Position numbers and translations under genes: made by a program. Below the pieces are notes generated by a model that saw nothing but the letters and a program-made list of their open reading frames with translations, did no database searches and was not told the origin of the DNA. Source: a bacterium (lineage in GTDB: Bacteria > Patescibacteriota > Minisyncoccia > Phycocordibacterales > JAKAEA01). Taken from it: a DNA stretch of 64,000 nucleotides. The first letter of the stretch is position 1. Each line of letters starts with the position of its first letter. The stretch is from contig JAKAEA010000001.1 of NCBI GenBank assembly GCA_021818465.1, forward strand, positions 41,972 through 105,971, given 5' to 3'. This document shows, one piece after another, positions 1 to 64,000 of this stretch.

Positions 1-22
1 AACACATCGCTGGTTTTTATTT

Positions 23-1144
23 TTATTTAAAATGCTTGGCTAGTTTTGGACCAACCTGCACAGCGTAATTAGAATTGAGAGCGTCATATGGCTGAAGTGG
101 CAGTTCGATCACCTTTTCAAAACGAATTTTAGCAATAGGCTGACCTTGGCGCACAATCAAATCTTCAAACGGTCGCACCTCCAGCGTCAGTGGCCGGCCC
201 TTACCTTCTCCGCGTTTTCCCCAACCCCAACCCGGATCAATAAAACCGGCGTAGTGAGAGCGAAATTCTCCGGATCGCTCGTCCATCGGTATCATCTCAC
301 AAGCAAACTCTGGCGGCACCCGCACATGCTCGTGCGTTGAGAGAATATAAAATGATCCTTTTTTGAGATATACATAATCACCCCTCTTTTTCACTGGTTT
401 GAAAAATTTTTTTGCATCGTAGAAAGCAATATGGGCCAAATCAACTGTTTGCGCACTAGAAATACCTTCCCACCCCAACACATCACCCTCAAGGTCTAAA
501 GTTAAAATAACAGAACTATCGTGATCGCGCACTTGAATATCGTCATAGCGATACGCCGTCCCCGTTCGTCGCCACAGCAACTTATGTTGCATGAACGCCA
601 CTTCTAATTCAAAGTCATTCAGACGAGTATCGCCATTAAAAAGTCGTAATTGGTTCAATGTCACACCGTTATAGAGTTTGATAGGGAAAGATTTGGGCAT
701 AATAGAAATCCAAATCGTTCCACGAAAACCGGCAGGTAGATAATCGTAGCGAGAAACACCATCCGCCAATAAACGAACATGTACATCAATTCGACCACTT
801 GTTGATTTCGGATTAGCTAAACCGTATACAGCCTCAGGAAGAAGTAAGGTCTCATTAAGACGAATGAGATACATTTCATTACGCTCAAGTGGCTGCGACA
901 AAGAATGTTTCGTTTTATGAATGCGACCAAGCACCCGTCGCACGGTCTCATGAGGCTTCGGTAAGAAAATGCCTTCCACATGATACACCTCATTGGAAAT
1001 TGATAAATCTAAAGATGATGGACGAACATTTTTGAGAAATGCTGTTTTGTCAGCACTTTTTATAAAACCGGCTGATACCAATTCATTCAACAGCTGTGCC
1101 GGCAACGCTCCCCGTTTATCGTTTATTGTGTGTATATCTTTCAT
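23..1144 (-). CDS. long-form dCTP deaminase-like protein (DCD/dUTPase superfamily)
   Basis: About 370 aa with a dUTPase-superfamily GxIDxGW/Y-G motif (GFIDPGWGWG). Size matches the duplicated-fold DCD family. Confidence 0.5.
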   Translation of the reverse strand: MKDIHTINDKRGALPAQLLNELVSAGFIKSADKTAFLKNVRPSSLDLSISNEVYHVEGIFLPKPHETVRRVLGRIHKTKHSLSQPLERNEMYLIRLNETLLLPEAVYGLANPKSTSGRIDVHVRLLADGVSRYDYLPAGFRGTIWISIMPKSFPIKLYNGVTLNQLRLFNGDTRLNDFELEVAFMQHKLLWRRTGTAYRYDDIQVRDHDSSVILTLDLEGDVLGWEGISSAQTVDLAHIAFYDAKKFFKPVKKRGDYVYLKKGSFYILSTHEHVRVPPEFACEMIPMDERSGEFRSHYAGFIDPGWGWGKRGEGKGRPLTLEVRPFEDLIVRQGQPIAKIRFEKVIELPLQPYDALNSNYAVQVGPKLAKHFK

Positions 1145-1221
1145 ATCATCAACTAGCCCAACCTCGCCATAATAGATAATAATGCCACAAAAGTAAAACC
1201 CCGCCGCAGCGGGGTTTTGTG

Positions 1222-1833
1222 TTATATATCTTTTATCATCTGATCAATAACAGCACCATCAACATAAATTCTGAATATTTCTTTTGGATGATAACGTGTT
1301 CCTTCGATAAACATGTGGTCTGAGGTCACTTTAAGCTTAAGGGAGTAAAAACAGGGCGCAAATTCAAAAGTAGATATTGAAACTGGTGGTTTTTCGCACA
1401 ATATCCACTGATCTGGTTTTCCACCAATACTGAGCGAATCTCGCATAATAACTCGAGAATAATGGAACGCAATGATATGACGTGTACTTATTGTCACCCG
1501 ATTAATAATGCCCGCCATTTCATACGGTACAAATACATTATTAATTTCTTTTCGAGGCCGTACGAACGTGACGCAAAGACCTTTAAGTTCGGAAAAAAAA
1601 TCTTGAATAAATCTTTCCCAAAAACGGAGTCGGCAATACTGTACACTTTGTGTGGCACCACATGCGTTCGTAAACACCATTTTATGAAGGTTGCTATTGA
1701 ATCTGTGTCTATTTTTTTTAAACCAATTTTGAAGATGCGTCTTTTCTATCCCATTATGGGATGATACTCCAGACATATAAACCCCTTTCTTGTAAAAGAA
1801 CTGTTTTGTATACCTACTCACAGTGCACACCAC
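1222..1833 (-). CDS. hypothetical protein, occupying the position where rplA normally follows rplK
   Basis: 203-aa ORF with no recognisable motifs. The true start is probably an internal Met. Confidence 0.3.
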   Translation of the reverse strand: MVCTVSRYTKQFFYKKGVYMSGVSSHNGIEKTHLQNWFKKNRHRFNSNLHKMVFTNACGATQSVQYCRLRFWERFIQDFFSELKGLCVTFVRPRKEINNVFVPYEMAGIINRVTISTRHIIAFHYSRVIMRDSLSIGGKPDQWILCEKPPVSISTFEFAPCFYSLKLKVTSDHMFIEGTRYHPKEIFRIYVDGAVIDQMIKDI

Positions 1834-1848
1834 CGTGGGTTGGGTGAC

Positions 1849-2271
1849 TTATTTTACCTCAACACCCATAGATCGGGCAGACCCTTCAACAATACGAATT
1901 GCTGCTTCAAGTGAAGCGGCATTGAGATCAGGCATTTTCTTTTCGGCAATTTGTTGCGCTTGAGCTTTGGTAATAGAACCGATTTTGGCTGTATTAGGTT
2001 TACCCGAACCCTTCTCTTTACCCATGACTTTCAAAATAAGAGCGGACATCGGTTCAATTTTATAGGTAAGTGTATAGCTACGATCATCGTACACAGTGAC
2101 AATTGTTGGTACTGTTTCGCCGACACGCTGTTTTGTTTCATCATTAAAACGCTTGACGAATTCACCAATATTAATACCCGCTGAACCAAGAGCCGGACCC
2201 AGCTGCTGTCCCGGTACAGCTTTGCCGCCCGGAATTTGAAGTTTTAATTGTTTGACGATTTTTTTAGCCAT
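1849..2271 (-). CDS. rplK: 50S ribosomal protein L11
   Basis: Start MAKKIVKQLKLQIPGGKA and a PALG motif, as in the L11 family. Synteny with nusG-secE. Confidence 0.92.
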   Translation of the reverse strand: MAKKIVKQLKLQIPGGKAVPGQQLGPALGSAGINIGEFVKRFNDETKQRVGETVPTIVTVYDDRSYTLTYKIEPMSALILKVMGKEKGSGKPNTAKIGSITKAQAQQIAEKKMPDLNAASLEAAIRIVEGSARSMGVEVK

Positions 2272-2301
2272 ACGCTTGTTACGAGATTGTGCTAGCCTAC
2301 C

Positions 2302-2847
2302 TTATATTTTCTTTACTTGCAAGAAGTCCAATTCAACCGGTGTTTCTCGGCCGAACATATTAACCAACACCTTAATTTTACCGCGCTCTTCATCAACCTC
2401 ATTCACTCGTCCTTCAAGTTCCTTAAATGGACCGTCTACAATAGTAACTCGATCATCTATATCTAAATTAATAGCATGTTTGGGCGTCTCGGCATTCATT
2501 CGCGCAAAGAGTGATTCCACGTCAGCCTTGGGAATTGGTACGGGGTACACACCAGAACCAACGAAGCCGGTCACGCGCGGCGTGTTACGCACCACATACC
2601 AACTATCATCGGTCACCACCATTTCCACCATAATATATCCGGGATAAATTTTTTCTTCTTCTTCTGTGCGCTTGCCAGCCTTAACTTTAATCTTCTTCTC
2701 AGTTGGCACAATCACATTAAAAATTTTATCTTGCATATTGAGCGACTCGATGCGCTGACGCAAATTGCGCGCAACAGCGTTCTCGTACCCAGCATAGGTA
2801 TGAATCACGTACCAATTTCGTCCTTCGCCAATAGTTTGTTTTGACAT
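2302..2847 (-). CDS. nusG: transcription termination/antitermination factor NusG
   Basis: NGN domain (WYVIHTYAGYE) plus a C-terminal KOW (GPFKELEGRV). Sits between secE and rplK. Confidence 0.9.
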   Translation of the reverse strand: MSKQTIGEGRNWYVIHTYAGYENAVARNLRQRIESLNMQDKIFNVIVPTEKKIKVKAGKRTEEEEKIYPGYIMVEMVVTDDSWYVVRNTPRVTGFVGSGVYPVPIPKADVESLFARMNAETPKHAINLDIDDRVTIVDGPFKELEGRVNEVDEERGKIKVLVNMFGRETPVELDFLQVKKI

Positions 2848-2856
2848 AGCGCAAGT

Positions 2857-3042
2857 TTAGAAATGAGCGAGTAAAAACTGCAACGCTTTGGAAAAAACGT
2901 AATCAAGTGCTCCAAGATACGCCGCAATACCAAGAGAAATACCAATAACAATAGCGGTATATATAACAGTTTGCCGACGGGTCAACCACGAGACATGTTT
3001 GAGCTCTGCTTGTGTTTCTTTAAGAAATGTTCCCAGTCCCAT
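2857..3042 (-). CDS. secE: preprotein translocase subunit SecE
   Basis: 61-aa single-TM protein with an amphipathic N-terminus, directly upstream of nusG. Confidence 0.8.
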   Translation of the reverse strand: MGLGTFLKETQAELKHVSWLTRRQTVIYTAIVIGISLGIAAYLGALDYVFSKALQFLLAHF

Positions 3043-3066
3043 ATGTGTGTATTAATTTTTGTTATT

Positions 3067-3086
3067 AAAAACCGCCCCGCGGGCGC
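3067..3086 (-). terminator. rho-independent terminator after the SIMPL gene
   Basis: GC hairpin cgcccgcggggcg followed by a U-run on the minus strand. Confidence 0.5.
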
Positions 3087-3128
3087 TTATGCGGATATAC
3101 TAGCACGCCCACAAGAATTGTCAATTGA

Positions 3129-3911
3129 CTACTGGATTTCGTAGGTAATGGTCACGTTATCGGTAACAGTATTTTGGCCAGTAGGGATAGGTGGGGTCGG
3201 CGATGCGGACGTGGAAGCAGCGGCTGCCGCATAGTAGAGAGGTCGTGGCGTATTATTTGATTCTTGAAAATTCGTAATCATACCTAGGTGCACACCGAGT
3301 TGCTGAGCAAGCGTTGCCGCCTTTTGTTGCGCATTGGCGATAGCTTGAGCTCGCGCCTGATCACGCACGGCATTGGGATCACTTTGCGTAAAGGTAATTC
3401 CACTGACATTGGTAATACCTAAATGACCAATCGCCTGCAGTAATTGACCAGTAGTAGAAGCGGTTTGCACTTTTACACTAACGGTTTGCGAAACTTCGTA
3501 GCCATCGAGCGTTTGACGAATCGGCGGACAACCATTGAGTGGACAGACGGTAGGTTGCGAAGAATATGTGTAGTGCGGACTGATAGAGTAATCGGTAGTT
3601 TGTAAGTCCTTATCGGCAACACCAGCATTTTTCATTGCGGCTAGGGCTTTAGTCGCGAGTGTGCTAGCAGCGTCCTGTGCGGCGGCGACTGTAGCAGCAG
3701 TTGTATCCACCGTGAAAGAAAATTGGGCTATATCAGGAATGGCTGTGGCCGTCCCCTCTCCAGAAACAGTGATGGTGGGAACGTTGGCAATAGTAGGTGT
3801 CGCGCTCAAACTGGAAAAAACACTGACAGCCACAGCAAGTAGTGCAAGCGATGCACATACAAGAAAAATAATAAGCACACTGCGAATAGTTTTTGACTCT
3901 AAAATGGACAT
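3129..3911 (-). CDS. SIMPL-domain (DUF541/YggE-like) periplasmic protein
   Basis: N-terminal TM segment and the typical SIMPL pattern (VSGEGTA...IPDIAQF...). Confidence 0.65.
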   Translation of the reverse strand: MSILESKTIRSVLIIFLVCASLALLAVAVSVFSSLSATPTIANVPTITVSGEGTATAIPDIAQFSFTVDTTAATVAAAQDAASTLATKALAAMKNAGVADKDLQTTDYSISPHYTYSSQPTVCPLNGCPPIRQTLDGYEVSQTVSVKVQTASTTGQLLQAIGHLGITNVSGITFTQSDPNAVRDQARAQAIANAQQKAATLAQQLGVHLGMITNFQESNNTPRPLYYAAAAASTSASPTPPIPTGQNTVTDNVTITYEIQ

Positions 3912-3940
3912 AGTAATAGATTACATTGATATGACCAACA

Positions 3941-4600
3941 TTATACCACGGACATATGACAGTGCAGGTGACGATAACTTGCAATAAGAAGTGTTAATAC
4001 ACTCATACCAAACAGCCATCCACCCACCACATCAGTCAGCCAATGAAAATCTAGTGCTATGCGCGAAATGCCAATAGCCACAATAAGAGCGACGGTCGTT
4101 ATTGCAATAAGCCAGCGCGCGAGCGGGCGATGTAGGTGATGCCAGAGTACGTAGCCAGCAAAACCATAGAAGACAACACTGATGAATGCGTGGCCGCTCG
4201 GATAACTTGCGCCCAGGCGACTAAATGAATACAACATTTGATGCGGTCGCGCTCGATTAAAAAAATCTTTTCCAGCAAACACGAGATCGACACCGAGCAC
4301 CAAACCAATAAAAAACAGAGCGGCCACAAGACGTTCTCGAATACGTAGTAGCACAAACAGCGCAATAAAAATAAAAAGAATTATATTAGTCGGATTGCAC
4401 AGACTGGTAACAAAAACGAGTGCGGCAAGAAGGGGTATGGAAAATGGACCGCCGGAAAATGACGACGTTGCATGATCAAGAGTAATGAGTGCTGGACACG
4501 TATGAGCATCAATACACCAACCGCCAGCTAAAAATAGTGCGAGAGGCACCGTAACTAAAACCCCGAAAATACTTAGTGCTAAAGTTTTTTTCATACCCAC
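3941..4600 (-). CDS. PAP2-family phosphatase (undecaprenyl-diphosphatase-like)
   Basis: PAP2 motifs KDFFNRARP, YPSGHA and SRIALDFHWLTD. Multi-TM. Confidence 0.7.
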   Translation of the reverse strand: MGMKKTLALSIFGVLVTVPLALFLAGGWCIDAHTCPALITLDHATSSFSGGPFSIPLLAALVFVTSLCNPTNIILFIFIALFVLLRIRERLVAALFFIGLVLGVDLVFAGKDFFNRARPHQMLYSFSRLGASYPSGHAFISVVFYGFAGYVLWHHLHRPLARWLIAITTVALIVAIGISRIALDFHWLTDVVGGWLFGMSVLTLLIASYRHLHCHMSVV

Positions 4601-5478
4601 GAAACGCGAGCAAAAATACCGGCTGGCAAAAGACGAGCATTGACACCTGATTCGGCGATAGTTAATTCCCCCATTTCTAACGCACCGTCCTCAAAAAATC
4701 CAGCGAGAGCGTTGGCGTAGGCAATCGCTGAGTAGCCAGCGGCATAGCCGTTCACTAAAAAGAAAATCGGCCGAGCTGATAGCGCTTGTCGACACTCCTC
4801 GAGCAAGTGTAAAAAATCGTCCTCAATTTTCCACACCTCACCTTTAGGCCCGCGTCCAAAAGCAGGCGGATCCAAAATGATACCATCGTACCGGCGGCCA
4901 CGACGTATTTCTCGCTTCACAAACGCCCGCGCATCATCTAAAATCCAACGAATAGATGCGTCACCCATCCCCGAAAGCGCAGCATTCTCCCGAGCCCAGT
5001 TAAGAGCGGCGCGTGAGCCATCTAGGTGCGTGACCTCGGCACCGGCGGCGGCAGCGGCTAATGTTGCTCCACCGGTATAACCAAAAAGATTTAGAATCGA
5101 AACTTTTTGCCCACTCCGAGAAATTTTTTTACTCAGCCATTGCCAATTGGCTCGCTGCTCCGGAAACAGTCCTGTGTGCTTGAACGACGACGGTCGTATC
5201 AAAAATTTTACATCAGCAAACGAAATTGGCCACTGCCGCAATACCTGAGCTCGAAATTTCCACCGCCGTTCTCGCACATCAAAAATCCCGTCTGCCTTCG
5301 TCCACTCCCCCGGAACGCGCTTGGGCCAAAGCGCTTGTGGATCCGGCCGAGCCAATAGCATGTCTCCTAGTCGCTCTAATTTTTCACCCGCGCCGCTATC
5401 CACCAACGCATAGTCGGCCTCCGGTTCAGTAACGAGAATTTGAGGATTCATCTTAGCTATTATACACGACGCGGCCAC
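4591..5478 (-). CDS. class I SAM-dependent (rRNA) methyltransferase
   Basis: Rossmann SAM-binding motif LNLFGYTGGATLAAAAAG and a DPPAF motif, as in the RlmI/RlmK family. The gene is locally GC-rich. Confidence 0.6.
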   Translation of the reverse strand: MAASCIIAKMNPQILVTEPEADYALVDSGAGEKLERLGDMLLARPDPQALWPKRVPGEWTKADGIFDVRERRWKFRAQVLRQWPISFADVKFLIRPSSFKHTGLFPEQRANWQWLSKKISRSGQKVSILNLFGYTGGATLAAAAAGAEVTHLDGSRAALNWARENAALSGMGDASIRWILDDARAFVKREIRRGRRYDGIILDPPAFGRGPKGEVWKIEDDFLHLLEECRQALSARPIFFLVNGYAAGYSAIAYANALAGFFEDGALEMGELTIAESGVNARLLPAGIFARVSWV

Positions 5479-5520
5479 TAACCTCCGGAATTTTAAAATC
5501 CAAAAGTTACAAAGTAGTGT

Positions 5521-6807
5521 TTAATGTTCTACTTGTTTACCAAGGGTAACCTTAACAGTTTTTTGTGCACCATTGTGAAGAACAGTCAGAGTCACCGTGG
5601 CACCAACCTGCTCAGCACGAGTAAGATCGGTCAAATTGACATTGTTAGTGAGTTTAATGCCATTAAAATCCAGGATGATATCACCTGCAGCAAGACCGGC
5701 TGTAGCGGCTGGTGAATTTGGTACAACGGCAGGTTGATTACTGCCACTACCAGCCACAATAAGTGCACCGTAGGTCACAGAAAGTTTTTTATCTTTTGCC
5801 AGTGTTGGGGTGACCATAACATAACGCACACCCATATACGGAAATGTAATCGTGCCATTGGCTTCCACCGAGGCCACCGCTTCTTTAAGCATATTGCCCG
5901 GCAAAGCAAAACCAATACCCTGCGACCCTTGAGCAACAGCAACATTAACACCGATAACTTTCCCTAAAAGATCCAGAAGCGGACCGCCAGAATTGCCAGG
6001 ATTTATAGCGGCATCAGTTTGAATAACTTGCGGCAGTGATTCGGTGCCACCAGTGGCAGCGTCAGCAGCGGTAATAGAGCGAGATAAACCCGACACAACG
6101 CCTACCGAAACAGTATTCTGAAACTGACCGAGAGCATTACCAATAGCAATAACACTTTGCCCGAGTTGTAACTGACTGGAATTATCAAACGTTAAATAAG
6201 GGTACCCCGTTCCGGAAATTTTAAGAAAAGCAATATCGTCAGTGGAATCTTGTGCAATCACTTTTGCAGTATGCGACTGACCATCGTTTGTATAGACAGT
6301 GTACTCGGCATTCGGATCAGAAACGACGTGATCATTTGTGACTATGAGACCATTTGAGGACACAAAGAAACCTGAGCCGCCACCAACTTCCTGTTTTTTA
6401 GTACCCGATTGATAGTATTGCGGCACCTGCACAGAAAAACCACCACCATTACCAAAAAATCCAAAAGGATTAGGAATTTGTTCATTTTGAATATACTCCT
6501 TAAGAATGGGAACATTTTTTGTAATAATAATAGAAACGACAGCTGGATTAGCTTTTTTTACCGCAGCAATTACTGCTTGATCGTGAGATTGAGCTAACGA
6601 AATTGGTGTAGCCACGGGGTGAATATAGTTTTCAATTGCACCTCGATTTATGTAGGCAATACCGGCAATAATTGCCAATATAACTATAGTTACGCCAGCA
6701 TTAATACCGAGCGTCGCAAAAAAACGGCCAGTAAAAAAGGGGTGCTGCGAGGGTGACTCGACCGGAAGATCGTTGGGTAGTTGAGAAAGATTTTGTTGTT
6801 CATCCAT
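5521..6807 (-). CDS. htrA: HtrA/DegP-family serine protease with PDZ domain
   Basis: Catalytic GNSGGPLLD motif and the full catalytic triad context. N-terminal TM, C-terminal PDZ. Confidence 0.85.
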   Translation of the reverse strand: MDEQQNLSQLPNDLPVESPSQHPFFTGRFFATLGINAGVTIVILAIIAGIAYINRGAIENYIHPVATPISLAQSHDQAVIAAVKKANPAVVSIIITKNVPILKEYIQNEQIPNPFGFFGNGGGFSVQVPQYYQSGTKKQEVGGGSGFFVSSNGLIVTNDHVVSDPNAEYTVYTNDGQSHTAKVIAQDSTDDIAFLKISGTGYPYLTFDNSSQLQLGQSVIAIGNALGQFQNTVSVGVVSGLSRSITAADAATGGTESLPQVIQTDAAINPGNSGGPLLDLLGKVIGVNVAVAQGSQGIGFALPGNMLKEAVASVEANGTITFPYMGVRYVMVTPTLAKDKKLSVTYGALIVAGSGSNQPAVVPNSPAATAGLAAGDIILDFNGIKLTNNVNLTDLTRAEQVGATVTLTVLHNGAQKTVKVTLGKQVEH

Positions 6808-6842
6808 AGGTTGTGTTGTATTTTTACTTTTATTTAAAAAAA

Positions 6843-7346
6843 TTACGGATGCAAGAAGAAAAGCTGGTCAAAGCCTGCATATTGTACGGTTGATGTTGCC
6901 CGAAGGGTGCAGATATCAAAAATTTTCTTAGTCGCGGGCACGAACGCTTGCAGGAGACGATTACGAGCAAACACAGTCGGATTCACAGCCATCGTGCTCG
7001 ACGCTCCCACCAAACCTAAAATGGTCTGAGCTTGTTGGTAATTTGTCGTGGTAGCAAACACAACAAGAATGGTGTTGGTGGCAATAGAACCAGCGGCAGC
7101 TTGGGCTTGAGTAGTTACATCACTCTCACATTTTACAAATTCTGCGGATGACAATGATTGAGAATGGTGCGTTAACGATACTGGCGGAACTTGGCGAACA
7201 CTATGTGCTGGCACCTGCTGTGAATGGCCAATAGTAACAAGCCCTGAAAACACAAGAGCTGCACACACAAGAGCAACACACACTACTACAAGTACGATGG
7301 TCAAGAGTATGGCGCGTGTGGGTGTAGAAGATTTATTTTTTTCCAT
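6843..7346 (-). CDS. hypothetical membrane-anchored protein
   Basis: N-terminal TM segment and low-complexity sequence. Confidence 0.3.
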   Translation of the reverse strand: MEKNKSSTPTRAILLTIVLVVVCVALVCAALVFSGLVTIGHSQQVPAHSVRQVPPVSLTHHSQSLSSAEFVKCESDVTTQAQAAAGSIATNTILVVFATTTNYQQAQTILGLVGASSTMAVNPTVFARNRLLQAFVPATKKIFDICTLRATSTVQYAGFDQLFFLHP

Positions 7347-7926
7347 AAAATTTTATACGAAACCAACCTAGAGCAACTGGTATGAGCGACACGATGATGA
7401 TGGCCAGTATGATAAATGATGTGTAGTGTCGAACAAAAGAAATTTGTCCAAGATAAAAAGAGAGAATGAGAAAACCAAGTGTCCAGAGTATGCCACCGGC
7501 AATATTATACAAAAGGAAGACCGTGTATTTCATCTCACCAATACCAGCAAAGATTGGTGTAAATGTCCGCACAATCGGCACAAAGCGAGCTAAAAATATT
7601 GCCGGGCCACCATAGCGAGCAAAGAATTTTTCTGTATCATCCAGATATCGTTTTTTAAGAAAACGACCAGTGTGTCGTTCTAAAAAATGTCTACCGAACT
7701 CACTGCCGGTCCAGTAACCGAGCGAATCCCCCGCAATGGCAGCGAGCGCCGCCAGCGGCAAGAGGATAGCAAGATTGAGTTTGCCGGCGCTCGCCAAAAG
7801 ACCAACCGTAAAGAGTAGCGAGTCACCAGGCAAGAAAAATCCCAAAAAAAATCCCGACTCGGCAAAAAGAGCAATAAAAACGCCCACATAACCAAACGCT
7901 AAAATAAACGATAGTAACAACGACAT
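7333..7926 (-). CDS. DedA/SNARE-associated family membrane protein
   Basis: VTT-domain pattern (GDSLLFTVG...RFVPIVRTFTPIFAGIGEM). Confidence 0.7.
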   Translation of the reverse strand: MSLLLSFILAFGYVGVFIALFAESGFFLGFFLPGDSLLFTVGLLASAGKLNLAILLPLAALAAIAGDSLGYWTGSEFGRHFLERHTGRFLKKRYLDDTEKFFARYGGPAIFLARFVPIVRTFTPIFAGIGEMKYTVFLLYNIAGGILWTLGFLILSFYLGQISFVRHYTSFIILAIIIVSLIPVALGWFRIKFYGKK

Positions 7927-8648
7927 TATTTAAAACGACGAGCCATAACAATAGCCAACAAAAGTGCTGCTGTTGTTAATGACATAATAGGAATGGTCAC
8001 ATAGCCAAAATCCACAAAATATGTTTTAGCACAGGAAACACCGGTAATATTACAAGCGGCCAAGGCACCGGCATTAAACGTCGCTCCATAATACTGAAAC
8101 GCACTAATTAAAAAAGTAGCTACAGAAAGAACACCACTTATAGAAAACACTGGACCGAGGGGCTTACCGCGCCGTTCATACATAAGCGCCATAAAAAAAA
8201 TGATGACTTGCGGATATATAAAGATTCGCTGCCACCAACATAGCTCGCACGGCACAAACCCAACTACATTTGAAAAAAAGAGACTGCCCAAAACAGCTAG
8301 TGTACTTACAATGAGACCAAGACCTACAGCATTAGCACCAACCCAACTTACTAACGGACGAAATGGTTCAGCGGCACGAGCGTTTGCTGCAGTACCTACA
8401 CCATGCGACTGTGCACGCATACGCCACCCCACATACCATATCCCCAACCATACAACCAAAAGCAGTATGCCGATATCAGCAATCAGTGTTAGTAAAGAAA
8501 ATAACGTGGTTATGAAATTAAACAAGGGCGACATATATTTTATGACGACACAGGTGACGTTGCAGGTGACGTTGAGCCAACAATAGTTGCTTGCGAAGCA
8601 CCAAATGAACTGGGAGTAGTTGATGCAGCTGCAGATGGTAGTGGACAA
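7926..8648 (-). CDS. disulfide bond formation protein DsbB/BdbC-like (probable start about 8534)
   Basis: Polytopic membrane protein with a PCELCWWQR CxxC motif in the first periplasmic loop. The ORF's 5' end overlaps the upstream gene, so an internal Met is the likely start. Confidence 0.55.
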   Translation of the reverse strand: MSTTICSCINYSQFIWCFASNYCWLNVTCNVTCVVIKYMSPLFNFITTLFSLLTLIADIGILLLVVWLGIWYVGWRMRAQSHGVGTAANARAAEPFRPLVSWVGANAVGLGLIVSTLAVLGSLFFSNVVGFVPCELCWWQRIFIYPQVIIFFMALMYERRGKPLGPVFSISGVLSVATFLISAFQYYGATFNAGALAACNITGVSCAKTYFVDFGYVTIPIMSLTTAALLLAIVMARRFK

Positions 8649-9037
8649 CCTGTTTCCGCGGAAAGCTGGGCGAGTGTTTGCACACCCTCTACACGTGTTC
8701 CATTAGCAAAAATCCAGGTAGGATATTCTTTAATCCCCTCATTAATACACACTTGCGTTTGACCATTAGCATCCGGTGTTGAACATTCGACGTATGGCAA
8801 CTTTGAAACGGCCGCACCAAAAAGAGCTTTTTCCGCCTGACAATGCGGACACCAAAATGCACCGTAAAACTTAGCGCCACTATTCGTAAGACACTGGGCA
8901 AACGCGGTTAAATTAGGACCACGAGAAGACGACGACATAAAACTTGTAAGGGTCACCACACCCGCAACAACAATAATAAGTATAATTATGAATATAATGA
9001 TGGTCTTGTTTTGCATACGGTAGATTTTTACACGCAC
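8540..9037 (-). CDS. thioredoxin-fold thiol-disulfide oxidoreductase (CPHC), membrane-anchored
   Basis: WCPHCQ active site, N-terminal TM, Ser/Thr-rich tail. Immediately upstream of the DsbB-like gene. Confidence 0.6.
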   Translation of the reverse strand: MRVKIYRMQNKTIIIFIIILIIVVAGVVTLTSFMSSSSRGPNLTAFAQCLTNSGAKFYGAFWCPHCQAEKALFGAAVSKLPYVECSTPDANGQTQVCINEGIKEYPTWIFANGTRVEGVQTLAQLSAETGCPLPSAAASTTPSSFGASQATIVGSTSPATSPVSS

Positions 9038-10011
9038 TACCCATTAACGCAAGCGTTGAAAGCTTCTACTTGTTGGTTATATACGGCAATTTCCGCTTTA
9101 AGACGCGTAACCACGCCATTATAGATATCAACATCATCGTTATAATGTTGAGCAATTTGATTGTAAGTACTGTTCTCATTAGGTGTACCAGTAGCGGTGG
9201 CAATAAGTGCTTGCTTAATAGAATCAAGCTGTTGACTTAAATCAGTGGCCTTTGTTTGGTTAGCGACAATAGCTTGGCGCAAACGACTATCAATTTGAGG
9301 ACACGATGAGAGAGGTTTTCCAAATTCTTGCACAGCCATCCACACTTCCTGTCCTTTATACATTCCCTTTCCCACCGCCACGCCAATATTCGTGTAGCGA
9401 TCGTTAAGAATGTTGGCACGATGTCCCGGACTCGCCATCCAAGCATCCATTAAATTTTGCGTGCTCATGAAATCCCCTTCTGCTAAATTTTCCCCTTCCA
9501 CAACATAGTTGTAACCAGCTTCAATAGCCAAGTCGCCTGGACCCACACCACTCGGTGAAATGTGTGCAAAATATTGTTCTTTAAAAAGATCATTCAGTTT
9601 TATTGCGGCAGCGGCATCAAGTAACACATTTTCTTGCAGCGGTGGTAACCCGGCAACATTTGCCCGTTCCATATTAGTTAAGACAATAATTTCAGTGGCA
9701 GTGATAACACTAGATTTTGCTAATGCAGTAGCTGTTGATGTGGCATTAGCGGTCGCCGCATTGGTGCTTGTAGCCGCCAACTCGATTGGCGTTGTAGAAG
9801 CGGGCGCAAAATTTGTTGGTGTACCCCACAGTGCTCCCACAATGGGCACCCTAGCTAATGCTCGTGTCAGCACCGGACCCTCAATGTGATCGACAATTAT
9901 GCCAGCCAAAAGAAGTCCGAGAATACTAATATATATAATGCTGCGAATCTTATGCATATAAAGAATGTACTCGGTGTAGTACGAACGAACTAGCTCTAAT
10001 AGTTCGCACAA
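9037..10011 (-). CDS. CAP/SCP-domain secreted protein (YkwD-like)
   Basis: SPGHRANIL motif and C-terminal Cys residues. N-terminal TM/signal. Confidence 0.6.
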   Translation of the reverse strand: MCELLELVRSYYTEYILYMHKIRSIIYISILGLLLAGIIVDHIEGPVLTRALARVPIVGALWGTPTNFAPASTTPIELAATSTNAATANATSTATALAKSSVITATEIIVLTNMERANVAGLPPLQENVLLDAAAAIKLNDLFKEQYFAHISPSGVGPGDLAIEAGYNYVVEGENLAEGDFMSTQNLMDAWMASPGHRANILNDRYTNIGVAVGKGMYKGQEVWMAVQEFGKPLSSCPQIDSRLRQAIVANQTKATDLSQQLDSIKQALIATATGTPNENSTYNQIAQHYNDDVDIYNGVVTRLKAEIAVYNQQVEAFNACVNG

Positions 10012-10028
10012 TACTATACAACCAAGTA

Positions 10029-10502
10029 TTAAAAGAAGTGAAACATGCCGCCAAGACTAAAACGTTTGCCAGCATTAAAAGTAAACAACATAAAAAGTGC
10101 TGCGGCGACCAGAAGATAATTGTTAACTAAATATGGCGATGAACTTCCACACAATACCCCTCCCGCACCCGTGCCGCACACATATGGAAACGCCAGTACC
10201 GGAAAGTACAGAAACAACATACATAGCATACCGATAAGTGAGGCAATGCGCGAAAAAATACCAGCAATGAGCAGTGCCCCAATAACGAGACAGCCGAATT
10301 TAAAAACCACCGCAAGAAGTGGCAAAAACGATGATGCGGCAAGCCCGTGGTAAAATCCAGTGAATGTCTGTGCTCCTGCGATAAATGCTGCCAGTGACCA
10401 CCCGGGCGTCCAAATTGCCGATAAACCGAAATTGAGAAAATATACGCCGACAACGAGTCGTAATATAAATAAACTGAGAGCCTGAAAACGACGAGTGTTC
10501 AC
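10029..10502 (-). CDS. DoxX-family membrane protein
   Basis: Four-TM small protein with a DoxX-like N-terminal LRLVVGVYF pattern. Confidence 0.45.
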   Translation of the reverse strand: MNTRRFQALSLFILRLVVGVYFLNFGLSAIWTPGWSLAAFIAGAQTFTGFYHGLAASSFLPLLAVVFKFGCLVIGALLIAGIFSRIASLIGMLCMLFLYFPVLAFPYVCGTGAGGVLCGSSSPYLVNNYLLVAAALFMLFTFNAGKRFSLGGMFHFF

Positions 10503-10540
10503 CTTGTCATTCTAACACAGCCCACCGCGAGCGCCGAGTG

Positions 10541-10876
10541 TTACGCGCCGATAAATTGCCCGAGCTCGGTTTGAAATGTTTCTTTGGGACGGAAACCAAC
10601 AAAATCGTGCACGACTTTTCCCTCTTTAAACAACTTCATATTAGGAATACTCATAATTTGATACTGTTGGGCCAAGCTAAGATTGGCGGGATCCTCAACG
10701 TCAACTTTAACGATTTTTAATTTTGTAGCCAAACTTACCGAAAGTTCATCGAGTATTGGGGCCATCATTCGGCACGGTCCGCACCATGATGCCCAAAAAT
10801 CAACGAGCACGGGCACCGTTGCATCTAACACTTCTTTTTTAAAATCCTGTTGTGTTGCAGTAATAACGTTTGACAT
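10541..10876 (-). CDS. trxA: thioredoxin
   Basis: [13 protein letters not shown] active site. 111 aa. Confidence 0.92.
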
Positions 10877-10881
10877 AATTT

Positions 10882-11193
10882 TTATTTTTTATACGTACAA
10901 ATAAACTTTTTAAGATCTCGTGCTATACCCGTATCGTGGAACAAATAACACACTTCTTTCCCCTCTCGCACTGGCTCCAATAATCCCACACGCGCGAGAA
11001 CTCGGAGATGGTGCGATACACCGGCAACACTCATGTGCAATCGCTCGGCAATATCGGAAACGCAAATTTTCTGCTGATCAAAAATTACACAGAGAATCGC
11101 TAAACGTCGCACATCGCCAGCTGTGCGTAACAACTTAGCCAGCGCAGCGGCGTTTAGTTGCGTGTGAGGGGGTGACATACATGTACTATTCAT
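10882..11193 (-). CDS. ArsR/SmtB-family transcriptional regulator
   Basis: Winged-helix HTH ([28 protein letters not shown]). Confidence 0.75.
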
Positions 11194-11199
11194 TCAAAC

Positions 11200-11222
11200 T
11201 AATATTTGAATGTTATACCGCC
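11200..11222. promoter_or_regulatory. candidate ArsR operator palindrome
   Basis: ATTCAAA-n9-TTTGAAT inverted repeat directly upstream of the arsR start, in a divergent intergenic region. Confidence 0.35.
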
Positions 11223-11288
11223 AGCACGCCATTGTCAATCATGCTAATGCACCCATGTGTAGAGTACGGTCTATTGACTATTTTTTGA

Positions 11289-11636
11289 TTGTATATTATT
11301 TTGCAAGCAGATATTGTTGTTAGTTTTTTACAAAAGGAGTTTTATATGGGAACAACTACTATATATGTTGAGCCGCGCGACGCGGCGAGTAATGAACGTA
11401 TTGCCCAATTAATCGGGGCATCCGAAGACGTAACTTCTTACGCGGTTCGCTCTAGCGATGGACACCGCCACAATCTTTTTCGAGTGTCGAGCGATCAGCT
11501 TACGTTTCTGCAAAAAACAAAAGGCAAGCAACGTCCTCGTTTCAACATGTGGAGACAGCGCCCTAATGGTTTATTTGAACGTGTCATCAAACGTCCGCAG
11601 CAAAAAGGTTTACCTCAAGCCGCAGCGCGTCACTAA
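11289..11636 (+). CDS. hypothetical protein (probable start at MGTTTIYV, 11347)
   Basis: ORF followed by a strong terminator. No recognisable motifs. Confidence 0.35.
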   Translation: MYIILQADIVVSFLQKEFYMGTTTIYVEPRDAASNERIAQLIGASEDVTSYAVRSSDGHRHNLFRVSSDQLTFLQKTKGKQRPRFNMWRQRPNGLFERVIKRPQQKGLPQAAARH

Positions 11637-11660
11637 TCTTCTTTATATACAACAAACGAA

Positions 11661-11686
11661 GGCACCCAGATATGGGTGCCTTTTTT
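11661..11686. terminator. bidirectional rho-independent terminator
   Basis: ggcacccagatatgggtgcc hairpin with T-runs on both strands. Sits between convergent ORFs. Confidence 0.6.
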
Positions 11687-11687
11687 A

Positions 11688-11858
11688 TTATCTTTTTCTG
11701 GCTGGACGACGCCATCCAATTTTTTTCCGCCGGTCTCGGCGACTTAATTGTCGTATGACATCATCGTAATAGTAACTTTCGCCATCAGCATCAGGTGGTT
11801 GAATAAAAAAAATCGAGACACCATAGCAGATGCGTCCTCTATCATAAATTTCACTCAT
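11688..11858 (-). CDS. unannotated small basic protein (56 aa)
   Basis: AAGGAG Shine-Dalgarno 7 nt upstream of the ATG. Ends at the bidirectional terminator. Absent from the ORF track because it is shorter than 60 aa. Confidence 0.3.
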   Translation of the reverse strand: MSEIYDRGRICYGVSIFFIQPPDADGESYYYDDVIRQLSRRDRRKKIGWRRPARKR

Positions 11859-12041
11859 AACCATCTCCTTACAAAAAGCGCCTCTACTTGCTCACAAACA
11901 AGTACTTCTAAAATTTATAGTACCACATTTAAAAATGTATACTAAATTTTTAACAAACCTACACACTATGAAAAATAGAGACACATAAGATTGATCTGTA
12001 AACGGCTCGGCAAGAATATTTCAAAAAAAATACATCCTGTT

Positions 12042-12638
12042 TTATATAACAAACAAGTGATCGTCACCACGATGTCCCACATGTTTATAGCCCTTACCAA
12101 GAAGCAATAATCTGACGTACGGATAGTGAAGTCTTTTGGAAGTTTTGTTATGAAATTCTACCAGGATTTGTTGGGGTGCTATCTGCATATTTTGTAAAAC
12201 TTTATATTCACTTCCTTCGATGTCCAACTTCAACACATCAATATGCCGATGTCCTAATTCGGCCATGAGCGTAGAAAGTTTTTTAACTGGTAACTGAGAT
12301 GATTCTCCGTTGAAAATCCATTCCGATAGATTCTTATTTGTTATAATATCCCTCTTAGAAAAAAATGTCTGCGTTCCATCAAAATTGGACACACCGATGG
12401 GATGAAATATAAATTTTTGTGGCAAAGTTTGATGCCTAATCCATTGAATACTATACGGGGTTGGATCAAAAGCATGTATAGTACAATCGAAGCGACGAAT
12501 CATCTCCAAGTCCCACGATATATTATCACCCACTCCAAAAGAGTAGACGATACTCTTTTTATTTAGTTGGTGTGTATCTATTAACCAACCACCATAGTTG
12601 CTATCTCCCAGTAATTCAATGCGCATATTTTTCGACAT
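12042..12638 (-). CDS. FkbM-family methyltransferase
   Basis: Methyltransf_21 pattern including LKLDIEGSEYKVL. Confidence 0.7.
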   Translation of the reverse strand: MSKNMRIELLGDSNYGGWLIDTHQLNKKSIVYSFGVGDNISWDLEMIRRFDCTIHAFDPTPYSIQWIRHQTLPQKFIFHPIGVSNFDGTQTFFSKRDIITNKNLSEWIFNGESSQLPVKKLSTLMAELGHRHIDVLKLDIEGSEYKVLQNMQIAPQQILVEFHNKTSKRLHYPYVRLLLLGKGYKHVGHRGDDHLFVI

Positions 12639-12828
12639 ACGTTTGTATACTAATACCAGTATAGTTGTACCAAATTATTAGGTGCTAACTATACCATTGC
12701 ATACACAAAATAGTACACACCAAGCAAAATTCAATTTGTTATGTACATGTATGCGATCATCTGTATAAAAAAATCCCTCGAGCAACCTTACTCGAGGAAT
12801 AAAGACTAGAAAATGTTCTGTGGAATTT

Positions 12829-13494
12829 CTACGCGACCGACTTTGTGCCATTCGGTTTTGGAATACAAAACACCCAACGATAACTAGCATCATAAAACAT
12901 TTTAGAATCACCAGAACTACTAGTAAGTCGCAGGTCCCCAAATTCAGTCCGTTTGACAAGAAAAATACTCAAAGGACCATTGGGAACGACAACTGGTTTC
13001 ATTGCAATCAGTAACGAACAATCGTGTCGTAGGTTTTTGTATTGTAAAAGTAGCTGTGGGCCAACTTCAGGTGGACAGAGTGCTAAGCCGTGCCTTTTAG
13101 CCCGAGCATATACTTCACCAACAACAGCACCGTGTTCAAAACCAAGTTCAAAATCAGAAACCTCAATGAGCTCTATTTCCATAGACTGTTTAAAAAACTT
13201 CGGTACGAGTTTTTTAAGCATCATCTTTCCACAATTACTAACACATATACCCTTTTCACACATAGCCGTGCAAAAATCCTCAACTGATTCAAAACCGGTG
13301 CCAAGATTTAAGATACAAAATGTAGTAAAATTTGGCAAAGAATTTTTTTTCTTTGAAATACTGAGAATTTTTTTAAGAGCTTTTTGCAGAAGTGTGGGAT
13401 TTTTTATCCAAAATCCCATACACTCATCGTTTACAGGAGGGAGATTTTGGACAATAGATGTAACGAACTGATCCTTCAACGTACCTGTTGACAT
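12829..13494 (-). CDS. hypothetical protein with conserved Cys/His (possible papain-like fold)
   Basis: 221-aa ORF in an AT-rich islet next to the FkbM gene. No recognisable family. Confidence 0.35.
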   Translation of the reverse strand: MSTGTLKDQFVTSIVQNLPPVNDECMGFWIKNPTLLQKALKKILSISKKKNSLPNFTTFCILNLGTGFESVEDFCTAMCEKGICVSNCGKMMLKKLVPKFFKQSMEIELIEVSDFELGFEHGAVVGEVYARAKRHGLALCPPEVGPQLLLQYKNLRHDCSLLIAMKPVVVPNGPLSIFLVKRTEFGDLRLTSSSGDSKMFYDASYRWVFCIPKPNGTKSVA

Positions 13495-13760
13495 GCTTGT
13501 TTCTCCTTTTATTTGTGTTCAGGAAATTAAAGAACCACCCCATCGGTAGCCCTAATCAAAAAGTTCCGAGCTATAGTGTAGCTGTACAGAAGCTTTTGAT
13601 TAGGACTACTAAAAAAATAATTATTAAAGAACAATAGTAAGTTTTTACACTAAAAAAAATAATTTGTCAATGGTACCGAATTTACTACAAGATACACCTC
13701 CTCAGAGTTGCTTATACCCATCCACTTTCAAATGTATGCCGATAATATTAAGCGTGTATT

Positions 13761-14984
13761 TCAAAATTCTACAAACGTCAGCGCCTTGCCTCGTTTATCC
13801 CCTCTTCCTGTTCGGCCAATACGATGCACGTAATCATCATAGGTAGCCGGGATGTCGAAATTGATGACGTGACTAACATCAGCAATATCAAGACCGCGAG
13901 CGGCAACATCGGTTGCAACCAATACCTTCACCACATCACTTTTGAAAAGTTTTAACGCCCGCTGTCGTTGTGTGTGTGATTTATTACCATGAATTGATTC
14001 AGCTCGAATACCTTTTTCAATAAGAAGTTGAGAAAGTTTTTCCACGCCATATTTTGTTCGACCAAAGATAAGGACTTTATTGAAGTCTTTTTGATTCAAC
14101 ATGTCGTGCAAAACATCAATCTTTGAGGCGCCTTGTGCAATTCGTACAACGTCCTGATCAATATTTTTAGAGGTACGTTGAGTTGCAACAGAAATTCGCA
14201 CAGGATCTTTCAGAAATTCCTGAATAAGTTTTTCAATTTCTACAGACAACGTCGCTGAAAAGAAAAGCGTTTGCCGTTCTGCGGGCATGCCGGCCATGAT
14301 AAGGCGCATATCGTGCACAAATCCCATATCGAGCATACGATCAGCTTCGTCAAGCACAATAGTTTTAAACTCAGATAATCTAATCCTTCCGTGCTGGATA
14401 AAATCTTTCAGCCGACCTGGTGTTCCAATAATAAAATTATTAGGAAATCGCAGTTCTCGAATTTGATTGCCAATAGATACCCCCCCAACACATACCACAG
14501 AAAATATATTCATATTTTTAGTGAAACCCTTGAGTTCCTGATCAATCTGAATAGCCAATTCTCGTGTCGGCACAACAATCAAAACTTGCTCCTTTCTATT
14601 ACGTAGTACTTTATTGATGAGCGGAATAAGAAAAGCTGCGGTTTTTCCAGTGCCAGTATTTGCAATACCAAGCACATCAACATTTTTAAGAATGTGAGGA
14701 ATAGACCGATCTTGAATGGGAGTCGGTTGACTATATCCTTTTGCGGCAATAGTTTGTTTCAAAGAGGCATCAATATTGAAATCCTGAAACGCATGCTCTG
14801 GCACAAACGGCTGAATTTTTTCGGCAGCAACTGATTTATTAATAAATTTTGCTGGATCTATATATTGGCCGAAATTTTTACTTCGACTACGCCGATTTTG
14901 AAACGATTGTGATTGAAAACGGTTTCCTCCACGTACACCGTGAGGTTTTGTAAATGATTTTTTATACATTTTTTTAGGAAACAA
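13761..14984 (-). CDS. DEAD-box ATP-dependent RNA helicase
   Basis: Q-motif, ANTGTGKTAAF, DEAD (VLDEADRMLDMGF), SAT and HRIGRTGR motifs. Confidence 0.92.
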   Translation of the reverse strand: MFPKKMYKKSFTKPHGVRGGNRFQSQSFQNRRSRSKNFGQYIDPAKFINKSVAAEKIQPFVPEHAFQDFNIDASLKQTIAAKGYSQPTPIQDRSIPHILKNVDVLGIANTGTGKTAAFLIPLINKVLRNRKEQVLIVVPTRELAIQIDQELKGFTKNMNIFSVVCVGGVSIGNQIRELRFPNNFIIGTPGRLKDFIQHGRIRLSEFKTIVLDEADRMLDMGFVHDMRLIMAGMPAERQTLFFSATLSVEIEKLIQEFLKDPVRISVATQRTSKNIDQDVVRIAQGASKIDVLHDMLNQKDFNKVLIFGRTKYGVEKLSQLLIEKGIRAESIHGNKSHTQRQRALKLFKSDVVKVLVATDVAARGLDIADVSHVINFDIPATYDDYVHRIGRTGRGDKRGKALTFVEF

Positions 14985-15196
14985 TAGTTTCCTGTAACCC
15001 CCAGTCTTTACAATAATAATGGCGACTGTCTCGAGAGTTTTTTATGCAGCTCGTGTGAGCTAAGCCGATTAAGAGAAATTCCTAAAAGAAAAACCTTTTG
15101 AGAGTAAGGTACGCTCAATATAATAACAAAAAATTATTTAATGTCAAGAGGGGCGGCGGTCGCTCTGTGATATACACGGCGTCCACGATATGCACC

Positions 15197-15231
15197 AAAA
15201 GAAAAGCCCAACATGGGTGTCGGGCTTTTTT
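15197..15231. terminator. bidirectional terminator
   Basis: gcccaacatgggtgtcgggc hairpin flanked by T-runs on both strands. Confidence 0.45.
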
Positions 15232-15234
15232 ATT

Positions 15235-15759
15235 TTAATCATCGATAGGAATAGTTTCTGAAGGATCCGAGATATCATTTACCACGATCGCTTCTGAGCT
15301 GCCACTAGGCACTCCTGCTATAAGCATTTCGAGAGGCGAAGCAACTCGCTGAACTTTTCCAGGCATAACCCAGAAACCAGCACGACTGGCACCAGTATCC
15401 GCACAATCCCATCGTAAACAGCCGACGAGCTGAAGCGGTGCTTCTTTGTACACAACCGCGTATTCTGGAACCGTGACCCCCTCACGTGGTGTGTATAGCG
15501 TGATGGGTTCACCTGGGAGGATGATTTCGCCACACCAAGCGCATTTGATTGCCGCTTTGCGCCAGCATTGCGGACAATAGTCGCGACTCTTATCAAGCGT
15601 ATACACTCCTCTACATTTATTGATGATAAAAAGGGTTTTTTGTTTCGCCATGTGACCACAGCCACACATGTAGTTTCGACCAAAAGTTTTGTAGAAAAGA
15701 CTTTGGCTGTTCATCCAGAACCTACGCAGTATCCGGATCCCAACTGACACACTGTTCAT
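15235..15759 (-). CDS. hypothetical Cys-rich protein
   Basis: Several CxxC pairs (CGCGH, CPQC, CAWC). No family recognised. Confidence 0.35.
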   Translation of the reverse strand: MNSVSVGIRILRRFWMNSQSLFYKTFGRNYMCGCGHMAKQKTLFIINKCRGVYTLDKSRDYCPQCWRKAAIKCAWCGEIILPGEPITLYTPREGVTVPEYAVVYKEAPLQLVGCLRWDCADTGASRAGFWVMPGKVQRVASPLEMLIAGVPSGSSEAIVVNDISDPSETIPIDD

Positions 15760-15885
15760 ATAATTACTCCTTTTGTAAGAACTCTGGCGGCATTTTATAT
15801 ATAAACCCGTAAAAAATCAAATAAAAAAAACCCATACTTTTGTATGGGGTTCTCAATGTTCACGTTTTGAGATACGTTTTTTATA

Positions 15886-16506
15886 CTACTTGCGGAAGGC
15901 AAACCAATTGAAGATGCCGATGAAGCTCTCGGCCAAGCAGAGGTCCGTCTCGCGCTGCGAGTCGTACCACCAGACAGAGCAGGCGTAGCGGTTACTCTCG
16001 AAGGTGCAATCCGTTGTAGCCACCACATACATCGGATTTTGACCGAGCTTGGTGTGGAGCGCAGGATTGTGTTCACCGATGGCGAAGACTTCGCGCGGAT
16101 TGGTCCGATTGAGTCCTTTGGATTTGGCCCATCTGAGAGCTTTGTCCCAATTGCCGCCACCATTGGGGAAATTGAGGAGGATAATCTCCTGCTCAATAGT
16201 CCCCATTTCGACTGGAGGATACTGCCTACCAATCTTGCGGACATTGTGGTAAACCATCGTTTTGGTACTAGCGGCATCGATTGCCTCCTGCCATTCACGC
16301 TCCTGATTCACCTTTACCGTGAGCACACGGACACGAGCGCCTTTCGGCGGCTGTATGTCCTTGAGCTCCAGCTTGAGTGAATCAAGAAAACGGCTAAATG
16401 AGCCGTTGTCGAGGGCTTGCTGGAACTGCTGGCGACTGACGCCTTTGTCGATGGCCATATTACGAACGGAATCTGACTGACTGGAAGTAACAAGTTTGTC
16501 GCTCAT
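15886..16506 (-). CDS. hypothetical protein, distant paralog of the DGR target protein
   Basis: Weak collinear similarity to ORF 19195..19983 (LLNFPNGGGNWDKALRWAKSKG vs LLVDLGIITVPDDYDHATALAKFGKK; VWWYDSQRE vs VWDQKRDQ). Strong Shine-Dalgarno and a promoter/leader shared with 16764..17040. Confidence 0.45.
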   Translation of the reverse strand: MSDKLVTSSQSDSVRNMAIDKGVSRQQFQQALDNGSFSRFLDSLKLELKDIQPPKGARVRVLTVKVNQEREWQEAIDAASTKTMVYHNVRKIGRQYPPVEMGTIEQEIILLNFPNGGGNWDKALRWAKSKGLNRTNPREVFAIGEHNPALHTKLGQNPMYVVATTDCTFESNRYACSVWWYDSQRETDLCLAESFIGIFNWFAFRK

Positions 16507-16634
16507 AACTGACTCCTTTTATTGCGCTCACCTCAAGCTCCGAAACACTCGGCACCAGAGGCAGACAAGTTCAATGAACGTACTGGTTGATATAATGTAT
16601 CAAAAATACCGACTTGTCAAATATGGGTGCTCAC
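16504..16634 (-). promoter_or_regulatory. promoter plus conserved roughly 95-nt 5' leader, copy A
   Basis: TTGACA -35, a TATATC -10-like element, and a structured leader ending in the AAGGAG Shine-Dalgarno. About 90% identical to copy B at 17038..17168. Confidence 0.5.
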
Positions 16635-16763
16635 ACAGTTTGAGGTGGAACACGATTGAGACGGAGATACTGAGGTGGAAAATGATGGCAATGCACTTGT
16701 GACGTTCGTCAAAAAAAGCCGAGGGTATTTCACCTTCGGCTTAGAAAAAGCGTAATGAGAGAC

Positions 16764-17040
16764 TCAAAAACACGGTGTCCTTATGATGTCTTCCTTACCA
16801 CAGAGTTTACAGTTACCTTCCACATCAAAAGTTGGATGCGGACACTGCCCCTGAACAACCGCGAGCTGCAGCTTGACTTTTGCAACCTTGTCAGCAAGAT
16901 CGTGTTGTTGCTCTCTGAGCTTGTTAAGTCGCTCCTGAATCGGACGCAGCTTCCTTTTAAGGGTCACAGTTTTTAGCTTCTTTTCATTCGGCGGTGTAAG
17001 ACTTGGGTAAGACACAGCAACAAACCTCTTGTAGTGCATA
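16764..17040 (-). CDS. small coiled-coil / C-terminal zinc-ribbon protein (start MHYKRF at 17040)
   Basis: ORF directly follows copy B of the duplicated leader. C-terminal CPHP...CKLCGK Cys cluster. Confidence 0.4.
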
Positions 17041-17168
17041 TAACTGACTCCTTTTATTGCGCCCACCTCAAGCTCCGAAACACTCGGCACCAGAGGCAGA
17101 CAAGTTCAATGAACGTACTGGTTTATATAAAATATTAAAAATACGTACTTGTCAAGGATGGGTCTTAA
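17038..17168 (-). promoter_or_regulatory. promoter plus conserved 5' leader, copy B
   Basis: Direct repeat of 16504..16634 with TTGACA -35. Confidence 0.5.
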
Positions 17169-17327
17169 CCGTGATACTAATAGTCACCCGCTTTTTGACC
17201 GACACCTAATCGAATCTACCTATACCCAGCTTTGTTTTTTGAGAGAGATGATGCGGAGAGAGGGGGTTGGGGTTTGAGGAGAATTTCGGAGAAAAACTAA
17301 ATTCAAAGGCTATCGTGACGGTAATAG

Positions 17328-18356
17328 TTACCCCGGAACAGCTGACAATTGCAGGGGAATGTTTTGCGCCGCAACATTTTCACAAATCATTTTGAGCCTC
17401 TTTTGCAATTGATAAGTGTTTCCATGTCCAAGAAGTCCGCGATACGAGCTTATCGTTTCTCGTTTTGGATAACCTTTCATCATACGAACTATTTTTCGTT
17501 TTGTCGTTGTCCTAATCTGCCGATGGTGAGGGAAATGGACCCAACCGAGAAAATCCACACCAGAGTCGTATGTTTTTATATAGACTTTGTGTTCATGAAG
17601 CGTGAGGTGTAGTTTTTCATTGAGAAATTTTTGTAGCCATGGCAAAAGCTTTTCTAAATATTCTTTGCTCTCAGACAGGATCGCAAAATCATCAGCATAG
17701 CGGAGATAGTATTTTATTCGCAACTCCTGTTTGAGGTACACATCAAATTCGTGCATATACACATTCACGAGAAGCTGGGATGTGAGATTGCCGAGCGGTA
17801 AACCAATGCCAGAAGTAGTCGTGTAAAAACTTGAGATAACTTTATGAATAAGCGCCCGGATATCTGGATCAACAATATGCCGTTCAAGAATTTTCATTAA
17901 AATCGCGTGGTCAACGCTCGCAAAGAATTTCCGTATATCGCATTTAAGCACGTAACATGTTCGTGTGTGATTTTTAGATACCTTTCGAGCAAAATCTCTA
18001 AAGCGATCGAGCGCCTTGTGCGTCCCTTTATTTTTTCGACAGGAATAGGAATCAAAAATAAATTGCTGATGGAAATGCCAGTACAATTCTTTATAAATAA
18101 GGTGGTGCAATATCCTATCACGAACCGTAGCTTTGTGAATGTTGCGTGGTTTCGGGTCAGAAATGTTGAAAGCTGAATATGAGCCGTGCGTATATGTTTT
18201 ATTTTTTAGATCGGAGTAGAGACTGGCAATATTGGTTGCTAGTTCTGCTTGAAATTTAATGACATCTTTTTTCTTTTTCTTGCCACGCAGAAACCGCTCC
18301 CATGTCAGGAGTAGATTTTCGATGGTAATGATAGAATTGTATGTATGAGTGAACAC
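17328..18356 (-). CDS. diversity-generating retroelement reverse transcriptase
   Basis: 342-aa RT with the DGR-type motif 4 IGLPLGNLTSQ and YADDFAIL. The size is typical of DGR RTs, and it sits next to an Avd gene and a TR/VR pair. Confidence 0.85.
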   Translation of the reverse strand: MFTHTYNSIITIENLLLTWERFLRGKKKKKDVIKFQAELATNIASLYSDLKNKTYTHGSYSAFNISDPKPRNIHKATVRDRILHHLIYKELYWHFHQQFIFDSYSCRKNKGTHKALDRFRDFARKVSKNHTRTCYVLKCDIRKFFASVDHAILMKILERHIVDPDIRALIHKVISSFYTTTSGIGLPLGNLTSQLLVNVYMHEFDVYLKQELRIKYYLRYADDFAILSESKEYLEKLLPWLQKFLNEKLHLTLHEHKVYIKTYDSGVDFLGWVHFPHHRQIRTTTKRKIVRMMKGYPKRETISSYRGLLGHGNTYQLQKRLKMICENVAAQNIPLQLSAVPG

Positions 18357-18391
18357 GGGCCATTAAGTACCCCCCCATTCCACTTGTTCTT

Positions 18392-18733
18392 GTGCGCGCG
18401 AAAGAGACGTACCAATTGTGGCATAGCTCGATCGTAAATTTAAAGCGCGTTGATCGCTACACGCTCGGTGCAAAGATAGACGATGCGTTTCTCTCGCTCC
18501 TCGAGCTCATATTTAGGGGCCGTTTTGCCTATGACAAATTCGAGAAGTTGTCGCTTGTTTCCCAGGCTATCGCAAAATCCGACCTCTTAAAATTCTTTTT
18601 GCAGCTCGGATGGGAGCATAAAGTGATTGACCACAAAAACTACGGTGCGCTCATTCTCCTCCTGGATGAAGTCGGCCGCATGCTCGATGGATGGAAGAAA
18701 AATCTTTCAGACAAAACTCCCGCCAATAAATAG
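18392..18733 (+). CDS. avd: DGR accessory variability determinant (Avd, four-helix-bundle protein)
   Basis: 113 aa. C-terminal LDEVGRMLDGWKK matches the Avd/23S-IVS family pattern (bAvd IAEVGRILGSW). GTG start. Divergent from the RT. Confidence 0.7.
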   Translation: MRAKETYQLWHSSIVNLKRVDRYTLGAKIDDAFLSLLELIFRGRFAYDKFEKLSLVSQAIAKSDLLKFFLQLGWEHKVIDHKNYGALILLLDEVGRMLDGWKKNLSDKTPANK

Positions 18734-18750
18734 CGGGAGAAATCATCTGA

Positions 18751-18872
18751 GTCGCAGAAGCAGAGGAAGGCATTGTCGTCGTTCCAAACGTTCTCGAAGT
18801 TACCGATGTTGAAGTTGAAGTCACCGTCCGAGTTGGCGTTCACGTTCGGCACCCTGTGGTTGCCGTCGGCAT
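18751..18872 (-). repeat. DGR template repeat (TR)
   Basis: 122-nt repeat aligning without gaps to 19222..19343. All 19 mismatches are at TR adenines on the coding strand. TR reading frame is Asn(AAC)-rich (NVNANSDGDFNFNIGNFENVWNDDN). Confidence 0.88.
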
Positions 18873-19123
18873 ACCCCCTCAAGCAATGTACGACGTGTCG
18901 TCGGGACCACCAAAAAGAGCACCAGCTCCCTTTTGTATTTTATTCCGAGTCTAAACCTCGTTAACACATCGCACCGACTTATTTGATTTTTTCATAAAGG
19001 CAGCCCTCATCCGCAAGGCGTACCCAGCGGACCACTCGCTGATTCCTAGTACGAGAATTTGACGGCATGAAGCCAGTAGCCGCATGCTCTATCTTATTCC
19101 AGACGCAATTGTACCTGATTTGT

Positions 19124-19160
19124 ATAAAAAAATTGAGCCCTCGCAGTGAAGCAAGGGCTC
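19124..19160 (-). terminator. rho-independent terminator of the DGR target gene
   Basis: gagccct-n12-agggctc hairpin followed by a U-run on the minus strand. An additional gggtcttagaccc hairpin lies right after the stop. Confidence 0.55.
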
Positions 19161-19194
19161 AAAGGGTCTAAGACCCGAAGAACATTCTGAGTGC

Positions 19195-19983
19195 CTAAGC
19201 GACTGAGGACTCGGGTTCCAAGTCGCAGAAGCAGAGGAAGGCATCGTCGACGCGCCAAACGTCCTCGAAGTCACCGATGTCGAAGCGGAAGACACCGTCC
19301 GAGTAGGCGAACACGCTCGGCACCCCGTGGTCGCCGACGGCATCTTGCCAAAGGCGTTCCTTCTCATCGAAGGAGCAATACCACTTACCTTTCGGCAGTT
19401 GGTCGCGCTTCTGGTCCCAGACGAGCGAGGCTCCCTGAGCGCCAACGTGAACCGCTTTCTGCGTGGCCAGGAAGGCCATGCGCTCCTCGGAAGTTGTGCT
19501 TCCACCAACGACTTGCTTGAACGCGCGAACGCGGAGCTTGTCGCCGGGTTTGAGGATACGGGTCGGATTCGGGAAGTTGGGATCGGTGATCGCTTCGTTG
19601 TAGTAATAGAACTTTTTACGGTTCTTCTTACCAAACTTGGCGAGCGCTGTCGCGTGATCGTAGTCATCCGGCACCGTAATGATGCCGAGGTCAACGAGCA
19701 GAGCGAACTTCTCCGTGGATTCTGCAGGGGCTTGAGGCTCCGGCTTCTTCCAGTCGCCGAACCGCGCTTCCCGATCGTCCGTGGAGAGGTTGTTGAACCG
19801 CTCCCATTGGCCGAGGGTGATTTGACCGCTTCGCACCTTTTGAAGGGTGTCGATTTGCAAACCAGCCAGTTTGGCCGCATTTGCGCCGATGACAGTACTC
19901 ATCGTTTGTCCTTTCTTTACAATGTGCTTCCGGAAATCTGCCGGATCAGGCGCAAGGGTATCTTGCGTGTCAAACAATATCAT
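19195..19983 (-). CDS. DGR target protein with C-terminal variable region (probable start MSTVIG at 19902)
   Basis: The VR occupies the last 50 or so codons before the stop. An internal ATG with a GAAAGGA Shine-Dalgarno and an upstream TTGACA promoter point to the 19902 start. The gene is locally GC-rich. Confidence 0.8.
   Translation of the reverse strand: MILFDTQDTLAPDPADFRKHIVKKGQTMSTVIGANAAKLAGLQIDTLQKVRSGQITLGQWERFNNLSTDDREARFGDWKKPEPQAPAESTEKFALLVDLGIITVPDDYDHATALAKFGKKNRKKFYYYNEAITDPNFPNPTRILKPGDKLRVRAFKQVVGGSTTSEERMAFLATQKAVHVGAQGASLVWDQKRDQLPKGKWYCSFDEKERLWQDAVGDHGVPSVFAYSDGVFRFDIGDFEDVWRVDDAFLCFCDLEPESSVA
19222..19343 (-). repeat. DGR variable repeat (VR)
   Basis: Cognate of the TR. 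Differences are confined to TR-adenine positions. The 23-nt 3' end is identical in TR and VR. Confidence 0.88.
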
Positions 19984-20006
19984 ATAAGATGATATATGTC
20001 AACGGG

Positions 20007-20078
20007 GTGCCTAATGGGACTCGAACCCATACTGCCGCTTCCACAGAGCGAAGTGCTAACCATTACACCATAGGCACC
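20007..20078 (-). tRNA. tRNA-His(GTG)
   Basis: Cloverleaf with extra G-1, anticodon loop CTGTGGA, TTCGAGT T-loop. No encoded CCA. Confidence 0.8.
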
Positions 20079-20508
20079 ATGAGCACTGTTATACCAAACT
20101 TGATAGAGCAACGCTAGGCACACAAGAGCGCCTTGGAAAAAATAATGGTGCGCCGAAAGAAAAATTCAAATAAAAAACTAGCGAAAAAACTAATCGATAA
20201 AATGTATACAGAGCAACGCCTCGGGCGGACTATATTTCCCGAGGCGTTGTGTCGCACAACCACATACTGCCTGCTGCATTATGAGAAGTAAAATAAACGG
20301 CAAGCCAGCCTCACGCACGAGGTCACCTTACCGTACAATAGCGCATACCAACCCCCTCGAAACTTTCTCGCCCCGTATTAACGGAACCGTCACCTCACAT
20401 TACTGCAAAGCCGTCGTGGGAATTGTCTTGATTACGTCAAACAGCACTATTGTCTGTACGTGTCCCTAAATCTACATACTCTAACACCCCACTAGCACTA
20501 AAGTTTCA

Positions 20509-21057
20509 TTAAATATGTTCATGATTGAGGCTGTATTCTCGCTGTATCTTTTTCCGAATTCTAAAAAGTAGTAGTTTGACAGCGGTCGGAGTGCGACCGG
20601 TGGCGCGAGCAATGTCGGCAATAGACAAACCCTGCTGATAGCGCATCTCCAAAAGACGACGTTCGAATGTCGAGAGGTGCTCGATAGCACGATGCACATC
20701 TTCATACTCAAGAAAAAGTTCTGTACTACTCCCTTCCCCATTCTCATTTTTTATTTCATCGGCAGTGAGTCGACTCCAGGGTATACTTTTTTGCTTACGG
20801 TAATAATTTACGAGTACATTATGAGCAATCGTCATTAAATAGGTACCGTATCGGTAGCCGATATTTTTAAATTGAGCAAAATGCGTCAGGGCACGTGTAA
20901 ATGTTTCTTCAGTTAAATCTTCAGCCAATTCAATATCGCGACTGGTATGATAGAAAAAATATTCATACACTTTCTTGTGATAGTGCGTGTAAATCCTACC
21001 AAAATCATTAGGCCGAGGCGGACTATGCTGTGACGAAATGGAGCGATGTGTTCTCAT
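20509..21057 (-). CDS. ECF-type RNA polymerase sigma-70 family factor
   Basis: Sigma region 2 and region 4 HTH (LSIADIARATGRTPTAVKLLLFRIRKK). Confidence 0.8.
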   Translation of the reverse strand: MRTHRSISSQHSPPRPNDFGRIYTHYHKKVYEYFFYHTSRDIELAEDLTEETFTRALTHFAQFKNIGYRYGTYLMTIAHNVLVNYYRKQKSIPWSRLTADEIKNENGEGSSTELFLEYEDVHRAIEHLSTFERRLLEMRYQQGLSIADIARATGRTPTAVKLLLFRIRKKIQREYSLNHEHI

Positions 21058-21124
21058 AAAAGCAATGACAACCCATCAGCGATTTTATAACTCCTCTGTA
21101 TAGAAAGTGTACGGTGCGCGGGAC

Positions 21125-21208
21125 AGGACTTGAACCTGCATGCCCTTGCGGGCGCTACCACCTCAAGGTAGTGCGTCTGCCAATTTCGCCACCCGCGCGT
21201 GGACTAGA
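21125..21208 (-). tRNA. tRNA-Leu(GAG)
   Basis: Anticodon loop TTGAGGT with a long variable arm. 84 nt. Confidence 0.75.
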
Positions 21209-21237
21209 TAGTATCTGAAAATGAGAAGTAATTCAAC

Positions 21238-21738
21238 CTATACGGCAGCTGATTGTTCTGTAGGAGCTTGTTCTAGAGTAGAAACTGCTTCAGCGGCAGG
21301 GGTTGCCTCGGTGGTTTCAACCACCTCAACAGGACGAATGCGTTGCACACGACGCATCTCACGACTAATTTCTTTAGCAGCTTTTTTACGAATATGGTAA
21401 AGCTTGGCTTGACGAACCTTGGCGCGGCGAATTACTTCAATTTTTTCAATGGCCGGAGAATAGAGTGGAAAAATTTTTTCTACACCAACACCGCTGGTCA
21501 CTTTGCGGACAGTGAACGTGGCTCCGGCCTCAGTGCCATGCTTGCGAGCAAGTACCAAACCTTCAAATGTTTGCGAGCGGATTTTGCCACCCTCAAGAAT
21601 CTTTTGAGAAACTTTGACCGTGTCACCAGCGCGCAAGTCGATCTTTTTGCGCTGTTCAATATTAACTGCTGGCAGTTTTAAAACCGCCGGACCGGCATCT
21701 TTGTCTCCTTTTTTTGCTTTTGCTGCGGCAGTAGCCAT
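21238..21738 (-). CDS. rplS: 50S ribosomal protein L19 (with terminal extensions)
   Basis: L19 core [31 protein letters not shown]. Confidence 0.85.
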
Positions 21739-21759
21739 AGTTTTAGTTGTCGTAATCTA

Positions 21760-22482
21760 TCACGCTCGTGGGATTTTCGCAATAGCCGCCTCAAAATCCG
21801 CTGGGTATGGCGCTTCAACAGCAATATCATTACCGCCAGCATCAGTGAAATGAATTGCTCGAGCATGTAGAGCGAGGCGTTGAAAGCCAAGTGCCGCTGG
21901 GCGCGTGGGCGCATAGAGCGTATCGCAAATTACGGGGTGGTTAATAGCTTTAAGGTGTACGCGGATTTGGTGTGTTCGACCAGTATGCGGCTCAAGTTCT
22001 AGAAATGTGAAATCGTCGGCAAGTCGACCTCGAACATGATAATCGGTCACCGCCGGACGCGCTTGGCCGCGAGCGCCACGCTGCGCCGACCAGCGTCGAA
22101 AGTCGGAGCGCGAGCGCGCGATGGGTCGATCAATGCGACCTTCATCTTCTTTTACTCGTCCATAGACAAAAGCTTCGTAACGTTTTTTTACATCCCGATC
22201 CGCAAAACGCTCTTTTAAATATGTGAAGGCAGTTGGTGTTTTGGCGATCACCAGTACACCTGAAGTATCGCGATCCAACCGATGAACAATGCCCGGCCGT
22301 GCCACCACTTCACCGTTAGCCAACCGTTGTGACTCCCCCACATCACGCATATTTGGATATTTTTCCACCAACCAATCAGTCAACGTCGGCCCCACCGCGT
22401 GTCCATCGGGGTGCACGAGAATACCTGCCGGTTTATTTACAACAACATACTCATCATTTTCAAAAAGAATGGAAATAATCAT
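21760..22482 (-). CDS. RluA-family pseudouridine synthase
   Basis: HRLDRDTSGVLVIAKT catalytic motif. Confidence 0.85.
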   Translation of the reverse strand: MIISILFENDEYVVVNKPAGILVHPDGHAVGPTLTDWLVEKYPNMRDVGESQRLANGEVVARPGIVHRLDRDTSGVLVIAKTPTAFTYLKERFADRDVKKRYEAFVYGRVKEDEGRIDRPIARSRSDFRRWSAQRGARGQARPAVTDYHVRGRLADDFTFLELEPHTGRTHQIRVHLKAINHPVICDTLYAPTRPAALGFQRLALHARAIHFTDAGGNDIAVEAPYPADFEAAIAKIPRA

Positions 22483-22485
22483 AGT

Positions 22486-22815
22486 TTATAGAATGGCAAA
22501 ATCGGAAAATCGCTCATCATCAGCACCGACTGGTCCCCAATTCACATCAACACTTTCCACCTCAGCCTCCACTGGACCACTAGAAATTTTTGTCAAAAAT
22601 TCACGTAGATTTACTTCGTCACCGTGCGCAACAATTTCCACCGTGCCCTCAGGCAAATTTTTTACATAACCAACTATACCACGCGCTCGTGCTTCATTTT
22701 GAGCAAAGCTGCGAAAAAATACGCCTTGAACATTACCGTACACTTTGCAATACAACTCTTTCATACAACGGGATAGTAGCACAAAAAAATAAAGAATAAA
22801 AAAACAGCCCAGCAA
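22486..22815 (-). CDS. acyP: acylphosphatase (probable start MKELYCK at 22764)
   Basis: Both acylphosphatase signatures are present: VYGNVQGVFFR and GYVKNLPEGTVEIVAHG. Confidence 0.8.
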   Translation of the reverse strand: MLGCFFILYFFVLLSRCMKELYCKVYGNVQGVFFRSFAQNEARARGIVGYVKNLPEGTVEIVAHGDEVNLREFLTKISSGPVEAEVESVDVNWGPVGADDERFSDFAIL

Positions 22816-22878
22816 TCAGATTTATCTGACGCTGAGCCGTGGTTCCGCTCCTAGATACTAACATACTCCCGTTCATTT

Positions 22879-23409
22879 TCAAGCATGACCACCAATAACA
22901 GCAACGATGCGAGCGGCTGTTAGCCACTCAACCGGATATTCTTGAACAACGAGACCTAGTTCTGTAACTAACCCATATTCCCAACTTGCTCCGTGTGAAG
23001 TTTTCCAATTGGGCAGAAAAAGCGTTCTTTGCACATAGCCTGATCCAAAAATAGGCCGGTAGAAATTATCGAGAATAGCTTGGCAGTAGGGTTGATTGGG
23101 AAACCACTGCACAATGCGTTTCATCGCGTCTTGAAAAGGTAATTGATTAAAGACATGAAGTCCCCTATCAGAAGCAACATCAATGGCGTACTGAAACAAC
23201 TTCATATTATCATCCAAGTTACCAAAACCACCCGTAGTCATCGGGCCGCAAATCTGGACAATTTTTCTTTTCTCTTCTGCCATACGCCCCAGAATAACAA
23301 GAGCAATATCGGCTAATTCGGACAACGTATCAGCTTGCTCAAGTCTCTTTTTTTCCGCACCCGTCCAAAATCTACTCATATGTATCTCCTTATAAAAGAA
23401 CCTGCACAC
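22879..23409 (-). CDS. hypothetical protein
   Basis: 176-aa ORF with no recognised family. Confidence 0.35.
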   Translation of the reverse strand: MCRFFYKEIHMSRFWTGAEKKRLEQADTLSELADIALVILGRMAEEKRKIVQICGPMTTGGFGNLDDNMKLFQYAIDVASDRGLHVFNQLPFQDAMKRIVQWFPNQPYCQAILDNFYRPIFGSGYVQRTLFLPNWKTSHGASWEYGLVTELGLVVQEYPVEWLTAARIVAVIGGHA

Positions 23410-23442
23410 AAACTACTGTACCAACTAAAAAATGTAAAGAGG

Positions 23443-23515
23443 TGGGCGATGAGGGACTCGAACCCCCGACCTTTCCGGTGTAAACGGATTGCTCTACCAA
23501 CTGAGCTAATCGCCC
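23443..23515 (-). tRNA. tRNA-Val(TAC)
   Basis: GGGCGAT acceptor, anticodon loop TTTACAC. Confidence 0.8.
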
Positions 23516-23568
23516 AAGGAAATTGCAGTATACGCTTTTTTTTCTTCTATTTCAAATAAAAAAACCGA

Positions 23569-23835
23569 TCATCCTTGATCGGTTAATAAAAGTATTCGCT
23601 CATGAGGTTCAGCTTTGAGGAGCTTCACACAAAAGACCTTTATGGGCCAGACGCGCGGAGCACAGAGCGGACACCTTCCTAAAAACTCAATTGTGCCGCC
23701 CAAGGCTCCTCCTTGAAGCCTTGCATGGAAGACCTCGCGTGTGTTTAAAGGAAGCCATTCTTGAAATTCCTTTCGGGACACATTATTCATGCCACATTGC
23801 GAACACTTGAAAAAGAAGTGGACATTTGGTGGCAT
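23569..23835 (-). CDS. hypothetical small zinc-ribbon protein
   Basis: CSQCG...CPLC motifs. Confidence 0.3.
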   Translation of the reverse strand: MPPNVHFFFKCSQCGMNNVSRKEFQEWLPLNTREVFHARLQGGALGGTIEFLGRCPLCAPRVWPIKVFCVKLLKAEPHERILLLTDQG

Positions 23836-23880
23836 AGAACCACCCCCTTTCTGTTTACTATATTAACACATATTTAATAA

Positions 23881-24501
23881 TTATGCAACTAGCTGTGCGG
23901 TCGACGCCTTTTTTCGTCGTTTAATCCGATCAACAATAATACGCGCCACTGATTCAACTTTTATAGGATCTATTTCCTCATCATAACCAAGAAGCATATC
24001 AGGACGAAGAATCATATCAGCTTTATGATCTAACTTGCTTCTATTAAGTGTTACATCTAAAGAAAAATTTATTCCATTAACATCCAAAAAAGCATCGATC
24101 CCGTAGCAACTGTCGGGCATGGAGTGTAATGTTGAGTAGAGATCAACTGTTTCCTTACCACCAGATTCTTTGGCAATGATTTTAAGTACAGATTCCCATA
24201 AAGCTCGAAGAATACCGTTAGGAGCTCTGGGGTCATAGGGGTCAAGCACGTCGGGTTGATGATTTTTGAACCATTCGAGAACCGTGTTCGTGCGTTCTTC
24301 TGGTTTCATCTGATACCACTCTGCGCGCGAGCTGACAATTTTTTGATCGAGCACCCACCGAAGTTCGACGGCACGAGCTTCTTCAAATTTTCTCTCTTTC
24401 ATGAGCTCACCATATTTTTCCATTGGCCATTCTTGTTGGTTAACAGGAATGGTTTCTTCCTCAAAAAGTGAACCGGTTAAACCTTCCATGGACATTTTCA
24501 T
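23881..24501 (-). CDS. hypothetical protein
   Basis: 206-aa ORF with acidic and helical character. Confidence 0.35.
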   Translation of the reverse strand: MKMSMEGLTGSLFEEETIPVNQQEWPMEKYGELMKERKFEEARAVELRWVLDQKIVSSRAEWYQMKPEERTNTVLEWFKNHQPDVLDPYDPRAPNGILRALWESVLKIIAKESGGKETVDLYSTLHSMPDSCYGIDAFLDVNGINFSLDVTLNRSKLDHKADMILRPDMLLGYDEEIDPIKVESVARIIVDRIKRRKKASTAQLVA

Positions 24502-24533
24502 ATAACACTCATACTATCACAAAAATTTATAAG

Positions 24534-24605
24534 TGCCTCCGGCAGGAATCGAACCTACATAGCCGGCTTAGAAGTCCGGTGTTCTATCCATTGAACTACG
24601 GAGGC
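24534..24605 (-). tRNA. tRNA-Arg(TCT)
   Basis: GCCTCCG acceptor, anticodon loop CTTCTAA. Confidence 0.75.
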
Positions 24606-24636
24606 AGTATAATGGCGCTCTATCATCTTGACACGC

Positions 24637-24975
24637 TTATTGAGATGGGTCAATTACACTGGTGGTTACACTATCGCCCGCTTCTAAGCTCGCCAGAGCG
24701 GCGGCACGAGCACCATACGTTTGTGCAGTTTGTGTAAGCAGTGTTTCGCTAATAATGGGAGATGGTGTTTCATTTTGAGTGGTTGTGGTTACTAGTGTGC
24801 CCGTTTGTAATTCATGAGAAATGTAGAAATCATACGAAACAAAAAGAATAAGTGCCGCCGCAAACAAAAGGCATAACCACAACCATGTTTTATATGGATC
24901 ACGAACAATATCAATACTTTTACTAGAAATATGTAATCGGGAAAGTGTTTTTGAAAATGATAGAGTGTTTTTCAT
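24637..24975 (-). CDS. hypothetical membrane protein (pilus-cluster associated)
   Basis: Single TM. Downstream of the pilMNO-like genes. Confidence 0.3.
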   Translation of the reverse strand: MKNTLSFSKTLSRLHISSKSIDIVRDPYKTWLWLCLLFAAALILFVSYDFYISHELQTGTLVTTTTQNETPSPIISETLLTQTAQTYGARAAALASLEAGDSVTTSVIDPSQ

Positions 24976-24990
24976 ACAATATCCATTTAA

Positions 24991-25581
24991 TTATGACGAT
25001 AAATCTCCTGGTGCGAGCGTTTTTACAACCGACAGCGTTAATGTACCAGACCAAAATGATTGCGCGGATGTGGAATGGCCATTTGCTGACGGAGTAGAAT
25101 ACACTGCCTGATTGAGTGAAATATTATTCAATCGAACTTTATACGGTAACGTCTCAAGCATTGCTAGAAAAGTATACACATCATTCCACGAACCTTGTAC
25201 AGAAAGATTTAATACAAGCGCATCGAAATTACTTGTCGATGCACTGGGTGCTACTTTTGTTACCGATGCTATGCTCACATTTTGAATACGCACACCAGCG
25301 TGCGCTTGTTTTGCCAATCCCTCAATCATACTAATAAATGATACTGAGCCATTAGCTGGTACGACGCTAGAAAGTAAAGTCATTGCCGTAGAGCTTGAAA
25401 TTGTAAGAAATGAAGCAAGTGCTTGATCTTGTTGCTGCGATGTCTGTATAGCTTCTTCGGTAGCTTTGGTATGACTGGTGGTCGTGGCTTGAGCAATAAT
25501 TTTTTCGTATAAAACATACCAACCACTAATGCCGACTATGGCCACCACAAGAAGTATGAAGAATAGTAAACGGGTACGCAT
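24991..25581 (-). CDS. type IV pilus assembly PilO-like protein
   Basis: N-terminal TM plus a periplasmic domain. Follows pilN in the operon. Confidence 0.4.
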   Translation of the reverse strand: MRTRLLFFILLVVAIVGISGWYVLYEKIIAQATTTSHTKATEEAIQTSQQQDQALASFLTISSSTAMTLLSSVVPANGSVSFISMIEGLAKQAHAGVRIQNVSIASVTKVAPSASTSNFDALVLNLSVQGSWNDVYTFLAMLETLPYKVRLNNISLNQAVYSTPSANGHSTSAQSFWSGTLTLSVVKTLAPGDLSS

Positions 25582-25584
25582 ACG

Positions 25585-26130
25585 TTATGAAGCAATAATA
25601 GTAATCGTAAAGGGCACATTAATGTCGGCGGCGTAATCAGAAATTGGAATAGTAACGCTAGAGATTCGACTTTCATTTTTCAAAATACTAATAAATGCTG
25701 CGAGACTATTTCGTGTTGTTGCAGTACCTGTTAGAACAAGAGTGACTGATTGAGTCGTTCCACTTTTTGAACCCAATGTGTAATTGATACCGGTAATACT
25801 AATTGCCGATGTTTTATCGGCACTAATTAAGGGCATAACATCTGTGAATAATAAAGCGGTTGACGGTATTGAACTAAGCGCCTTGAGTGTTGCTGAGAGT
25901 GTTGCAGTTTCCGCAACCAAACCGGCATGTAAATTATCTTTTTTGGCAATAGATTGGGCTTGCGTCGCCGCAGTCTCGGCTTGTACACGTGCCGCGAAAT
26001 ACACTGGCCCCAAAAGTATAGTACCAATAATAATGACGACATCTATAAAAATGAGGGTCATTATCACCACGCGCCAATGATATTCTCGACTAAAACGTAG
26101 TTTATAGAGTTCTGGTAAAAGATTAATCAT
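25585..26130 (-). CDS. type IV pilus assembly protein PilN-like
   Basis: Short N-terminus, TM segment and coiled coil. Located between the pilM and pilO-like genes. Confidence 0.5.
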   Translation of the reverse strand: MINLLPELYKLRFSREYHWRVVIMTLIFIDVVIIIGTILLGPVYFAARVQAETAATQAQSIAKKDNLHAGLVAETATLSATLKALSSIPSTALLFTDVMPLISADKTSAISITGINYTLGSKSGTTQSVTLVLTGTATTRNSLAAFISILKNESRISSVTIPISDYAADINVPFTITIIAS

Positions 26131-26137
26131 GTGTGTA

Positions 26138-27223
26138 TTAAAACGCTAGAGCCAAACCGAGGGCTGGAGCATAATCGAGTGATTCGCGATACGTCATCGC
26201 CGGCACCATGGTCTCCAGGGAATGAATATTTTGCCAAACATTAGCAACACGCACTGGCACATCAAACGATCGCGACAAGTAATCAGTGAGACCAAGGAGG
26301 GTATCTCCACCAGTAAGAGCTATGTCGACAATCGTTGGACTAAGAGGATCACCGTGACTCTCCCAATATGCGAGCAGTCGTCCCACCTCATCACGAATAA
26401 CCGAAGCAGCATTAATTAACGAGAAAAAGAGCTCGTCTCGCTCGCGACTCTCCTTGCCGTTGCGAATTTTTTCTGCTTCAGCCGTGTCCACAGAAAAACT
26501 TTTTTTAATAGATTCGACAATAGATTGACCACCAATAGCGAGTGTAGAAGAAAATCGAATAGTATCGGAAGCGACAATGGCAAAAACGGTTTTGGTGTCA
26601 CGCACCGCTACCACAATGTGAGCACTTGACTCAGGAAGATGTCGCTGTTTGGGAATAGCAACACGCGCCACTGCTTGTGACTCAACTTGTAAAGAAAGCG
26701 GTGTCAGTCCAGCATCGGTTACTACATCCATATAACTCTGTACAACTTTTGTATGTGTTACTGCAACACCAAGCTTAAGTGGTTGGCCAGCAATTGGTGG
26801 TGCAATAAAATAATAATCAAATATAGCGTCGGCAAGTTTAACGGGAACGTTTTCTTCAATCTTGAAACTAAGCGCACTACGAATATCTTTGATTTCCATA
26901 GCTGGCAACTCAATACTAAAAAGGTAGGCTTTTTCTTCTGGTAATGAAACATTGACGTAACGTAAATTGTGCTTCTGTCGTAACGTCGTAAGTGCGCTCA
27001 CCACAACATCTTTATTTTTTATAAAACCCTCTTCAATAGCACCGGGAGGAAATGATATCTCACCGAAAACATCGAGCTCTAAACCGCGCACTCCCGCACG
27101 CAGACCGGCAAAGCGTATTATTTTATCAGAGATATCAAGACCAACCGCTGGCATAGTTAAAAATTTCGGCGGCGGAAAAAGCCTAAAGAACAAATTATTG
27201 CGACCGCGCTGCGCACGTAACAT
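26138..27223 (-). CDS. pilM: type IV pilus assembly ATPase-like protein PilM (start probably MPAVGLDIS)
   Basis: Actin/FtsA-like fold pattern (GLDISDKIIRFA...ALTGGDTL). Confidence 0.7.
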   Translation of the reverse strand: MLRAQRGRNNLFFRLFPPPKFLTMPAVGLDISDKIIRFAGLRAGVRGLELDVFGEISFPPGAIEEGFIKNKDVVVSALTTLRQKHNLRYVNVSLPEEKAYLFSIELPAMEIKDIRSALSFKIEENVPVKLADAIFDYYFIAPPIAGQPLKLGVAVTHTKVVQSYMDVVTDAGLTPLSLQVESQAVARVAIPKQRHLPESSAHIVVAVRDTKTVFAIVASDTIRFSSTLAIGGQSIVESIKKSFSVDTAEAEKIRNGKESRERDELFFSLINAASVIRDEVGRLLAYWESHGDPLSPTIVDIALTGGDTLLGLTDYLSRSFDVPVRVANVWQNIHSLETMVPAMTYRESLDYAPALGLALAF

Positions 27224-27250
27224 GGTATTAGTATAGCAAATTCGTCTAAG

Positions 27251-27667
27251 CTACACTTCTCTTGAAGCCCCACCGAGTCGATCAAGATAACTCTGGAGAA
27301 TGAGCGCAGCAGCGGAAGCGTCGATATGACGATGATCGCCCTGAAGCCGCGTGGCTTGTTGGGTGGTTAAAAATTCTGGTTCAAAAATTATTTGAACCGT
27401 ATCTCCAAGTGTATTACGTAAAATCGAAACAAATTGGCGGGCCTTTTTCATAACAGGATTATCTGCACCAGAAAAATCTTTTGATTCCCCCACCACAACA
27501 ACATTCACTTTACACGCACGAATAATATCCAATATATCATCGGCAACCGTTGGTGCAGTTTTACCGCTAACAGACATTACTTGTAACGGCGTCGCTATCC
27601 TACTCGGGTCACTTGCCACAGCAACGCCGATTCGTTTGGTACCATAATCAATGCCAAGAAAATACAT
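27251..27667 (-). CDS. ruvX: Holliday junction resolvase-like RuvX/YqgF
   Basis: N-terminus MYFLGIDYGTKRIGVAVAS, characteristic of the YqgF family. Confidence 0.85.
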   Translation of the reverse strand: MYFLGIDYGTKRIGVAVASDPSRIATPLQVMSVSGKTAPTVADDILDIIRACKVNVVVVGESKDFSGADNPVMKKARQFVSILRNTLGDTVQIIFEPEFLTTQQATRLQGDHRHIDASAAALILQSYLDRLGGASREV

Positions 27668-27799
27668 ACCCTAGTATAAGCGTAAAGTTATTTATTGCGC
27701 CACTTTTAATGTGCAGTAAAAAATAATCGGAGTATTTTGCATATCTACTTTAGTAAATTTTATCGCGCACCGTTGCTATCTAAAAAGACGGTTGTTTGG

Positions 27800-27886
27800 C
27801 GGATGGGGTGAGATTCGAACTCACGGAGCCCTTTCGGACTCGCCAGTTTTCAAGACTGGTGCCTTAAACCACTCAGCCACCCATCC
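27800..27886 (-). tRNA. tRNA-Ser(TGA)
   Basis: Anticodon loop CTTGAAA, long variable arm, G discriminator. Confidence 0.8.
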
Positions 27887-27957
27887 AGAGCCCCTAGCCT
27901 AACAAAAAAACTAAGAGAAGAACAGTGAGAACAACATAAATATAGTATACTGATAGT

Positions 27958-28422
27958 ATGGAACACGAAGTTATCCAATGGGATGCGCCAGAATATTATC
28001 ACTGGCCACATAGCGCCGATTGGTTCTGGTCCTATGGCATTGTGGTTACATCGATTGCTATCCTTTCCATACTCTTTAGTAATGTCCTTTTCGCTATTTT
28101 TATTGTTATTGCTGGTATTTTAGCCGGTTACTACGCTGCTCGAAAACCAGACATTATTCATTGCGAGCTGCAGCCGCTTGGTATTCTGGCTGGTAAAACA
28201 TTTTACGATTACAACGATATACGATCATTTTGGGTTGATGACAATCACCCTCACGCTAAATTAGTACTTATTTCCAAGAAACTTTTTTCTATGCATATTG
28301 TTATCCCTGTTGACGACACGACACATCCGGCTGATATTACAGAATATTTAATACGCCATATTCCCCAAGTGAAAGGTGAAGAAACATTTTTACACAAACT
28401 AATGGAACAAGCCGGTTTATAG
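27958..28422 (+). CDS. hypothetical membrane protein
   Basis: Two TM segments after a short N-terminus. Confidence 0.4.
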   Translation: MEHEVIQWDAPEYYHWPHSADWFWSYGIVVTSIAILSILFSNVLFAIFIVIAGILAGYYAARKPDIIHCELQPLGILAGKTFYDYNDIRSFWVDDNHPHAKLVLISKKLFSMHIVIPVDDTTHPADITEYLIRHIPQVKGEETFLHKLMEQAGL

Positions 28423-28483
28423 ACAAGTGTATCTTTTTCTTGTATCTTTGAGGCTGTTGTATTGTTTTTTTGTTTTTATTTCT

Positions 28484-28555
28484 GTCCCCGTAGTTCAATG
28501 GATAGAACGCGAGTTTGCGGAACTCGTAATGCAGGTTCGATTCCTGCCGGGGGCA
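28484..28555 (+). tRNA. tRNA-Arg(GCG)
   Basis: GTCCCCG acceptor, anticodon loop TTGCGGA. Confidence 0.7.
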
Positions 28556-28671
28556 CTTTTTAAAATACAGGCCTGCTGTATCACACATAGCACATCTACC
28601 TTGTAACTATTTACGCAAGAGGTAAAATAATAGCATTAGTCGATATATTATTAGCCAATGAAAACAATTGA

Positions 28672-28851
28672 ATGAAATCCTCGCTTTTAACAATTGGGGT
28701 CATTTTGTTGGTAGTTGGTCTCATCGGTACTGCTGTTCGATTCCACGTTACCACAATGTTGGTGGTCGCCATTCTTGGTTTAATCGGCATCATCTGGGGC
28801 GCGCTCATCAAAAATAAAAATGGTGGTGGTACTATGCCCAATTCACAGTAA
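28672..28851 (+). CDS. unannotated small two-TM membrane protein (59 aa)
   Basis: Hydrophobic ORF followed by an aaacgccc/gggcgttt terminator hairpin at 28864..28890. Confidence 0.3.
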   Translation: MKSSLLTIGVILLVVGLIGTAVRFHVTTMLVVAILGLIGIIWGALIKNKNGGGTMPNSQ

Positions 28852-28935
28852 TTTCAGGAAACACATTTATAATAAAACGCCCTCATCGGGCGTTTTATTA
28901 TAAATATATATCATAGTGTGATATAGTGGCATCAT

Positions 28936-29577
28936 ATGAAAATAACGTGGTTTGGACAATCGTGTTTTTTACTTGAAACTCATACTATTTCTATAGTTAC
29001 CGATCCGTATGATTCCCAAATTGGATTGAAGTTACCGACCGATCTGCATGCCGATATAGTTACTGTCTCGCACCAACATATGGACCACAACAACACTGCC
29101 GCTGTAATCGGTGAACCAAAAATCATCTCCGACACTGGAACAATAACAATAAAAGAAGTTGTCTGTGAGGGTATTACCTCTTTCCACGACGATGAGCAAG
29201 GAAAAAAACGTGGTCAAAATATTATTTTTAAGTTTTCTTTGGAAGGAATTAATATCGCTCACTTGGGTGATTTAGGTCATATGCTTACCGACACTCAACT
29301 ATCCCTCCTTGGCCATGTTGATATCCTTTTAATTCCCGTTGGCGGCTCATATACGATAGATGGAGTAGTTGCTGCTGCTATTGTGCAACAACTGCAGCCC
29401 ACCATCACTATTCCGATGCATTACGGAATTACAGGATTGGGTTTTCCTCTTGAACCAGTTGAGTCTTTTACAAAAAACGTGTCACTGCCGGTACGTACAC
29501 AAAATACCTTAGAAATTACTAAAGATTCCTTGCCTAAAAAAGCCGAGATTGTTGTATTACAACCGGCAATTCAGTAA
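28936..29577 (+). CDS. MBL-fold metallo-hydrolase
   Basis: HQHMDH metal-binding motif. Confidence 0.75.
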   Translation: MKITWFGQSCFLLETHTISIVTDPYDSQIGLKLPTDLHADIVTVSHQHMDHNNTAAVIGEPKIISDTGTITIKEVVCEGITSFHDDEQGKKRGQNIIFKFSLEGINIAHLGDLGHMLTDTQLSLLGHVDILLIPVGGSYTIDGVVAAAIVQQLQPTITIPMHYGITGLGFPLEPVESFTKNVSLPVRTQNTLEITKDSLPKKAEIVVLQPAIQ

Positions 29578-29673
29578 TGCCACAATAATTTAATTCTTTA
29601 TTTCCTTTTTATAAAAAAGTTTTTTAGTCGATCGGCCACATAACCACTACCAGATCAACTATCCTGAGTATTT

Positions 29674-29937
29674 TTAGCGAGACTTTTTTACAAGCTTCGC
29701 GAGACGTGATTTTTTGCGTGCGGCGTTATTCTTTTTAATAAGGTCATTTTTGGCGGCCTTATCAATCGCTTTATACGCCTCACCCAAAAGTTTCACTGCC
29801 TCGGCGGTGTTTTTGTCAGTGACAAATTTCTTAACACGCTTAATAACGTCAAGCATCGCTTCTTTGCGATGGAGATTGACGACACGGCGGCGACGCGACA
29901 CGCGCAACGCTTTTTTGGCTGATGATGTGATTGCCAT
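29674..29937 (-). CDS. rpsT: 30S ribosomal protein S20
   Basis: Start MAITSSAKKALRVSRRR and a basic helical protein of the right size. Confidence 0.85.
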   Translation of the reverse strand: MAITSSAKKALRVSRRRRVVNLHRKEAMLDVIKRVKKFVTDKNTAEAVKLLGEAYKAIDKAAKNDLIKKNNAARKKSRLAKLVKKSR

Positions 29938-29997
29938 AATGCGCCCAGTATACCGAATACTGGCAAAAAAGCAATGTGCGTCGTATTATAAAGTGTC

Positions 29998-30579
29998 ATG
30001 ATAGCTCTCATTACTGGTAAAGTGGTTGATGGTGATGCTCGATCACTTACTGTTGATGTCGGCGGCGTTGGCTATAAAATATACACGACGGCTGGCATGT
30101 TAGAGCGCGAGCGCGGTACAAGTGCAACTTTTTGGACGTACCTTGTGGTACGCGATGACGCGCTCGACCTCTACGGCTTCAGCCAAAAAGTGGAGCGGAG
30201 CATGTTTGAAGCCCTACTCGGCGTGTCAGGTATTGGTCCTAAAACCGCGCTGGCTATTCTCAATGCCGCTAATCCGGCTACGATTAAAAAAGCGGTGACG
30301 AGCGATGATCCGGCATATCTACATAAAGTTTCCGGTATCAGTCGCAAACATGCTGAAAAAATAGTTTTGGATTTAAAAGATAAATTTGGAGGACTGGAAG
30401 ATGTGGGAGTACCGGAAGCATTAGAAACATCGGATGCTCTCGACGCTCTCACCGCTTTAGGTTACGCCGAGCGAGATGTCCGTGAAGCCCTGAAAAAAGT
30501 TCCGGCTAGCGTCAGCGATGTCACCCAACGTATTCGAGCAACCCTTGCAATATTAAGCAAGAATGTCGCTAAAAAATAA
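29998..30579 (+). CDS. ruvA: Holliday junction branch migration protein RuvA
   Basis: Start MIALITGKV, HhH motifs (GIGPKTAL) and domain III. Confidence 0.9.
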   Translation: MIALITGKVVDGDARSLTVDVGGVGYKIYTTAGMLERERGTSATFWTYLVVRDDALDLYGFSQKVERSMFEALLGVSGIGPKTALAILNAANPATIKKAVTSDDPAYLHKVSGISRKHAEKIVLDLKDKFGGLEDVGVPEALETSDALDALTALGYAERDVREALKKVPASVSDVTQRIRATLAILSKNVAKK

Positions 30580-30582
30580 CAT

Positions 30583-31875
30583 ATGGAAAAAATCTTACGA
30601 ACCATTAAACGATACATTCCACGCCGAGTATTTTTAACACTCGCTCCAACGTACCACTACCTACTCGCTTTAAGCGGCGCGGTATTCTATCGCTTCCCTT
30701 CCCGAGAACTTACGGTAGTTGCTATTACCGGCACGAAAGGAAAATCTAGCACCGCGGAAATTTTAAATGCTATTTTAGAAGCAGCCGGAAAAAAAACTGC
30801 TTTAGCAGGCACTATTCGATTTAAAATCGGCGACACAAGCAAACCTAATTTGTACAAGATGACCATGCCCGGACGTTTTTTTATACAACGTTTTTTGCGC
30901 CAAGCCGTTACAGCCGGTTGTAAAATAGCTATTGTAGAAATGACATCCGAAGCGGCGCGACAACACCGCCACCTTTTTATCGATTTTGACGCCCTTATTT
31001 TTCTCAATATTTCTCCCGAACATATTGAATCGCATGGTAGTTTTGAAAAATATCTCGCCGCAAAATTGAAATTGGCCACAGCATTAGAACACTCTTCTAA
31101 ACCACAAAAAATTCTAGTGACCAACGCCGACGATAAAGAAAGTGAAAAATTTGAACGCGCTGCACCAAGCGCCACAAACGTACACTTCGCCCTCGCCGAT
31201 GCCGAACCATACTCACTTGACCACTTTGGTTTCTATTTTACCCTTGATGGAAAAAATATTCGGTCACATTTGCAAGGCACCTTTAATATAAAAAATATTT
31301 TAGCGGCCGTGGCCTATGCACGAACACTCGGGGTAACAGTAGATCAAGTAGAACGAGGCCTTATGGCGCTTTCCGGTATCGCCGGCCGAGTGCAAAAAAT
31401 TAGTCTGCCCGAAAATCATCCGTTAGCAAAACGACAACTGTTTACCGTAGTTGTCGATTACGCTCACACCGCGGATTCTTTGGAAAAAGTATATGGGATT
31501 TTTAAGGATAGTCGAAAAATTTGCGTGTTGGGCAATACGGGCGGCGGACGTGATCGTTGGAAACGACCTGAAATGGCAAAAGTGGCTAACGATAATTGTT
31601 GGCGCATCATCCTCACCAACGAAGATCCCTATGATGAAAACCCGCGTGCCATTATTGATGAAATGCTACCAGGCATTATATCTACGCCACACGAAATTAT
31701 CATGGACCGTCGCCAAGCAATTCATAAAGCACTCTCAATAGCCCAACCCAACGACACTGTACTCATTACTGGCAAAGGTACCGATCCGTATATTATGGGT
31801 TCCCGTGGTAGTAAAATACCCTGGAGTGACGCGACAGTCGCTCGCGAAGAGTTAGAAAAGGTACTGAGTGTTTAA
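30583..31875 (+). CDS. murE: Mur ligase, UDP-N-acetylmuramoyl-L-alanyl-D-glutamate--2,6-diaminopimelate ligase-like
   Basis: ATP-binding motif AITGTKGKSST and a MurE-like DYAHTADSLEKV motif. Confidence 0.7.
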   Translation: MEKILRTIKRYIPRRVFLTLAPTYHYLLALSGAVFYRFPSRELTVVAITGTKGKSSTAEILNAILEAAGKKTALAGTIRFKIGDTSKPNLYKMTMPGRFFIQRFLRQAVTAGCKIAIVEMTSEAARQHRHLFIDFDALIFLNISPEHIESHGSFEKYLAAKLKLATALEHSSKPQKILVTNADDKESEKFERAAPSATNVHFALADAEPYSLDHFGFYFTLDGKNIRSHLQGTFNIKNILAAVAYARTLGVTVDQVERGLMALSGIAGRVQKISLPENHPLAKRQLFTVVVDYAHTADSLEKVYGIFKDSRKICVLGNTGGGRDRWKRPEMAKVANDNCWRIILTNEDPYDENPRAIIDEMLPGIISTPHEIIMDRRQAIHKALSIAQPNDTVLITGKGTDPYIMGSRGSKIPWSDATVAREELEKVLSV

Positions 31876-31880
31876 GATAC

Positions 31881-32798
31881 ATGCCGGAATTACCCGAAGT
31901 GGAAACAACGGTTGCCGGCCTTAATGCCGAGGTACGTGGCAAGCGTATTGTCGCCGTGTGGACCGATTATCGCAGTTCGTTTCATGCCACAAAAGAAAAC
32001 ATTAAAAATCCCTACTACTTCGCAAAATTTAAACAAGTTATCGTTGGGGCAAAAATTTTAGAAACGAAACGTCGAGGTAAAAATATCTTAATCAATCTCG
32101 ACAATGGCCATACCATACTCATCCACATGAAAATGACGGGGCATTTACTCATTGGACAATACACATTTAATCGCACCACAAACACCTGGTATCCGACCGT
32201 TGCACACGGGCCACTTACTGATCCGTTCAATAGATTCGTTCATCTGGTTTTTACACTTTCTAATACAAAACGACTCGCTTTTTCAGATCTACGAAAATTC
32301 GCGACAGTATATTTTTTTAAAACTAAAAACGCAAGCAACATAAACGATTTGAAACGTCTCGGTCCTGATCCGCTCACTAAAGAATTCACGTTTGCAAAAA
32401 TGCAGGAGCGACTACTGCGCCGAGCGAACGGAAAAATTAAACAGGTTTTAATGAACCAGGAAATTATCGCTGGTATCGGTAACATTTATTCCGATGAAAT
32501 GCTCTGGCGGGCTAGCATCCACCCTCTGTCTATGGTTAAAAAAATTCCTCCGAGAGCACTTCGAAAACTCTATGCAGCGATGCGCGAGGTATTGCGTAAA
32601 GGCATAGATTTCGGTGGTGACTCCGATTCAGACTACCGCAACATTCACGGCGAACGCGGAAACTTTCAGAGCAAACATAATGCGTATCGCCGCACGAGTA
32701 AACCATGTTCACGGCGCGGCTGTACCGGAACTATTCGCCGCATTGTTATCGGCGGTCGCAGCGCTCACTTTTGTGACCAACATCAAACGCACTACTAG
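31881..32798 (+). CDS. fpg: formamidopyrimidine-DNA glycosylase
   Basis: N-terminal MPELPEVE, H2TH domain and a C-terminal C4 zinc finger. Confidence 0.88.
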   Translation: MPELPEVETTVAGLNAEVRGKRIVAVWTDYRSSFHATKENIKNPYYFAKFKQVIVGAKILETKRRGKNILINLDNGHTILIHMKMTGHLLIGQYTFNRTTNTWYPTVAHGPLTDPFNRFVHLVFTLSNTKRLAFSDLRKFATVYFFKTKNASNINDLKRLGPDPLTKEFTFAKMQERLLRRANGKIKQVLMNQEIIAGIGNIYSDEMLWRASIHPLSMVKKIPPRALRKLYAAMREVLRKGIDFGGDSDSDYRNIHGERGNFQSKHNAYRRTSKPCSRRGCTGTIRRIVIGGRSAHFCDQHQTHY

Positions 32799-33277
32799 AT
32801 ATTCAAAATCCGAAACAGCGCCACACCAAGCGCAACAGACACATTAAGCGACTCTTTCGCACCACACATAGGAATTTCCGCAATAACATCGCAGTGACGC
32901 AATATCTTAGCAGGCAATCCATCTACTTCACTGCCAACAATAAAGAGCGTTGGTTGTTTCGAAACAAGTTTTACTTTCTTATAGTCAACTGACCGCGCGT
33001 CTTGTTCAAGTGCAATTACTCGGCCGCCATCCTTTTTAAACTGAGTGAGTAATTTTGTAGCACTGGCGTTTTTTTTCCAAGCCACCTGCTGTTCTGCGCC
33101 AAGTGCCGTTTTAGCGATTTCTTGCATCGGCCGGCCAAAGCGATCAATTGGTGCTGGCGTTGTGCCGCACAAAAAAATCTGTTCTACCCCAGCGGCATCG
33201 GCTGTACGAAACATCGCCCCAACATTATGAGCACTGCGAATATCGTGTAAGAGAAGAAAAATTTTCGGCTTTTTCAT
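32795..33277 (-). CDS. SpoU/TrmH-family RNA 2'-O-methyltransferase
   Basis: SpoU pattern HNVGAMFRTADAAG...IPMCG. Confidence 0.8.
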   Translation of the reverse strand: MKKPKIFLLLHDIRSAHNVGAMFRTADAAGVEQIFLCGTTPAPIDRFGRPMQEIAKTALGAEQQVAWKKNASATKLLTQFKKDGGRVIALEQDARSVDYKKVKLVSKQPTLFIVGSEVDGLPAKILRHCDVIAEIPMCGAKESLNVSVALGVALFRILNI

Positions 33278-33366
33278 CGTCCCATCCTACCCCGCCATAG
33301 ACTTTTTGCAATTTTCTGGTATATTTTTAAAACACCGCACACTCTTTTTCAGAGCAGCGGCCGACC

Positions 33367-33442
33367 CCGCCCATAGCTCAGTTGGTAGAGCACCTGCCTT
33401 TTAAGCAGAGGGTCGCAGGTTCGAATCCTGCTGGGCGGACCA
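33367..33442 (+). tRNA. tRNA-Lys(TTT) with encoded CCA
   Basis: Anticodon loop CTTTTAA and the canonical GCTCAGTTGGTAGAGC D-arm. Has a 3' CCA. Confidence 0.8.
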
Positions 33443-33461
33443 CATGTAGTTTCAACTTGTT

Positions 33462-34262
33462 TTATTTTTGCGAAGCGGACAGGTTCCACATATACTTGAA
33501 CCAACGACGGTAGCCTTCTGCCAAATCCTTACTACGCATAATAAAGAAGACTGGATTATCGCCCATTTTCCCTAACACCAAGCCGCTATACGTTATAACA
33601 TAATCACCAAATATTTGAATTCCTGAATTCAGCGCAGAATATCCTTCCGGTAAAAAACGAATATTCTGTTTGCCGCCAAAAGCCTTAAGTAGGTCGGGTT
33701 TAAACAAAACTTCATGATCATACAGTCCCCAAAACGTTATACCTTTTTTATTGGCTTCTTTAAAAAATGAAGTCCGAGCAACTGTCAGACGTTCGTCCTG
33801 CCACCCCCCTTTTGCACCAATAAAATAACTATCCTCACCGACCCGTAGCATGTCACGCCAAATATTTTTTTGCCCCTCCAAACCACGATACATATATATC
33901 TGATCGGATGCGGTACGGTGTTCAAATTTTGCCTTTAACTCCGGGAGCCATGTCGCAAGTTTTTCTTGTTTTTCCGCCAACAGTTCTTGTAATTTTTCTG
34001 GGTCAACTGCGTTGTACAAATTTTCGCCAGTAGACACTATTTGAAAACAGAGTCCTTTATCTACAAGACGACGAATAGCGTCATACGCGTTTCTACGGTG
34101 AATACCAGCGCCATTTGCAATATCGGACACAGATGATTCGCCGCTTTCTACCAAAGAAAGATACATCTTTGCTTCATTAGGACTTAAACCAAGACTTTCG
34201 AATATTTCGTTTTTCATACATTTATGTGGTGGTATTAAGCACCATATGGTGCTATTGGCCAC
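33462..34262 (-). CDS. TrmB-family transcriptional regulator
   Basis: N-terminal wHTH (LGLSPNEAKMYLSLVESGESSVSDIA) and a C-terminal sensor-like domain. Confidence 0.55.
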   Translation of the reverse strand: MANSTIWCLIPPHKCMKNEIFESLGLSPNEAKMYLSLVESGESSVSDIANGAGIHRRNAYDAIRRLVDKGLCFQIVSTGENLYNAVDPEKLQELLAEKQEKLATWLPELKAKFEHRTASDQIYMYRGLEGQKNIWRDMLRVGEDSYFIGAKGGWQDERLTVARTSFFKEANKKGITFWGLYDHEVLFKPDLLKAFGGKQNIRFLPEGYSALNSGIQIFGDYVITYSGLVLGKMGDNPVFFIMRSKDLAEGYRRWFKYMWNLSASQK

Positions 34263-34323
34263 TCAATTATAAAAGAATAGTCTTTCCAAAGTTCTTTGTC
34301 AAATTTTTTTAGAAAGGAAAGCT

Positions 34324-34914
34324 ATGTATAAATTATCTATGGGATATCTCTCGGTAGCCATCACCCTGACCGGCTACGTGCTGTACATCACTTCGATGTA
34401 TCGGAAAGCGAGTCCAGAGAAACAAATTAAGCCTCATCCCCTCTCTTGGTCGCTTTTTGGATTTCTTACAGCAACAGGTTGGCTTGCTCAGGAAATGAAA
34501 GGCGGACACGACGGTAGTTGGTGTCTCGGTATCACGAGCCTCTTTTGTTTTTTGATCGCCACTTTAAGCTTCAAGCGGTACTCGTGGCGATTTGAGAAAA
34601 AAGATTGGGTATTCGTCGTCGTGGGAATGGTCCTCTTCCTGTATTCTGTTTTCGTTCAAACACCGGCCATTTCAGCAACCCTTGCCACACTTGCTGACTT
34701 GGCCGGCTATGGACCAACTTTACGGAAAGGATGGCGACAACCGTATACAGACAATCCAGTCAACTTTACCTTTAATAGTGTAAAGTGTATTCCCGCGATC
34801 CTTGCACTGGCTTCCTATTCTTGGGCAACATGCGTGTATTTAGTAATGCTGATTGGCATGAACGGTTTCGTCGCAACAATGCTCATCGCTAGACGGTCGT
34901 ACAAGACCGTCTAG
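34324..34914 (+). CDS. hypothetical polytopic membrane protein
   Basis: Five or six predicted TM helices. Confidence 0.4.
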   Translation: MYKLSMGYLSVAITLTGYVLYITSMYRKASPEKQIKPHPLSWSLFGFLTATGWLAQEMKGGHDGSWCLGITSLFCFLIATLSFKRYSWRFEKKDWVFVVVGMVLFLYSVFVQTPAISATLATLADLAGYGPTLRKGWRQPYTDNPVNFTFNSVKCIPAILALASYSWATCVYLVMLIGMNGFVATMLIARRSYKTV

Positions 34915-35033
34915 AATCCTAAACCCCATTACGTTTGAAACGTAATGGGGTTTTTTTGAACACCTTGCTATTTTGTTCCAATAAAGTAATATGGCCACAG
35001 AAGTACTTTTGCATTAAAATAAGGAGATAAAAA

Positions 35034-36029
35034 ATGGAACCGAATGCTTTAAAAACAGGTACTATTACAACAACGGAGCGCTTATTTAACCCGACAACAC
35101 GATTGCCTACCGCACTCATCGATGTATCTCGTCTGTTTCCCTCTCTTCCTCCAAAAACCACAATCTTGGCAAAATTATCTGGTGGTAACATAAAATCTTT
35201 GCCTGTCTTCAATATGCTAGCCGAGGCACAGAAACGCGGCGAGTTAGAAGGCGTTGACACGCTTGTCGAAGCAACATCGGGCAACACAGGAGAACAACTC
35301 ACTATACTTGCTAAATTTTTTGGCATTAAAAATGTTGTTACTATTGTGCCTGAAGACATTGCTCCCGGAAAACTTCAAAGACTTCACATCGCTGGGGCAA
35401 AGATTAAGTATTCCAACGAAGGAGAGCGCGCTACTGATACCGCTCGCAGACTCGGAAAACGCCCCGGCTGGCTAAACTTAGATCAATACACCAATGCTGA
35501 CAACTGGGGGGCATTTGAAAAATTTTTTGCACCAGAAGTGTGGCAACAAACTAACGGTGGCCTAACCATTTTCTGTGCAACGCTAGGCACCACAGGCACA
35601 CTACTTGGATGTGAAAAATTCTTTAAAACTCTTGATCAAAAACCCTGTATTCTTGGAGCGACATGCGATACGCTTGATCAAGTGCCAGGAGCACGTAGCA
35701 CTAAACGACTAGCTGAAATTGGTTTTGATTGCAAAACAGCAACATTTCCGATTGAGCTTGATATCTCCGCACCTATATCATTTAGTATGAGTATGGTATT
35801 AAACCGCCACAATGTGCTGGCCGGTCCTACAAGCGGATTGGCATGTTATGCGCTTCTTCGTTTTATCTATCGAACACACCGTGAAAAGAAACTCGATCAG
35901 TATCGCAATAAAGAAGGAGACGTGGTAGCGGTGTTTGTATGTCCTGACACTCCTCTTCCATACTTAGACAAATACACTACTCACCTCCCAGGCTATAAAC
36001 CCGTAGAGGAAGTAACGAAGTTCTTGTAA
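35034..36029 (+). CDS. PLP-dependent cysteine synthase / tryptophan-synthase-beta superfamily enzyme
   Basis: PALP-fold motifs (EATSGNTGEQL and a Gly-rich loop). Confidence 0.6.
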   Translation: MEPNALKTGTITTTERLFNPTTRLPTALIDVSRLFPSLPPKTTILAKLSGGNIKSLPVFNMLAEAQKRGELEGVDTLVEATSGNTGEQLTILAKFFGIKNVVTIVPEDIAPGKLQRLHIAGAKIKYSNEGERATDTARRLGKRPGWLNLDQYTNADNWGAFEKFFAPEVWQQTNGGLTIFCATLGTTGTLLGCEKFFKTLDQKPCILGATCDTLDQVPGARSTKRLAEIGFDCKTATFPIELDISAPISFSMSMVLNRHNVLAGPTSGLACYALLRFIYRTHREKKLDQYRNKEGDVVAVFVCPDTPLPYLDKYTTHLPGYKPVEEVTKFL

Positions 36030-36043
36030 TAAAAAAATAATTT

Positions 36044-36082
36044 AGCGCGATGTTCTTAATGAAAACATCGCGCTTTTTCTTT
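36044..36082 (+). terminator. rho-independent terminator
   Basis: agcgcgatg...catcgcgct hairpin followed by a T-run. Confidence 0.6.
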
Positions 36083-36114
36083 ATACCTTTCTGAGAAAAA
36101 TGTTACTTTTTTAT

Positions 36115-36489
36115 CTAGAGGTCGCCCAGCGTGTGAGATTCAACGTTGGTGATACTATTTTTATCGTCAACAAAAATGACTTTAGCAACCAACTTCGGAA
36201 ATTCTTCTGGCGTCACGAATGCTTCGGCGAGAATAATGACCACATCACCAGGTTTGAAATGGTGTGCTGGTGGATGACCATTGAGACAAATTTCGCCGGT
36301 TTTGCCAGGAATAACGTACGTTTGCCAGGTATCACCGTTGCGGCCGTTATTGATAATAACCATTTGGTAAGGCTTGATACCGGAAGCATCTAAAAGATTT
36401 TGGCCGATAGTGATTGAGCCTTTGTAGTTAGGATTTGCCTCGGTCACAGTGACGTTATGAAGTTTTGCCATACAGACACGAATATTCAT
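36115..36489 (-). CDS. panD: aspartate 1-decarboxylase
   Basis: PanD pattern MxRxMxxAKLHxVTVTxAN, the self-cleavage G-S site (KGSITI) and NGHPPAH, GDVVII. Confidence 0.75.
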   Translation of the reverse strand: MNIRVCMAKLHNVTVTEANPNYKGSITIGQNLLDASGIKPYQMVIINNGRNGDTWQTYVIPGKTGEICLNGHPPAHHFKPGDVVIILAEAFVTPEEFPKLVAKVIFVDDKNSITNVESHTLGDL

Positions 36490-36501
36490 ATGTGGAATAT
36501 A

Positions 36502-37557
36502 TTACGCTACCTTGCGCACAATGCAAAACGGGGTCATCTCATCGCTTTGGCCGAGCGGATTGTCACGGAAAAGTTTGCCGACAAAATTTTCTGAAATAGC
36601 CTTTGTAGATTTCCCGAGCGAGAATGCGCCGCGATAGTTTGCGTCAAGAATAACGACGTCACAACCAAGTGAACGCTTAAAACGTCGCGCTTCAGCGGAA
36701 GGTTTGTTGGGAGCCAACTTGGCCGAATGAGCGTATTCCAAAATTAGAAATGACATCGGACAATCAATGGACTTGGCGCGCTTGCCACAAATTCTATAGA
36801 ACAAGCCACGAATACCAAACGGCCGCGTCAGAGCCGAGACGGCAGCAGCAAAAAGCACCCGCAGAATACCTGCCTCCTCAAGAAAGAGCTGCATGGCGAG
36901 CGCTGTGCCATGGCCGAAACCGTGGAAATCGCTGGAGCCATAGTAGTTACCAACTCGGCTACCCAGAAAACGCGCAAGCGCCGTCGGTTTTATATCACTC
37001 ATGCTAACCACTCGGCCTTGCGTAATGGTCAGTGCTTTTTCGCTAATATACACCGTATCACCTGGTTGCAGATACGGCTTCACATATTCTTCTAAAATTG
37101 GCAAGAGATCGGTGTCTTGTGTGGTAATGGTACGCGTGCGCACCGGCAAACGCTGATACTGTTCACCATCCACATCAATTTCAATTTTTTTTCCTGGATT
37201 AGCGATAAATTCGCCTGAAGGTGCACGGGCAATAGTCGGGGGCAACACATCGTCGAGCGATACGTGTTCGCCACGATAGATCGCCAGTAATTTTTCCGCG
37301 GCACGCTGGATAGTGGCACGATCCTGTTTAAACGCCACTCGCGAGCGCAACAACTCTGTCACTTCCATGTATAGAATGTGCGCCTCATCAATGCGCAACT
37401 GAGAAAAAGAAGTTTCCGCAACGAGCGCACCGCTCTCATTCAAGACCTGTACGGCCACCTCGTCATTTTCATGCACCACATACTTGATGACCAACCCTGT
37501 CTTACCCTTCATTTCTTCATAGACTTGCGGCCGCTCTTTAGTTTGCGATTTCGACAT
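36502..37557 (-). CDS. CofE/FbiB-like gamma-glutamyl ligase family protein
   Basis: GDTVYISEKALTITQGR matches the F420-0:gamma-glutamyl ligase family core. Confidence 0.45.
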   Translation of the reverse strand: MSKSQTKERPQVYEEMKGKTGLVIKYVVHENDEVAVQVLNESGALVAETSFSQLRIDEAHILYMEVTELLRSRVAFKQDRATIQRAAEKLLAIYRGEHVSLDDVLPPTIARAPSGEFIANPGKKIEIDVDGEQYQRLPVRTRTITTQDTDLLPILEEYVKPYLQPGDTVYISEKALTITQGRVVSMSDIKPTALARFLGSRVGNYYGSSDFHGFGHGTALAMQLFLEEAGILRVLFAAAVSALTRPFGIRGLFYRICGKRAKSIDCPMSFLILEYAHSAKLAPNKPSAEARRFKRSLGCDVVILDANYRGAFSLGKSTKAISENFVGKLFRDNPLGQSDEMTPFCIVRKVA

Positions 37558-37625
37558 GTGATTTTATTTTTAGTTCGTTAGTTTACTTTAGCAGAAAAAC
37601 ACCTATAATCAAAACGCATTCAGCC

Positions 37626-37697
37626 GCCCTCATAGCTCAATGGATAGAGTACAGGCCTCCGAAGCTTGGGATGCGGGTTCGATTCCTGCTGGGGGCA
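37626..37697 (+). tRNA. tRNA-Arg(CCG)
   Basis: GCCCTCA acceptor, anticodon loop CTCCGAA. Confidence 0.75.
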
Positions 37698-37780
37698 CAA
37701 CTACTTATTCTGTACTAAAGCAACTAATCCTTGTTACTTTTTTTATAGATTATAGTTTTTTACAAAAAACCACTGTTTCT

Positions 37781-37996
37781 TCAACAGCGGTTTGGAGGTG
37801 GAAGTTCAGAAAACTCTCTTTGACAAGCACTGCATCTGAGCACATGTAACCTAACAAAACGCCTATTGAGCGATAATGTCAGCGAACACATAACGAGACG
37901 TAGTATATTGCTTTTCTTTTTCGCAATATTAGTAATTCTCAAAATTGTTCCTCTTCCACATTGAGGACATGGGATTCTTGTGTCATATTGACTCAT
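37781..37996 (-). CDS. small zinc-ribbon protein (71 aa)
   Basis: AAGGAG Shine-Dalgarno 8 nt upstream, CPQC...CSAC motifs, and a terminator hairpin overlapping the stop. Confidence 0.4.
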   Translation of the reverse strand: MSQYDTRIPCPQCGRGTILRITNIAKKKSNILRLVMCSLTLSLNRRFVRLHVLRCSACQREFSELPPPNRC

Positions 37997-38087
37997 ACAA
38001 AGACTCCTTCTTGTATAAAACGAAATTACACTCTCGCAGAACTATAAACTACTAAAAGATAAATGCAAGATATTATGGTGGCATGAT

Positions 38088-38804
38088 CTAGAGTTCTAAA
38101 ATCATTTTTTCCAAAAGTAGACCGAGATCACCGAGACCACGGTGGGCATCGTGATAAATAGTAAGCATTTGCCGCGAGAGCGTTTGAAGCTCAGTGGCAG
38201 AAAAGTTTCGAGAAAAATTTTTGGCTTTAGTGTACACAAAAGGTTTGAGATTGGCTTCGGTGGAAGACGTACTCGTGGCAGCAAGTATCATTGTTTTAAT
38301 TTGCCAAAACAAAAGACCGTGTAGTTCTTCGGGCACCGCACCATGGGCGAGCTCTTTGGCGTACAGAGCCCACAGTGTTTTTTTATCGCGACTGCCGAGC
38401 GCGTCGGCAAGTGCAAAAGACGGCATGTTTTTTGGGGAACTTTTATCAAGGCGTTCGTGTTCTTCAATTTTCTCGGCATATTTCTCAAACATTTTTAATT
38501 CTGGTTTAAGAATTTTCCCCTCCAAAATAATAAAAATGTTCTGCGAAAGAGCGAGAGCTTCTAGGTTATGTACGACAAGCTCCTTATACTGCGCGTTAGT
38601 AAAAAGTGTATCCAGTACGATAATGCGGCGCGCCACAAAAAGACCTTGGCCGCTGATAAGTTCTTCAAGTTGAACCGCTTGAAAATTATCAACACTGTAA
38701 CGACTAAACGAGACATCGGGTTTTTTAGCAATAAGAGAATCTGCGAGCTGTCGAGCTTTTGTTCTCGCTTTCAGAGTGTCCGAACCATAGATAAGATATA
38801 TCAT
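38088..38804 (-). CDS. holA: DNA polymerase III delta subunit-like (HolA)
   Basis: N-terminal IYLIYGSD and a C-terminal delta-like helical domain. Stop overlaps the polA start region. Confidence 0.5.
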   Translation of the reverse strand: MIYLIYGSDTLKARTKARQLADSLIAKKPDVSFSRYSVDNFQAVQLEELISGQGLFVARRIIVLDTLFTNAQYKELVVHNLEALALSQNIFIILEGKILKPELKMFEKYAEKIEEHERLDKSSPKNMPSFALADALGSRDKKTLWALYAKELAHGAVPEELHGLLFWQIKTMILAATSTSSTEANLKPFVYTKAKNFSRNFSATELQTLSRQMLTIYHDAHRGLGDLGLLLEKMILEL

Positions 38805-41230
38805 AGCGAAAGCTCTTTAAGATCACCCCAATTGGAACCGACGTGACCGTGGGCGAGAATGGGCACGCCCGCCGATTTTTCGCGCGGCAAAATGGTTTGC
38901 ATGATATTTTTAATGTGCGGAGCAACAACAGCAACAAGCGCCTCGGGCATTTCAAAAATAAGTTCATCGTGGACTTGCAGCAATAACGAAACCTTGTCGC
39001 TAAGATTTTGCTCACGTATATATGCATCAATCTGTACCATAGCAAGCTTTATCATATCAGCCTGTGTACCTTGAATAGGCGCATTAATAGCCATTCGCTC
39101 AGCTGCCGCTTTGACATAGGGTATCTTAGAACGAAGGCCTTCGATGTAACGCCGTCGGCCAAAAAGGGTCTCGGTGTAGCCGCGCCGCATAGCATCGGCT
39201 TTACTGCGATCAAGGTAGCCGGCCAAACCTGTGAAAGTGGCGAAGTATTCGCTATAAAAACCTTGGGCCTCGGCACGTGTACCACCAAGTTGAGCACGCA
39301 AAGCATTAATACCCATGCCATAAAGAATGCCGAAGTTGATAACCTTAGCTTTACGGCGCATCTCATGGTCAACTTTTTCAACAGGCACCCGAAATACTTG
39401 TGCGGCAACCTCAGCGTGCACATCGCGGCCACTTTTAAATATATTAATGAGCCGCTCATCACCAGAGACAATAGCGGCGACACGTAATTCTATTTGTGAG
39501 TAATCAAAACTAACAAGCGTATTATTGGGAGCGGCAATAAACGCCGTTCGAATACGTCGGCCGAGCTCAGTTTTAATAGGAATGTTTTGCAGATTCGGAT
39601 CTTGTGAACTCATCCGACCAGTAGTGGTACCCGTCTGCACAAATGTGGTATGCAAACGTCCATCAGTACCGAGTACATGAGGGATGGTGTCTATGTACGT
39701 TGAGAGGAGTTTCTGAAACTCGCGATATTCTAAAATAAGACCGATAATGGGATGCGACTCGCGAAGCTTTGCAAGTTCTGATTCGCGAGTCGAGAGCGCG
39801 CCACTGTCGGTTTTCTTTTGATTTTTAACCCGTAACCCCATTTTTACAAAAAGTAGTTCACCGAGTTGGCGCGGCGAATTAAGATTTAGCTCGCCAATCG
39901 TTGGATCGGCAGCGTGTGCCATTTTTAGAATTTCCGCGCGCAACTTTTCTAACTCAACATGGTATTCGATACTTAATTTTTTTAAATATGCACTGTCGAT
40001 GGCAATGCCCCGTCGACGCATAGCCGCAACAATAGGAATGAGCGGGCGCTCAATATCGTTCCATATTGTTTCCAATGCGCGCTTTTTAAGTTCGGCAAAA
40101 ATTATTTCACGAGCAGTAGTAAACGTTGTGGTTTTTGCAAAGCGCAGTATATCAGCAAGTTCCGGATTAGTGATATTGGAATCAACAAGCCACAGCGCCA
40201 CTGCCGTTTCTTGTACCACTGCAGGATCGACACTCTCCACGGGAACCTTTTCATTTTTGTTTTCAATCGGCGCAGTTCTCAGACCGAGCACTGTCCGCAC
40301 GCGCGCCGGCAAGGTTCGAAACTCCAACTCAGCACAGAGTGCATCAACAGCTCCAAGATCAAGAGCCTCACGCCACAACTTCTCTGGCACAACGAAGCCA
40401 ATGGGCGCATCGCGACGAATAGTCGCCAAAATCTTGGAAAAAAGGGCTTCTTCTTCGCCATTTTGTAACAAAGCAATAACTCGTGCACTCAAACCCGCCT
40501 TTTCAAACACAGAAAAATTCTTCTTAACTAGTGCTTTTTTAAGCACTTTGTACATTTCTTCAATGGCACCAAATTTCTGAATGAGCGTAGTGGCTGTTTT
40601 TTCACCAATACCCTTAATACCAATAATATTATCGGACTGATCACCACAAAGACCTTTGTAATCGGGCAATAATGTGGGCCCAAAACCGAAGCGCTCCTGC
40701 ACCGCTTTTTCGTTGTATGTAACCGTGTCTTTAATACCCTTGCGTAACGTGTAGACACGCACATGGTCGCCATCGACCAATTGCAACGTGTCCATATCGC
40801 CCGAGGCAATAATGATATCCACGTTTTGATTATTCTTTAATTGTTCGCAGATGGTGCCAAGAATATCATCCGCTTCAAAACCGGCTTTATCGTATATTGG
40901 TATGGAAAAAGCCTTAAACACATCACGCGAACGATTTATCTGCGTGGCTAATTCATTGTCAATTTTGGCTCGTCCAGCTTTATAGTCTTTGTAAATTTCG
41001 TGGCGATACGTTGCCTGAGGCAGATCGTAACAAGCAACTATGTAATCCGGCGCCAGATCTTCAACAATTTTTAGAAGCATTGCCACCAAACCATACAGCG
41101 CACCTGTCGGCTCCCCTTTTGATGAAGCAAAATCAGGCAAAGCATGGTACGCCCGATGAATAATGGCATGCGAATCTAATAGTACAAGCCGTTTTTTTAC
41201 CTGCTTCATAGCTATCAGTCTACCGCACAA
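38801..41230 (-). CDS. polA: DNA polymerase I (5' nuclease plus polymerase)
   Basis: 5'-3' exonuclease N-terminus (LLDSHAIIHRAYHAL) and polymerase motifs A (DYSQIELR) and B (RRKAKVINFGILYG). Confidence 0.92.
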   Translation of the reverse strand: MCGRLIAMKQVKKRLVLLDSHAIIHRAYHALPDFASSKGEPTGALYGLVAMLLKIVEDLAPDYIVACYDLPQATYRHEIYKDYKAGRAKIDNELATQINRSRDVFKAFSIPIYDKAGFEADDILGTICEQLKNNQNVDIIIASGDMDTLQLVDGDHVRVYTLRKGIKDTVTYNEKAVQERFGFGPTLLPDYKGLCGDQSDNIIGIKGIGEKTATTLIQKFGAIEEMYKVLKKALVKKNFSVFEKAGLSARVIALLQNGEEEALFSKILATIRRDAPIGFVVPEKLWREALDLGAVDALCAELEFRTLPARVRTVLGLRTAPIENKNEKVPVESVDPAVVQETAVALWLVDSNITNPELADILRFAKTTTFTTAREIIFAELKKRALETIWNDIERPLIPIVAAMRRRGIAIDSAYLKKLSIEYHVELEKLRAEILKMAHAADPTIGELNLNSPRQLGELLFVKMGLRVKNQKKTDSGALSTRESELAKLRESHPIIGLILEYREFQKLLSTYIDTIPHVLGTDGRLHTTFVQTGTTTGRMSSQDPNLQNIPIKTELGRRIRTAFIAAPNNTLVSFDYSQIELRVAAIVSGDERLINIFKSGRDVHAEVAAQVFRVPVEKVDHEMRRKAKVINFGILYGMGINALRAQLGGTRAEAQGFYSEYFATFTGLAGYLDRSKADAMRRGYTETLFGRRRYIEGLRSKIPYVKAAAERMAINAPIQGTQADMIKLAMVQIDAYIREQNLSDKVSLLLQVHDELIFEMPEALVAVVAPHIKNIMQTILPREKSAGVPILAHGHVGSNWGDLKELSL

Positions 41231-41275
41231 TCATTCTTTTATCTAAACCTTATTTTTCTCAAAAGAACCTCGGAG

Positions 41276-41731
41276 CTAGATTCGGGTAAGTAGGCGGATA
41301 GTTGGGGTAATGTGGGTAAAATGGAGACGAAGAGCCGAGGAGGGCATAAGGTTACCAATACGTTCTGGCCATTCTATAAGTACAAGATTAGCGGGATCGG
41401 TAAGTATTTCAGAGAAACCGAGCCTGGTTAGTTCGTGTGGTGATTCTAGACGATAGGCATCGATGTGCACGAGATGTTTAAAATGACTCTTTGTATGAGG
41501 AATTTCGTAATTTTTTTCAATGACAAAAGTAGGGCTCGTGAGAGATTGACGTATACCCAACACCTGAGCAAGCGCTTGGGTAAAGGTGGTCTTGCCTGCA
41601 CCAAGCTCACCCTCAAGACCAACGACTGTCGCTGTGGTGCTTTTCTTAGATTCGAGTATTTTTAAAAAATCAGCAGCCGCAAGCTTTACATCATCAAGAC
41701 TTCGCATTTCCCGTTTTATAAAATCGATCAC
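41276..41731 (-). CDS. tsaE: tRNA threonylcarbamoyladenosine biosynthesis protein TsaE
   Basis: P-loop GELGAGKTTFTQ of the YjeE family. Confidence 0.85.
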   Translation of the reverse strand: MIDFIKREMRSLDDVKLAAADFLKILESKKSTTATVVGLEGELGAGKTTFTQALAQVLGIRQSLTSPTFVIEKNYEIPHTKSHFKHLVHIDAYRLESPHELTRLGFSEILTDPANLVLIEWPERIGNLMPSSALRLHFTHITPTIRLLTRI

Positions 41732-41781
41732 AAAGAAAGCATATCACAAAAAACCCATTCATTTTCATCTGGTATAATGGG

Positions 41782-43461
41782 GTGATGGTTGTTTTTGATG
41801 ATGAAAAGCAGCGAGAAAAACTTCTAGAACTTCGACAAAAAGAAGAAGAAAATCTCGCACAAACAATGGCTGGCCGCTATGGTTTAGATTATGTCGATCT
41901 GACTGTCGCTTCTATCAATATTGACGCTCTTCGTGTAATTAACAAAGAAGATGCTCACGCAGCAAATGTTGCAGCATTTGATATGCTTGATAGAAAATTA
42001 AAAATTGCCATACTCAGCCCTGAAAATCCTAAAACTCAAACTCTTCTGCAATCACTAGAAAGTAAAGGGTATGTTGTTATGCCCTATATGGCTTCTATGG
42101 AAAGCTTACAACGAGTATGGAAACGTTACGACGATCTCTCATACTCCACGCAAACTCATGGCGGTGCTATTGATATCTCTAATGAAAAAATAAATGATCT
42201 TATCACCAGCATCACCCACATAGAAAACGTGCGCGAGCTTATTAGTAAGCTTCTAGCAGAAACCAAGGGGTATCGTATTTCAAGCTTACTGGAAATTATC
42301 CTTTCTGGTGCACTAGCACTCAGCGCTTCCGATATTCATATTGAACCTGGAGAAACAACAGTTACCATTCGCTACCGCCTCGATGGTGTACTAGTTGTTG
42401 TGACAGACATCACCACAAAAGTATATCAACTCCTTTTGTCTCGCATTAAATTGCTTTCAGGAATGAAATTAAATGTCACCACAGCCCAAGATGGGCGTTT
42501 TAGTATTATTGTGACCAATTCAGAAATTGAAATTCGTTCATCCATTTTGCCTTCCAACTACGCCGAGTCTATTGTCATGCGCGTTCTTAATCCCAACTCT
42601 ATTTCCGTACCACTTGAAGAATTAGGAATTCCTCCCAAGCTTTTAAAGCTTTTAGAAAAAGAGATTGCTAAACCAGAAGGTATGATTTTAACCACTGGCC
42701 CAACTGGCTCTGGAAAAACTACAACATTGTATGCTTTTTTAAAAAAAGTATTTACACCCGACATTAAAATCATCACTATTGAAGACCCGGTGGAATACCA
42801 CCTGCCCGGTATTGTGCAAACACAAACCGATGAAGAAAAAGGCTACACATTTTTGGAGGGCCTACGTTCAGCATTGCGCCAGGATCCCGATGTTATTATG
42901 GTTGGTGAAATTCGCGATCAAGAAACAGCAACCATTGCTGTTAATGCTGCGCTCACCGGCCACCTTGTATTTTCAACATTACACACCAATTCCGCCGCTG
43001 GCACTTTTCCACGACTTATCGACTTAAAAGTAAATCCTAAAATAATTACCTCGGCCTTGTCAGTGGCTATGGCCCAACGCCTCGTGCGTAAATTGTGTCC
43101 AGTGTGTAAAAAATCTGTTCCGCTTGAAGGAAAAACGAAAGAACTTGTAGAAAAAATTATAGATTCCATTACCGACTTAACAGATAAGCCTACTATTCCC
43201 GATTCAGTTTTTGAGCCAGTCGGTTGTGATGCGTGCAACAATACTGGCTACGAGGGTCGTATTGGTATATACGAGGCTATTGTTCGCAGTGAGGCAGTAG
43301 AAAAAGCAATTAATCAGAACCCTAGCGATCGAGAAATTTCCCAAGCGGCCATCGGACAAAATATTCTCACGATGCGTCAGGATGGTGTTAAAAAAATATT
43401 AAATGGAATAACGTCGTTAGAAGAAGTCGAGCGAGTTATTGATTTAGAAGAGGAGTGGTAA
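41782..43461 (+). CDS. pilB: type IV pilus / type II secretion assembly ATPase (GspE/PilB family)
   Basis: N-terminal GSPII_E_N region, Walker A TGPTGSGKTTT, His box and a CxxC tetracysteine. Confidence 0.88.
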   Translation: MMVVFDDEKQREKLLELRQKEEENLAQTMAGRYGLDYVDLTVASINIDALRVINKEDAHAANVAAFDMLDRKLKIAILSPENPKTQTLLQSLESKGYVVMPYMASMESLQRVWKRYDDLSYSTQTHGGAIDISNEKINDLITSITHIENVRELISKLLAETKGYRISSLLEIILSGALALSASDIHIEPGETTVTIRYRLDGVLVVVTDITTKVYQLLLSRIKLLSGMKLNVTTAQDGRFSIIVTNSEIEIRSSILPSNYAESIVMRVLNPNSISVPLEELGIPPKLLKLLEKEIAKPEGMILTTGPTGSGKTTTLYAFLKKVFTPDIKIITIEDPVEYHLPGIVQTQTDEEKGYTFLEGLRSALRQDPDVIMVGEIRDQETATIAVNAALTGHLVFSTLHTNSAAGTFPRLIDLKVNPKIITSALSVAMAQRLVRKLCPVCKKSVPLEGKTKELVEKIIDSITDLTDKPTIPDSVFEPVGCDACNNTGYEGRIGIYEAIVRSEAVEKAINQNPSDREISQAAIGQNILTMRQDGVKKILNGITSLEEVERVIDLEEEW

Positions 43462-43479
43462 ATAAAAAATAAATAATAT

Positions 43480-43638
43480 ATGAGTACAAAATCTTTTATT
43501 TGGCTGGGACTTATGGTTTTTTCAACTATTGGGGGATTCCTGCCATTTTTGTGGGGTGGTGGTATGTTTTCTTCTATTATATTTAGTACTATCGGTGGTA
43601 TTTTTGGTATCTGGCTTGGTTATAAAATTAGCCAGTAA
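43480..43638 (+). CDS. unannotated small hydrophobic protein (52 aa)
   Basis: Two TM helices and GG-rich sequence, immediately after pilB. Confidence 0.25.
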   Translation: MSTKSFIWLGLMVFSTIGGFLPFLWGGGMFSSIIFSTIGGIFGIWLGYKISQ

Positions 43639-43739
43639 ACACTTGACTTGCTTGACACCACCAACAAACTCTCCCCTAACAAAAAAACATATTGCCACCA
43701 TTTAAGAAAAGAGTACGATAGATAGTAAGAGATTCGACA

Positions 43740-43960
43740 GTGTTTTCCGACGAATCCACTGCACGAATCTCTAGACAAGACTTTTAACACGCACGCTAAA
43801 AGTGAAGTGAATTCCTAAGGAAAGCGACAGTAAAACGCCTAAAGGCGTTAACCAGCACCCCCTCGCGAAAACACCCTGAAGCCCCAAAGAGGCCTTTGTC
43901 TAGAGATTCCCGAAGTGGAAGCGAGACACTACAGAATATTACTAGTACGATGGAAATCCT
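43740..43960 (+). ncRNA. candidate structured RNA upstream of ruvB (identity unknown)
   Basis: 13-bp long-range inverted repeat aatctctagacaa/ttgtctagagatt (43763-43775 / 43895-43907) enclosing the local hairpin aacgcc-taaa-ggcgtt and a repeated gaagtg(g)aa...aagcga module. Strand uncertain. Confidence 0.25.
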
Positions 43961-44014
43961 ATAAATGTTCTTTTGTGTTGGAACTAGATACAATCCTAGC
44001 ACAAAATAATTTTT

Positions 44015-45043
44015 ATGTCAACACCCCCCACCACTGAGCAAAAAGCTGCCGAGGAAACAGTAGAAAATACTGCTTTTTTGGATGCTACTCTACGACCAAG
44101 TCAGTGGGATGATTATATTGGTCAAAAAACAACAAAAGAAAATTTAAAAATATTACTGCAGGCCGCTGTGGAGCGAGGTCATGTTCCAGAACACATTCTT
44201 TTTTACGGGCCACCTGGTTTAGGCAAAACAACCTTAGCATACCTAATCGCCAAAGAACTTTCAGCCCAAATTAAAGTGACATCAGGACCAGCAATTGAGA
44301 AGGTCGCTGATCTTGCCTCAATTCTTACTAATCTTAGCGCTGGCGATATTCTTTTTATTGATGAAATACACCGCTTAAATAAAACCGTTGAGGAGGTTTT
44401 ATATCCAGCAATGGAATCCGGCTCATTAGATATTCTTATTGGTAAGGGGCCATCAGCACGAACTGTACAATTACCCCTAGCACCCTTCACACTCATTGGT
44501 GCCACCACCCGTATTGCCCTTCTCTCTTCACCACTTCGCTCCCGGTTTTCTGGGGGTGTATTTCGATTAGAATTTTACTCTACAGATGAGCTGACAGAGA
44601 TAGTACGTCGTTCGGCAACCACACTAGGAATAGCCTTGGAAAACGATGCGGCATTTGCCATTGCCGAACGAAGTCGTTTTACTCCTCGCACCGCCAACCA
44701 CCTCTTAAAACGCGTTCGGGATTACGCGCAAGTAGAGCGACGCGAAGTTGATGCTGATACCGTAGCAAAAGCACTCACTTTACTAGGTATTGATGCTATA
44801 GGCCTCAACCCTTCCGATCGTTCTGTTTTAGAGACCATTATAAAAAAATATAACGGTGGACCAGTTGGATTAGAAACCATTGCAACTTCACTTTCAGAAG
44901 AAGAAGCAACTATAGAAGAATTTAATGAGCCATACTTGCTGCAAATTGGCATGATAGAACGCACGCCGCGCGGTCGCACAGCAACCGAAAATGCTTATCA
45001 TCATCTCAACTTGAAAAAACCACAAAATAATTTAGGATTATAA
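44015..45043 (+). CDS. ruvB: Holliday junction DNA helicase RuvB
   Basis: AAA+ Walker A GPPGLGKTTLA, Walker B, and a winged-helix C-terminus. Confidence 0.95.
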   Translation: MSTPPTTEQKAAEETVENTAFLDATLRPSQWDDYIGQKTTKENLKILLQAAVERGHVPEHILFYGPPGLGKTTLAYLIAKELSAQIKVTSGPAIEKVADLASILTNLSAGDILFIDEIHRLNKTVEEVLYPAMESGSLDILIGKGPSARTVQLPLAPFTLIGATTRIALLSSPLRSRFSGGVFRLEFYSTDELTEIVRRSATTLGIALENDAAFAIAERSRFTPRTANHLLKRVRDYAQVERREVDADTVAKALTLLGIDAIGLNPSDRSVLETIIKKYNGGPVGLETIATSLSEEEATIEEFNEPYLLQIGMIERTPRGRTATENAYHHLNLKKPQNNLGL

Positions 45044-45047
45044 GAAC

Positions 45048-45590
45048 ATGTCTGGACACAATAAATGGTCAAAAATAAAGCGACAGAAAGGCGCTGAAGA
45101 TGCGGCTAAGAGTAAACTGTTTGGAAAACTGGTGCGCGCCATTACAGTTGAAGCAAAAAAATCAGGCATCAACACTATAACCAAAGGTTCTCCTCTCTCA
45201 CCTGGTTTGGAAACGGCCATTCGTAAAGCTCGTGAAGCAAATATGCCTAATGACACAATAGAACGTGCTATAAAAAAATCGTCCGAGGGTGCTGCTATGG
45301 AAACCATAACATACGAATCATATGGCCCGGGTGGTTCGGCGCTTGTTATTGAAGCATTAACTAGTAATCGCAATAAAGCCGCTCAAGAAATTAAAGCTAT
45401 TCTTGCAAAACACGGGTTAGCTTTAGCCGCCCCAGGGTCGGCAACGTGGGCTTTTTCTAAAAATGCCGACGGCTGGACTGCTCAAACTCCAGTAGCTATA
45501 AACGAAGAGGACGGAGAAAAACTCAGTCAGCTTATAGATGAATTAGAGAGCAACGACGAAGTCCAGGAAGTATTTACCAACGCTGAATAA
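45048..45590 (+). CDS. YebC/PmpR-family protein (short form)
   Basis: MSGHNKWSKIKRQKG N-terminus. 180 aa, against about 240 for a typical YebC. Confidence 0.7.
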   Translation: MSGHNKWSKIKRQKGAEDAAKSKLFGKLVRAITVEAKKSGINTITKGSPLSPGLETAIRKAREANMPNDTIERAIKKSSEGAAMETITYESYGPGGSALVIEALTSNRNKAAQEIKAILAKHGLALAAPGSATWAFSKNADGWTAQTPVAINEEDGEKLSQLIDELESNDEVQEVFTNAE

Positions 45591-46075
45591 TGAGGATATT
45601 TGCCATCGATCCAGGATATGATCGTCTCGGCATCGCCATCATGGAAAGTGGTCGACCTGAAATAGTCCTTTATTCTGATTGTTTTCAAACATCAAAAAAA
45701 ATTTCTCATCCGGCGCGACTAGGGGCAATACAAAAAGAAATAGAAAAACTTTTGAATGAATTTTCTCCTGATAGCGTAGCCACGGAAACACTCTTTTTTA
45801 GTAAAAACCGAAAGACTGCTCTAGCTGTCGCTGAGGTTCGAGGAGTAATTTTGGCTTTAGCACACAATCGCGGACTACCTATTTTCGAGTATCCACCAGT
45901 ACAAATAAAAACTGCGGTCACAGGCTACGGAGCGAGTGATAAAAAACAGGTGGCCCAATTGGTACATAAACTTGTACGAATATCTAAAAAACCACAATAC
46001 GACGATGAATATGATGCTATAGCTATAGGTATTACTTTTTTTGCTCGAGAACGTTTTTCCACAGCTCGCATATAA
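45590..46075 (+). CDS. ruvC: crossover junction endodeoxyribonuclease RuvC
   Basis: Start MRIFAIDPGYDRLGIAI and the RuvC catalytic Asp/Glu pattern. Confidence 0.85.
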   Translation: MRIFAIDPGYDRLGIAIMESGRPEIVLYSDCFQTSKKISHPARLGAIQKEIEKLLNEFSPDSVATETLFFSKNRKTALAVAEVRGVILALAHNRGLPIFEYPPVQIKTAVTGYGASDKKQVAQLVHKLVRISKKPQYDDEYDAIAIGITFFARERFSTARI

Positions 46076-46145
46076 TTGAATTGCAAAATTTCTAAGCTTT
46101 TGATACAAATGAGCCAATTATCAATGATAATTTTATAGTGATTCT

Positions 46146-46388
46146 ATGAGTGATAAAAAGAAAAATAACCATCTAAACGAGGATGAAAATGATAACGATA
46201 TTGGTTTTCGCGATCCTGGACACCACAATGATCACAACAACTCCACAAACGAAGAAGAGGTAGATGATGAATTACCCCACCCTCACAATGAAGACAGTGA
46301 TGAAGAAGATACTGAGGAAGACGATTTTGACGACGAAGAACAAGGGTGGCACACCTTCGACATGGACAATCTTGACGAAAGCTTATAA
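46146..46388 (+). CDS. hypothetical highly acidic protein
   Basis: 80 aa, about 45% D/E. Followed by a terminator hairpin at 46400..46435. Confidence 0.3.
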   Translation: MSDKKKNNHLNEDENDNDIGFRDPGHHNDHNNSTNEEEVDDELPHPHNEDSDEEDTEEDDFDDEEQGWHTFDMDNLDESL

Positions 46389-46403
46389 AAAATTAAAAAA
46401 CCT

Positions 46404-47636
46404 TTATTCAATCCGAATGAAGGTTTTTTTTCCGATTCGATATGTACCATGATGCGCTCTAGTGAATGGATCAAGTATTTTTTCTTTTGTTTCTATATTT
46501 ACAACTGCCCCCTCTTCAACAAGACGACGCCACTGCGTTTTAGAAGATACGCTGCCTTCATCTACAAAAACATCACCGAGTAACTTGGTACTATCAGCTG
46601 AAATCGTTAGTATGTTTTCAGGAACACCGCCAGCGGAAAAAACCTCTTGAAAATTTTTTTGAGCCCGATCAGCAGCTTGCACACCGTGGTACATACCAAC
46701 AATTTCATGAGCAAGTTCTATTTTAAGATTTTTAGGATTTTCTCCCGCCATGAGCCGGTCTTTTTTTTCTGCAATTTGTATTCGTGATAAACGTGTACAG
46801 TCAGTAAACATCTGTTCTATTCCCTCATCAGCTAAAGCCATTATTTTACCAAACATATTTTCCGCTGATTCATTAAGACCAATACCGGTGCCCAAACTTT
46901 TACTCATAAGTTTTTCTCCTGTGACAGGATTTTCCAAAAGAGTAGTGGTCATGACAAACTTATCTCGATTAAGGTAGCGCTTAACGAGTGTCCTCCCCGC
47001 GAGCATGTTAAAAGTTTGGTCGGTGCCACCAATTTCCATATCGACAGCAAGCGCCACAGAATCGTAGCCTTGCAAGAGTGGATAAAAAAACTCGTGAACA
47101 AAAAGTGGTTTTTTTTCCTGCATTCTTTTTTCAAACATATCTCTTTCGAGCATATGTTGCACAGTAAAGTTTGAACTAAGCTCAATAATTTTTTTAAGAC
47201 TGAGTTTGGCAAGCCATTCACTGTTAAACCTAAACTCTATAGGGTTTTGTTTGTTTTTGAAATCAAGAATCTTCCCAATTTGTTGTTTAAACGATGTTAG
47301 ATTTTTTTGTACATCCTTTTCAGTAAGAGGGATTCGCGCGGACGTTTTGTCGCTTGGATCTCCAATCATCGCAGTAAAATCACCTACAAGAACAATAATT
47401 TTATGCCCAAGCTTATGGAGTCTTTCGAGAATAAGATAGTTAGTGGAGTGGCCAAGATGCACATAGTCGGCAGTTGGATCAATACCGACATATACAGAAA
47501 TTTGTTTACCAGACAACAATAGCTCTCGAAGTGCATCACGCGAGGGATAAATAGTGTCAATCGATCGTGAAATAGCCTCCTCAATTTTTTCCTTATCAGT
47601 ATCAATGGATGTATTTTTTTTCCAAATCATGACCAA
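46404..47636 (-). CDS. tyrS: tyrosine--tRNA ligase
   Basis: HIGH-type motif (YVHLGH), KMSKS (KLMSKS), and a C-terminal S4-like domain. Confidence 0.85.
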   Translation of the reverse strand: MVMIWKKNTSIDTDKEKIEEAISRSIDTIYPSRDALRELLLSGKQISVYVGIDPTADYVHLGHSTNYLILERLHKLGHKIIVLVGDFTAMIGDPSDKTSARIPLTEKDVQKNLTSFKQQIGKILDFKNKQNPIEFRFNSEWLAKLSLKKIIELSSNFTVQHMLERDMFEKRMQEKKPLFVHEFFYPLLQGYDSVALAVDMEIGGTDQTFNMLAGRTLVKRYLNRDKFVMTTTLLENPVTGEKLMSKSLGTGIGLNESAENMFGKIMALADEGIEQMFTDCTRLSRIQIAEKKDRLMAGENPKNLKIELAHEIVGMYHGVQAADRAQKNFQEVFSAGGVPENILTISADSTKLLGDVFVDEGSVSSKTQWRRLVEEGAVVNIETKEKILDPFTRAHHGTYRIGKKTFIRIE

Positions 47637-47680
47637 ACTTTACCATATTTTCGTATTATATAGAAAGAATTTATGATACT

Positions 47681-50239
47681 ATGTATATGATGAAGTATAT
47701 GCGGTTTGCTAGTGAAAAACGCCGTCTTTTGTGGCGAATATTGGGTATTGTGGGCGCTCTTTTTTTTATCTGTGCCGGCGTATTTGTTTTGTGGGTCGCT
47801 TCTCTCAAACTCCCAAGTATTTCCACCATTCCCCAACGAGCATTGGCCAGCTCCACAAAAATCTACGATCGTAATGGTGTTCTTTTATATGATCTTAATC
47901 AAAACAGTAAACAACAAGTAGTCGCATTTGATCAAATTTCTCCATACTTAAAAGAAGCAACGGTCGCGATTGAAGATCCTAATTTTTACAACGATTACGG
48001 TGTGGAGCCAATGGCTATTTTGCGAGCAATGTATGTAGATATACTAACTGGAAGTTTTAAAGAAGGAGGTTCTACCATAACTCAACAAGTAGTAAAAAAT
48101 ACTCTTCTCACTGACAATAAAAGTCTTATACGGAAAATTGAGGAGGCTATTTTGGCAGTTAAATTAAATTTCAGTACAAGTAAAGACAATATTCTTAATC
48201 TATATCTTAACAGCTCCCCATACGGTGGAAATTTATATGGCGTTGAAGAAGCGGCGCAAACATATTTTGCTACTTCATCGGCAAATGTTGATTTGGCTCA
48301 GGCTGCTTATATAGCCGCACTTCCCCAAGCACCAACGTATTATTCTCCCTATGGACAAAATAGAGCGGCTTTAGATGCTCGTAAAAATCTCGTTCTTCAA
48401 AAAATGCTGCAATATGGCTATATTACACAAGCTCAATATACTCAAGCAGTAAACGAACAGGTGGTGTTTCAACCCCAACAAAACCAAGGGATCAAAGCGC
48501 CAGCTTTTGTTATGTTTATAAAAAACTATCTTATTCAAAAATATGGCCAAGATGTTGTTAACAATGACGGATTACAAGTCACAACAACACTTGATTACAA
48601 TCTCCAAAAACAAGCTCAACAAATTGTACACCAATATGCACTAGAAAACGTTAAGAAATTTGATGCCACAAACGCTGGCATGGTCGCGATTGATCCTACT
48701 ACTGGTCAAATTTTAGTTATGGTCGGATCACGTAATTATTTTAGTAAAAACATTGACGGCCAATATAACGTAACCACAGCTCTACGCCAACCAGGTTCGA
48801 CCTTCAAGCCATTTGTCTATGAAACAGCGTTTGAGGAGGGGTATACGCCCAATACGGTGGTGTTTGATGTGCCAACTCAGTTCTCAACCTCTTGTACTTG
48901 GCAAGGTATACCACTTTCTTCCACAAGTACAAATGCTGCACCTTGTTATTCTCCAGTAAATTACGATAATAAGTTTTTGGGACCAATTTCTTTTCGTGAC
49001 GCTTTAGCCCAATCTAGAAATGTTCCATCCGTTAAAGTGCTCTACTTAGCAGGGTTAGATAAATCTCTACAAACAGCACAAAATATGGGTATATCCACTC
49101 TTTCAGGTGCAGATAAATACGGTTTGACGCTTGTTTTAGGTGGCGGTGAAGTAACACTCTTACAAATGACTAGTGCATACGGTGTTTTTGCTGATAATGG
49201 TATTAGAAATCCTTACACAGGTATTTTAAAAATTGAGGATAAATATGGCCACGTTTTAGAACAATACCAACCAGACCCACAACAAGTATTACCCCTTCAA
49301 CCAACCTTAGAATTAAATAATGTTCTGAGTGACAACAACGCTCGTATGCCACTCAATGGCCCAGGATCAGCGACTGATTTTCCTAACAGAGACGTTGCTC
49401 TAAAAACAGGGACAACAAACGACGATCGCGATACATGGACTATTGGTTATACTCCCCAAATTGTCGTTGGTGTTTGGGCTGGTAACAACAACAACACACC
49501 TATGCACCAAATATCAGGATTAATTGCCGCACCGATGTGGCGCGCTTTTATGAATGTAGTATTGGATCAACTTCCACAAGTTAATTTTCAACAACCTAAT
49601 CCAATAAACCCCAATCTTAAACCTATCCTTCGTGGATTCTGGCAAGGTAATCAAACTTATTTTATTAACAAAACATCTGGTCAACTAGCCACAAGCTATA
49701 CACCAGCAATGGATCGTAAAGAAGTTTCTATACCAAATATCCACAATATTCTCTATTGGGTTAACCCTAGCGACCCTACTGGTCCTCCTCCCACAAACCC
49801 AGCATTAGACCCACAATACAACCTATGGGAACCAGCAGTTCAACAATGGGTATCTACCCACATGAATCAACTCAATATAGGCCCAGCAACCCCTCCCACC
49901 CAAACAGACACCTTTCACACCGCCGCCACAATACCAACAATTTCCATTACCTCTCCCCAGCCAAATTCAACACTTACTGCTGGCCAATCAACAAAAATAA
50001 CTCTCAATTATCATAGTGTCTTTCCTATAACCCAAGCCGATCTTTATTTCAACGGTAATTTAATAGACACCCAAACAACCCCCCCATTCTCTTTCAGATT
50101 TACCCCCCAAATCAGTTCTTCAACTATAAGTTCATCAACAAGTTCTAGTACCCCTCTCCTTGGCACAATCAGTGTTGATGTTGTCGATATGTACGATAAC
50201 ACCGCTAGCACATCTCTACCTGTATATATATCAAACTAA
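47681..50239 (+). CDS. class A penicillin-binding protein (glycosyltransferase plus transpeptidase)
   Basis: GT51 motifs (EDPNFY, GGSTITQQ), transpeptidase STFKP and KTGTT, N-terminal TM, C-terminal Ser/Thr-rich extension. Confidence 0.88.
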   Translation: MYMMKYMRFASEKRRLLWRILGIVGALFFICAGVFVLWVASLKLPSISTIPQRALASSTKIYDRNGVLLYDLNQNSKQQVVAFDQISPYLKEATVAIEDPNFYNDYGVEPMAILRAMYVDILTGSFKEGGSTITQQVVKNTLLTDNKSLIRKIEEAILAVKLNFSTSKDNILNLYLNSSPYGGNLYGVEEAAQTYFATSSANVDLAQAAYIAALPQAPTYYSPYGQNRAALDARKNLVLQKMLQYGYITQAQYTQAVNEQVVFQPQQNQGIKAPAFVMFIKNYLIQKYGQDVVNNDGLQVTTTLDYNLQKQAQQIVHQYALENVKKFDATNAGMVAIDPTTGQILVMVGSRNYFSKNIDGQYNVTTALRQPGSTFKPFVYETAFEEGYTPNTVVFDVPTQFSTSCTWQGIPLSSTSTNAAPCYSPVNYDNKFLGPISFRDALAQSRNVPSVKVLYLAGLDKSLQTAQNMGISTLSGADKYGLTLVLGGGEVTLLQMTSAYGVFADNGIRNPYTGILKIEDKYGHVLEQYQPDPQQVLPLQPTLELNNVLSDNNARMPLNGPGSATDFPNRDVALKTGTTNDDRDTWTIGYTPQIVVGVWAGNNNNTPMHQISGLIAAPMWRAFMNVVLDQLPQVNFQQPNPINPNLKPILRGFWQGNQTYFINKTSGQLATSYTPAMDRKEVSIPNIHNILYWVNPSDPTGPPPTNPALDPQYNLWEPAVQQWVSTHMNQLNIGPATPPTQTDTFHTAATIPTISITSPQPNSTLTAGQSTKITLNYHSVFPITQADLYFNGNLIDTQTTPPFSFRFTPQISSSTISSSTSSSTPLLGTISVDVVDMYDNTASTSLPVYISN

Positions 50240-50490
50240 AAACGAATGTCTTTTATAGAAACATTTTGTTTTTTGAGATCGTTTAAAATGTTTTGTTTCG
50301 CGATAAATATTTTATTTTTTATGTTTTGATTTGCTTGTATTTTAACAACAGCGTCTTTTATAAGTATTTCCTCTTCAGTAATGGGTATATGATATGTCAT
50401 AACACAAATATCAATAAATTTTTTCTTAAGATCAAAGTTTACGGATAAAATTTTTCTAAATTTTAAAAAGAAAGTATCTCCAAGTTGCAT
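50236..50490 (-). CDS. DUF721/DciA-like small protein
   Basis: Small basic protein immediately downstream of dnaN, the conserved DUF721 position. Confidence 0.4.
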   Translation of the reverse strand: MQLGDTFFLKFRKILSVNFDLKKKFIDICVMTYHIPITEEEILIKDAVVKIQANQNIKNKIFIAKQNILNDLKKQNVSIKDIRF

Positions 50491-50495
50491 AGAAA

Positions 50496-51605
50496 CTATT
50501 TATTTATAGGCATCACAAGATACAAAAAAGAATGGTCATTAATACCACGTATCACAAGTGGTCTACTTAAACCATTAAACTCTAAAGAAATACTGTCCGC
50601 ATCAATAGAACTGAGAGAATCGGAGATATATTTATGATTAAAATTAATATTTAAATCTTCCCCCTCACAAACAGCCTCAAGAGTATTAGAACTTTCTCCA
50701 ACATCTGGATTTTGTGCGGTTATAATAAATTTCTTCTTTCCGGGATAAATAGAAAAAGATAATTTATTAAACTTATCAGAAAAAATAGTGGTTGTTTTTA
50801 AACTACTAATAAAATCTTGCTTAAGAAGAGTTACTGTGGTTTTGGCCTCTTTGGGAATAATTTGCTTATAATCAGGAAATGTTCCATCAATAATACGAGA
50901 GGTTAAATATAAACCATTCGCATCTTCAAAAGCGATTTGGTTTTTATTAACAATAATTTTTATTTCACCTTTAATTTGCTCTAAAATCCTAATAATCTCA
51001 GGGATATTTCTGATTGGGATAAGGAGAGTGGGTATTTCTATTGTTTTTTTGAGGTGTATTTTTTTCTCAGCCAAACGAAAGGAATCGGTTGCTGTAAAAA
51101 CAAGAGATCCGTTTTCAGAATGGATATACACACTAGAAAGCTCTGGTTTTATACTCGAAACAGCGGAACTATACCAAACTGATTTTAAACCATAAACAAA
51201 ATCATTAGAGTGAATTGAAAATATTTTACTATCTTGTTGAGTAAGAACAGGAATTGTTGGAAAATCATCTGGATTTAATGTTTTAATTACTGTTGAAATA
51301 TGAGGGGTTACTACTTTAATAGTCTCTTCAGTTGTTTCTAAAACAATATTTTTTGTTTGTGGTAGATTAGTAATAAAAGAATTTAGAATAGATCCAGGAA
51401 CCACCACAATTCCAGGTTGCTCTATTTTTACAGAAATTTTTATTTCTAGACCCAAATCAAGATTAGTAGATTTAACAATAAGCTCATTGTTTTTAGCTTC
51501 CAGAAAAATACCACTTAAAATTGGTAACGTACTATTTTTCCCAGTAATTTTTTCTGCTCGGTTTATTACATCGACTAATTTATCTTTTACACACTCTATT
51601 TTCAT
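50496..51605 (-). CDS. dnaN: DNA polymerase III beta sliding clamp
   Basis: Three-domain clamp architecture, MKIECVKDKL start, position after dnaA. Confidence 0.88.
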   Translation of the reverse strand: MKIECVKDKLVDVINRAEKITGKNSTLPILSGIFLEAKNNELIVKSTNLDLGLEIKISVKIEQPGIVVVPGSILNSFITNLPQTKNIVLETTEETIKVVTPHISTVIKTLNPDDFPTIPVLTQQDSKIFSIHSNDFVYGLKSVWYSSAVSSIKPELSSVYIHSENGSLVFTATDSFRLAEKKIHLKKTIEIPTLLIPIRNIPEIIRILEQIKGEIKIIVNKNQIAFEDANGLYLTSRIIDGTFPDYKQIIPKEAKTTVTLLKQDFISSLKTTTIFSDKFNKLSFSIYPGKKKFIITAQNPDVGESSNTLEAVCEGEDLNINFNHKYISDSLSSIDADSISLEFNGLSRPLVIRGINDHSFLYLVMPINK

Positions 51606-51826
51606 TTATTATATATAAATACTTATTATTACTATTAGTGGTGTGGATATGGTGATTTCTTTATAAAATCCTTATTTCCTAGTGTATTTTTACTTTTATT
51701 TTTTCCCCAATATACCAACATTATCAACAAATATTTTTTTTGCAAATACACTATACTTTTTTATACACCTAAATTGTTTTAATAAACACAACTAATAATG
51801 TAATTTTCCACAGTTTTATTAACAAA
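51606..51826. other. AT-rich dnaA-dnaN intergenic region with DnaA-box-like motifs
   Basis: TGTGGATAT, TTATCAACA and TTTTCCACA 9-mers. Very AT-rich. Confidence 0.4.
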
Positions 51827-53173
51827 TTAAATCATAGATTTAATTTGTTTCAATTCTTCCATTAGAAAATGATCTGTTTTTAATTCATTTTTAATTTTTT
51901 CACATGAATGAATTACTGTTGTGTGATCCCTTCCCCCTAGTTTTTGACCAATAGATGGATATGATTCATCAAATTCTTCTCTAAGGATATACATAATAAC
52001 TTGACGGGGTTTCACCACCTCCTTTCTTCTACTCTTTTCGTAAATCATTGATTCTTTTATATTATAAAAATCAGCAATTGTTTTAACAATATCTTTTGAT
52101 GATACTTTACGTTCAGGTTTAATACTGTTTTTGGTTATGTTTTTTATTTCATTAATACTAAGATCACGACCACGGTGTTTTGTTTGCATAATAACCGCAT
52201 TAAGAATCCCCTCTAGTTCTCGAATATTTCCATCAACGCTAGAGGCTATAAAATCAACAACTTCATTGGGAACGGTAAAGTTTTGTTGCTGAGCTTTTTG
52301 TTGGAGAATAGCAACACGAGATTCTATGTCTGGGTGAGGAATATCAACAACCATACCTGCAGAAAATCTTGATTTTAAGCGGTTTTCTAAGTTTTGTATA
52401 AAATTAGGGTGTTTATCTGAAGAAAAGATAATTTGTTTATTATCATCATAAAAACTGTTAAAAAGATGGAAAAGTTCTTCCTGACTCTTTTCTTTGCCAG
52501 AAAGAAACTGAACATCATCCATAATAATGACATCGTATGCCCTGTATTTTTCTTTGAATGTGTTTGCGCGTTCTTGTTGAACCGCATTAATATAATCAAT
52601 AGCAAATTTTTCTGAAGTGATGTAATACACTTTCTTTGTGGAATTTGTTTTTATGTAATTTCCAACAGCTTGAATGAGGTGTGTTTTACCACGCCCAGTA
52701 TCGCCATATACAAATAAAGGATTATAGGAAATCCCAGGTTTTTTTGAAACAACCACAGCTGCTGTGTGCGCAAGTTCATTAAAAGGTCCGATAACAAAAC
52801 TCTCAAAAGTATAACGTGGGTTTAAATTATCATCTTTGTTAATGTAATAATCAGCCAAGGGTAATTCACTTGTTGGGTTAAAATAAACCGCTTTAGTTTG
52901 CTCTTTAGTGTGTTTGGTATCGCTATTTTTAGTAATAATATATTCAATATTTCGTACCTCAATAGTGTTACGTAAACATTTAATTAAAAATTTATGGAAT
53001 TTATTAAGTAACCAATCTTTAACAAATATATTTGGCACGCTTAAATAAACAACACCGTCTTCAATTTTTAAAATATAGGTTTCTTTAAACCACATTGAAA
53101 AATTAGCTTTTGAAACAGTTAATTCAACCTCAACTAATGCTGAATCCCAGAGCTTTTTTAAGTCGATCGGCAT
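51827..53173 (-). CDS. dnaA: chromosomal replication initiator DnaA
   Basis: AAA+ Walker A GDTGRGKTHL, DnaA box-binding C-terminal HTH. Confidence 0.95.
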   Translation of the reverse strand: MPIDLKKLWDSALVEVELTVSKANFSMWFKETYILKIEDGVVYLSVPNIFVKDWLLNKFHKFLIKCLRNTIEVRNIEYIITKNSDTKHTKEQTKAVYFNPTSELPLADYYINKDDNLNPRYTFESFVIGPFNELAHTAAVVVSKKPGISYNPLFVYGDTGRGKTHLIQAVGNYIKTNSTKKVYYITSEKFAIDYINAVQQERANTFKEKYRAYDVIIMDDVQFLSGKEKSQEELFHLFNSFYDDNKQIIFSSDKHPNFIQNLENRLKSRFSAGMVVDIPHPDIESRVAILQQKAQQQNFTVPNEVVDFIASSVDGNIRELEGILNAVIMQTKHRGRDLSINEIKNITKNSIKPERKVSSKDIVKTIADFYNIKESMIYEKSRRKEVVKPRQVIMYILREEFDESYPSIGQKLGGRDHTTVIHSCEKIKNELKTDHFLMEELKQIKSMI

Positions 53174-53306
53174 ATGAGATAAAAATAAAGGGTAATTAAA
53201 ATAAAAATAAAATTTCTCTAATTATATCTCTGCAAAAGACAACGGGAACTTGTAAATGGTGTGTAAGTATGTTGATAAATTGTGGATATCATGCTAACCT
53301 ACTCGC
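53174..53306. other. candidate oriC (between divergent dnaA and rpmH)
   Basis: DnaA-box-like TGTGGATAT and TGTTGATAA, AT-rich. Gene orientation switches here (minus-strand genes to the left, plus-strand genes to the right). Confidence 0.55.
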
Positions 53307-53441
53307 ATGTCTACAACATATCAACCTAAAAAAACAAAACGAAATAAAACACATGGTTTTTTAGTTCGTCAAAAAACCCGTTTTGGACGTAATACTATTA
53401 AACGTCGCCGGGCTAAGGGGCGAAGACGTTTAGCGGTATAA
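53307..53441 (+). CDS. rpmH: 50S ribosomal protein L34
   Basis: 44-aa basic protein [30 protein letters not shown]..., missed by the ORF track because it is shorter than 60 aa. Confidence 0.85.
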
Positions 53442-53448
53442 ATACACT

Positions 53449-53793
53449 GTGTTTTCTCGATCGCAAAGAATTTCCAGTTCGTTATTACAAGATATTTTGT
53501 CAAAAGGGCGCGTTAGTAGTTCCCCCCATTTTTCTGTGGTAATAGTTAAAAATATTTCTCAAGGGCCAAAAATAGCCGTTTTAGTATCAAAAAAGGTTGC
53601 CCACAGTGCTGTGTATAGAAACAAATTACGTCGCCAGGCACGATCAAAAATTAAGAGTTTTTTAGAGGAAAAAAAAATTACACCTAACGTAGGAATGATT
53701 ATTTTAGTACATATGGGTTGGCATGGGTCCTTTCCAACCACTTTTGAAGAGGAGATACAAAAACTTTTACTAAAAACAAAAGTGGTAGTATAA
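53449..53793 (+). CDS. rnpA: ribonuclease P protein component
   Basis: Basic protein following rpmH, with an RNKLRRQAR motif. Confidence 0.7.
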   Translation: MFSRSQRISSSLLQDILSKGRVSSSPHFSVVIVKNISQGPKIAVLVSKKVAHSAVYRNKLRRQARSKIKSFLEEKKITPNVGMIILVHMGWHGSFPTTFEEEIQKLLLKTKVVV

Positions 53794-53803
53794 AAGAGTA
53801 TAT

Positions 53804-54523
53804 ATGGGTAATATTTTTACAATTATTTTCTACATCCCCCTCTATAATGCATTAATTTTTTGCATTAATTTTTTGTCTTTTCATAATGCGGGGCTCGCAG
53901 TGGTTGTTTTAACGCTTATTATTAGAATTATACTCTTTCCCCTATCGCGCCAAGCTATAAAAACCCAACTTCAAATGAAGTTGGTTGAACCGGAATTAAA
54001 AAAAATCCGAGAAACGATTAAAGATAAACAAGAGCAAGCAAAACAAACCATGCAGGTGTATAAAAATAGCGGCATTAATCCTTTTGCGAGCATCATCCTT
54101 CTCATTATTCAATTACCCATCCTTATCGCTCTCTATCAGGTATTTCGTAGCAGTCTTCCTAAGGTTACCTTATCAATCCTCTATCCTTTTATTACTGCCC
54201 CAGGGGTGGTATATATGAGTTTTTTAGGAATAAATCTTACGAGTAGCAGTATTGTATTAGCGATCGTGGCAGTAATAACACAATTTATACAACTCCAACT
54301 GTCACTACCAAAAGTGGAAAAATCAAAAGAACGTTCATTCCAAAACGATCTCGCTTACAATATGAATGTTCAAATGAAGTATATTTTCCCCCTTATTATT
54401 TTTCCCATCGCGTACATTTCTTCTGTTTTAGCTTTATATCTTATTACCACTAACATTTTTATGACCTTTCAGGAGATTTTTGTGCGACGTCGTATGGCTC
54501 AAAAATACACTAAACCAGTCTAG
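53804..54523 (+). CDS. yidC: membrane protein insertase YidC (short Oxa1-like form)
   Basis: Five-TM 60-kDa-IMP core. Sits at the end of the rpmH-rnpA-yidC synteny block. Confidence 0.8.
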   Translation: MGNIFTIIFYIPLYNALIFCINFLSFHNAGLAVVVLTLIIRIILFPLSRQAIKTQLQMKLVEPELKKIRETIKDKQEQAKQTMQVYKNSGINPFASIILLIIQLPILIALYQVFRSSLPKVTLSILYPFITAPGVVYMSFLGINLTSSSIVLAIVAVITQFIQLQLSLPKVEKSKERSFQNDLAYNMNVQMKYIFPLIIFPIAYISSVLALYLITTNIFMTFQEIFVRRRMAQKYTKPV

Positions 54524-54525
54524 CG

Positions 54526-55764
54526 TTATTGAAGTCGTAATGCCCAAAGAGATAAATCTATTTTATTGGTAAAAATTAAAAAGTCGTTGTTGGGAGAAAC
54601 CATAAGATTTTCAGCATCAATTGGTTGACCAGCTTGTTGACTAATGGTCCCTATTTGAATTGATTGACCAGTGGTTGCGTTAATACTGTATATGCTATCA
54701 GAGAATGACACCAAACCTTGATACCATGCGTCAGGATAATTTCCACCAGGTAAACTATTAGGGACAGCACAATATAAGATGGTTGTTTGAGTTGGAGACC
54801 ATGCGCATTTATTTGCAATAGTAGCTAGTCCAGTGTTAATGGTAGTGTTTGATTTTATATCAAACATGGACAAGGTTGGGTTGCCGTCGGAGTACGCTAC
54901 TAGAGTGCCTGTGGGGTTTACGTTGGTAACCAAACCGGGAATATCACCTAATATTCTCTGCAAAGTCCCTTTAGTAGAGAGAAAATAAAGATATCCGTTC
55001 ACACCATTAGAGGCTTTTGTTGAAAGAGCTATCGTGGATGTAGTGGGCCATTGAATGTTCCAATCGCTTATTGGTGAAGAAAAGATGGTGGAATTATTGT
55101 TGGTGGTATAGTTTGTTATTTTACCAATGACGCCAGATGCACTTTCTATAAGATAAAAAATTTGATTTCCAGTAGGGTTTGTGGCGATTGCCTCTATGTC
55201 GTCAGGTAAAAAAGTTCCGGTTATTGATGAAAAAGTCGGAGTTGATGTGCTCGCTTCTTTAGATGCTCCGAGTGTTGCACTATATGTCTTAATAGTACTC
55301 TGATTATTATCAAGATACTGTAGGATGGTGGTGCTACCATTTAACCATAGAGAACGATATATTTGAGGAATTGTTTGATCGGAAAGCTCGTTTGTAACGA
55401 CAGCAGATGATGTGGCTAGTGAAATTGAATATATATGCCCAGTAGCTCGATCGGTAAATCTAACAAATTCACCATCTTTTTTTGTGGCAAAAATACCTGC
55501 GCCTGCAATGGGTAATGGATATAATTGTGTTAATGGTTGTATAGTAATAGGTGTTGTGGAAGTGCCGGTAGAAGCGCCATTAAGCGTATTGGGCGGTTGA
55601 CTATTGATCGAATTACTAAGAGGGAAAGGCTGGTAGTTGCTAGAAGAGTTTGAGTTGTTTTGTTGATTTTGGTTTGTTGCATGATGAAAAAAGAGTGTGT
55701 ATATCGCAACTCCTGCCGCAATAAGAAAGAAAATTATTGCAATAATAAATATTTTTTTTAGCAT
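54526..55764 (-). CDS. hypothetical secreted/membrane-anchored protein (beta-rich, Ser/Thr/Asn-rich)
   Basis: N-terminal TM. Last gene of the long minus-strand VirB4 operon. Confidence 0.35.
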   Translation of the reverse strand: MLKKIFIIAIIFFLIAAGVAIYTLFFHHATNQNQQNNSNSSSNYQPFPLSNSINSQPPNTLNGASTGTSTTPITIQPLTQLYPLPIAGAGIFATKKDGEFVRFTDRATGHIYSISLATSSAVVTNELSDQTIPQIYRSLWLNGSTTILQYLDNNQSTIKTYSATLGASKEASTSTPTFSSITGTFLPDDIEAIATNPTGNQIFYLIESASGVIGKITNYTTNNNSTIFSSPISDWNIQWPTTSTIALSTKASNGVNGYLYFLSTKGTLQRILGDIPGLVTNVNPTGTLVAYSDGNPTLSMFDIKSNTTINTGLATIANKCAWSPTQTTILYCAVPNSLPGGNYPDAWYQGLVSFSDSIYSINATTGQSIQIGTISQQAGQPIDAENLMVSPNNDFLIFTNKIDLSLWALRLQ

Positions 55765-55774
55765 ATAATTTTAA

Positions 55775-57385
55775 TTAATGTAAACACTGGACAACACCCG
55801 ATGCGCCATTATTAACCCCTTCCACTGTCTGGTTTGTTCCACTGTTATTGATTACTGTATTAACCCAAAACGTGTGAAAACCGTAAATGGTATTCAATGG
55901 ATTATTATTTTTATATACACAAGAATTTTTATCGCACATAACTTGTTTACTCGGTGTACTACTAAAATTCGGTGTATTTTTGGTTTGATTGGTAGGATTA
56001 AAGTATACGTCAAAATTTTTATATAAATTCGGGTTTGGATTATTCCAAGTAATAGTAAGTCCACCTGGCCCTATGTAAGAATTAGAGGGATTATTTCCTT
56101 GGAGTTTACATGAAGCCTGCAGGTTAGTTACTTGGGGAAGTGTTTGACAAGTGACGGGGTTAGCGTTTGTTACCTGAGAGGTGGAAATTGTTTGCCCGCC
56201 ATATTGAAACTGGCCTATATTTACTGACATCGCATTAACCCATACACAGTAGGTGTTACCTGGAACAGCTTGAAATACTGGACATCCAAATGTTCCCGTT
56301 GAGCTGTCTATTTTACAATCCTCAGTTGTTGTTTGAGGGTTGTTCGTATAATTACTACCACTGTTGCATGTATTAATGTGGGCGGTGTAATCGCTTACAC
56401 CGGCCGTTGCGTCCCCAATAATAAGAAGGCCATCTTGAGCGTTACAACTAGCAACGACTTTTTTAGGCGGCGCTAGTTTGCAGGTGAATGTTGTACCAGC
56501 CGACGGTCCTTCTGTTCCATCTGTATAGAGAGCACTCATCCAAACACTATATACTTGATCTGTTGTAATGGCGGTGTATGGGATTTGGGCAGCAAAAGTG
56601 ATTGGGGTACCAGCAGTTACCCCTCCTTGTTGATTTTTAAATGTCTCAAAACCGGAACTTTTATTATTGTAATTAGAACCGGGCGATACATACACATTGT
56701 ATTTTGTTTGTGGTGTAGCGTTAGGCATATTCCATGTAAGGTAAAATCCTGTTCCAGGTACACAGGAATTTACTTGAATATTGGAGGGCATTTGTTTTGA
56801 TGTTGAAGAAGCAAGATTTGTTGCGGTTCCTTGGATAGAAGAAATTGTGGTAAAGGGATTATTTAATAAATTTGGATTAATGGTGACAATGAGAATGTAA
56901 GAAAAAGCCAGTAACAGTAGACCAAAAACAGAATTTTTAATAATAGCCAAACCCTTTTGTTGCTGGTTTACATTATCTACTGCTGTCATTTTTATAATAC
57001 CGCCATAAACAATGAAAAAAACAGCAAGTACAACACCCAAGCTGACTAGTATTTCAGCAATGGTTATTATGTACGGGACAGGATTGCTGACATTGATTGA
57101 GGATAATCCTTGTCCAGTCGGGTTTGATGGATTAGGAAGCGGGGTAAGAAGTTTGTAGCAATTAAAATTACCGGAATTACTAGGAGATGAACAATCGATA
57201 TTACTCGCTGCCGATTGGGATGCTGGATTGCTTGCGGAGCTCGTTTGCGAAGTAAGTGTTGTTGGCTGTGTGCTGGTAGCGGTTACAATATGGGGCGATA
57301 TATTTTGAAGAAAAAACAAAATGCCTATACAGAGTACAGGTATGTAAATTATTTTTTTTGTAAAAATACCTTGCATGAATATCAT
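55775..57385 (-). CDS. hypothetical membrane protein with central hydrophobic hairpin and Cys-rich extracellular domain
   Basis: Signal/TM segment, then two adjacent TM helices (resembling a VirB2/TrbC-like hairpin), then about 350 aa with many Cys. Confidence 0.35.
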   Translation of the reverse strand: MIFMQGIFTKKIIYIPVLCIGILFFLQNISPHIVTATSTQPTTLTSQTSSASNPASQSAASNIDCSSPSNSGNFNCYKLLTPLPNPSNPTGQGLSSINVSNPVPYIITIAEILVSLGVVLAVFFIVYGGIIKMTAVDNVNQQQKGLAIIKNSVFGLLLLAFSYILIVTINPNLLNNPFTTISSIQGTATNLASSTSKQMPSNIQVNSCVPGTGFYLTWNMPNATPQTKYNVYVSPGSNYNNKSSGFETFKNQQGGVTAGTPITFAAQIPYTAITTDQVYSVWMSALYTDGTEGPSAGTTFTCKLAPPKKVVASCNAQDGLLIIGDATAGVSDYTAHINTCNSGSNYTNNPQTTTEDCKIDSSTGTFGCPVFQAVPGNTYCVWVNAMSVNIGQFQYGGQTISTSQVTNANPVTCQTLPQVTNLQASCKLQGNNPSNSYIGPGGLTITWNNPNPNLYKNFDVYFNPTNQTKNTPNFSSTPSKQVMCDKNSCVYKNNNPLNTIYGFHTFWVNTVINNSGTNQTVEGVNNGASGVVQCLH

Positions 57386-58419
57386 CCATTATTTCCCCCA
57401 CCAAAACCAATAGTAATACTAGCTGATCCTGTTTGAAATGCTTTCGTTCCATTAGTAACCGTTACAGATACGGTGGAATTGCCGGTTTGGCCGGATGGTG
57501 GCGCAACGTTAAGAATTTGCCCTGTTTGACCAGAGATGGTCTGATTATTCATTGTCCACGAAAAAGAAGTTTGGGTAGTATATGGCGTACTAATATCAAA
57601 AAAATACGGCATAACATCAAGACCTGTTTGATTGGTCAGTGTAAGATTTTGCCCTAAAGCTTCATTGAGTAAGAGGCCATAGAGAGGGCTTTCTTGATAG
57701 AGAATAACAGAAGGATTGGTTCCCGCTAAAGAAATACTACTTTGTGCTGATTGACTACCATCTGGAGATGTTGCCGTAACGGTAACATTAATTGGTTTAA
57801 GAAGAATACTTCCTGTTAACGTAATGGTGTTTTTACCAAAACCAGATATGTTAGACATTGCTTGGTTATCGATTTTCCAAGAATATATAGCATTTGTAGG
57901 TTGAGAGAGGGCAAAAGTAGGCATTGCGGTTATGGTTACGTTACCCTGATAAGGGAAAAGGGCTTTACCAAGGTAAAAAGGCGGAGTATAAGAATGAGCT
58001 TGCCAAAGAAGATCGACGGTCGCCGGTGTAACAGAGACATTTTTTGTAATAACGGTCCCATCTTGAAGGGTGACGACTGCTTTAATAGTTTCGGTTTTTC
58101 CAGCATTACCGGCGGTGATTTGTAGCGACGTGTCTCCCACCCCGCTACTCATTTTTACGCCATTAACCATCCAAACAATGGTTGCGGCATTTAAATTGTC
58201 TTGAAAATCTTGTAGAGAAAAAGAAATTACTTCACCCGGACTTGCATATTGAGGCGATACGGACAAACTAATGCCTCCCTGACCAACAGATGATGTTAGA
58301 TTGTTGTAATAGTTACTCGGTATGTTTAAAACATTAGAATTGGTGGTTTGAGCAAAAGCCTGAAGAGCTGGAAGACCTAGAAAAAATATTCCCATAACCA
58401 CTATGAGGGTTTTTCGCAT
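57382..58419 (-). CDS. hypothetical secreted protein
   Basis: Signal peptide (MRKTLIVVMGIFFLGLPALQAFA) and beta-rich Thr/Ser/Asn composition. Confidence 0.35.
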   Translation of the reverse strand: MRKTLIVVMGIFFLGLPALQAFAQTTNSNVLNIPSNYYNNLTSSVGQGGISLSVSPQYASPGEVISFSLQDFQDNLNAATIVWMVNGVKMSSGVGDTSLQITAGNAGKTETIKAVVTLQDGTVITKNVSVTPATVDLLWQAHSYTPPFYLGKALFPYQGNVTITAMPTFALSQPTNAIYSWKIDNQAMSNISGFGKNTITLTGSILLKPINVTVTATSPDGSQSAQSSISLAGTNPSVILYQESPLYGLLLNEALGQNLTLTNQTGLDVMPYFFDISTPYTTQTSFSWTMNNQTISGQTGQILNVAPPSGQTGNSTVSVTVTNGTKAFQTGSASITIGFGGGNNG

Positions 58420-58469
58420 GAGATTATTTTACCACATTAAAGATATTATCCCTCTCTTTAAAACCAGAA

Positions 58470-58796
58470 TCACTTTTTAATAACACTATTTTTTACAAAC
58501 CGGCCTTTGGTAGTAAAGTAAACCCCCAATACTTCAACTGTCCAAGCAAAAGAATCAATAAAAGGTATGAGATCAAGAATAAAGCCCGATATGTATGATA
58601 TAAGCGGTCCTTTAGTAAATTTTACACCAAGTATTTTATACCAAAGCCAGAATACATAACCAACTGCTACATCAATACCAATATTAATCACAACACCAAC
58701 ACCAAGAAAATCGAGAATTAATTCAATGATATCTACCACAAAAGAAAACATCAACATAAGAATAAGCATTTCTATACCAATATGACCTCTAGACAT
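58470..58796 (-). CDS. small polytopic membrane protein
   Basis: Three hydrophobic helices. Directly downstream of VirB4. Confidence 0.3.
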   Translation of the reverse strand: MSRGHIGIEMLILMLMFSFVVDIIELILDFLGVGVVINIGIDVAVGYVFWLWYKILGVKFTKGPLISYISGFILDLIPFIDSFAWTVEVLGVYFTTKGRFVKNSVIKK

Positions 58797-58799
58797 ACA

Positions 58800-60629
58800 C
58801 TATGTGGTATTAGTAGACGGCTGAGGTTTGGTGCTGGACGCTAGTTCCGTCTTACTCTTTTTAATGGCAAAAATCTGAGATGGATCAGAAGTAATAATTT
58901 GATCTTCAGTGTATGAAGCAATAACCTTCAGAGCAACATGTTTGAGACCGGCAAAGAAAATTCCTTCCCCTACCCCAGATTCCAAGAGTAGATATTTTTC
59001 TTCGTCAGTAAGGTTGAACGTTTGTTGTAGTTTATCTATAGCAGTCGGCGATTGTTTGAGTAAAAATTGGATCGATGAGTTGGTAATAATAGGCACCCCA
59101 TATGGAGAACCGAGAAAATCGCCGACATCCTGGGTGATGGTTGCCACGCCAAGATAATATTTACGACCACGTTTAACTAGACTCATCAAAAATGAGGCAG
59201 TGTCTTCAGAGCGCATCATCCACCACGCTTCATCGATAACCAGGAGGCGTTTTTTAATGTCGCGGCGAATGCTGTTCCAGATGTAGTGGGTAATGATATA
59301 CATTGCAATCGGTTTCATTTCGTCTTCCATGTCACGCACCGAAAAAACGACAAACTTCTTATTCATATCGACATTGGAGGGATTATTAAGAAATCCTGCC
59401 CAGGTTCCTTTGGTGTATTTGGTAAGACGTTGGGCAAGTGATGCGCCACCCTCCATACCTGCTAGTACGAGTTCAAAATCAGAAAGAAGTGGCGGTTCTA
59501 TGTTGGTGAAATTACTCTCGGGAGTGATGTCTTTTAGGGCGTACGTTTCGCTGATGGCACGATCCACAATAGCATCTTCTTCTGGCGTTAAGCCGCCCAT
59601 CATCAAACGGAAAAGACCAACGAGGTTAATGATGTTGGAGCGTAAAATTTCAGCCGGAGATTCATCGGGTAAAATCGGTGGCAATTCAAAAGGGTTGATA
59701 TGGTGCTCTGAATTAAGAGAAATGTTAAAAAAACGTCCGCCGGTAGCGTTTGCCAAATATTCATACTCGTTTTCTGGGTCAATGGCAATAACGGAGGTGT
59801 CAAACATCAGGGAGCGTAAAATTTCCAATTTGGTCGCATACGATTTACCAGAGCCAGATTTTGCAAAGGTGATGGAGTTGTAGTTTTCCAAAGAAAAACG
59901 GTCAAACAAAACGAGCGATGAATTGTGACGATTAATACCATACAAAATCCCCTTATCAGACGTGAGGTCAAAAGATATAAAAGGAAACACACTGGATAAT
60001 GTTGAAGAGTTTATTTTGGAATTAACAGCAAGTTCGTCATTACCCAGAGGTATCATAGTGCGAAACCCAACCTCTTGTTGAAAAAGAGCTGGTTTAACGT
60101 AAATAAGTTTTGATTCTAAAATTGTTTTAATTTCCGATTCAAATTTATCAAGCTCTGTTTCATTATCGCCGTATACAGAGATATACAGGCCAACGTCAAA
60201 AAGTTTTTCTTGGGCCTGCTGAAGTTGGTCGCGAAGGTTTTCTAAATCTTGATACGCAGTATCAAGCATTGGATCGCGAACCAACCCTTTTTCTTCGCGG
60301 GTCGAAATCTGGCTTTCTACCTCCGCTACTTTTTTCTGAAAATGACGCAAAATGGTGGCAGTATCTATGGGGTGAAAAAAAATAGAAATATCAAACACCC
60401 TATCGAGATCAATAATAGGTGCGAACCAACCCTCAGACAAAAAACGCGGGTAAGAAATAACAAAAAATGTTCGCAACATTTTATCGCCAAGTGAAATTGA
60501 GCGTGGCGTTATTTTTAAGGCCGACGGTGCTAAAATATCCTTAAATTCCAAGTTGGAAGCTTGATAGAGCTGTGCCGGTAAGGCGACGTTTGCTGGTGCG
60601 ATTTTTTCTTTTTTCGAAAATCCAAACAT
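58800..60629 (-). CDS. VirB4/TrbE/TraC-family type IV secretion ATPase (C-terminal ATPase portion)
   Basis: Walker A (AKSGSGKSYATK), Walker B (LLVIDEAWWMM) and the VirB4 motifs. Confidence 0.8.
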   Translation of the reverse strand: MFGFSKKEKIAPANVALPAQLYQASNLEFKDILAPSALKITPRSISLGDKMLRTFFVISYPRFLSEGWFAPIIDLDRVFDISIFFHPIDTATILRHFQKKVAEVESQISTREEKGLVRDPMLDTAYQDLENLRDQLQQAQEKLFDVGLYISVYGDNETELDKFESEIKTILESKLIYVKPALFQQEVGFRTMIPLGNDELAVNSKINSSTLSSVFPFISFDLTSDKGILYGINRHNSSLVLFDRFSLENYNSITFAKSGSGKSYATKLEILRSLMFDTSVIAIDPENEYEYLANATGGRFFNISLNSEHHINPFELPPILPDESPAEILRSNIINLVGLFRLMMGGLTPEEDAIVDRAISETYALKDITPESNFTNIEPPLLSDFELVLAGMEGGASLAQRLTKYTKGTWAGFLNNPSNVDMNKKFVVFSVRDMEDEMKPIAMYIITHYIWNSIRRDIKKRLLVIDEAWWMMRSEDTASFLMSLVKRGRKYYLGVATITQDVGDFLGSPYGVPIITNSSIQFLLKQSPTAIDKLQQTFNLTDEEKYLLLESGVGEGIFFAGLKHVALKVIASYTEDQIITSDPSQIFAIKKSKTELASSTKPQPSTNTT

Positions 60630-60632
60630 ATA

Positions 60633-61280
60633 CTATTTTACATTTGTTAATTTTATAGGCTTCTCGGTTTCGCCAGGATTAAATAATTTATAGAAAAGCT
60701 CGGTAATTTCTTCTGGACCGAGTTCTACTGAGCGCAGACCACAGCTTTGTAAACCCTGCTCTACCACTGCCACGCGCTCTTCTAGTTGAATGCGTCGTTC
60801 CTCAAACGCTTCAGACTCCCTCTCGCTCGCATTTTTTGCTGAATTTTTACCGAATGGTAAAAATTTTCTTGCCGAACCCGTACCTAAAATTGTTGCAGAA
60901 TATGGTACTACAATAAAAAAACTTTTACTCATTATGTTGTGCGTTTCAGTAAAATCTTTAATAAAACCAATGTATTCGTTAATTTGAACTTTCATTAAAT
61001 CATCAACTTGTTGCTTCGATCGCTCTTCTAGCAGAGCGAGATACGGACGAATATCTAATTTTCGTGATTCTACGAAAATTTGAATAGTAAAATCAAGAGA
61101 ATTAAGAAGGTTTTGAAATTGGTAGAGTATTGATTGTTGCTCATCGGACGATTTAAGAGCGAAATTAGTAGCGGATACAAAAAGTACGGCCCTAAGAGAA
61201 CCATCTTTTAAAATTGCGGTGGTGTCGCGAATTTCTTTTATAGGAACAAAATCTTGCGTTGGACGACCAATGGTAGTCAT
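60633..61280 (-). CDS. VirB4 N-terminal domain-like protein (split VirB4)
   Basis: ILKDGSLRAVLFVSATNFALKSSDEQQ...LDFTIQIFVESRK resembles the VirB4/TrbE N-terminus. Same reading frame as the downstream ORF, separated only by TAG-TAT-ATG. Summed length is 824 aa. Confidence 0.45.
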   Translation of the reverse strand: MTTIGRPTQDFVPIKEIRDTTAILKDGSLRAVLFVSATNFALKSSDEQQSILYQFQNLLNSLDFTIQIFVESRKLDIRPYLALLEERSKQQVDDLMKVQINEYIGFIKDFTETHNIMSKSFFIVVPYSATILGTGSARKFLPFGKNSAKNASERESEAFEERRIQLEERVAVVEQGLQSCGLRSVELGPEEITELFYKLFNPGETEKPIKLTNVK

Positions 61281-61308
61281 ACTGCCTATTGTACCATTTT
61301 ATCATACA

Positions 61309-61740
61309 CTACGTATTAGTTTTGTTTCCGGCGGTTACGGGATTATTAGCTTCCCTAACATCAAGTGTCCAAGCGAGATCTTTAAGTTTGCTGTCAGAAA
61401 GTTTTGGAATAAATTCAGTTACCGAAACCTCCTCAGATTCTCTGGGTATATTTAATGGGCGTTCTTCTTTGTGCCATATATACAGTTTTGGATGAATAAG
61501 GTAGAGAACAAATGATTCTAGAGCATCAATAAAAGGTCGGTTATTAACTTTATAGAACGCTAAGGTTGCAGCCAGTGCAAGAATAAGAATTATTGGAATA
61601 ATAGAAATGTACAGTGGTAAAAAAAGATATAACGCAATGGATGCACCGATACCACCAGCAACATATAGGAATTGTTTCCAGGTTAAGGGGCCAAAAATTT
61701 TGTCCTCTACGTCGATGAATTGAGGTACTTGGTAACGCAC
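61309..61740 (-). CDS. VirB3-like small membrane protein
   Basis: Short cytoplasmic N-terminus followed by two TM helices. Conserved position upstream of VirB4. Confidence 0.35.
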   Translation of the reverse strand: MRYQVPQFIDVEDKIFGPLTWKQFLYVAGGIGASIALYLFLPLYISIIPIILILALAATLAFYKVNNRPFIDALESFVLYLIHPKLYIWHKEERPLNIPRESEEVSVTEFIPKLSDSKLKDLAWTLDVREANNPVTAGNKTNT

Positions 61741-61759
61741 ACTATAAGTATAGCATGCA

Positions 61760-62629
61760 CTACGACGTTGGTGGTTCGCGATATGGATCCGTGCCAGCAG
61801 GATATATGGGAGGCACGGCGGGTTTTGAGAATGGCGCAGCGCTCGATTTTTCTGTAGGTTCAGGCGAAACGTCTATCTCTTGGCGAGGAATGTTTACTGG
61901 GCCATTTAATTTTGTGAGTCCAATTGAATCATTTTTGCCGAGAATTTTATTAACTTCAGCATTTATATCAGTCATATTTACTGCGGGCCTCTCTTTTTGA
62001 GGAATCGTTGTGGAAATTGTGGTAGAGGTTGTTGTGGGTGCTTGGAGAATGGTGGTTGGTGGAAAAACGCCACCCGTATTTTCCGTTTCAGATTTTACAG
62101 CATTGAGCGCATTCAGTTTTTGAATGAATGAATCGGCGGCTGCGGTATCCGTGACTTTATTTTGAGTAAGATTTGAACGTGGCAAGACGGAGGTGTAGCT
62201 TGATGCTGGTTTTTCTACACCATACGCCGGAATGCCAACAAATTTTTTAATATCACCAAGAGGCTTCGCAGGTGCTGGTAATTCTTCGAGTACTTTATGG
62301 GGCACCTCCTCGCCGTTCGTTGTTTGATCAAATATTTCATACATTTCATCCAAAATCTTCTCCGACACTTCATCAAATAGAGTGTCGGCAATATCATCGC
62401 CAAATTCTAATTCTTCTTTAAGAAAATTAATAAATTCATCGGGCTTGGCAAGGCCAACTTCAAGCGCAATTAGCATTGTACGGAAATCTTTTTCATTTTC
62501 TTCGGGTATATCAAATTCATTAATGATTTCGTCCAGAATTTCAAATGTTTTTTCATGCATTAAATAATCCTTAACCGCATTAGGTAGTGCATCAAACGCT
62601 TCTTGAAGTTGGGTAAGTGTATACGTCAT
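61760..62629 (-). CDS. hypothetical protein (acidic N-terminal domain, Pro/Thr-rich C-terminal half)
   Basis: 289-aa ORF within the operon. Confidence 0.3.
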   Translation of the reverse strand: MTYTLTQLQEAFDALPNAVKDYLMHEKTFEILDEIINEFDIPEENEKDFRTMLIALEVGLAKPDEFINFLKEELEFGDDIADTLFDEVSEKILDEMYEIFDQTTNGEEVPHKVLEELPAPAKPLGDIKKFVGIPAYGVEKPASSYTSVLPRSNLTQNKVTDTAAADSFIQKLNALNAVKSETENTGGVFPPTTILQAPTTTSTTISTTIPQKERPAVNMTDINAEVNKILGKNDSIGLTKLNGPVNIPRQEIDVSPEPTEKSSAAPFSKPAVPPIYPAGTDPYREPPTS

Positions 62630-62633
62630 ATTA

Positions 62634-63899
62634 TTAAGGTGTGTTTGTTTGTTCGTTCAGTATCTTTTCAATATTTTCATATTGTTTAGGAGTTGCAGCA
62701 CTTGATTTCAAGAACTGTAGACCGCGCTTTGTTTTCGCTAGTGTTTTAATGACTGTCTTATCATTAAGTATATTGGGAGAAATGTGTTCAAAGACCTTAA
62801 ATTTTGTATTCTTTGTTATTTCTTCGATTCTGTCTTTATCGTTGGCATCAATAGCGGTTTGGAGATCGGCACCGATAATTTCTGCTTGTTCTTTATTCTC
62901 ATCAATTTTTTCATCATCTTTCTTTGTTTTCTTGTGAGTCGCCATATTCTCCACGGCCTTATCGTAGGAAGCAGCAGATTTACCCCCTAAAATGGAAGTG
63001 GGATTCATACCGCCGAATCTGTGTGCGCGTTCTCTTTGTCTGATGGCAAAAGCTATTTGTTTCGCCTCTTTTTCTTGCTGGATGGATTTTTGTGCGGCCT
63101 TCATTTCTTTATCGGCATTTCGATAGTTAGTAAGAGCGTCATTTCTAGCTTTTAGAATTTCTGATACTTTTTTATTACCAACAAAGCCGTCTTCTCGGAA
63201 TTTTTTAATGCGTTCTTTTATTTCTGCCTCTACCTTTTCACGGTCTTCACCTGTAGCGCCTCTATTCTCATTTTCAATGGTAGCGCGTATTTTAGCCTCT
63301 TCTGATCGTAAGGCTTGCGCATTTCTTTCCGCGACAGCAAGTTGGCGACCAGCGTTTTGTTTATTAAAACGTGTATTTCTTAAGCGCATCACTGATTCTT
63401 GCGATGCTCCGCCGCCTGCCGCATATTCTTTCTCGAGTTCTTCTGCTCCGCGCTCAATTTCTTTTATTCGTCCACCCTCTCCCCTGCCTTTACCAAATTT
63501 CATACCACTTTTTTCGCTCAGTTTTTTAACAGTCTGAGTATTGCGAAAATCAAAACTCGCTTTACTTGTTTGTTCAATACCCGCTGTGGTTACTTTTGCC
63601 AAACCTCGCACAATACCAAGTTTTGATTGTCTAAGGTCCCGTAGTTTTTGACCGGCTACACTTTCATCGCTAAGTAATTTGGCTGCTGTTCCGCCAATAA
63701 CACGTCTACCAGCACGACCCGTAACACTAGCCGCACCTCGTCCTGCTAGCCCTCCGGCAAAAGTTGCACCTCGTCCTACTAGCGTCCCTCCAAACTTAAA
63801 TGAGCCATTGACGGCGCCACTAGCCCAACCGGCGGCTTTGCCGGCGATCGATGCACCTTGAGAAGCATATTTAACAGCTATTAATAACGCGGCGTTCAT
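62634..63899 (-). CDS. hypothetical Gly-rich / coiled-coil protein
   Basis: N-terminal Gly-rich repeats and a long charged coiled coil. Confidence 0.3.
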   Translation of the reverse strand: MNAALLIAVKYASQGASIAGKAAGWASGAVNGSFKFGGTLVGRGATFAGGLAGRGAASVTGRAGRRVIGGTAAKLLSDESVAGQKLRDLRQSKLGIVRGLAKVTTAGIEQTSKASFDFRNTQTVKKLSEKSGMKFGKGRGEGGRIKEIERGAEELEKEYAAGGGASQESVMRLRNTRFNKQNAGRQLAVAERNAQALRSEEAKIRATIENENRGATGEDREKVEAEIKERIKKFREDGFVGNKKVSEILKARNDALTNYRNADKEMKAAQKSIQQEKEAKQIAFAIRQRERAHRFGGMNPTSILGGKSAASYDKAVENMATHKKTKKDDEKIDENKEQAEIIGADLQTAIDANDKDRIEEITKNTKFKVFEHISPNILNDKTVIKTLAKTKRGLQFLKSSAATPKQYENIEKILNEQTNTP

Positions 63900-64000
63900 A
63901 AGAGCTATTATGAGAATAAAAAAGAAGATTTGATCAAAAGCGCTACAGCTATTGCTATTAGAGGCACATGCTCCAAAAGTTGCGGTAGTGGGTGGAGTGG

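What the first reader, a model, noticed from the sequence alone, without database searches (positions are those of the whole stretch)
16504..17168. Duplicated promoter plus structured 5' leader driving two different genes next to the DGR
About 125 bp (16504..16634 and 17038..17168) are roughly 90% identical. Each copy has a TTGACA -35, a TATAT(C/A) element and an 85-95-nt leader. The leader has internal hairpins (GUUCAUUGAAC; CCGAGUGUUUCGG; CCUC...GAGG) and ends in AAGGAG-N6-ATG. Copy A precedes the target paralog 15886..16506. Copy B precedes an unrelated small zinc-ribbon protein. A conserved leader of this kind may be a cis-regulatory RNA (riboswitch-like or protein-binding) coordinating DGR-associated genes, or a recent duplication.
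Basis: seen in the sequence. Interest (0 to 1): 0.6.

Follow-up and report, generated by a model that had tools for sequence, protein, structure and literature searches.

The report
Conserved RNA leader, duplicated locally
The repeated 124 bases are a promoter plus a folded RNA leader that, in many uncultured Patescibacteria (CPR), sits in front of one family of hypermutated (DGR-diversified) protein genes. In this genome the module has been copied once more, so that it also drives a small gene found nowhere else.

Summary
The repeat is real: 16505-16628 and 17040-17163 are 93% identical, and there are only two copies in the 64 kb. On the minus strand each copy is a TTGACA promoter, a conserved 5' box (GTTCATTGAAC), an irregular 41-nt hairpin, a Shine-Dalgarno site (SD) and an ATG.

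It is not just a local duplication. The hairpin lies directly upstream of homologues of gene A (15886-16506) in 23 of 30 loci from other Patescibacteria. 89.6% of cells pair, against 34-44% in slid controls, and 11 of 17 pairs show compensatory changes. About 23% of paired cells are G.U, so the structure belongs to the sense-strand RNA. Rfam 15 has no match.

Gene A belongs to a true DGR variable-protein family. In six homologous loci every TR-VR mismatch is at a TR adenine. Here, however, gene A has no cognate TR and is unrelated to this DGR's active target.

Copy B is a recent, lineage-specific copy (98% identical, against 44-69% to leaders elsewhere). It drives an orphan 91-aa gene.

The most likely function is a trans-factor-binding regulatory 5' UTR that co-regulates A and B. 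That function is inferred, not shown. A riboswitch is unlikely.

The parts
16505..16628 (-). Repeat copy A: promoter plus 5' leader of gene A
17040..17163 (-). Repeat copy B: promoter plus 5' leader of gene B (93% identical to copy A)
16592..16620 (-). Copy A sigma-70-like promoter: TTGACA, 17 nt, CATTAT (10 of 12 matches). TATATC at a 20-nt spacing is the alternative -10.
   Evidence: By homology, other loci have TTGACA-17-TATAAT/TATACT at this place.
17150..17155 (-). Copy B -35 hexamer TTGACA. The -10 is uncertain (TTTTAT or TATATA) and was not passed by the scan.
16569..16579 (-). 5' box GTTCATTGAAC of copy A. It lies 8-12 nt after the -10 element, so near the predicted 5' end of the mRNA.
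   Evidence: In the fetched loci the box follows a promoter only upstream of gene A homologues.
17104..17114 (-). 5' box GTTCATTGAAC of copy B
16526..16566 (-). Core hairpin P1-P2-P3 of copy A. It has a C.A mismatch in P1. The covariance model (CM) hit spans 16515-16575 at 69.5 bits.
17061..17101 (-). Core hairpin of copy B. The A-to-G change restores a C-G pair in P1. The CM hit spans 17050-17110 at 71.0 bits. The predicted minimum free energy of the whole leader is -24.6 kcal/mol, against -20.0 for copy A.
16513..16518 (-). Shine-Dalgarno AAGGAG of gene A, 6 nt before the ATG at 16506-16504
17048..17053 (-). Shine-Dalgarno AAGGAG of gene B, 8 nt before the ATG at 17039-17037
15886..16506 (-). 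Gene A, 206 aa. It belongs to a Patescibacteria DGR variable-protein family. Its VR-like 3' end has no cognate TR in the window.
16764..17039 (-). Gene B, 91 aa, an orphan. It is predicted as one long helix followed by a Cys/His-rich tail.
16701..16730 (-). Terminator-like hairpin GCCGAAGG-UGAAAUA-CCCUCGGC followed by U7, after gene B. It separates the two transcription units.
   Evidence: Read from the sequence; aligned as a terminator stem. The terminator scan did not flag it (one mismatch in the stem).
15823..15848 (-). Intrinsic terminator after gene A
17328..19983 (-). Context, the adjacent DGR. RT 17328-18356 (-), avd 18392-18733 (+), TR 18750-18872, and VR 19221-19343 inside the unrelated target 19195-19983. 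All 17 of 17 TR-VR mismatches are at TR adenines.

Best explanation
Each copy is a complete expression module on the minus strand. In order it holds a sigma-70-type promoter, a conserved 5'-proximal box (GUUCAUUGAAC) and one irregular hairpin. The hairpin has a 9-bp P1, a U / UU internal loop, an almost invariant P2 (GGU paired with GCU, that is G.U, G-C, U.G), a 1x1 loop, and a 4-6-bp P3 with a 4-6-nt loop. A short A/C-rich linker, the SD and the start codon follow. SHOWN: the hairpin is an evolutionarily conserved RNA structure on the mRNA strand. It is tied to one gene family, the gene A family, which is a DGR variable-protein family of Patescibacteria. It travels with that gene whether or not a DGR is adjacent. 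In this genome the module, from about -45 to the start codon and nothing more, was recently copied in front of an orphan 91-aa gene inserted between the RT and gene A. Other genomes have the order RT-leader-geneA with no gene B. INFERRED: the hairpin ends 14-28 nt before the AUG and pairs with neither the SD nor the AUG. It most likely works as a docking site for a trans-acting factor, most plausibly a protein, that sets translation or mRNA life. The only partner that always co-occurs with it is the gene A product itself, so autoregulation is the simplest guess. Gene B would then be under the same control as gene A. The much stronger conservation of the leader than of the promoter spacer between the two copies fits constraint on, or gene conversion of, the RNA part.
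For: The repeat is real. The leader is seen upstream of gene A homologues from records titled Vogel-, Taylor-, Nomura- and 'Saccharibacteria' and Patescibacteria group. Structure counts on A5: 89.6% of cells pair against 34-44% when slid; 10 of 17 pairs have compensatory changes; 0 of 500 shuffles reach the covariation score. On the 25-sequence A8: 11 of 17 pairs and 47 cells. Model R1 over 280 kb hits only the position just upstream of gene A homologues, plus window copy B. Four of five loci fetched after the model was built are hit at E = 1e-10 to 1e-15, right before the gene. About 23% of paired cells are G.U, including the near-invariant pairs at columns 21-44 and 23-42, which fits the sense strand only. 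Long-variant leaders carry a second hairpin with 15 of 21 compensatory pairs. The SD/AUG region is unpaired in the predicted fold. The gene A family is a DGR target: 6-21 TR-VR mismatches in each of six loci, all at TR adenines, next to RT and avd homologues. L004/L015 show RT-leader-geneA without gene B. Copies A and B are 98% identical, against 44-69% to other leaders; promoter versus leader divergence gives p = 4.5e-4.
Against: No experiment and no transcript data were available: the TSS, the RNA fold in vivo and any binding partner are all inferred. The single-sequence folding energy is unremarkable (z = +0.36 and -1.16). Seven of 30 homologous loci are not hit by the model; L033 and L034 show a similar hairpin by eye and L002 a different one. 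Gene A's N-terminal three-helix region has no recognisable RNA-binding domain. The sequences are related, so shuffle controls overstate significance; the slid-partner control is the fairer one. The rest of the 540-kb source genome could not be scanned for further copies.
Confidence: 0.6

Rival explanations
1. The hairpin is an RNA processing or stability element. It would be an RNase III-type cleavage site or a protective stem that sets mRNA half-life, with no specific regulator.
For: It is an irregular hairpin of about 17 bp with internal loops. The long variant adds a second irregular hairpin of about 21 bp, which has the shape of classical RNase III substrates (established knowledge, not tested here). 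It does not occlude the SD.
Against: The near-invariant P2 (G.U, G-C, U.G) and the fixed bulged U's suggest sequence-specific recognition rather than generic double-stranded RNA. The core hairpin is 20 to more than 100 nt from the predicted 5' end, too far for 5'-end protection.
Confidence: 0.15
2. The leader is a small-molecule or ion riboswitch.
For: It is a conserved structured 5' UTR with invariant wobble pairs and is not in Rfam.
Against: The core is a single hairpin with few conserved unpaired nucleotides. There is no terminator or SD-sequestering alternative fold. The downstream gene is a hypervariable binding protein, not a metabolic or transport gene. P0 is optional.
Confidence: 0.07
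3. The leader is part of the DGR machinery. It would mark variable-protein genes or mRNAs for RT-Avd.
For: The motif is found only with a DGR variable-protein family, and in about 10 loci it lies within 1-2 kb of avd, RT and TR.
Against: It is kept at homologues with no RT within 4-8 kb: L003, L016, L017, L039 and L041. It is absent from this DGR's active target and that target's homologues. It lies about 500 nt 5' of the VR, whereas the known DGR cis elements sit at the VR 3' end or between TR and RT (PMC5758913; PMC5737381). It also drives gene B, which has no VR.
Confidence: 0.05
4. It is a DNA-level element: a palindromic operator, a cruciform or an attC-like recombination site. That would explain motif-ORF-motif-ORF in consecutive intergenic regions.
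For: The tandem arrangement leader-B-leader-A resembles repeated intergenic elements such as attC or the DUF1874 motif (PMC5737381). The 5' box is TTC-N3-GAA-like and keeps its distance to the -10 rather than to the hairpin, so the box alone could be an operator.
Against: About a quarter of hairpin pairs are G.U, which would be A.C mismatches on the other strand. Only this genome has two copies. The repeat includes the whole promoter and stops exactly at the ATG.
Confidence: 0.06
5. It is a plain recent duplication with no functional RNA; the hairpins are incidental.
For: There are only two copies, adjacent to each other, and the folding z-scores are weak.
Against: The leader is conserved with compensatory changes across 23 loci whose proteins are only 45-63% identical to gene A.
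Confidence: 0.03

Closest known systems
Gene-family-specific 5'-UTR RNA motifs of unknown function found by comparative genomics (for example the DUF3800-associated motifs and other motifs of Weinberg et al. 2017, PMC5737381)
   Same: A hairpin-based motif with covariation, always in the 5' UTR of one protein family, in uncultured bacteria, with no obvious expression platform.
   Different: It matches none of the 4227 Rfam 15 models. The associated family is a DGR variable protein of Patescibacteria. The motif comes in a short form and a long two-hairpin form.
Protein-binding translational operators and autoregulatory leaders (ribosomal-protein leaders, the threonyl-tRNA synthetase (ThrRS) operator, the phage MS2 and T4 operators)
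   Same: A conserved irregular hairpin 14-28 nt upstream of the AUG, at the edge of the ribosome-binding region, linked to one gene across lineages.
   Different: No binding protein is known and no mimicry of an rRNA or tRNA site was identified. The similarity is in anatomy only; binding is untested.
DGR-associated RNAs (the TR-spacer RNA, the RT-10 motif between TR and RT, and the hairpin/IMH 3' of VR)
   Same: It occurs in DGR neighbourhoods.
   Different: The location is wrong: it lies 5' of the target gene, about 500 nt from the VR. It persists without an adjacent DGR. There is no Rfam RT-motif hit at this site.
Promoter or regulatory-module duplication that recruits a new gene
   Same: Copy B is an exact copy of the region from -45 to the ATG, placed before an unrelated orphan ORF that has its own terminator.
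   Different: The copied module carries a conserved structured RNA, and the two leaders stay nearly identical while the promoter spacer has diverged.

Membership tests
Any Rfam 15 RNA family | Score at or above the family gathering threshold, or at least a significant E-value | tested here: not met
   The window at gathering threshold gives only 8 tRNAs. Region 16400-17300 in E-value mode gives nothing below E = 3. Six homologous loci give nothing at the leader.
Conserved structured RNA (generic) | Base pairs kept through compensatory changes in independent sequences, and better than register-shifted controls | tested here: met
   89.6% paired against 34-44% slid. 11 of 17 pairs are compensatory. 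0 of 500 shuffles reach the observed score. Four loci that were not in the seed are recovered.
Riboswitch | Expression platform: an intrinsic terminator or an SD-sequestering alternative helix coupled to the aptamer | tested here: not met
   There is no terminator between the hairpin and the ATG. The SD/AUG region is unpaired in the predicted and centroid folds.
Riboswitch | Specific ligand binding by the aptamer | not testable with these tools
   This needs in-line probing or ITC.
Protein-binding translational operator / autoregulatory leader | Conserved structure within or next to the ribosome-binding region of the regulated gene | tested here: met
   The hairpin's 3' end lies 14-28 nt before the AUG in all aligned leaders.
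Protein-binding translational operator / autoregulatory leader | Demonstrated binding of a protein, and repression or activation | not testable with these tools
   The only indirect evidence is that the motif co-occurs solely with the gene A family.
DGR cis elements (TR, VR, IMH, 3' hairpin, spacer RNA) | Position at the 3' end of VR, or between TR and RT; TR-VR homology | tested here: not met
   The leader is 5' of the ORF. It has no similarity to the TR or VR. The model has no hits near the TR or RT.
DGR variable protein (asked of gene A) | A VR at the 3' end with a cognate TR that differs only at TR adenines, next to RT/avd | tested here: inconclusive
   Met for homologues in L001, L002, L006, L012, L019 and L021: 6-21 mismatches each, all at A. 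Not met for the window's gene A: there is no TR match. Its 3' end aligns to foreign TRs, with mismatches enriched at A (14 of 29 against 13 of 86).
DGR variable protein (asked of gene A) | C-type-lectin-like fold of the variable domain | tested here: inconclusive
Sigma-70-type promoter | -35 and -10 hexamers at a 16-18-nt spacing | tested here: inconclusive
   Copy A has TTGACA-17-CATTAT, 10 of 12 matches. Copy B has an exact -35 but no -10 that passes the scan. Homologous loci have TTGACA-17-TATAAT/TATACT.

The most novel reading that the evidence does not exclude
The leader would be the RNA operator of a feedback circuit built around a DGR-diversified protein. The conserved N-terminal three-helix domain of the gene A protein would bind the P1-P2-P3 hairpin. 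The hypervariable C-terminal ligand-binding domain would modulate that binding. A hypermutating receptor would thus control its own synthesis and, in this genome, that of the co-opted orphan gene B. That would make it a diversifiable intracellular sensor-regulator. Nothing found here excludes this reading and nothing tests it.
Probability: 0.1. Interest if true: 0.8.

Novelty: new member of a known kind. Interest (0 to 1): 0.55.

Why it matters
Almost nothing is known about how DGR variable proteins are expressed in Patescibacteria. The large DGR surveys I could search do not mention promoters or leaders. This is a covariation-supported RNA motif, absent from Rfam, that marks one variable-protein family. 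It gives a concrete handle for a search model, reporter assays and pull-downs aimed at that regulation. The local duplication also shows a regulatory RNA module being reused to wire an orphan gene into the same circuit.

Tried and rejected
- **Rfam.** Three searches, at gathering and E-value thresholds, found nothing.
- **Gene A as a paralogue of the active target.** Rejected: BLASTP E = 0.28. The 221-aa neighbour is also unrelated.
- **Gene B as a decayed copy of gene A.** Rejected. A six-frame hmmsearch with the family profile and blastn found nothing.
- **Gene B homologues.** None, in either the word-indexed search or the full HMMER scan. The only other hit is a coiled-coil repeat protein. 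A single-sequence AF2 model was too poor to search with.
- **Upstream mini-ORF through the hairpin (TTG start).** Rejected, because loop indels break the frame between homologues.
- **Antisense ORF.** Rejected: the plus-strand ORFs over the two copies are in different frames.
- **Pseudoknot of the P3 loop with the ACAAC linker, and pairing of the 5' box with the start region.** Both were examined by eye on A3 and A6. Neither is supported by covariation.
- **The motif as a general DGR-target leader.** Rejected.
- **Pfam, PHROGs and NCBIfam.** None names gene A or gene B.

Full report
**1. The observation**

The repeat exists as described. The repeat finder reports 16505-16628 and 17040-17163 as a 124-nt direct repeat at 93% identity. 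blastn gives E = 1.8e-46 and finds no third copy in the 64-kb window.

Both flanking genes lie on the minus strand, so each copy reads, 5' to 3', as follows:
- an exact TTGACA;
- an A/T-rich -10 region;
- the box GTTCATTGAAC;
- the hairpin GUCUGCCUC-U-GGU-G-CCGA-GUGUU-UCGG-A-GCU-U-GAGGUG(A/G)GC;
- the linker GCAAUAA, then AAGGAG and the ATG.

Similarity starts about 9 nt upstream of the -35 and stops exactly at the start codon.

Three small corrections are needed. Gene B starts at 17039-17037, which I found through a frame error and fixed. The SD-ATG spacing is therefore N6 in copy A and N8 in copy B. The -10 cannot be fixed: the consensus scan accepts only copy A, as TTGACA-17-CATTAT.

The differences between copies are unevenly spread. 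There are 8 substitutions in about 40 nt of promoter, against 1 substitution and a 2-nt indel in about 85 nt of leader (Fisher p = 4.5e-4).

**2. The genes and the neighbourhood**

The window comes from NCBI assembly GCA_027341405.1, contig DAIEME010000001.1, 539,823 bp. An independent Logan assembly breaks inside the leader (L031). That is what a genuine repeat would cause.

The minus-strand order is:
- target 19983-19195, which holds the VR at 19221-19343;
- TR 18750-18872;
- avd 18392-18733, on the opposite strand;
- RT 18356-17328;
- copy B;
- gene B 17039-16764;
- a terminator-like hairpin with a U7 run, 16730-16701;
- copy A;
- gene A 16506-15886;
- a terminator.

All 17 TR-VR mismatches of this DGR are at TR adenines. 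The inverted avd matches the 'B3' architecture reported for 90% of CPR DGRs (PMC5758913).

Gene B (91 aa) is an orphan. Only its own sequence was found among 5.8 billion clustered proteins. A full HMMER scan of 1.84 billion representatives added only a coiled-coil repeat hit. No Pfam, PHROGs or NCBIfam model matches it.

Gene A (206 aa) has at least 100 homologues at 38-63% identity, all unnamed.

**3. Gene A is a DGR variable-protein homologue, but not a paralogue of the local target**

BLASTP between gene A and the local target is not significant (E = 0.28).

The family alignment shows a C-terminus with fixed positions interleaved with hypervariable ones. In six homologous loci the last ~115 nt of the gene are repeated 370-500 nt downstream at 82-95% identity. 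All 6-21 mismatches per locus fall on adenines of the downstream copy. Next to them lie avd and RT homologues of the window's genes, with RTs 51-61% identical. So this family is a bona fide DGR target elsewhere.

In the window, gene A's 3' end matches no TR. It still aligns to foreign TRs, with mismatches enriched at adenines (14 of 29 against 13 of 86). It is therefore a variable-protein gene that has lost its template, or uses a remote one.

An AF2 model is confident (pLDDT 86). Its fold matches to C-type-lectin-like domains are weak.

**4. The leader is conserved elsewhere, with covariation**

I fetched loci encoding gene A homologues from three sources: GTDB genomes (11), metagenomes (18) and exact-protein look-ups. 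In most of them the stretch before the ATG shows the same anatomy.

An alignment of 21 core hairpins (A5) with a hand-drawn 17-pair structure gave these results:
- 89.6% of cells pair, against 34-44% when the 3' partners are slid by 1-3 columns;
- 10 pairs show compensatory changes;
- none of 500 shuffles reaches the observed covariation score.

RNAalifold independently predicts the same helix.

A covariance model built from A5 (R1) was searched over the window and 33 loci, 280 kb on both strands. It hit only the position just upstream of gene A homologues, plus window copy B.

Five further loci were fetched after the model was built. Four were hit at E = 1e-10 to 1e-15, each directly before the gene, including the closest homologue (L036). 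On the resulting 25-sequence alignment, 11 of 17 pairs and 47 cells are compensatory.

Overall, 23 of 30 distinct loci with a 5' region carry the motif. L033 and L034 show a similar hairpin by eye. L002 has a different one.

About 23% of paired cells are G.U, including the almost invariant P2 (G.U 21/25, G-C 21/25, U.G 23/25). This fits an RNA on the mRNA strand, not a DNA cruciform or an antisense RNA.

**5. Other parts of the leader**

A 5' box, (G/U)(U/A)AGUUCWUUGAW, sits 8-12 nt after the -10 in most loci. It stays there even where the model does not detect the hairpin (L026, L034). In the long variants it stays with the promoter rather than with the hairpin. It is therefore either the conserved 5' end of the mRNA or a DNA operator. 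The window has only the two instances.

About ten loci carry a long form of the leader, with an extra ~55-nt hairpin (P0) between the box and the core. P0 has 21 predicted pairs, 15 with compensatory changes, in only 10 sequences. The window has the short form.

**6. What the motif is not**

- It matches no Rfam 15 family.
- It is not in IMG/VR for two degenerate patterns.
- It is not a general DGR-target leader. The window's active target and three of its homologues give no hit, although that family seems to have its own conserved leader.
- It does not depend on an adjacent DGR. L003, L016, L017, L039 and L041 carry it with no RT in 4-8 kb of flank.
- It does not sequester the SD or the AUG, and no terminator follows it.
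- A mini-ORF through the hairpin is not frame-conserved.
- The plus-strand ORFs over the two copies are in different frames.

**7. Origin of copy B**

The two window leaders are 98% identical, whereas leaders elsewhere are 44-69% identical to the window's. No other locus has a second copy.

L004/L015 have RT-leader-geneA with only about 215 nt between the RT and the gene, and no gene B. Gene B's DNA resembles neither gene A nor anything else I fetched.

So a unit of 535 bp (gene B, its terminator, and a promoter-leader) was added in this lineage. This could have happened by tandem duplication with replacement, or by single-crossover integration of a leader-bearing fragment.

Copy B keeps the canonical C-G pair in P1 where copy A has C.A. 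Copy B also scores slightly higher with the model (71.0 against 69.5 bits).

**8. Mechanism**

Shown: this is a conserved sense-strand RNA hairpin in the 5' UTR, linked to one gene family and duplicated here.

Inferred: the hairpin ends 14-28 nt before the AUG, leaves the SD free, and has sequence-invariant wobble pairs and bulges. The best reading is therefore a binding site for a trans-acting factor that controls translation or mRNA stability. Gene A's own product is the simplest candidate, because it is the only constant companion of the motif. Genes A and B would then be co-regulated.

The rivals are an RNase III or stability element, a riboswitch, a DGR-machinery signal and a DNA-level site. 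Each is weighed in the rival list.

**9. Verdict**

The motif is a new member of a known kind: a gene-family-specific structured 5' UTR. It is of moderate interest. Its function remains to be tested.

Noticed in passing
window 15886-16010 (3' end of gene A): Gene A carries a VR-like, apparently DGR-diversified 3' end. It aligns at about 79% to TRs of other genomes, with mismatches enriched at TR adenines. No cognate TR was found: the 3' end gave only a self-match in 12-22 kb, and the local TR (18750-18872) does not align to it. The adjacent DGR's TR serves an unrelated target. Gene A looks like an orphaned or swapped DGR target.
   Followed up: partly
L009, L010, L012, L013, L017, L018, L019, L021, L022, L033 (for example L010:3860-3920): A long form of the same leader carries an extra ~55-nt hairpin (P0) between the 5' box and the core hairpin. 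It has 21 predicted pairs, 15 with compensatory changes. Some of these leaders have no SD.
   Followed up: partly
window 19900-20003 (-); L043:340-505; L044:5840-6003: The active 262-aa target probably starts at ATG 19902 (235 aa, like its homologues, and with an AAAGGA SD). The ORF's first ATG at 19983 lies inside its own promoter. Its leader (CCGG-loop-CCGG hairpin, then ACAUUGUAAAGAAAGGACAAACGAUG) is nearly identical in L044 and partly so in L043. This second target family may therefore have its own conserved leader.
   Followed up: partly
window 20004-20077; L012:249-319; L018:79-167: tRNA genes sit directly upstream of the promoters of DGR variable-protein genes in the window (tRNA-His) and in two homologous loci.
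   Followed up: no
window 18392-18733 (+): avd lies on the strand opposite to TR and RT, between them. The same arrangement is seen in L001, L006, L012, L019-L021, L032 and L033. It corresponds to the 'B3' architecture reported as typical of CPR DGRs (PMC5758913).
   Followed up: partly
L031 (Logan SRR13299515 contig), start of contig: An independent assembly of the same gene A locus begins inside the leader (CTGGTGCCGAG...). This is consistent with a repeat-induced contig break. Its sequence agrees with copy A.
   Followed up: no
window 15235-15759 (-) and 12829-13494 (-): Two further ORFs have no family assignment. One is a Cys-rich 174-aa protein directly downstream of gene A. The other is a 221-aa protein beyond the DEAD-box helicase. 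Neither has Pfam, PHROGs or NCBIfam hits.
   Followed up: no
L034:6300-13225: The most divergent gene A homologue (38% identity) lies next to HTH regulators, a Phage_rep_O-like gene and a serine recombinase, so it is possibly on a mobile element or prophage. It keeps the 5' box and a similar hairpin that the model does not detect.
   Followed up: no

What the first reader, a model, noticed from the sequence alone, without database searches (positions are those of the whole stretch)
17328..19983. Complete diversity-generating retroelement (RT + Avd + TR + VR-bearing target gene)
Four mutually supporting elements sit within 2.7 kb. First, a 342-aa reverse transcriptase carries DGR-type motifs (IGLPLGNLTSQ, YADDFAIL) rather than group II intron ones. 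Second, a 113-aa four-helix-bundle Avd homolog is present (EVGRMLDGW). Third, a 122-nt template repeat lies between avd and the target gene. Fourth, a 122-nt variable repeat lies at the C-terminal end of ORF 19195..19983. The repeats align without gaps and differ at 19 positions. At every one of them the TR base on the coding (minus) strand is an adenine, which is the diagnostic signature of DGR mutagenic homing. The TR-encoded peptide is AAC/Asn-rich. This is a candidate protein-hypervariation system in a CPR-like genome and probably the most interesting thing in the window.
Basis: partly seen in the sequence, partly recalled or inferred. Interest (0 to 1): 0.9.

Follow-up and report, generated by a model that had tools for sequence, protein, structure and literature searches.

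The report
CPR-type diversity-generating retroelement with structured leader
This is a genuine, complete diversity-generating retroelement of the type already known from Patescibacteria; the less expected part is a conserved, folded ~215-nt RNA just upstream of its template repeat.

Summary
TR (18750..18872) and VR (19221..19343) align without gaps over 123 nt. They differ at 17 positions, not 19, and all 17 are TR adenines on the minus strand (hypergeometric P = 9e-13). All lie at codon positions 1-2. The RT is closest to the Bordetella DGR RT. Avd is recognisable, but it lies on the opposite strand. That TR-(avd)-RT order is the published "B3" architecture typical of CPR DGRs, so the element is a new member of a known kind.

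One feature appears in neither Rfam nor the papers I could search. Between the target's terminator and TR lies a ~215-nt leader (18884..19097, minus strand) with a conserved -10 box. It has about 60 covarying base pairs and is shared by DGRs with different targets. The region downstream of TR (antisense avd) shows only one hairpin. I infer that the RNA scaffold lies 5' of the template in this lineage, not 3' as in Bordetella phage.

The parts
17328..18356 (-). DGR reverse transcriptase gene (342 aa, GTG start)
   Evidence: Pfam RVT_1, E 3.6e-27. The best PDB hit is 8ub7_A at 137 bits, against 72 bits for group II RT. PHROG 1423 scores 356 bits. The motifs IGLPLGNLTSQ and YADDFAIL are present.
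18370..18376 (.). Homopolymer (C7 on +, G7 on the sense strand) between the avd start and the RT start
   Evidence: Its length ranges from about 5 to 14 in 45 related loci, including near-identical ones (alignment A5). It may be the RT ribosome-binding site or a slippage-prone tract. Function was not tested.
18392..18733 (+). avd accessory gene (113 aa from GTG), divergent from the RT and antisense to the TR transcript
   Evidence: Pfam bAvd 43.5 bits (cutoff 40). NCBIfam DivGenRetAVD 50 bits, below its cutoff of 80. PHROG 'Avd protein of DGR', E 5.8e-15. The same reversed orientation is seen in every related cassette.
18713..18739 (-). Hairpin CTCCCGC-N9-GCGGGAG followed by UUUU, 10 nt after TR; overlaps the avd stop codon and last codons
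   Evidence: Terminator-like site. It is conserved, with compensatory changes (G-C / A-U / U-A at one pair), in 57 sequences. Its position matches the 'Avd-binding stem-loop just downstream of TR' reported for many DGRs.
18750..18872 (-). Template repeat (TR), 123 nt, encodes ADGNHRVPNVNANSDGDFNFNIGNFENVWNDDNAFLCFCD
18884..19097 (-). Conserved structured leader RNA immediately 5' of TR (about 215 nt, 59 modelled base pairs)
   Evidence: RNAalifold on 57 sequences. 96.1% of cells are paired against 37-44% in slid controls, and 568 double-change cells against 76-115. Covariance model R1 gives a single window hit of 209 bits and hits untrained DGRs with other targets at 62-108 bits. There is no Rfam match.
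19108..19113 (-). -10-like box (TACAAT; TATAAT or TATACT in relatives) upstream of the leader
   Evidence: Conserved column block in alignments A2 and A3. The promoter role is inferred.
19126..19162 (-). Intrinsic-terminator-like hairpin plus T7 after the target gene
   Evidence: 12-bp stem followed by TTTTTTT. Conserved in relatives.
19164..19176 (-). Small hairpin GGGTC-TTA-GACCC downstream of VR
   Evidence: Seen in the sequence and conserved in most relatives. It is a candidate counterpart of the inverted repeat downstream of IMH. Not tested.
19187..19212 (-). Three tandem ~8-nt units ending in CTYRG (CTCAG, CTTAG, CTCAG) just 3' of VR
   Evidence: Conserved at the DNA level whether or not it is coding, in 47 related loci. 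Also present next to a target (L005) that has no DGR nearby. Function unknown.
19221..19343 (-). Variable repeat (VR), encodes AVGDHGVPSVFAYSDGVFRFDIGDFEDVWRVDDAFLCFCD
19195..19902 (-). DGR target gene (235 aa): N-terminal helical module, linker, C-type-lectin-like domain ending in VR
19974..20002 (-). Promoter-like site (TTGACA-17-TATTGT) for the target gene, abutting tRNA-His
   Evidence: tRNA-His lies at 20004..20077.

Best explanation
This is a chromosomal diversity-generating retroelement of the Patescibacteria type. The order on the minus strand is target(VR) - terminator - promoter - structured leader - TR - hairpin - reversed avd - RT.

Shown:
- The RT, Avd, TR and VR are all present.
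- The TR/VR differences are restricted to TR adenines at codon positions 1-2.
- The C-terminal 40 residues of a C-type-lectin-like protein are the diversified part.
- Near-identical alleles in close relatives differ only there.
- A ~215-nt RNA with strong base-pair covariation lies directly 5' of TR. G-U pairs place it on the TR sense strand.
- A conserved hairpin lies 10 nt 3' of TR.
- The antisense-avd stretch beyond that hairpin has no detectable conserved structure.

Inferred:
- A discrete non-coding RNA of about 385 nt (leader + TR + hairpin) is made from its own -10 box.
- The RT-Avd complex binds this RNA.
- cDNA synthesis starts near the 3' end of TR, with misincorporation opposite adenines.
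- The cDNA replaces the VR by homing.
- The leader supplies the scaffold and priming functions that the spacer (Sp) RNA downstream of TR supplies in Bordetella phage. The DGR RNA would therefore be permuted, with a retron-like topology: structured RNA 5' of the template and a short pairing to the linker 3' of the template.
For: DGR identity
- 17 of 17 mismatches fall at TR adenines, and 92 of 92 non-A positions are identical. P = 9e-13.
- TR has no A at codon position 3 and carries 9 AAC codons.
- The RT is closest to 8ub7_A, which I take to be the Bordetella DGR RT. PHROG 1423 scores 356 bits and the PHROG Avd family gives E 6e-15. Pfam bAvd is above its cutoff.

Conservation of the cassette
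- 18 related genome loci have the same cassette. Each has a TR/VR pair with 9-20 mismatches, nearly all at A.
- About 75 metagenome loci have the same order of parts.

Diversification in relatives
- P0128 and P0129 differ at 0 of 213 residues upstream of the VR but at 13 of 41 within it. P0122 and P0124 differ at 0 of 186 and 8 of 41.

Target fold

Leader RNA
- 49 of 73 predicted pairs show compensatory changes.
- 96% of cells are paired against about 40% in slid controls, and 0 of 500 shuffles reach the observed values.
- The covariance model finds the leader in untrained DGRs that have different VR classes.
- RNAalifold finds only the 8-pair hairpin between TR and the RT start.
- A short leader:linker pairing extends 2.5 pairs on average, against 1.65 +/- 0.17 when partners are shuffled (0 of 5000 shuffles reach it).
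Against: - There are no population data for this locus. The only other copies, L001 and the source assembly, are identical. Current activity here is therefore unproven.
- Avd has no ATG start and scores below the NCBIfam cutoff.
- The last 24 nt of TR and VR are identical. No IMH/IMH* distinction is visible, and the target-recognition element is not identified.
- The promoter, the RNA ends and the role of the leader are inferred from sequence alone.
- The hairpin plus U-tract could be an Avd-binding stem-loop rather than a terminator.
- The leader:linker pairing is only weakly supported.
Confidence: 0.85

Rival explanations
1. A recently silenced or fossil DGR. All parts are still readable, but the element no longer diversifies the target. 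The VR is a frozen product of past homing.
For: - Only identical copies of this allele were found.
- In several sister clusters the VR is fixed while the rest of the protein varies (clusters 3-5).
- About two thirds of target homologs have no RT or avd within 5 kb. Some of these keep only truncated leader remnants (L015, L022, L050). Loss of the retroelement is therefore common in this family.
Against: - The RT ORF is intact and keeps its catalytic YADD motif. The Avd ORF, the leader (209 bits, full length) and the hairpin are also intact.
- 0 of 92 non-A positions differ between TR and VR, which argues for recent homing.
Confidence: 0.15
2. The conserved leader is not part of the reverse-transcription machinery. 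It is instead a regulatory RNA, for example a ligand- or protein-sensing 5' element that controls transcription through TR into the RT, or a stand-alone small RNA.
For: - The leader is followed, after TR, by a terminator-like hairpin.
- The RT lies further downstream with no obvious promoter of its own.
- Read-through control of RT expression is therefore conceivable.
Against: - The leader always directly abuts TR and travels with the RT/Avd clade across different target classes.
- No other conserved RNA structure is available to play the role that Sp plays in Bordetella phage (Handa et al.).
- The two roles do not exclude each other.
Confidence: 0.2
3. The RT belongs to a group II intron, a retron or a defence RT, and the repeat is an unrelated duplication.
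For: The RT gives sub-threshold matches to the group II (148 bits, cutoff 300), Drt3a and retron models.
Against: - All these scores are far below the curated cutoffs.
- The best solved relative is the Bordetella DGR RT.
- No group II or retron RNA family was found in Rfam.
- Avd is adjacent to the RT.
- The mismatches are A-restricted, with P = 9e-13.
Confidence: 0.01

Closest known systems
CPR-set DGRs with architecture B3, TR-(avd)-RT (Wu et al. 2018, PMC5758913); 'DGR clade 2', cellular DGRs restricted to Patescibacteria (Roux et al. 2021, PMC8144416)
   Same: [quoted passage not shown]
- The host is a Patescibacteria genome and the setting is chromosomal.
- The target has no recognisable transmembrane segment or Pfam domain.
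- The VR lies at the C-terminus.
   Different: Nothing essential differs. This is a further member. The papers I could read do not describe a structured leader upstream of TR. Paul et al. 2017 could not be retrieved.
Bordetella phage BPP-1 DGR (mtd-avd-TR-brt)
   Same: - The RT is homologous (137 bits to 8ub7_A, which I take to be bRT).
- Avd is present.
- The TR/VR differences are adenine-specific and sit in AAC codons.
- The VR lies at the C-terminal end of a C-type-lectin-like domain.
- A stem-loop lies just 3' of TR.
   Different: - avd is inverted and lies between TR and the RT.
- The target is a cellular protein, not a phage tail fibre.
- The terminal 24 nt of TR and VR are identical.
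- In BPP-1 the essential structured RNA (Sp, 140 nt; Rfam-type motif RT-10) is 3' of TR and only 20 nt are needed 5' of it. Here the conserved structure is 5' of TR, and the 3' side is antisense avd with no detectable structure.
Retron msr-msd RNA
   Same: The topology I infer is the same. Structured RNA lies 5' of the template, and a short pairing joins the 5' part to the sequence 3' of the template. That would place a priming nucleotide next to the start of cDNA synthesis.
   Different: - The RT is not a retron RT (68 bits, cutoff 235).
- No msDNA is known here.
- The template is a protein-coding repeat that is copied into a target gene.
- The resemblance is an inference only.
DGR variable proteins with C-type-lectin fold (Mtd 1yu0, TvpA 2y3c, FGE-type)
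   Same: - The predicted fold class is the same.
- The variable residues lie in the last ~40 residues.
- Invariant scaffold residues are interspersed among them.
   Different: - No sequence similarity is detectable (Pfam, NCBIfam, PHROGs and PDB are all negative).
- The VR motif (xVPxVxxxSDGxFxFxLGxFExVWxxxxAFLCFCD) differs from the CLec1-3 logos as I recall them. That comparison is from memory and was not tested.

Membership tests
Diversity-generating retroelement | RT of the DGR lineage (motif [I/L]GxxxSQ and YxDD; closest to bRT) | tested here: met
   IGLPLGNLTSQ and YADD are present. The best PDB hit is 8ub7_A, E 1e-38, well ahead of group II and retron RTs. PHROG 1423 scores 356 bits. No formal phylogeny was made.
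Diversity-generating retroelement | Imperfect TR/VR repeat whose differences are confined to TR adenines | tested here: met
   17 of 17 mismatches are at A and 92 of 92 non-A positions are identical. P = 9e-13.
Diversity-generating retroelement | VR inside a protein-coding target, with TR adenines at codon positions 1-2 (AAC-rich) | tested here: met
   The VR covers the last 40 codons of the fold. TR adenines fall 12 / 18 / 0 by codon position, and there are 9 AAC codons.
Diversity-generating retroelement | Accessory protein Avd next to the RT | tested here: met
   Pfam bAvd 43.5 bits, above its cutoff of 40. PHROG Avd gives E 5.8e-15. NCBIfam NF033474 scores 50 bits, below its cutoff of 80.
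Diversity-generating retroelement | IMH at the VR end distinct from IMH* at the TR end, with an inverted repeat downstream of VR | tested here: inconclusive
   The last 24 nt of TR and VR are identical. Downstream of VR lie a conserved triple CTYRG motif, a 5-bp hairpin and a terminator. Which of these, if any, marks the target is unknown.
Diversity-generating retroelement | Ongoing mutagenic homing (VR variants within a population) | not testable with these tools
   No reads are available for this locus, and the other copies are identical. In close relatives, alleles with 0 of 213 differences outside the VR differ at 13 of 41 residues inside it.
Diversity-generating retroelement | Variable region displayed on a C-type-lectin (or Ig) fold | tested here: inconclusive
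CPR-type DGR, architecture B3 (Wu et al. 2018) | Core order TR-(avd)-RT with avd on the reverse strand, in a CPR host | tested here: met
   The definition is in PMC5758913. Homologs come from Patescibacteria MAGs.
Group II intron | Ribozyme domains flanking an RT/maturase ORF that passes the family threshold | tested here: not met
   There is no group II RNA family in the Rfam scan at E <= 5. TIGR04416 scores 148 bits, below its cutoff of 300.
Retron | Retron-type RT with an adjacent msr/msd RNA | tested here: not met
   The retron RT model scores 68 bits, below its cutoff of 235. No retron RNA was found in Rfam.
Rfam RT-associated RNA motifs (RT-1 to RT-19, including RT-10 = BPP-1 spacer) | Match to the covariance model | tested here: not met
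   No such hit on either strand of 17000..20300 at E <= 5. The motif description is in PMC5737381.

The most novel reading that the evidence does not exclude
The ~215-nt leader is an undescribed RNA family that forms an integral part of Patescibacteria (clade 2 / B3) DGRs. It would be the functional counterpart of the Bordetella Sp RNA, moved to the 5' side of the template. On this reading, inversion of avd went together with a permutation of the DGR RNA. cDNA synthesis would then be primed from, or positioned by, a 5' domain, as in retrons.
Probability: 0.35. Interest if true: 0.7.

Novelty: new member of a known kind. Interest (0 to 1): 0.45.

Why it matters
The DGR itself adds one more example to a well-populated class, so it matters little on its own.

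The conserved leader matters more. Mechanistic knowledge of DGR reverse transcription comes almost entirely from one phage element, whose essential RNA lies downstream of the template. CPR DGRs are among the most numerous cellular DGRs. Their inverted avd leaves no room for such a downstream RNA.

A well-defined, strongly covarying RNA upstream of TR gives a concrete construct (window 18713..19100, minus strand) for testing three things:
- how these elements prime and stop cDNA synthesis;
- whether the RNA scaffold can be permuted;
- how to reprogram a compact CPR DGR for directed evolution.

The target family (more than 600 members, about 235 aa, no signal peptide) is also a tractable model for asking what non-membrane CPR variable proteins bind.

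Tried and rejected
- **Rfam scan.** I scanned 17000..20300 on both strands at E <= 5. Only tRNA-His was a real hit. There was no RT-x, group II or retron RNA.
- **Family searches for the target.** Pfam, NCBIfam, PHROGs and a PDB sequence and profile search all found nothing.
- **Extra VRs.** A scan of the window that ignored A positions found only the TR and VR themselves.
- **Sp-like structure downstream of TR.** RNAalifold on 45 sequences running from TR to the RT start found only the hairpin.
- **RNAalifold's long-range pairing.** It paired the invariant GTCG with a CGGC inside TR. This shows no double changes, and TR is constrained by coding, so I do not rely on it (helix 6).
- **First re-anchoring of the leader:linker test.** It was off by one base and was redone.
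- **Literature.** Paul et al. 2017 (PMC5436926) and a 2026 preprint could not be retrieved. The supplements of Wu et al. 2018 are not held. I therefore could not check whether this VR is one of their classes UVR1-6.
- **Prophage context.** The flanking genes give no PHROG hits. In L002 the cassette sits among housekeeping genes.
Full report
**1. Observation**

Reading 17000..20400 and listing ORFs shows the following parts:
- a 342-aa ORF on the minus strand (17328..18356);
- a 113-aa ORF on the plus strand (18392..18733);
- a 262-aa minus-strand ORF (19195..19983).

A direct comparison at offset 471 gives a gapless repeat of 123 nt, 18750..18872 against 19221..19343. There are 17 mismatches, not the 19 reported. 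On the + strand they are 9 T>C, 6 T>A and 2 T>G. Every one is therefore an adenine of the 18750..18872 copy on the minus (coding) strand.

That copy has 31 A among 123 bases. The hypergeometric probability that 17 mismatches all fall on A is 8.9e-13. All 92 non-A positions are identical.

In the frame of the target:
- the mismatches lie at codon positions 1 (10) and 2 (7);
- TR has no adenine at position 3;
- TR holds 9 AAC codons and 1 AAT codon;
- 14 codons are changed.

No other TR- or VR-like copy exists in the 64-kb window.

**2. The proteins**

RT:
- It matches Pfam RVT_1.
- Its best solved relative is 8ub7_A, a 328-aa reverse transcriptase (E 1e-38, 137 bits). I take this to be Bordetella phage bRT from its length and from the series of entries. 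I could not confirm the entry code in the paper.
- Group II intron RT scores 72 bits and retron RT 68 bits.
- NCBIfam models for group II, Drt and retron RTs all score far below their cutoffs.
- PHROG 1423 scores 356 bits.

Avd:
- The plus-strand ORF passes the Pfam bAvd threshold, 43.5 bits against 40.
- It matches the PHROG 'Avd protein of DGR', E 5.8e-15.
- It reaches only 50 of the 80 bits required by NCBIfam NF033474.
- Its reading frame is open from 18353, but the first start codon is GTG at 18392. Relatives likewise lack an upstream ATG.

**3. Orientation of avd**

avd is on the strand opposite to the RT, TR and target. This is not an oddity of this locus. In every related cassette I fetched the order is target(+) TR(+) avd(-) RT(+). 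That covers about 26 genome loci and about 75 metagenome loci.

Wu et al. 2018 define this arrangement as architecture B3, 'TR-(avd)-RT'. [quoted passage not shown] Roux et al. 2021 describe a DGR clade 2 of cellular elements restricted to Patescibacteria. Its targets usually have no recognisable domain (PMC8144416). The element is therefore a typical member of a published class.

**4. The target**

The gene probably starts at ATG 19902, giving 235 aa:
- most homologs start at the equivalent residue;
- a promoter-like TTGACA-17-TATTGT site at 20002..19974 lies downstream of the 19983 ATG.

The protein has 622 detected homologs (E <= 0.001). All named ones are from Patescibacteria/Paceibacteria MAGs, and none has a Pfam domain. 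The best 120 hits are 64-100% identical to it.

The alignment is strongly conserved except at C-terminal positions that are Asn codons in TR. The consensus is DAxGxHRVPxVxxxSDGxFxFxLGxFExVWxxxxAFLCFCD.

An AlphaFold model built on this alignment has mean pLDDT 77.7. It shows:
- an N-terminal helical module (residues 7-48);
- a disordered linker (49-62);
- an alpha/beta domain.

I saw no N-terminal hydrophobic stretch by eye. I did not run a signal-peptide predictor.

**5. Evidence for diversification**

- In 18 related genome loci the TR/VR pairs (116-132 nt) carry 9-20 mismatches, nearly all at TR adenines.
- Within one 90% cluster, P0128 and P0129 are identical over the 213 residues upstream of the VR but differ at 13 of 41 VR residues. 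P0122 and P0124 show 0 of 186 and 8 of 41.
- For the window's own allele I found only identical copies. Contig L001 from SRR13299515 equals window 17094..20061 with 0 mismatches. The source assembly is GCA_027341405.1, contig DAIEME010000001.1.
- Activity at this locus is therefore inferred from intact parts and from the perfect identity of non-A positions. It is not shown.

**6. Anatomy between VR and RT (minus strand, 5' to 3')**

After the VR come:
- three tandem ~8-nt units ending in CTYRG (19212..19187). They are conserved whether or not they are coding, and are also present next to a target (L005) that has no DGR nearby;
- a small hairpin GGGTC-TTA-GACCC (19176..19164);
- a strong terminator-like hairpin with T7 (19162..19126);
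- a conserved -10-like box (TACAAT here, TATAAT or TATACT in relatives);
- a ~215-nt leader;
- TR;
- a 10-nt linker;
- a hairpin followed by UUUU (18739..18713) that overlaps the avd stop codon;
- antisense avd;
- a G7 tract;
- the RT start.

**7. The leader is a structured RNA**

- A motif taken from the leader (GAAAAAA-N7-10-GTCGGTG-N25-55-TAARATWCA) retrieved 97 metagenome stretches. About 75 of them sit at the same place in the same cassette.
- RNAalifold on 57 sequences less than 95% identical to each other predicts 73 pairs. 49 of them show compensatory double changes.
- Counted on that alignment, 96.1% of cells are paired against 37-44% when partners are slid by 1-3 columns. There are 568 double-change cells against 76-115. 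No shuffle out of 500 reaches the observed values.
- Frequent conserved G-U pairs place the RNA on the TR sense strand.
- A covariance model of the leader alone (215 positions, 59 pairs) gives one hit in the window (18884..19097, 209 bits). It gives full-length hits of 62-108 bits in untrained, more distant DGRs whose VRs belong to other classes (L062, L066, L075, L077).
- The model also finds truncated remnants next to 'orphan' targets that have lost the RT and avd (L015, L022, L050).
- Rfam 15 has no match. That library should include the RT-1 to RT-19 motifs of Weinberg et al. 2017, one of which (RT-10) is the Bordetella spacer.
- Four literature searches found no description of such a leader.

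**8. Comparison with the Bordetella mechanism**

In BPP-1 the RNA needed for cis-primed reverse transcription is 20 nt upstream of TR, TR itself, and 140 nt of spacer (Sp) downstream. Sp forms the following elements:
- an Avd-binding stem-loop just 3' of TR;
- the template:primer duplex with the priming A56;
- the stop element;
- the thumb ring;
- a bRT-binding stem-loop.

(Handa et al., bioRxiv 10.1101/2023.10.23.563531.)

Those authors report putative Avd-binding stem-loops just downstream of TR in 207 of 278 DGRs, including CPR elements. They based this on 40 nt upstream and 100 nt downstream of TR.

Here the conserved hairpin 10 nt after TR fits that description. It also looks like an intrinsic terminator. 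Beyond it, in the roughly 380 nt of antisense avd up to the RT start, RNAalifold on 45 sequences finds no conserved pair.

I therefore infer that the scaffold functions reside in the 5' leader. A short pairing between the leader segment after its invariant A-run (AAAUCA) and the linker 3' of TR (UGAUUU) shows some covariation. The first pair is U-A in 21, U-G in 8 and C-G in 11 of 48 distinct combinations. Mean extension is 2.52 pairs, against 1.65 +/- 0.17 with shuffled partners (0 of 5000) and 0.25-1.12 in shifted registers. This would bring the leader core next to the site where cDNA synthesis should start, a retron-like topology. The step is suggestive only.

**9. Rivals**

- *A silent, recently inactivated element.* It cannot be excluded without reads. 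Loss of the retroelement is common in this family.
- *A purely regulatory role for the leader.* It is possible, and it is compatible with a scaffold role.
- *Group II intron, retron or chance duplication.* These are contradicted.

**10. Verdict**

The finding is real and correctly interpreted.

The added value is the conserved structured leader 5' of TR, together with the absence of conserved structure 3' of it. This suggests that the DGR RNA of this lineage is organised differently from the only experimentally characterised one.

Noticed in passing
window 16505-16628 and 17040-17163: A 124-nt direct repeat (93% identical) covers the upstream regions and starts of two hypothetical genes just downstream of the RT. 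The independent 2968-bp contig L001 ends inside it (window 17094) and, at the other end, inside tRNA-His (20061). The DGR cassette is therefore bounded by assembly-breaking repeats.
   Followed up: partly
window 18370-18376; alignment A5 columns ~440-470: A homopolymeric G tract (sense strand) lies between the divergent avd and RT starts. It is 7 long here and about 5-14 in 45 relatives, and it differs even between near-identical loci. It could be the RT ribosome-binding site, or a slippage-prone switch for RT/Avd expression.
   Followed up: partly
window 19187-19212; 47 related loci: Three (sometimes four or five) tandem ~8-nt units ending in CTTRG lie immediately 3' of the VR. They are conserved at the DNA level whether the stop codon falls before or inside them. 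It is not a hairpin. It is a candidate target-recognition or protein-binding element.
   Followed up: partly
L005, L007, L011 and others; L015 5794-5926, L022 5805-5948, L050 5651-5773: About two thirds of target homologs have no RT or avd within 5 kb, yet they carry diversified (non-Asn) VRs. Three of them keep truncated leader remnants after the gene. This suggests repeated loss of the retroelement, or action in trans.
   Followed up: partly
L072 5001-6026; also L057-L079: The first ~45 residues of the target (AAKLAGLQIDTLxKxRxGxxTLxQWExF) recur at the N-terminus of other proteins with different C-terminal parts. L072 and L076 lie next to more distant RTs (46% identity) and have different leaders. 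This looks like a shared N-terminal module of Paceibacteria DGR targets, of unknown function.
   Followed up: partly
window 19195-19902 versus 17328-18356: The target gene is 58% G+C, against 40% for the RT, 47% for avd and 42% for the whole window. I have no explanation for this.
   Followed up: no
L010, L027, L089, L156, L159: Some cassettes carry two paralogous target genes upstream of one TR-(avd)-RT unit.
   Followed up: no
window 35998-36077 (+): Weak hit of the leader model (14.5 bits, E 0.046). It is probably chance.
   Followed up: no
L177 (GCA_027341405.1, DAIEME010000001.1 486588-489376): In the gene calls held for the source assembly, no gene is listed between the target and the RT. 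avd appears to be unannotated there, although it was called on the identical Logan contig L001.
   Followed up: no

What the first reader, a model, noticed from the sequence alone, without database searches (positions are those of the whole stretch)
18357..18872. Unusual DGR architecture: avd inverted relative to RT and TR, with a non-ATG start
In canonical DGRs avd-TR-RT are co-directional. Here avd is on the plus strand. Its only in-frame start candidates are GTG at 18392 or TTG, 35 bp from the divergent RT start. The TR (minus strand) begins 18 nt after the avd stop, convergent with avd. Any TR-to-RT transcript on the minus strand would be antisense to avd across about 340 nt. This suggests a variant regulatory logic, or an avd transcript that acts as antisense spacer RNA.
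Basis: partly seen in the sequence, partly recalled or inferred. Interest (0 to 1): 0.6.

Follow-up and report, generated by a model that had tools for sequence, protein, structure and literature searches.

The report
CPR-type DGR; avd frame-switch tract
The back-to-front accessory gene is the normal, already catalogued layout of diversity-generating retroelements in candidate-phyla-radiation bacteria; its odd start codon arises because its conserved ATG start is put out of frame by a short run of C's, a run that differs in length between otherwise identical strains of related bacteria and so may switch targeted hypermutation on and off.

Summary
A bAvd-family ORF (18392..18733, +) lies between a minus-strand TR (18750..18872) and a divergent DGR reverse transcriptase (17328..18356, -). 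All 17 TR/VR mismatches are at TR adenines.

The layout is not unusual. It is architecture B3, TR-(avd)-RT, of Wu et al. 2018, which makes up 90% of their CPR set. All 143 Patescibacteria relatives with an avd hit next to the RT have the same divergent avd.

The non-ATG start has a better explanation. The family's avd start is an ATG antisense to RT codon 4 (window 18345-47), which overlaps the RT start by 12 nt. RT codon 4 is CAT in 114 of 135 loci and CAC in 1. A simple-sequence tract follows the ATG: poly-C, (CT)n or (CA)n, and C7 at 18370-76 in the window. In the window this tract puts the ATG out of frame; C8 would restore it.

In relatives the tract is the only indel between contigs that are otherwise identical outside the VR.

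TR looks like part of its own RNA unit. It has a roughly 210-nt covarying 5' leader and a conserved hairpin with a U-run over the avd stop codon. I found no RNA-level constraint antisense to the avd body.

The parts
19195..19983 (-). DGR target gene (262 aa, no Pfam match). It has a promoter-like site at 20002..19974 and tRNA-His just upstream.
   Evidence: ORF list, Pfam scan, promoter scan, tRNA scan.
19221..19343 (-). Variable repeat (VR) at the 3' end of the target gene.
   Evidence: 123-nt repeat with TR at 86% identity. All 17 mismatches are at TR adenines (alignment).
19133..19162 (-). Terminator-like hairpin (12 bp followed by T7) after the target gene. It is conserved in relatives.
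   Evidence: Terminator scan and alignment A3.
19108..19113 (-). Conserved -10-like box (TACAAT here, TATAAT in relatives) just after the target terminator. It is the candidate promoter of the TR RNA.
   Evidence: Alignment A3: invariant T, A, A and T columns. No convincing -35 element. A consensus promoter scan across 103 loci was not enriched, so this is inferred.
18888..19086 (-). Structured non-coding leader immediately 5' of TR. It has 8 helices, including a long-range helix pairing 18974-18963 with 18899-18888.
   Evidence: RNAalifold on 89 loci predicts 39 pairs, 35 with compensatory changes. 94.3% of cells are paired, against 66.3% in shuffles (0 of 500 reached it) and about 43% when partners are slid. 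Window mapping. No Rfam family matches.
18750..18872 (-). Template repeat (TR).
18708..18739 (-). Conserved 9-bp hairpin (18739..18717) followed by a U-run, starting 10 nt after TR. Its 5' arm is non-coding, its loop holds the avd stop codon, and its 3' arm with the U-run is antisense to the avd 'KTP' codons. It is a candidate Avd-binding stem-loop, an intrinsic terminator of the TR RNA, or both.
   Evidence: Terminator scan. Present in 103 of 125 relatives under lenient criteria. Under stringent criteria it is present at 77 of 125 sites against 25 of 2344 random windows, with 62 distinct 5' arms and covarying inner pairs. Handa et al. report putative Avd-binding stem-loops, commonly 9 bp, just downstream of TR in 207 of 278 DGRs.
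18377..18733 (+). Avd body (four-helix-bundle accessory protein). The conserved N-terminal 'IPLVL' begins at 18377; the first canonical start in this frame is GTG 18392.
   Evidence: Pfam bAvd. Amino-acid conservation continues upstream of the GTG in relatives. In a tract-less relative, position 1 of the bAvd profile extrapolates to 'PLVL': profile 6 matches residue 18.
18370..18376 (+). C7 simple-sequence tract between the conserved avd ATG and the Avd body. It sets the reading frame: C7 is out of frame, and C8 or C5 would be in frame.
   Evidence: 130 of 143 relatives carry a tract of at least 7 nt at this site: poly-C of 7-15, (CT)n, or (CA)n. The site is about 400-fold enriched for such tracts over the rest of the loci. 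Tract length differs between near-identical contigs of relatives.
18345..18356 (.). 12-nt head-to-head overlap of the two start regions. The avd ATG (18345-47, +) is antisense to RT codon 4 (CAT). The RT GTG (18356-54, -) is antisense to avd codon 4 (CAC). Both proteins begin M-x-x-H.
   Evidence: RT codon 4 is CAT in 114 of 135 distinct loci and CAC in 1. Elsewhere in the RT genes His codons are CAT 1270 and CAC 807.
17328..18356 (-). DGR reverse transcriptase (342 aa, GTG start; ATG in most close relatives).
   Evidence: Pfam RVT_1. More than 500 homologous loci in Patescibacteria MAGs and metagenomes.

Best explanation
This is an ordinary member of the CPR/Patescibacteria class of diversity-generating retroelements with the known B3 layout: target(VR) - TR - (avd, reversed) - RT. 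It most likely works as three units.

1. **Target gene.** It has its own terminator.
2. **TR RNA.** This looks like a self-contained non-coding RNA. A conserved -10-like box is followed by a roughly 210-nt covarying structured leader, then TR, then a conserved hairpin with a U-run over the avd stop codon. The hairpin is probably the analogue of the Avd-binding stem-loop, and it also has the form of an intrinsic terminator. If it terminates, the TR RNA overlaps only the last about 25-45 nt of avd in antisense.
3. **A head-to-head avd/RT pair.** Their start regions overlap by 12 nt.

The family's avd start is the ATG antisense to RT codon 4, at window 18345. Translation from it must pass a simple-sequence tract before it reaches the conserved Avd body. 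In the window the tract is C7, which leaves the ATG one nucleotide short of being in frame. This is why only a GTG appears to be available.

The tract is hypermutable at the DNA level in relatives. I infer that it gates or tunes Avd production, and through it mutagenic retrohoming, by slipped-strand length changes. Transcriptional or ribosomal slippage on the C-run may assist.

**Shown:** the anatomy, the conservation, the covariation, the tract polymorphism in relatives, and selection on the antisense ATG. **Inferred:** the transcript ends, the role of the hairpin, and the effect of tract length on Avd and on DGR activity.
For: **Architecture**
- B3 is defined in PMC5758913 and makes up 90% of its CPR set.
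- All 143 relatives with an avd hit next to the RT have it divergent.
- An A-biased TR sits a median of about 16 nt from the avd stop in 103 loci.

**The conserved ATG is the avd start**
- 12 of 13 relatives with no tract or a short one have an in-frame ATG 8-24 codons upstream. Where checked, their Avd proteins are 122-131 aa and begin MxxH.
- RT codon 4 is CAT 114 times and CAC once. The background in the RT genes is 61:39.
- Amino-acid conservation ('PPP.Q.PLVL') continues upstream of the GTG.
- 21 of 102 poly-C loci have no canonical start in the avd frame at all.
- Downstream start codons are no commoner in out-of-frame loci (55 of 78) than in in-frame loci (25 of 31).

**Tract**
- It is present in 130 of 143 loci, with different repeat units in different lineages.
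- It accounts for nearly all G/C homopolymers and dinucleotide repeats in 850 kb of loci.
- L155 and L157 are 99.4% identical over 2952 nt. Their only indel is the tract (G10 versus G8), and 15 of their 17 substitutions lie in VR.
- In the P0058 group, eight tract-spanning contigs with an identical RT from different sequencing runs differ only in VR and in the tract (G9 in four, G10 in four). L191 and L192 share a VR but differ in the tract.
- Twelve of 32 contigs in the four groups end inside the tract.

**TR RNA unit**
- Leader covariation.
- Hairpin enrichment and covariation.
- Flat synonymous-site profile over the avd body.
- Published Avd-binding stem-loops just 3' of TR.
Against: - In the window's own strain, the only two assemblies found both carry C7. 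C7 is the shortest tract class. Polymorphism is therefore shown in relatives, not here.
- Frames in poly-C loci are not enriched for in-frame: 32 of 102 have an in-frame upstream ATG.
- The P0058 lineage is actively diversifying, yet all eight spanning contigs carry out-of-frame tracts. C9 and C10 are seen; C8 or C11 would be needed. Either the ON state is a transient minority, or Avd is made regardless of frame, from the GTG or by slippage.
- Contig breaks and length differences of one nucleotide at long G-runs can be technical.
- No sigma-70-like promoter is enriched upstream of TR.
- Termination at the hairpin is untested. If the element uses a Bordetella-like primer site downstream of the hairpin, the RNA must read past the U-run.
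Confidence: 0.7

Rival explanations
1. avd really initiates at GTG 18392, or at a non-canonical codon such as ATT 18377. The C-tract is not coding. It belongs to the RT 5' region, as a ribosome-binding or leader element or as a promoter spacer whose length tunes RT transcription. This would resemble phase-variable promoters with poly-G or poly-C between -35 and -10.
For: - Gene callers call a 113-aa Avd from the GTG in the window's strain and in the P0058 lineage.
- The P0058 lineage diversifies its VR although its tract is out of frame with the upstream ATG.
- Frames are close to uniform across loci.
- On the RT strand the tract is G- or GA-rich and lies 11-26 nt, most often 13 nt, upstream of the RT start. 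By my own reading of the sequences, about a third of loci have a TAnnnT hexamer directly after it.
- The bAvd domain would lose only about 4 of its 107 positions.
Against: - The antisense ATG is conserved at a synonymous site: CAT 114, CAC 1.
- Relatives without a tract nearly always have an in-frame upstream ATG, in 12 of 13 cases.
- The codon at the GTG position is not conserved as a start. It is Val, Thr, Ala, Ser, Leu, Glu or Gln in different relatives, and 21 of 102 poly-C loci have no canonical start at all.
- The (CA)n and (TG)n tracts do not resemble a Shine-Dalgarno sequence.
- No Shine-Dalgarno sequence precedes GTG 18392.
Confidence: 0.2
2. A TR-to-RT read-through transcript is antisense to all of avd. 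This antisense stretch, or the avd mRNA itself, serves as the spacer RNA or as an antisense regulator.
For: - The geometry allows it.
- The Bordetella DGR needs about 140 nt of RNA downstream of TR, including the priming adenosine.
- The hairpin with its U-run may not terminate efficiently.
- Some loci show short complementarity between the TR 3' end and sequence 7-13 nt beyond the hairpin.
Against: - There is no excess synonymous-site conservation over the avd body. It is lowest in the roughly 100 nt beyond the hairpin region.
- The TR-end/downstream duplex fails a partner-swap test: 82 of 500 permutations did as well.
- The large conserved, covarying RNA domain lies upstream of TR, not downstream.
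- A terminator-like hairpin is conserved exactly at the boundary between TR and avd.
Confidence: 0.1
3. The frame is bypassed at the RNA level by programmed slippage, not by DNA phase variation. RNA polymerase stuttering, or tRNA-Pro re-pairing on CCC-C, would deliver a fraction of ribosomes into the Avd frame whatever the tract length. Tract length would then be nearly neutral.
For: - Frames in poly-C loci are close to uniform, with 32 of 102 in frame.
- The DGR is active in a lineage whose consensus tracts are out of frame.
- Poly-C reads as poly-Pro in all three frames. From established knowledge, CCC-C is a known shift-prone site.
Against: - (CT)n and (CA)n tracts occupy the same site in about 25 loci. 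They cannot be slipped over by tRNA re-pairing.
- Those dinucleotide loci are more often in frame, 12 of 26.
- DNA-level length change is directly observed.
- The P0044 lineage has an out-of-frame G8 tract in all 8 contigs and an invariant VR. That fits a true OFF state.
Confidence: 0.2
4. Artefact or decay. The C7 length is a homopolymer sequencing or assembly error, or avd in this genome is a frameshifted pseudogene of a dead DGR.
For: - Homopolymer G/C runs are error-prone, and contigs often break there.
- Only one strain sample is available for the window.
Against: - Two assemblies agree on C7.
- The Avd body, RT, TR, leader and hairpin are all intact.
- All 17 TR/VR differences are at TR adenines, which implies past activity.
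- The same out-of-frame arrangement recurs in about two thirds of 102 independent loci. Decay would not preserve the tract, the ATG and the body together.
Confidence: 0.05

Closest known systems
Architecture B3, TR-(avd)-RT, DGRs of candidate phyla radiation bacteria (Wu et al. 2018, NAR 46:11, PMC5758913; CPR DGRs first surveyed by Paul et al. 2017, which I could not read)
   Same: The order and orientation of TR, reversed avd and RT are the same. There is a single upstream target with a C-terminal VR, and the host lineage is Patescibacteria. The RT and Avd are homologous to those of hundreds of such loci.
   Different: Nothing differs at the level of architecture. The papers I could read do not mention the features documented here: the simple-sequence tract in the 5' end of avd, the 12-nt overlap of start codons, the covarying leader 5' of TR, and the U-run after the hairpin.
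Bordetella phage BPP-1 DGR (mtd-avd-TR-Sp-brt) and its DGR RNA (Handa et al. 2018, PMC6182149; preprint 10.1101/2023.10.23.563531)
   Same: Mutagenesis is adenine-specific, from TR to VR. An Avd partner and a DGR-type RT are present. A stem-loop of about 9 bp lies just 3' of TR, where the Avd-binding stem-loop sits in Bordetella.
   Different: - avd is on the other strand and downstream of TR.
- There is no non-coding spacer between TR and RT.
- The large conserved structured RNA domain lies 5' of TR instead of 3'.
- The hairpin is followed by a U-run.
- No conserved RNA is detectable beyond about 45 nt 3' of TR.
Simple-sequence-repeat contingency loci (translational phase variation by poly-G/C or dinucleotide tracts in the 5' coding region, as in Neisseria, Haemophilus, Campylobacter and Helicobacter)
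   Same: A homopolymeric G/C or dinucleotide tract lies shortly after the start codon. Its length sets the reading frame. Its length differs between otherwise identical genomes. Different repeat units occupy the same site in different lineages.
   Different: - The gated gene is not a surface or restriction-modification gene but the accessory factor of a hypermutation machine.
- The hosts are uncultivated Patescibacteria.
- Reversible switching and an effect on expression have not been shown.
- In-frame states are not enriched in consensus assemblies.
Phase-variable divergent promoters (for example hifA/hifB TA repeats in Haemophilus influenzae, or poly-G/C between -35 and -10 in Neisseria porA and opc)
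   Same: A repeat tract lies between two divergently oriented genes.
   Different: Here the two coding regions overlap, so the tract lies inside the avd reading frame. No -35/-10 pair flanking the tract could be identified.

Membership tests
Diversity-generating retroelement (DGR) | A TR/VR repeat pair whose differences fall almost only at TR adenines | tested here: met
   17 mismatches over 123 nt, all at TR adenines.
Diversity-generating retroelement (DGR) | A reverse transcriptase of the DGR clade next to TR | tested here: met
   Pfam RVT_1 at 95.9 bits. The (I/L)GxxxSQ-type motif LGNLTSQ and the YADD motif are in the translation. Its closest homologues, at 54-86% identity, sit in loci with A-biased TR/VR pairs.
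Diversity-generating retroelement (DGR) | VR inside the 3' end of a protein-coding target gene | tested here: met
   VR 19221..19343 lies within ORF 19195..19983 (-).
Diversity-generating retroelement (DGR) | Ongoing mutagenic retrohoming | not testable with these tools
   Only one strain sample exists for the window. In relatives, near-identical contigs differ almost only in VR, which shows activity within the family.
Avd (bAvd) accessory protein | Sequence match to the four-helix-bundle Avd family above the curated threshold | tested here: met
   PF22296 at 43.7 bits, cutoff 40, covering profile positions 15-106 of 107.
Architecture B3, TR-(avd)-RT (Wu et al. 2018) | TR and RT on one strand, with avd between them on the opposite strand | tested here: met
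   Coordinates. Definition. The same layout holds in all 143 relatives with an adjacent avd hit.
Architecture B3, TR-(avd)-RT (Wu et al. 2018) | Host from the candidate phyla radiation | tested here: met
   The closest loci come from Patescibacteria, Saccharibacteria, Paceibacterota and Nomurabacteria MAGs. The source record is GCA_027341405.1; I did not see its taxon label.
SSR-mediated phase-variable (contingency) gene | A simple-sequence tract within the 5' coding region, where a change of one unit shifts the frame | tested here: met
   C7 at 18370-76 lies between ATG 18345 and the Avd body. The ATG is under selection.
SSR-mediated phase-variable (contingency) gene | Tract length polymorphism among otherwise identical or near-identical genomes | tested here: inconclusive
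   Met in relatives: G10/G8, G9/G10, G9/G10/G11. Not seen in the window's own strain, where two assemblies both carry C7.
SSR-mediated phase-variable (contingency) gene | High-frequency reversible ON/OFF switching of expression within a clonal population | not testable with these tools
   This needs read-level data, cultures or reporters.
Bordetella-type DGR RNA (TR flanked by a functional 3' spacer) | A stem-loop just downstream of TR (Avd-binding element) | tested here: met
   A 9-bp hairpin starts 10 nt after TR. It is conserved and covaries. A published counterpart is described. Binding itself was not tested.
Bordetella-type DGR RNA (TR flanked by a functional 3' spacer) | About 140 nt of functional RNA 3' of TR, including the priming site and a duplex with sequence upstream of TR | tested here: not met
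   There is no nucleotide-level constraint antisense to the avd body. The partner-swap test for a TR-end/downstream duplex was negative. The conserved structured domain lies 5' of TR.
Intrinsic (Rho-independent) terminator | A GC-rich hairpin followed directly by a U-run | tested here: met
   18739..18717 followed by TTTTGTCTGA. Stringent hairpin plus U-run at 77 of 125 sites, against 1.1% of random windows. Actual termination was not tested.

The most novel reading that the evidence does not exclude
In the CPR class of DGRs, the hypermutation machine may itself be under a hypermutable switch. The conserved avd ATG overlaps the RT start on the opposite strand. It is separated from the Avd body by a contingency-type simple-sequence tract (poly-C, (CT)n or (CA)n). 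Slippage of this tract would turn Avd, and with it mutagenic retrohoming, ON and OFF stochastically. The window would then be in an OFF frame (C7, with C8 being ON).

In the same family, the non-coding RNA domain that Bordetella carries 3' of TR appears to have moved to a roughly 210-nt covarying leader 5' of TR. That leader matches no Rfam family.
Probability: 0.4. Interest if true: 0.75.

Novelty: new member of a known kind. Interest (0 to 1): 0.5.

Why it matters
As flagged, the inverted avd adds nothing new. It is the catalogued B3 layout of CPR DGRs, and this locus is one more member.

What could matter is the explanation of the 'non-ATG start'. Suppose a hypermutable repeat gates Avd in most Patescibacteria DGRs. 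Targeted protein diversification in these tiny episymbiotic bacteria would then be bet-hedged at the population level, with bursts of hypermutation in a subpopulation and a stable target in the rest. That would address the open question of how DGR activity is regulated and its cost contained.

It also has a practical consequence. Gene callers systematically truncate or miss avd in these genomes, calling 113 aa, 79 aa or nothing. Assemblies also break at the tract.

The covarying leader 5' of TR gives a concrete RNA to test in reconstitution experiments. It suggests that the DGR ribonucleoprotein can be built with its RNA domains in a permuted order.

Tried and rejected
- **TGA recoding.** An in-frame ATG at 18341 is followed by TGA at 18350. 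I rejected this reading because long ORFs in the window are intact under table 11. In addition, the ATG conserved in relatives is the one at 18345.
- **Co-directional small avd on the minus strand.** Six ORFs of 35-80 aa were scanned and none matched a family.
- **Same-strain tract polymorphism.** Only two assemblies carry the window's RT, and they are identical.
- **Hairpin alignment.** MAFFT with RNAalifold predicted no structure because the arms were misaligned. I replaced it with an anchored count and a random-window control.
- **Promoter upstream of TR.** Sigma-70 consensus matches were found in 16 of 103 loci, against 13 of 106 controls. This is not enriched.
- **Bordetella-like template:primer duplex** between the TR 3' end and sequence beyond the hairpin. 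It looks suggestive in individual loci but fails the partner-swap permutation, 82 of 500.
- **Constraint antisense to the avd body.** None was found.
- **Rfam.** No family matches in 17000..20200 apart from tRNA-His.
- **Literature.** I found no paper in the held library that links DGRs with simple-sequence repeats or phase variation. Paul et al. 2017 is not held, so I cannot exclude that it mentions these features.
- **P0051 contig group.** The called RT is N-terminally extended, so my fixed window missed the junction. I did not pursue it.
Full report
**1. What is there**

The window carries a complete diversity-generating retroelement on the minus strand, with one gene reversed.

- The target ORF is 19195..19983 (-). 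It ends in a variable repeat (VR) at 19221..19343.
- The template repeat (TR) is 18750..18872 (-).
- The two repeats are 86% identical over 123 nt. All 17 mismatches fall at TR adenines.
- The reverse transcriptase is 17328..18356 (-). It starts with GTG, matches Pfam RVT_1, and carries the LGNLTSQ and YADD motifs.
- Between TR and RT, on the plus strand, the ORF 18392..18733 matches Pfam bAvd above the gathering threshold, at 43.7 bits against a cutoff of 40.
- The avd frame opens after TGA 18350-52. Its only canonical in-frame starts are GTG 18392 and TTG 18413.
- The avd stop codon ends 16 nt from the TR 3' end, not 18.

No minus-strand small ORF between RT and target resembles Avd.

**2. 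Is the architecture unusual? No.**

Wu et al. 2018 (PMC5758913) classify DGR cassettes. They define B3 as TR-(avd)-RT, where parentheses mean the reverse strand. [quoted passage not shown]

I tested this independently. I fetched 80 genome loci and 80 metagenome loci with the window's RT. The genome records are from Patescibacteria-group MAGs: Saccharibacteria, Paceibacterota, Nomurabacteria, Kaiserbacteria and others.

- 143 loci have an avd homologue directly upstream of RT, at 34-90% identity. All 143 are on the opposite strand.
- No locus with at least 420 nt upstream of RT lacks it.
- In 103 of the 106 loci with a detectable repeat next to the avd stop, that repeat is an A-biased TR. It lies a median of about 16 nt from the stop codon.
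- In 98 of those loci the VR lies upstream on the RT strand.

The frame is conserved, so the ORF is not a shadow. The layout is the norm for this family.

**3. The non-ATG start**

In the avd frame, amino-acid conservation continues upstream of GTG 18392, as '..PPP.Q.PLVL|VRAKE.Y..WH'. The codon aligned with the GTG is not conserved as a start.

On the avd strand almost every locus has the same three elements in order:

- an ATG antisense to RT codon 4, at window 18345-47;
- 8-15 open codons;
- a simple-sequence tract, which is poly-C of 7-15 nt in about 102 loci (mode 9-10), (CT)n in about 23, and (CA)n in 2.

The window has C7 at 18370-76.

These tracts are specific to this site. The 850 kb of loci hold 133 G/C homopolymers of at least 7 nt and 28 dinucleotide repeats of at least 6 units. 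About 103 and 25 of them, respectively, are this junction.

Frame statistics are as follows.

| Tract class | Loci | In-frame upstream ATG | No canonical start in the avd frame |
|---|---|---|---|
| None or short | 13 | 12 | 0 |
| Poly-C | 102 | 32 | 21 |
| Dinucleotide | 26 | 12 | 3 |

- Tract-less relatives that I translated have Avd proteins of 122-131 aa beginning MxxH.
- Start codons downstream of the tract are not enriched in out-of-frame loci: 55 of 78, against 25 of 31 in-frame loci.
- The antisense ATG is under selection. RT codon 4 is CAT in 114 of 135 distinct loci and CAC in one. Elsewhere in the same RT genes His codons run CAT 1270 to CAC 807.

The family's avd start is therefore this ATG. 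It overlaps the RT start by 12 nt (ATGnnnnnnCAT read both ways), and the tract lies within the coding sequence.

In the window, ATG 18345 opens 'MSEHGPLSTPP|FHLFL...' (ORF 18345..18437). This is homologous to the in-frame 'MSQHILKSTPPAQAPLVL...' of L004. One more C would give 'MSEHGPLSTPPIPLVLVRAKETY...', a protein of 129 aa.

**4. Is the tract hypermutable?**

In relatives, yes.

- **L155 and L157** are 99.4% identical over 2952 nt. Their only indel is the tract, G10 (in frame) versus G8. Of their 17 substitutions, 15 lie in VR.
- **L104, L105 and L108** carry G9, G10 and G11.
- **P0058 group.** Eight tract-spanning contigs from different sequencing runs encode the identical RT. They are identical over about 3.5 kb except for 17-20 substitutions confined to VR (at least four VR haplotypes) and the tract, which is G9 in four and G10 in four. 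L191 and L192 share a VR but differ in the tract.
- **P0061 group.** Eight contigs have G9 and one has G10. By my hand count, G10 is the in-frame length.
- **Contig ends.** Twelve of 32 contigs in four such groups end inside the tract.

There are three caveats.

- The window's own strain is represented by two identical assemblies, both with C7.
- In P0058 both observed lengths are out of frame, although the VR is evidently being diversified.
- Poly-G runs are technically difficult to sequence and assemble.

A Kaiserbacteria lineage (P0044) has an out-of-frame G8 tract in all eight contigs. Its VR is invariant despite SNPs elsewhere, as expected for an OFF state. This is a single case.

**5. 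The TR transcription unit**

Several conserved features flank TR on the minus strand.

- **After the target gene.** A terminator-like hairpin at 19162..19133 follows the target gene. Just after it, relatives share a -10-like box (window TACAAT, 19113..19108) and then about 230 nt of conserved non-coding sequence up to TR.
- **Leader.** On 89 loci RNAalifold predicts 39 base pairs, 35 of them with compensatory changes. Counted on the alignment, 94.3% of cells pair. Shuffles gave 66.3% (0 of 500 reached the observed value), and slid partners gave about 43%. The covariation score is 0.856, against 0.29 in shuffles and about 0.17 for slid partners.
- **Leader position.** In the window the helices span 19086..18888. 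No Rfam family matches. The VR-to-TR distance is 300-400 nt in 91 of 98 loci.
- **Hairpin.** Ten nucleotides after TR lies a 9-bp hairpin with a U-run (18739..18717 plus TTTTGTCTGA). Its 5' arm is non-coding, and its loop contains the avd stop codon. It occurs in 103 of 125 relatives under lenient criteria. Under stringent criteria it occurs at 77 of 125 sites, against 25 of 2344 random windows. There are 62 distinct 5' arms, and the inner pairs covary.

Handa and co-workers report putative Avd-binding stem-loops, commonly 9 bp, just downstream of TR in 207 of 278 Avd-containing DGRs, including CPR members. The hairpin is probably the counterpart of that element.

Beyond the hairpin I find no RNA-level constraint.

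- Synonymous-codon identity along avd is flat, with a mean of 0.44.
- It is lowest in residues 85-105.
- It is raised only in the last 11 codons (0.53-0.56) and the first 9.
- A Bordetella-like duplex between the TR 3' end and downstream sequence is not supported by a partner-swap test.

The idea that the antisense of avd serves as a spacer of about 340 nt is therefore not supported. At most the last roughly 45 nt of avd is shared with the TR RNA. Transcript ends are inferred, not shown. A consensus promoter scan gave no enrichment.

**6. How it most likely works**

The element works as a B3-type DGR made of three units: the target gene, a leader-TR-hairpin RNA, and a head-to-head avd/RT pair. 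RT and Avd presumably assemble on the TR RNA, as they do in Bordetella, although the bulk of the structured RNA lies 5' of TR.

Production of full-length Avd depends on the frame set by the tract. In the window it is one nucleotide short, so Avd could come only from three sources:

- a C8 subpopulation;
- slippage on the C-run;
- weak initiation at GTG 18392, which would remove about 4 of the 107 domain positions.

I rate the architecture and the ATG-plus-tract anatomy as well supported. The functional ON/OFF consequence is plausible at about 0.4. The rivals are a tract that acts on RT expression, RNA-level slippage that makes the frame irrelevant, and artefact or decay.

**7. Novelty and verdict**

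The flagged feature is already known, and the locus is a new member of a known kind.

The papers I could search and read do not describe three family-wide features:

- the simple-sequence tract inside avd;
- the 12-nt overlap of the start codons;
- the covarying leader 5' of TR.

They deserve follow-up. Paul et al. 2017 could not be read, so prior description cannot be excluded.

Noticed in passing
window 16505-16628 and 17040-17163: A 124-nt direct repeat at 92.7% identity. It covers the start and upstream region of two small minus-strand ORFs of unknown function just downstream of the RT (15886..16506, 206 aa, and 16764..17090, 108 aa). It looks like a duplicated promoter and 5' leader.
   Followed up: no
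L199-L206, L186-L187, L196-L197 (upstream ends of contigs): Twelve of 32 contigs that encode identical RT proteins end inside the poly-G/C tract. Either the tract is heterogeneous within samples or it breaks short-read assemblies. Several of the loci first fetched also start within about 100 nt upstream of the RT.
   Followed up: partly
L188-L195 (P0058 lineage); L155 and L157: Contigs from different samples are identical over 3-3.5 kb except in VR (15-20 substitutions, at least 4 haplotypes) and in the tract. This is direct evidence that DGRs of this family are currently active in nature.
   Followed up: yes
L168-L175 (P0044, Kaiserbacteria lineage): Eight contigs share an out-of-frame G8 tract. 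Their VR is identical although 4-6 SNPs occur elsewhere. This looks like a silent DGR.
   Followed up: partly
L082, L168-L175, L163-L167, L177 (called genes): Automatic gene calls for avd in this family are inconsistent: 113-115 aa from an internal GTG, 79-aa fragments, or no call. One RT call is N-terminally extended across the junction to 379 aa. All of these are consequences of the tract.
   Followed up: partly
window 18345-18356: Because the two start regions are mutually antisense (ATGnnnnnnCAT), both Avd and RT begin M-x-x-H. In the window the RT start has become GTG, which is a synonymous His change (CAT to CAC) in avd.
   Followed up: yes
window 18929-18933 paired with 18912-18916, and window 18937-18964: Inside the TR leader, a conserved AAUAAAAUACA block is followed by a covarying hairpin that ends in a U-run. 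The consensus scan also calls a promoter-like site here (TTAACG-16-TAAAAT). It could be a second start site or an attenuator-like element.
   Followed up: no
window 14480 and 50079: These are the only other G/C homopolymers of at least 7 nt in the 64-kb window, both C7. The one at 14480 lies inside the DEAD-box helicase ORF 13761..14984.
   Followed up: no
window 20004-20077: tRNA-His lies immediately upstream of the target gene's promoter-like site. In the P0061 relatives the DGR instead sits next to ribosomal protein genes S12 and S7 and EF-G. The cassette therefore occupies different chromosomal contexts.
   Followed up: no
L163 versus L166 (positions 1069-1072): A 4-nt indel (TGAG) is the only difference between two otherwise identical contigs of the P0051 lineage. 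By position it should fall within avd. I did not examine it.
   Followed up: no
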